Source: an uncultured bacterium (GTDB lineage: Bacteria; Krumholzibacteriota; Krumholzibacteriia; Krumholzibacteriales; Krumholzibacteriaceae). From it: a DNA stretch of 12,913 nt. This document shows positions 1 to 12,913 of this stretch, one piece after another. The notes below the pieces were generated by a model. That model made no database searches. It saw nothing but the letters and a program-made list of their open reading frames with translations, and had not been told where the DNA came from. Location: positions 1 to 12,913 of the forward strand of contig CBDUYR010000063.1 of assembly GCA_965371515.1 (NCBI GenBank), read 5' to 3'. The position numbers and the translations under genes were made by a program. How positions within the stretch are numbered: the first letter of the stretch is position 1; each line of letters starts with the position of its first letter.

Positions 1-1
1 G

Positions 2-2392
2 GAGACGATAGAGACATTGACGGGGAGGATAACCGCTCCCGTCGGCACGAAGGTGACGCTGTCGGGCGAGACGAGCATCCCCGTCGATTCAGGGCGTATA
101 AGGTTCGCCGCGGGAGGCAGTTCGGATCTTGTTCCTTCGGCTTCGGGCTTTACCGGCCGGTTCCGTGTGGGCGCGCGGGATACCGCCTATATATATGTCA
201 CCGGAGAGAACGGTCTCGACTGCGAGAGGCCGTCGAGGGTGCCGGTGATCCCCGTTCCCGACAGGCAGCCCACAATCGAGATACTCGCGCCGGACGACGG
301 CGACCTGCTGCCACGCTCGCAGAGGGTCACGATTGTCCTGCGCGCATCGGACGACTACGGCCTCGCGAGGGTAACCCTGTATTACATGATGGAGCGGCGC
401 GGCAGCTGGAAGAAGATCGAGATATTCCCCGACGGGCAGCCCGGGGCGGGGGGGATCGAGGGACCGTACGACTGGTCGCTCGAAGACGAGCGGATAATGC
501 CCGGCGACAGGGTCCTCTTCTACCTCGAGGCGGCAGACAACAATTCGGTATCGGGGCCGTCTGTCTCCCGGACGGAGACGAGGGCGCTGAGGGCTCCCTC
601 GCTGTCCGAGCTGTACGCCGAATCGCGCGACCGCCAGGACCTCCAGAAACAGAATATGGACGATATCCTCGAGGATGGCAGGGAGATCCAGAAGAGGATC
701 TCCGAGCTTTCCGAGGAGATCCGCGCCGAGGGCGAGATGGACTGGAGCCGGCGCAGCGAGGCGGGCGATCTGCTCGAGAGGCAGAAGCGGCTCCAGGACA
801 AGCTGAAGGAGGCGGCAGGGCGGCTCGACGAGACGCTCGAGAGCCTCGAGGCCAACCGGATGACCTCGGCCGAGGTAGGGGAGAAGCTGGAGCAAATACA
901 GTCGCTCATCCGGAAGATCGAGAGCGAAGAGCTGCGCGAGGCGATGGAGAAGCTCCGGTCGATGATGGAGGATGCCGATCCCGACCAGGTCGCCGCGGCG
1001 ATGCAGGACATCGAGATGACGGCGGACAAGCTGATGGAGAGCCTCGACCGGACGATAGAGCTCCTCGAGAGCCTTCTCGACCAGCAGAGGGTCGAGGAGA
1101 TGATGAGAAGGATGGAGGAGATGATCGCGGAGCAGCGGGAGCTGCGAGATTCGACGCTTGCCGGCGGCGACGAGGAGACGGCCGACGATCAGGAAAAGCT
1201 GGGAGACGAGTTCGGCGAGTTCGAGGAGGATCTCGCCGAGTTCTCCGAACAGTCGGAGGACTCGCGCACACCCGGCCTCGACGAGACGGCCGAGCAGGCT
1301 TCTTCCTCGGGCGTGGATTCGCTGATGAAAAAGGCCGCGGCAGACATACGCGAGGGGCAGATGGACGGGGCGTCGTGCAGCCAGGGCGAGGCGTTGAGCA
1401 GGATGCTGTCGCTCTACACGAAGCTCGGGAAATGCCAGATGTCGATGTCTTCATTTGTGGATGAGCAGGTCAACGAACAGATAGAGCGCGCCGTTGTCGA
1501 ACTGATCGAGACCTCGAAGCTCCAGGAGAAGTACGCCGCGTCGCTGTCGTCATCGGGCGGGAGGATGCCTGTGCGCAGTATGATAGGCGGGCAGCTCGAG
1601 ATAAGGGACGCCGTTTCCACGATAACCGACGACCTCTACCTGCTGGCGCGAAAGAGTTTGAGCATCTCACAGGATGCCTTCACCGAGCTCGGTATCGCTA
1701 TCGCGGCGATGGAGGAGGCGATGAACCAGATCGAGACGAGAAAGACGGTAGAGGCGGCGCGAACGGCGGCCCGGGTCCCCGAGCGGATCAACCTTGCCGC
1801 TATAAGGCTTCTCGAGTCGACCTCGTCGAGCGGTTCATGCTCGGGGGGAGGCGGACAGGGGATGCAGCAGCTCTCCGGCGGCCAGATGAAGATCGACAGC
1901 CAGATGCGAGACATGCTCGGTGGACAGGGAGGGCCCTGGTCGATGGAGCAGCGCGCGGCGATGTCGCGGCTCGCCGCGGAGCAGCGCAGCATGGACGAGC
2001 TCCTCCAGCAGATCCTCGAGGAGGGGGGCGGCTCGCAGCAAATGCTCGGCGACTTGAGCGACCTCGGTGGTGAGATGGAGGAGATCGCGCGCAGCCTCGA
2101 GCGGGGAGAGCTCGACAGCGAGCTCCTCGAACGAGAAGAGCGCGTGATGAGCAGGCTGCTCGAATCGCAGCGGTCGCTGAACCGCCGCGACTACAGCAGG
2201 CGCAGGGAGAGCCGGACGGGCGGGGACCTCAGGGCCCTCGACCTGGGTCCCAGGACGTATGCGCCCGATGAGAGGGAACTCCTTCTCGATCGGATCAGGC
2301 GCGCGATGAGGGAAAAGGGCCCCGCCGAATACGAGGAGCTCAACAGGCTATACTTCAGGGCGCTGTCGGGGAAAGCGAGGGAGTCGCGATGA
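2..2392 (+). CDS. DUF4175-like large coiled-coil protein, 5'-truncated by the window edge
   Basis: The frame is open from base 2 (GAG ACG ATA GAG ACA TTG...), so the true start lies upstream. It has an Ig-like beta segment with 'PDRQPTIEIL..P', 'ASDDYGL' and 'FYLEAADNNSVSGP..SRT', followed by long E/Q/M-rich heptad helices. The C-terminus 'RLLESQRSL..R...RRES...P.EYEEL...YF..L' is typical of DUF4175-type proteins as I recall them. The stop overlaps the next start (ATGA, 2389-2392). Confidence 0.75.
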   Translation, partial: ETIETLTGRITAPVGTKVTLSGETSIPVDSGRIRFAAGGSSDLVPSASGFTGRFRVGARDTAYIYVTGENGLDCERPSRVPVIPVPDRQPTIEILAPDDGDLLPRSQRVTIVLRASDDYGLARVTLYYMMERRGSWKKIEIFPDGQPGAGGIEGPYDWSLEDERIMPGDRVLFYLEAADNNSVSGPSVSRTETRALRAPSLSELYAESRDRQDLQKQNMDDILEDGREIQKRISELSEEIRAEGEMDWSRRSEAGDLLERQKRLQDKLKEAAGRLDETLESLEANRMTSAEVGEKLEQIQSLIRKIESEELREAMEKLRSMMEDADPDQVAAAMQDIEMTADKLMESLDRTIELLESLLDQQRVEEMMRRMEEMIAEQRELRDSTLAGGDEETADDQEKLGDEFGEFEEDLAEFSEQSEDSRTPGLDETAEQASSSGVDSLMKKAAADIREGQMDGASCSQGEALSRMLSLYTKLGKCQMSMSSFVDEQVNEQIERAVVELIETSKLQEKYAASLSSSGGRMPVRSMIGGQLEIRDAVSTITDDLYLLARKSLSISQDAFTELGIAIAAMEEAMNQIETRKTVEAARTAARVPERINLAAIRLLESTSSSGSCSGGGGQGMQQLSGGQMKIDSQMRDMLGGQGGPWSMEQRAAMSRLAAEQRSMDELLQQILEEGGGSQQMLGDLSDLGGEMEEIARSLERGELDSELLEREERVMSRLLESQRSLNRRDYSRRRESRTGGDLRALDLGPRTYAPDERELLLDRIRRAMREKGPAEYEELNRLYFRALSGKARESR

Positions 2393-4263
2393 CCAGGGCC
2401 GCTGTATCCGCACTCCTTCTTTTCGCGCTGGTGCTCGGAACTCCCGGCATGCTTTCGGGGCAGGAAGAGGGGCTCGACGAGGCTGCTGCCGCGCTGCTCG
2501 CCAAGGCAAACATTGCGTTGTCCCTGGGGCGTCCCGCCGATGCGATCGATCCACTGAAGGCGATCCTCGCGAGGTATCCCGGGCGTTCCGAGGAGGCGAT
2601 CCTGCTGGCCCGGTGCTACGAGGCGGCGGGGATGTTAAGCGAGGCAGTTGAGTTTCTCGAAGAGGCCCGGAAGAGATGGCCCGGCAAGTTCCGGTTTACC
2701 GAGTTGCTCGGGGTGGCATATCTCGAGATGGGGATGCCCGACAAAGCGGTCGAAGTATGGCATTCGGTCATAGGCGACGACGAGATCAGCGTTGGGCGGC
2801 GAATGCAGGTCTCTGGGCTGGAGTGGAAGGCCGGGATGTTCGACCGGTCGATAGAGACGCTCAAGGAAGCACGAAAGTTCGAGAGGTACTACGTGCGGCT
2901 GACCGCCGAGATAGTGAGGAGGGAGAAGACGAGGGGGAACTACCGCGGTGCGTTCCTGGAGGCGCTCTCCGGGTTCGAGATGGAGGAGAGGCCCGAACTT
3001 GGGCGGGCGAAAAGGGCGATATCGTTGTTCAGGGAGGCGGGCAGCCCTTCGGAGCTGGTTGCTGTCGTCGATTCTTTCGCCGTGCACGGGAAAAAGAACG
3101 CTCCGTTCTTCATCGCCCTGCACGCGGCACTGCTCGTCGAGATCGACGATTACAGATCGGCGGCTCACTACCTGATTCTCGCCGGCTCGGGAGAGGTGCC
3201 GGAAAAGGACCTCTTTTCGTTTGCGCTGCATCTCTACTCGCAGGGAGGGAAGGCGGGAGATAAGGCGTTCGAGGGATACCTGGAACGGACCTCTTCCACC
3301 TTCGTTCGAAAATACAATGATTCGCAACGCGCTCCCAGGCTCCTCCTCGAGGGAGCGGAGCATGCCGAGTACGCCGCGAGACGCGGCGGCCCCGGCGAGC
3401 AGGCGGCCGCGGAGAGGGCCGTGATAATGGCGGACAGCACGATATCACACAAGCGAGGCCGGCCGTACGCGGAGAAGGCCCTGCTGATAAAGGCGAGGGT
3501 GTTGCTCGAGCATCTGCACGATCCCGGCGAGGCCCTGCGGGCGGTCGATTCGGGGGCGTGGCGTCACCAGAACATGGCGCGCGAGGCTGCGGCCATCCGT
3601 CTCGAAGCCCTCATCCTCTCGGGCCGCTGGGACGAGGCGATCAAGAGGTTCGACGCGCTTGTCGCGTCTCCGGATTCTTCGCTGGCCGCCTCGGGGAAGT
3701 ACGGGAAGGGCATGGTGCTGTTTTACCGCGGAGATTTCGAGGAGGCGGCGAAGATCCTTTCCGAGGTAGCCGCAGAGGCTCCGTGGAGCAAGTGGGCGAA
3801 CGACGCCCTCGAGACGGCCGTCCTGATCCGCAGGGCGGAGAGCGAGGATCCCTCCGTCCTGGCCGCTTTCGCTTCGGCGATGGCAGCGGGCGGAAGCGGC
3901 AGATATGGCGAGGCGGCCGATTCGCTCGCCGCCACCGCTGTGAGATATCCCCGTTCGGCGCTTGCCCCCGAGGCATTCTATGAGAGCGCCCTCCTGCTCG
4001 AGAGAGCGGGGCGGCGGCCCGAATCGATCGCGATGCTCGAGAAGATCGCCGAGGCCTATCCGCTGAGCAGGGCGGCCCCGCGGGCGGTCGAGACGCTCGC
4101 GTCTCTCCTCGAGGAGGAAGACCCGCAGGCGTCGGTCCGGTGGTACGCGCTCTTTCTCGAGCGGTACGGGGAGGATCCCTGGGCCACCAGGGTGCGCAGC
4201 AGATACATGAGGCTCAGGAAGAGCCTTTCGGCGGGCCGGCAGGAAGAGGTGGACGAGACATGA
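2389..4263 (+). CDS. Exported tetratricopeptide-repeat (TPR) protein
   Basis: 624 aa with a hydrophobic signal peptide (MTRAAVSALLLFALVLG...), repeated TPR helices (LARCYEAAGMLSEAV, LGVAYLEMGMPDKAV, KGMVLFYRGDFEEA) and C-terminal 'YPxS..AP.A' repeats of BamD/CpoB type. A purine-rich GAGGGAG precedes the start. ATGA overlaps at both ends. Confidence 0.85.
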   Translation: MTRAAVSALLLFALVLGTPGMLSGQEEGLDEAAAALLAKANIALSLGRPADAIDPLKAILARYPGRSEEAILLARCYEAAGMLSEAVEFLEEARKRWPGKFRFTELLGVAYLEMGMPDKAVEVWHSVIGDDEISVGRRMQVSGLEWKAGMFDRSIETLKEARKFERYYVRLTAEIVRREKTRGNYRGAFLEALSGFEMEERPELGRAKRAISLFREAGSPSELVAVVDSFAVHGKKNAPFFIALHAALLVEIDDYRSAAHYLILAGSGEVPEKDLFSFALHLYSQGGKAGDKAFEGYLERTSSTFVRKYNDSQRAPRLLLEGAEHAEYAARRGGPGEQAAAERAVIMADSTISHKRGRPYAEKALLIKARVLLEHLHDPGEALRAVDSGAWRHQNMAREAAAIRLEALILSGRWDEAIKRFDALVASPDSSLAASGKYGKGMVLFYRGDFEEAAKILSEVAAEAPWSKWANDALETAVLIRRAESEDPSVLAAFASAMAAGGSGRYGEAADSLAATAVRYPRSALAPEAFYESALLLERAGRRPESIAMLEKIAEAYPLSRAAPRAVETLASLLEEEDPQASVRWYALFLERYGEDPWATRVRSRYMRLRKSLSAGRQEEVDET

Positions 4264-5522
4264 GAATATTGAGGGTCCTGGTAACGGTCGTGGTTTTCAT
4301 CTCGCTTTTACCGGCGGCGGCGCTGGCCGACTTCCTGGTGCCCATGGACCTGTCGCAGTCGAACCACCTCAAGGCGTACGGTCTCGCCTGGCACGTCCTG
4401 GCCGCGGGCGGGAACGTCAGGTGGCTCCTCAACTACCGCGGCGGCTCGTTCCTCATGCCGGAGACGGCCGGAATCACGCGCGAGGCGCAGGCCAGCGGCG
4501 TGAGGATGGAGAGGATCGGCGGTTCGGAAATCGCGGCGATACTGCAGGAGATGGACGCCTCCAACATGGAGGTCGTCCTCCTCGAGAAGGCGCCGGAGAT
4601 AGCGATCTACGCCCCTCCGAACAAGCAGCCGTGGGACGACGCGGTGATGATGGCCCTCGAGCACGCCGGGATACCGTACAAAACGATCTACGACCGCGAG
4701 GTCCTGGCCGGCAGCCTCCAGCTCTACGACTGGCTCCACCTCCATCACGAGGATTTCACCGGCCAGTACGGCAGGTTCTATCGCGGGTACCACAGTGCCG
4801 AGTGGTACATCAGACAGCAGATCCTCTTCGAGGAGATCGCAGAGGCGCTCGGATACTCGAAGGTCTCCGAGGAGAAGAAGGCGGTTGCCGAGATGATCCG
4901 CGAATATGTGCGCAACGGAGGCTTTCTCTTCGCGATGTGCTCGGCGTGCGACACGGTCGACCTTGCCCTCGCCGCACGGGGCATCGATATCGTGCCGCAC
5001 CAGTTCGATCACGACGGGACGACGCCGGGCTGCCAGGAGAAGCTCGACTACGCGAGGTGTCTCGCCTTCGAGGGCTTTGTCCTCGAGATGAACCCGATGG
5101 TCTATGAGTTCTCAGATATCGATATGACGATGGAGGCCGCGATGAGGGGCGAGGGGAACGACTGGTTCACACTGTTCGAGTTCTCCGCGAAGCACGACCC
5201 GGTGCCGACGATGCTCGTGCAGAACCACGTCTCGGTGATAAAGGGGTTCATGGGACAGACGACCTCGTTCAGGAAGAGCCTGCTGAAGAAGAAGGTCCTC
5301 GTGATGGGAGAGGTCAGGGGAAGCGACGAGGTCCGTTACATACACGGCAACTTCGGGAAGGGGACGTTCACCTTCTTCGGCGGCCACGATCCGGAAGACT
5401 ACCAGCATTTCGTCGGCGACCCTCCGACAGACCTCAACCTCTACCCGAACTCACCTGGATACAGGTTGATCCTCAACAACGTCCTCTTCCCCGCGGCGAG
5501 GAAGAAGGAACAGAAGACCTGA
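4260..5522 (+). CDS. Exported class I glutamine-amidotransferase-like protein (family commonly annotated 'asparagine synthetase B' in FCB bacteria)
   Basis: Start reassigned from 4140 to ATG 4260, which overlaps the TPR stop (ATGA), follows GGAAGAGG and opens a signal peptide (MRILRVLVTVVVFISLLPAAALA-DF). 420 aa. Recognisable motifs: NHLKAYG, WLLNYRGGSF, PWDDAV, YDWLHLHHEDFTGQYG, GGFLFAMCSA, GGHDPEDYQH, NSPGYRLILNNVLFPAA. Confidence 0.8.
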   Translation: MRILRVLVTVVVFISLLPAAALADFLVPMDLSQSNHLKAYGLAWHVLAAGGNVRWLLNYRGGSFLMPETAGITREAQASGVRMERIGGSEIAAILQEMDASNMEVVLLEKAPEIAIYAPPNKQPWDDAVMMALEHAGIPYKTIYDREVLAGSLQLYDWLHLHHEDFTGQYGRFYRGYHSAEWYIRQQILFEEIAEALGYSKVSEEKKAVAEMIREYVRNGGFLFAMCSACDTVDLALAARGIDIVPHQFDHDGTTPGCQEKLDYARCLAFEGFVLEMNPMVYEFSDIDMTMEAAMRGEGNDWFTLFEFSAKHDPVPTMLVQNHVSVIKGFMGQTTSFRKSLLKKKVLVMGEVRGSDEVRYIHGNFGKGTFTFFGGHDPEDYQHFVGDPPTDLNLYPNSPGYRLILNNVLFPAARKKEQKT

Positions 5523-6604
5523 TGAAGATATATCCCGACTACGCCGACCCTGAAGATGCGGAGGAGATCTGCGCCCTGATCGTCCGGTGCCGCGACGCGA
5601 TGGCTGAGAGCGGGATGGAGCAGTGGCCGGAATTCTATCCCGACATCGATGTAGTCAGGGAGGACATCGAATGGAGAAAGCTTCATATTTATCGCGAAGC
5701 GGGTGCGGCAGTCGCCGTGATGACGATAGACAATGTCCAGCCCGAGCCATATTCTGACATTGAATGGAAGTACGGCGAGCGGTATGTCTGCGTACACCGC
5801 CTTGCCGTCGACCCCTCCCGGCAGCGCGAGGGGATCGCGGCGGCCATGATGTCTTTCGCCGAGTTATATGCCACATTGGGTCATAGTTACAGTGTGCGCC
5901 TCGACACCTACAGCCTCAATGCGGCGGCGAACAGTTTCTACGAAAAGATCGGATACGAAAAAAGGGGGACGATCCAGTTGCCCAAGAAACCGGACAGGTA
6001 CAACTGCTACGAGAAGGCCCTGATGCCCGCGGCGCTGCAATCGTTTGTTAAAAAAAGCAGGAGCGTGAGGCGGTTCAAAGAGAGCGAACCGGTGAGCCGC
6101 GAGAAGTTGCAGCTTCTGGTAAAGCTGGCGAGGCTGGCACCCTCGGGTGGAAACAAGCAGCCGCTCAAGTTCATTCTTTCACATGAGATAGAAAGAAATG
6201 CGATTATATTTCCTCACCTTGCCTGGGCGGGGTACATCAAGGACTGGGACGGGCCGGCAGAGGGTGAGAGACCTGCCGCCTACATCGTCATCCTGGGCGA
6301 TACGGAGATCTCGAGAACCTTCGGGTGCGACCATGGTATAGCCGCTCAGGTCATGATGCTCGGGGCGGCCATGTGGGAGCTCGGGGCATGCATCATCGGT
6401 TCTGTCGACCGGAAGGTCCTCGCCGCTGCGCTGGGCCTCTCGGAACGGTACGAGATACTCCTTGTCCTCGCGCTGGGGGAACCGGCCGAAACGGTACTCC
6501 TCGAGGATGTCACGGAGGAGACCGGTATCAAATACTGGCGGTCGGCCGACGGCGTCCACCACGTGCCGAAGCGTTCTCTGGCAGACCTTATCATCGAACC
6601 GTAA
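5522..6604 (+). CDS. GNAT N-acetyltransferase / nitroreductase-family fusion protein
   Basis: Residues ~1-167 are GNAT-like (QW...YP, HRLAVDPSRQREGIA acetyl-CoA motif A, RLDTYSLN..A..FYEKIGY, YEKAL). Residues ~168-360 are nitroreductase-like (RSVRRF, LAPSGGNKQP, DHGIAAQ.MMLGA...LGACIIG, LALGEP, VPKRSL). The start is coupled to the upstream stop by TGATG. Confidence 0.88.
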   Translation: MKIYPDYADPEDAEEICALIVRCRDAMAESGMEQWPEFYPDIDVVREDIEWRKLHIYREAGAAVAVMTIDNVQPEPYSDIEWKYGERYVCVHRLAVDPSRQREGIAAAMMSFAELYATLGHSYSVRLDTYSLNAAANSFYEKIGYEKRGTIQLPKKPDRYNCYEKALMPAALQSFVKKSRSVRRFKESEPVSREKLQLLVKLARLAPSGGNKQPLKFILSHEIERNAIIFPHLAWAGYIKDWDGPAEGERPAAYIVILGDTEISRTFGCDHGIAAQVMMLGAAMWELGACIIGSVDRKVLAAALGLSERYEILLVLALGEPAETVLLEDVTEETGIKYWRSADGVHHVPKRSLADLIIEP

Positions 6605-6610
6605 GATTTT

Positions 6611-7102
6611 TTAACGCGGGAGCATCCCCTCGTCGCGCAGTCTCTCCATGATCGCTTCGACCTGCCGCTCCATCGCGTCGTGGTGGGATCCTTTCCAGTA
6701 GATCCGGCCGCACTCCCTGCATTCGTGAAACTCCCTGAAATCACGCGCAATACGCGGCGGAACACGCTGCGCGGCTTCTTCCGGGGAGATGTCACGCAGG
6801 GTGGTGTTGCATTCGAGGCAGAGGGTGAACGGCTCGATCGCAGGGATCTCCCCGATCGCGGCAAAAAGCTCGACGATCCTCTCCGGGGTGGACGGGCGGT
6901 GCAGGATCACGGGCGGAGGACCGAGCCTGTCGAGGCTGCGCTTGGCTGTTGTAACGGCTGTGCGCCCGGCGCTTTCGGCGTCGGAAAGAAGGTACGGACT
7001 CCTGCTCTCGCCGACGAGCTCGCAGTCGCAGCCGAGCATCCGCATCTTCCGGCAGAGCCTGCCGAGCATTCCGTCCATCAGAAAGCGTGGTCCCATCGTC
7101 AC
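6611..7102 (-). CDS. Mut7-C RNase-domain (PIN-like plus Zn-ribbon) protein
   Basis: N-terminal 'RFLMDGMLGRLCRKMRMLGCD' and C-terminal 'PFTLCLECNTTL...F.ECRECGRIYWKGSH' are the Mut7-C/DUF82 signatures. The start is either GTG 7102 or ATG 7096. Confidence 0.88.
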   Translation of the reverse strand: MTMGPRFLMDGMLGRLCRKMRMLGCDCELVGESRSPYLLSDAESAGRTAVTTAKRSLDRLGPPPVILHRPSTPERIVELFAAIGEIPAIEPFTLCLECNTTLRDISPEEAAQRVPPRIARDFREFHECRECGRIYWKGSHHDAMERQVEAIMERLRDEGMLPR

Positions 7103-7143
7103 TGTGCCGCCGTCGTGGAGGTGCGCAGAATATTCATTTTTCC

Positions 7144-7172
7144 TTGACAGCCTATCAGAAACTCATAAAGAT
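7144..7172 (+). promoter_or_regulatory. Putative sigma70 promoter for the small Zn-ribbon gene
   Basis: Perfect -35 TTGACA at 7144-7149, a 17-nt spacer and a weak -10 AAAGAT at 7167-7172. An AT-rich tract (ATATTCATTTTT) lies upstream, within an otherwise GC-rich sequence. Confidence 0.55.
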
Positions 7173-7257
7173 ATGTACCCACAAAGGTAGGGTTGTCGTG
7201 TTCAGGTGGGTCTAACGCGGAGATGGAGGTGACAAGTCCGGCTCGAGGGGATGCCGG

Positions 7258-7458
7258 ATGGGGAACATGTCGGAAGACTTCACAAAGTGTCTGAAATGTA
7301 AAAATGGTGTTCTTCTGCCTCTTTCGGACTACGGAAGGGACGGTGCGCCGATACGCTACAAGGCATGGGTCTGCAACAATCCGGATTGCGGGTTCAATAT
7401 CAGGATAGACAACGGCGAGATCAGTTACGGAAAAGAACTGGGCTTTTCATCTAAATAG
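7258..7458 (+). CDS. Small C4 Zn-ribbon-like protein (63-66 aa)
   Basis: CLKC...WVCNNPDC gives four cysteines in two knuckles. The gene is flanked by a promoter-like element and an intrinsic terminator. The start is ATG 7258 or ATG 7267; both have G-rich SD-like sequence upstream. Confidence 0.8.
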   Translation: MGNMSEDFTKCLKCKNGVLLPLSDYGRDGAPIRYKAWVCNNPDCGFNIRIDNGEISYGKELGFSSK

Positions 7459-7484
7459 CCCGGGCCGCACAACTTGACGACGAC

Positions 7485-7517
7485 AGAGGGGGGACGCGGG
7501 TCCTCCCTCTATTTTTA
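7485..7517 (+). terminator. Intrinsic (Rho-independent) terminator
   Basis: AGAGGGGGGAC (7485-7495), loop GCGG, GTCCTCCCTCT (7500-7510) form an 11-bp stem with one G-U pair, followed by ATTTTTA. It lies between two convergent genes. Confidence 0.85.
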
Positions 7518-8345
7518 TGTCCGGGAAGCCGTGTGCCTGGCCAGCAGCGCCAGCGCGGCGAGCAGAATGATTATCGAAACGGCAAGTCCGACGGCGTCAG
7601 GCGACGACCACTCGAAGTCCTGTATCGTCTCCTCGCTGATGCCGTTGAGCCTGTAGAGGGAGAAGAGGTTGAAGAGGGCGTGTATAATCACGGTGTACGT
7701 GAGCACGCCCGTCCTGTAGAAGACATACGCGAGGATGATTCCGAGGAGAGTCACCCCGGGGATGACGTAGAGCACTCCGTGGGAGATGCCGAAAACGAGG
7801 GCGGAGAAGAGGATGGCGGCCGCCGCGGCCATGTTCCTGTGGAAGATGCTCTGTATCACGCCCCTGAAGAGAATTTCCTCGCCGAGAGGGGTTATTATGC
7901 CGAGCCCGAGCGCCATCGCGGCGAAGTGCCAGACCCCTTTGGGCTTGAACGCGAGAAGAATGTTGATATAATCGGAGTCCACCGCCCGCCCCCGTCTGAA
8001 CAGCCATGAGAGCGCGTCGACGGGGTAGATAGAAGCCGCCGCGATGACGATCACGAGAGCAGCCGTAGCGGCGTCCGGGACGAGCAGCCTGAACTCACCG
8101 GTGAAGCTCAGGCGATACCTTTTGGTAATTATCATCAGGGGAAGGATATAGCCGAATATCCCTGGCAGGATCACCGACAGGACGACATTCCCGTTGAGAT
8201 AGAGGATCCCCAGAAGGGACGAGGCCATCAGATAGCAGGCGAAGGCATAGACGAGCAAGATCCAGTTGTTCATCCTGCCGAAAAGGCCCGGCTCGCCGGC
8301 GGGCTCTTCCCCTTCGGGGCCGTATTCTTTGTTCCTCTCTTCCAC
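7515..8345 (-). CDS. CPBP family (CAAX protease type II / Abi) intramembrane glutamic endopeptidase
   Basis: Multiple hydrophobic TM segments and the three family motifs EEILFRG, FGISH and HALFN. The start is GTG 8345 or the downstream ATG 8273. Confidence 0.92.
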   Translation of the reverse strand: MEERNKEYGPEGEEPAGEPGLFGRMNNWILLVYAFACYLMASSLLGILYLNGNVVLSVILPGIFGYILPLMIITKRYRLSFTGEFRLLVPDAATAALVIVIAAASIYPVDALSWLFRRGRAVDSDYINILLAFKPKGVWHFAAMALGLGIITPLGEEILFRGVIQSIFHRNMAAAAAILFSALVFGISHGVLYVIPGVTLLGIILAYVFYRTGVLTYTVIIHALFNLFSLYRLNGISEETIQDFEWSSPDAVGLAVSIIILLAALALLARHTASRT

Positions 8346-8353
8346 GGGGATTG

Positions 8354-8382
8354 ACTATATCGCCGGCCGGAAGGCCGGGCAA
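8354..8382 (-). promoter_or_regulatory. Putative sigma70 promoter for the CPBP protease gene
   Basis: On the minus strand, -35 TTGCCC (8382-8377), a 17-nt spacer and -10 TATAGT (8359-8354). Confidence 0.6.
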
Positions 8383-8396
8383 GCGGAAAGGGTGTC

Positions 8397-9095
8397 ATGA
8401 TAAAGCTCATCATCTTCGATCTCGACAACACACTGACCGACTTCATGAGGATGAAGGACGAATCTATCAACGCCGCGATCAGGTCGATGATCGACGCGGG
8501 GCTCGATTTTCCCGAGAAAAAGATCCACAAGGAGATCTACAGGATATACGACGAGGAGGGGATCGAATACCAGAAGGTCTTCAACAAGCTCCTTACAGAC
8601 CTGATAGGCAATGTCGACTACCGCATCCTCGCCGCGGGGATAGTCGGTTACAGGAAGGCCCGCGAGGCGGCGCTCGTCCTCTACCCGCACGTCAATCGCA
8701 CCCTGCTCACTCTGCTCAAAAAGGGCCTCAAGCTCGCCGTCATCTCCGACGCTCCGAGGCAGGAGGCCTGGATGCGGCTCTGCTACCTCGGGCTCCACCA
8801 CATGTTCGACACGGTCATCGCTTTCGAGGACACGGGCGAGCGCAAACCGAGCCCTGTGCCCTTCCGCCTCACGCTCGAGCGCATCGGCATCGAGCCGGAT
8901 GAGGCGCTCATGGTCGGGGACTGGCCCGAGAGGGACATCGCGGGGGCCGCTGAGCTCGGAATACACACGGTCTTCGCCAGGTACGGGGATACTTTCGGGA
9001 CGAGAGAATCGGGAGCGGAATACGAGATAAGCGACATATTCAAGCTCGTCGGCATCGTCGACGAACTGAACGGGGAACAGCAGGAGAGGGAATGA
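8397..9095 (+). CDS. HAD-superfamily subfamily IA hydrolase (phosphatase)
   Basis: Motif I IIFDLDNTL, motif II VISDA, motif III KPSP and motif IV MVGDWPERDIAGA. SD-like GGAAAGGG lies upstream. Confidence 0.93.
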   Translation: MIKLIIFDLDNTLTDFMRMKDESINAAIRSMIDAGLDFPEKKIHKEIYRIYDEEGIEYQKVFNKLLTDLIGNVDYRILAAGIVGYRKAREAALVLYPHVNRTLLTLLKKGLKLAVISDAPRQEAWMRLCYLGLHHMFDTVIAFEDTGERKPSPVPFRLTLERIGIEPDEALMVGDWPERDIAGAAELGIHTVFARYGDTFGTRESGAEYEISDIFKLVGIVDELNGEQQERE

Positions 9096-9096
9096 C

Positions 9097-10668
9097 ATGC
9101 ACGTCGTGACGAATGAACAGATGAGGCTCCTCGACGAGGAGACGATCAAGAGGTTCGAGCCGGGACTGACCCTGATGGAGAGGGCCGGCCAGGGGATAAC
9201 AGACGCGATCTTCGAGCTCGCCGGCGGCGCGGAGAACCTCTGCGTCTCGATCTTTCTCGGCCGCGGCAACAATGCCGGCGACGGGCTCGTCGTGGCGAGG
9301 CTGCTCGCCGCCGAGGGCGTCAAGTGTACATTGTTCTACCTGCACGAGCCGAAGGACTTCTCCCCCGACGCCTTCAAGAACTACGCGAAGCTGTCGAGAT
9401 TACGCAAGACGGGCGCGATAGAGGAGGTCACCCTGTATCTCCAGGGATGGGAGGACAAGGTCATAAAGGGATTCGCCGAGTGCGACCTGATCGTCGACGC
9501 GCTTCTCGGGACTGGGATCAACAGCCCCATCAGGGATAACTACGCTGAGATCATCGGGCTTATCAACCATTCGAGGCTTCCCGTAATGGCGGTCGACATC
9601 CCCTCAGGCGTCAACGGGACGACAGGAGAGGTGATGGGAACGGCCGTGATGGCCGACATCACCGTGACGATGGCTCTCCCGAAGACCGGTTCGATATTCT
9701 ATCCGGGCAAAGCGTTCACCGGATCGCTAGAAGTGGTCGATATAGGCATCCCGGAAGAGGTGATCGAGGCCGCGGGGATCGACACGTGGGTCCTCGACGA
9801 TATGGCCGCGCTGGCCGATATGCCCCAGCACAGCCCCGAGGCGCACAAGTTCGAGAGGGGAGCCCTGCTCGTCGTCGCCGGGAGCACGAGATATGCGGGT
9901 GCGGCCTGCCTTTCGGCAGTCTCGGCCCTGAGGACCGGCTGCGGGATCGTATATCTCGCCGGCCCCGAGTCTATACGTACCGTCGTCCAGACGGCGTATC
10001 CCGAGATCATATTCGTTTCCCTGGCCGAGACGGATTCCGGCTCGATAGCCGGATCTGCGATCGACATGATCTTCAATGAGATAAAATTCGACGCGGCCGC
10101 GATAGGGCCGGGGCTTACGGTCGAGGAAGAGACAGCGCAGTTCGTGCGCGACTTCGTCTCCCGCTGCGAGAAGCCGCTGCTCATAGATGCCGATGGAATA
10201 AATGCATACGAAGGACGCTACGACGAGCTGAAATCGCTGGCTGAGGGCAGGGGCATCATACTCTCCCCCCACTCGGGGGAGCTGAAGAAACTGACCGGCA
10301 TCGACGTGCCGACAGGGCCGGACGAGAGGGCGGATGCCCTGAGGAAGCTCGTCTCCGGCACGGGGATCACGCTCGTCCACAAAGGGGCTCCGACCATCAT
10401 CGCGCATGCGGGCGGGCGGATCGACGTCAACGTCCACGGCCATCCCGGGCTCGCCACGGCCGGCAGCGGAGATGTCCTGACGGGGGCGATCGCCGGATTG
10501 CTGGCGCAGGGCGCTGCGCCGGACGAAGCGGCGCGAGCCGGAGTCTATATCCATTCGAGGGCTGCCGAGATAGCCGCCGAACTGACCGGCGAGCGTGGTA
10601 TGATAGCGGGCGACTGCTCCGACTCCCTGCCGATGGCTGTCAGGGAGCTCGAGGAGCTCACGCCATAA
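9097..10668 (+). CDS. nnr: Bifunctional NAD(P)H-hydrate epimerase / ADP-dependent NAD(P)H-hydrate dehydratase (YjeF/Nnr)
   Basis: YjeF_N motifs LMERAG, GRGNNAGDG, DALLGTG and VDIPSG. Dehydratase motifs HK..RG..LVVAGS..Y.GAA, AIGPGL, IDADG, SPHSGE, KGAPT and LATAGSGDVLTG. Starts 1 nt after the HAD stop. Confidence 0.96.
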   Translation: MHVVTNEQMRLLDEETIKRFEPGLTLMERAGQGITDAIFELAGGAENLCVSIFLGRGNNAGDGLVVARLLAAEGVKCTLFYLHEPKDFSPDAFKNYAKLSRLRKTGAIEEVTLYLQGWEDKVIKGFAECDLIVDALLGTGINSPIRDNYAEIIGLINHSRLPVMAVDIPSGVNGTTGEVMGTAVMADITVTMALPKTGSIFYPGKAFTGSLEVVDIGIPEEVIEAAGIDTWVLDDMAALADMPQHSPEAHKFERGALLVVAGSTRYAGAACLSAVSALRTGCGIVYLAGPESIRTVVQTAYPEIIFVSLAETDSGSIAGSAIDMIFNEIKFDAAAIGPGLTVEEETAQFVRDFVSRCEKPLLIDADGINAYEGRYDELKSLAEGRGIILSPHSGELKKLTGIDVPTGPDERADALRKLVSGTGITLVHKGAPTIIAHAGGRIDVNVHGHPGLATAGSGDVLTGAIAGLLAQGAAPDEAARAGVYIHSRAAEIAAELTGERGMIAGDCSDSLPMAVRELEELTP

Positions 10669-10684
10669 TGAGAGAGGGGTCCCC

Positions 10685-11524
10685 GTGAAAAGATTCGGCT
10701 GCAAATTTATCCTGGCAACCATCCTGTTTATTGCAGTTTCCGGTTCCGCGACGGCTCAGACATTCATGTTCAAGAACATACCGAAAGACAGGCCGCAGAT
10801 CGGAATACGGTTCCTGAGGCCGAGTTTAAAAAGCGACAGTGACTTGAGCGCTTTTTCCGGCATCTATGATGTTACGCTCAGCCTTGCGGTCAACGAAAAA
10901 TGGAGTATCGATGCTTCATTCCCTTATACAAAGGTCTCCTTCGGTGAGAACGGTGACTCTAACGGTTACATGGGTAACGTTTACGCAGGTCTGCAGCACA
11001 TCAGCAAGAAGGGGAACAGGAGCACCATATTCTCATTCGGTGCGTTTATGCCGACAGGTGAAGATGCTTTGGAGCATATGATCTTCGGCATGCTCACCAA
11101 TTATGAGGACATGTTCAAATACTATCCCGAAGCCTGGACTCTCTATGGCAACTTTGCTTATTTCGACATCAAGAAAGGCGGAGCGAGGCTGGGCCTGGAA
11201 ATCGGCCCGGATCTGTTGATTCCGTCGGGGGATGACAATGATGATCCTGAATTCCTCATGCATTACGGGCTCACCGCCGGGTACCAGGGAGAGAGTTTCG
11301 CAGCCATCACCGAGCTGATCGGCCTGGCGTGGCTGACCGAAGATTTCGATGAATCCAGCGACCGCTTCGCGCATTCGATCAATTTCGGAGTGAGTTATGT
11401 CAGCGAGCACTTCCAGCCCGGTGTGTTCTACAAGATATACTTCAAGGATGACTTCAGGGATGTAGTCGACGGAGTCCTCGGGGTCAACCTGGAATTCACT
11501 CTGCAAGCTGTGCAGTCCCCATAA
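10685..11524 (+). CDS. Secreted hypothetical protein, probable outer-membrane beta-barrel
   Basis: GTG start after GAGAGGGG and a signal peptide ending ATA-Q. Many amphipathic beta-strand-like, aromatic/Gly-rich segments (WSIDASFPY, GNVYAGLQ, IFSFGAFMPTG, HYGLTAGY, SINFGVSY, VLGVNLEF). Confidence 0.7.
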   Translation: MKRFGCKFILATILFIAVSGSATAQTFMFKNIPKDRPQIGIRFLRPSLKSDSDLSAFSGIYDVTLSLAVNEKWSIDASFPYTKVSFGENGDSNGYMGNVYAGLQHISKKGNRSTIFSFGAFMPTGEDALEHMIFGMLTNYEDMFKYYPEAWTLYGNFAYFDIKKGGARLGLEIGPDLLIPSGDDNDDPEFLMHYGLTAGYQGESFAAITELIGLAWLTEDFDESSDRFAHSINFGVSYVSEHFQPGVFYKIYFKDDFRDVVDGVLGVNLEFTLQAVQSP

Positions 11525-11552
11525 GGGACGCGACAAATCCGAGGTGGATGAA

Positions 11553-12314
11553 ATGCCAGGTCAAATAACGGGCTATTACAGTGTGCGCAAAGAGAAGCTC
11601 CTGAAGGATTTTGACAGCACCTCCGAGTTGATGAAAGCCTCGCTTGCCGCGCGCTACGGCAAGGAGTTCGCCGGCACGCTACAGAGAGATGTCCGCCAGG
11701 AATATGAGAAGCTGATCCCGGAGATCCCATACATCAAAGGCCCGCGCGGAAGAATGCTCAACAGCTTCCTTCTCATCACCGCCCAGGAACTCGCGGCCTA
11801 TAAGGCGATGAAGAAACATGGCAAGATGCCTGGAGAGGCATGGGAGCTGTGCCACGAGGCGCTTCGCTTCAGAATGGCGGAGATTCCGCAATGGAAGCGT
11901 TGGCTGATGAGGCGTTTCATGTTTTCTTGCCTTGTGAGAAAGGTTGTGGCGAGACGAGCCCGGAAACAGCAGAAGATTCTTATGGGTGAATTTGAGATCG
12001 AGTATCTCATCGGCGAGAAAGACGAATTCGATTATGGTGTCAATTACCTTCAATGCGGCAATTACAACTTTGTGAAAAACCACGGGGGAGAGGAATTTGC
12101 CCCGTACGTCTGCATGTCAGACATTGCGTTGAGCGAGGCCATGGGGTGGAGCCTCATCCGTACGCAGACGCTTGCCGACGGCTGCGAGCATTGCGATTTC
12201 CGATTCAAAAAGGGGGCAGCAACGCAGATTTCCTCGAAAACGCCTGAAGTGCAGGAATCGATCGAGAGAATACGCAAGAAGGAGACCAGCCAAGGCGCTG
12301 AGGCGGACGGCTGA
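11553..12314 (+). CDS. L-2-amino-thiazoline-4-carboxylic acid hydrolase-family (ATC_hydrolase-like) protein
   Basis: C-terminal signature 'VNYLQC.......G..E..PYVC.SD.......G..L.RTQTLADGCEHCDFRF'. ATG 11553 lies 6 nt after GAGGTG and is preferred to GTG 11544. Confidence 0.82.
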   Translation: MPGQITGYYSVRKEKLLKDFDSTSELMKASLAARYGKEFAGTLQRDVRQEYEKLIPEIPYIKGPRGRMLNSFLLITAQELAAYKAMKKHGKMPGEAWELCHEALRFRMAEIPQWKRWLMRRFMFSCLVRKVVARRARKQQKILMGEFEIEYLIGEKDEFDYGVNYLQCGNYNFVKNHGGEEFAPYVCMSDIALSEAMGWSLIRTQTLADGCEHCDFRFKKGAATQISSKTPEVQESIERIRKKETSQGAEADG

Positions 12315-12343
12315 ACGCCGCCTCTGAGCCTGGCCGTCAGCTC
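12284..12343 (+). mobile_element. attC-like (integron cassette recombination site-like) imperfect hairpin with a non-canonical GAC/GTC core
   Basis: GAGGCGG (12300-12306) pairs with CCGCCTC (12318-12324). GCCA-A-GGC (12289-12296) pairs with GCCTGGC (12328-12334). GAC (12284-12286) pairs with GTC (12336-12338). The right arm has attC spacing: L'-like TCTGAGC, 6-nt spacer CTGGCC, R'-like GTCAGCT. The left arm contains attC-like AAGGC-GCTG. Confidence 0.55.
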
Positions 12344-12363
12344 TTTAAGAGAGTCGTGAGCAA

Positions 12364-12909
12364 TTGGAAACGTTCACCGAACCCAGGGAATTCGTGGAGA
12401 GCACGCGCTACTCACAGGACCGGCGGGATGCTCTCGAAGCGCTGGATCTTCGAACCATCGACGAGCCGCTCGTGGAACTCATCGATGGATTCGCCAGGTT
12501 GCCTAACTGCTTCACCATGCAGAGCTGCTACGGCCACTTCCTGCATGCCCCCGGGCAGGACATTCACAGCCTGGATCCCCTTCCCTCCAGTGATGTCGGA
12601 CCTGTCGACTACAGAATCGCCTACATGGCATTCTGCCTGGAGAACAGTCCGCACGGACGGGCATTGTTTGACGCCCTGTCGCAGATCCCGGAAGGCCTGG
12701 ACCCTGTGCAGTTCGGGTCAGCGGACTGGTTCTGGGAGCGATACCCCAATTCCTACGCGCTGCAGGTAGAACCCACGAGGTTCATGACCAGGGACCGTGT
12801 CGTCGTTGACCACGCAGAAGCGCTGCGCCTCCAGCACAGCAGAGACCTCTTCTTCGGGAGAGTGAAGGAGTTGCTGGAGAGACAACAGAGTGAACACTGT
12901 CGGGGCTGA
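12364..12909 (+). CDS. Hypothetical protein with a TYW3-like N-terminal motif
   Basis: 181 aa with a TTG start. 'IDEPLVELIDGFARLPNCFTMQSCYGH' parallels the TYW3/Taw3 motif D..I..L...IN.....T.SSCSGR. Confidence 0.65.
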   Translation: METFTEPREFVESTRYSQDRRDALEALDLRTIDEPLVELIDGFARLPNCFTMQSCYGHFLHAPGQDIHSLDPLPSSDVGPVDYRIAYMAFCLENSPHGRALFDALSQIPEGLDPVQFGSADWFWERYPNSYALQVEPTRFMTRDRVVVDHAEALRLQHSRDLFFGRVKELLERQQSEHCRG

Positions 12910-12913
12910 CCAG
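12903..12913 (+). other. Possible left end (R''-like box) of a second attC-like site, truncated by the window edge
   Basis: GGGCTGAC contains the stop codon TGA (12907-12909) and is the reverse complement of GTCAGCTC (12336-12343) at 7 of 8 positions. It continues GACCAG, the same hexamer that opens the first hairpin at 12284-12289. Confidence 0.4.

Follow-up and report, generated by a model that had tools for sequence, protein, structure and literature searches.

The window analysed here, a stretch of 12,913 nucleotides, is the entire contig C63, and it ends at position 12,913, 3 nt past the final GAC of the last feature described below. All features lie on the plus strand. Pfam matches identify nnr (YjeF/NAD(P)H-hydrate dehydratase), which together with an unnamed 279-aa gene forms the genomic context (9097–11524), and a gene for an ATC-hydrolase-family protein (11544–12314; PF14196, E 1.3e-14) that is likely to be a former cassette gene. 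These are followed by a decayed short-type attC site (12285–12342) and by a 181-aa cassette gene of an unnamed family with a TTG start (12364–12909), the stop codon of which lies within an R'' box (12904–12910). The genes 3' of nnr vary among all six genus relatives examined, and the 279-aa gene (10685–11524) extends approximately six codons beyond the stop of three genus homologues. Neither an intI nor an attI was recognised upstream of the cassettes in the 12.9 kb window, in keeping with the first-pass annotation, which had noted the lack of an integrase here, and an IntI is encoded on another contig. As seen, the cluster consists of one decayed attC and one R'' box, and its downstream part lies beyond the contig end.

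The first-pass annotation was right to see an integron cassette here, with GTC and GAC as its cognate ends, and these ends and the hairpin are all present in the sequence. The 181-aa gene, a true cassette gene, is bounded at its start by the R' box GTCAGCT (12336–12342), in which GTC replaces GTT and after the G of which the cassette begins, and at its stop by a complementary R'' box, GGCTGAC, which includes the TGA stop and in which GAC replaces AAC. The two boxes form six of seven possible pairs. The window reads GTCAGCTC at 12336 and GGGCTGAC, which contains the TGA, at 12903, and the previously claimed complementarity between the start and end 8-mers at seven of eight positions was borne out, with a chance of 0.0005 for a single position and 0.005 across ten. 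The closest orthologue (G048, 82% amino acid identity) resides in a canonical array, where it starts with GTCAGCC after a different attC and ends with GGCTAAC, followed by the same CAG as in the window, within a complete AAC…GTT site. DNA identity to this array copy begins at the R' box, at window position 12335, and amounts to 90% over 579 nt, so that the boundary is common to both copies. Since this sister copy has a GTC start but an AAC end, the two changes arose separately.

The 181-aa protein has 918 homologues and no Pfam match, with weak leads to the TYW3 fold family (PRK04235, E 0.02; PH1069, E 0.19; and an Atlas cluster at 0.90 with 34% carrying PF02676). Homologues are flanked by full attC sites in varied arrays (L113, L116, L117, L127, L144, L154 and others), and intact relatives mostly read GTTAGCC…GGCTAAC. 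The boxes were surveyed by automatic calling in 109 homologues, comprising the best 80 of 371 metagenome matches and 29 genome loci, which yielded GTT/AAC in 12 copies, GTC/GAC in three, GTT/GAC in three and GTC/AAC in one, the others lacking one box or carrying other triads. A GTC box is called in 3% of shuffled upstream DNA. The GTC/GAC copies (the window, G132 and G128) sit on three separate branches among GTT or AAC relatives, and make up three of the 19 copies with GTT/GTC and AAC/GAC boxes, a share above that suggested by the array background; the association of GTC with GAC within the family has a Fisher p of 0.07. By hand count, a model match starts at the end box in 10/21 AAC-ending copies versus 0/13 of the GAC-ending copies searched; there are 19 GAC-ending copies in all, of which five were left out of the search and one, the window, is cut at the contig end. 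A lone GAC does not cost the model match, as scores of 63 and 84 bits were obtained for other GAC sites. Many copies of the 918-match family are chromosomal and without att sites, yet often retain a TGAC stop context, which suggests repeated domestication of the cassette gene in this family. At L008:1-190, the apparent 5' end of a group II intron, a candidate on the bottom strand, precedes the attC before the orthologous cassette, a placement like that of group IIC-attC introns.

The hairpin upstream of the cassette gene is a decayed, weak and broken attC. Model R2, a covariance model trained on 16 short sites of the AAC type, aligns over its full length to 12285–12342, the top of five matches in the window (14.5 bits, E 0.11). 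The L' box TCTGAGC (12323–12329) was recovered both by this alignment and by motif search, whereas the L'' box GCTGAGGC (12297–12304) has two model pairs broken, and the window reads AAGGCGCTG at 12292. The AAC/GTT triad of the paired R boxes is absent, since the R'' position in register (12285–12291) reads ACCAGCC, which forms only four of seven Watson-Crick pairs with the R' box. The arms resemble those of the canonical site L090:1737-1811. The site was missed by model R1, built from 20 mostly long-type sites, and by a genome-wide R2 search in which 150 of 1612 candidates were scored, so the expectation that standard attC models could miss it held for the long-type model. The hairpin fold has a z of -2.77 on the top strand (2/200 shuffles equally good) and is weak on the bottom strand, which is the recombined one (z -1.65; 12/200 shuffles equally good). 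The site is not wholly intergenic: the hairpin reported between two genes exists, but it overlaps in part the upstream ORF, the stop of which is at 12312–12314. The TTG start of the next gene, at 12364, follows approximately 21 nt beyond the site, close to the 20 nt given earlier.

The motifs listed in the first-pass annotation (GACCAG at 12284 and 12908, attC-like arms and a stop codon in the end box) are all present, but its claim that both left ends carry a GAC core did not hold. The GAC at 12284 is out of register, lying 10 nt from L'', whereas the spacer between R'' and L'' is 4–5 nt in 60/61 and 71/77 aligned sites by a rough regex count, and the model places R'' on ACCAGCC instead. In favour of the earlier claim, this GAC can pair with the GTC, with a probability of 0.7–0.8 on the top strand and 0.3–0.4 on the bottom strand. 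GACCAG occurs six times in the window, and its repetition is therefore weak evidence. No close copy of the hairpin body was found in viral contigs or plasmids, nor in 208 genomes of the phylum, where the best match (E 2.5e-4) was not an attC on inspection. A contig from run X6 matches 12291–12333 with unrelated flanks.

The ATC-hydrolase gene is present in 3/208 phylum genomes (E<=1e-40), and the homologue in G051 (74%) lies approximately 11 kb beyond the last well-formed attC of an integron array. In the G051 homologue a stop stands at the codon matching Q250, and the upstream gene of the window has therefore probably lost this stop, its frame now continuing into the hairpin. In runs X1, X2 and X6, ATC-hydrolase homologues that are approximately 88% identical are several-fold deeper than the host's own DNA.

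The integron of the host is ordinary, with a canonical IntI and an attI-like site carrying GTT. The IntI on contig C31 (G000:C31:28076-29259) is intact and scores above the cut-off (470 versus 265 bits); in a full-length alignment to VchIntIA (E 8e-90) it keeps the residues matching Y26, R135, K160 and W219, by hand count. The K160 lysine is described as the sole base-specific contact at the triad (PMC2811028). What follows the host intI is similar to the attI region of G051, with GTT at the crossover in each. Other tyrosine recombinases of the host are XerC-like or XerD-like, apart from one shorter IntI-related protein, which is encoded on the minus strand at a contig edge (G000:C5:219-1055) and scores 241 bits with TIGR02249, below the cut-off, and 248 bits with NF040815, above it. 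This protein has no match to TIGR02249 positions 176–233, presumably the integron-specific insertion. An array on contig C8 carries three AAC…GTT sites and then a last site reading GAC…GCC; since the cassette of that last site began with GTTAGGT, its GAC is uncompensated. Two isolated host sites read GAC…GCT and AAC…GGT. The former is a decayed attC (G000:C6:64503-64563) that has no recognisable cassette gene and is flanked by housekeeping genes lying on the opposite strand. A second copy of the attI region lies after a tRNA-like gene (tRNA-Val by eye) on the minus strand of G000:C9:58300-61200, without an intI, and two cassette-like genes lie there together with an AAC…GGT site. Searches of the host genome, in which each model scored 150 candidates, turned up no complete GAC…GTC hairpin.

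Triad variation was surveyed in 203 model-detected sites from fetched arrays and loci, a set that includes the training sites, is biased towards the canonical triad and derives from related genomes. R'' triads are AAC in 161 sites, GAC in 18 and AGC in seven, and R' triads are GTT in 178, GCT in six, GAT in five and GTC in four; as the models were trained on AAC/GTT sites, double variants are under-detected. Most triad changes are A:T-to-G:C transitions. From 150 adjacent pairs of sites, 112 cognate pairs were kept (<2.5 kb apart, with at least three of four outer bases complementary), and these are GTT/AAC in 94 cases, GTT/GAC in seven, GCC/GAC in one and GTC/AAC in one, with GTC/GAC in none; one GTC/GAC pair of G053, with two of four outer bases matched, and one partial match in G055 fell outside this set. 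The G053 array has five AAC…GTT sites and, after them, sites reading GAC…GTC, GAC…GCT and GAC…GTT. Altered triads cluster at one array end in G053 and G051, which in G051 is the end distant from intI, and several GAC sites occur mid-array with intact hairpins, so GAC is not limited to array ends. A search of the phylum genomes with the right-arm pattern gave 28 matches in 16/208 genomes, three of them with GTC, for which the left triads are AAC, AGC and AGC. Neither a loose triad-pair scan, with 173 GTC and 24 GTT candidates, nor one with a weight matrix entered the counts, since chance matches swamped both. GAC in R'' is far more common than GTC in R' (18 versus 4), although on the bottom strand GTC leads to a G-T wobble and GAC to an A-C mismatch. 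An advantage of GAC as a TAA-to-TGA stop swap is unsupported, as in-frame stops occur in 5/15 TGAC versus 46/134 TAAC sites, and an altered R' is not significantly more common at GAC sites (3/15 versus 10/134, p 0.13).

Taken with the cassette boundaries, the canonical relatives, the uncoupled changes, the broken upstream site and the canonical host integrase, each of which is directly visible, these data make it very probable that the locus is a stretch of ordinary-type integron cassettes apart from the host integrase, in which the triads AAC and GTT drifted to GAC and GTC via two independent A:T-to-G:C transitions. The paired compensatory change proposed earlier is unsupported: the sister copy is GTC/AAC, there is no GTC/GAC among the 112 cognate pairs, and the excess within the family reaches only p 0.07. 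Points against drift are the GTC/GAC copies on three separate branches of the family, the GTC/GAC pair of G053 that fell outside the 112, the under-detection of double variants, the mid-array GAC sites with intact hairpins and the lack of genome-wide significance of the upstream site.

An unlikely alternative is that GAC/GTC is a compensated working core, in which the pairing lost with the first change was regained under selection and the ordinary IntI still mobilises the cassette. The three independent GTC/GAC copies in the family point in this direction, as does mutagenesis of attC sites: with unmodified IntI1 and a wild-type attI1, engineered GAC/GTC on both attC arms gave 1.0 of the wild-type frequency for aadA7 (Frumerie et al. 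2010, PMC2811028, table 4). The VCR derivative gave 0.044, however, and the GTC change in a VCR site is reported to give no cleavage in vitro. The engineered sites attCaadA7GTC and attCVCRdGTC (PMC2811028) bear the identical change on both arms, but the window change is natural, arose in two steps, stands beside a broken upstream site and is known from sequence alone. No paper on natural GAC/GTC attC sites was found by title or listing, subscription papers and supplements aside. A compensated core is also opposed by the G132 and G128 copies, which have GTC/GAC and no detectable downstream attC, by the count of 0/112 for GTC/GAC cognate pairs, and by the damage to the upstream attC, which is needed for excision. 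The contig end provides a further point in its favour. Contigs of three source-like runs all stop at precisely 12913. Extra depth in the final bin points to a fork, apparently with two continuations, and this could reflect rearrangement. No overlapping contig in the assembly extends past 12913, and no letters past it came from the contigs of the three runs when four runs were compared with the window and the G048 copy. In the fourth run (X6), the contig of a relative that is approximately 90% alike departs from the attC 7 nt past the box.

A mere terminator, or a fold arising by chance where the upstream gene ends, is a highly improbable reading of the hairpin, since no plus-strand terminator was called there, the R' box is where identity to the G048 copy sets in, the X6 contig matches the hairpin between unrelated flanks, and homologues are bordered by full attC sites. 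The cassette origin of the downstream gene is established; the weak model score, not significant genome-wide, and the bottom-strand z of only -1.65 are the points in favour of such a fold. Least probable of all, to the point of being nearly discounted, is the variant system of the first-pass annotation, a separate GTC/GAC cassette system with a divergent tyrosine recombinase, for which the IntI-related protein on C5 and the single G053 hairpin with GAC and GTC could be cited but which is largely refuted by the GTC…AAC sister copy, and against which stand the same cassette in AAC/GTT arrays, the lack of the TIGR02249 176–233 match in the C5 protein, the canonical IntI and GTT attI-like site of the host, the lack of a complete GAC…GTC hairpin among the host candidates scored and the published finding that IntI1 performs worst when both partners carry GTC (0.0056 of wild type for aadA7, and lower; PMC2811028). 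On these IntI1 rates, an ordinary integrase tolerates one GTC partner, so that such a core calls for no new enzyme, and an all-GTC system would work poorly with IntI1. The GTC/GAC ends are most likely to be two separate point mutations in an ageing copy, and a new recombination system marked by them is therefore unlikely.

The drifted ordinary cassette implies the following history. The family entered arrays as a GTTAGCC…GGCTAAC cassette, the form seen in relatives. In the window lineage GTC was probably the earlier change and GAC the later, because the G048 sister copy has GTC yet still ends in AAC. With its left triad and two L-box pairs gone, the upstream attC is likely no longer used for excision of the cassette, which would have lost its mobility. 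Its arrival in the variable region after nnr may have occurred via rearrangement or secondary-site insertion, origins that have been suggested for the elements known as CALIN and SALIN (Cury et al. 2016, PMC4889954; bioRxiv 10.1101/2022.09.11.507474), which the visible part of the locus resembles in having one or a few attC sites and cassettes, no intI upstream and an IntI elsewhere in the genome. Unlike in those elements, the one complete site of the window is too decayed for the genome-wide model, and the contig is cut, so that the cluster is seen in part. If the cassette's own attC beyond the contig end is intact, it would probably remain a substrate for the normal host IntI when the partner is GTT, by analogy with IntI1 mutagenesis. 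The host integron itself recalls the chromosomal integrons of Treponema, in which the layout is described as reversed, with intI transcribed toward attI (PMC3607928): intI, attI and the array are co-oriented in G051 (G051:C1:2070534-2072864), and the C31 end of the host has the same layout. Treponema belongs to a different phylum, and the likeness concerns the host integron rather than the window.

A GAC/GTC pair by itself is no sign of a new system. Since approximately one-fifth of the attC sites in these environmental arrays do not have AAC on the left (42/203), strict AAC/GTT filters lose real sites. There is a small chance that a compensated GAC/GTC core evolved repeatedly in the cassette family and that the ordinary integrase still mobilises the window copy, in which case the relaxed triad, until now demonstrated with engineered sites, would have a natural example. 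A copy that is still mobile would also allow the reasons for triad conservation to be tested in nature.
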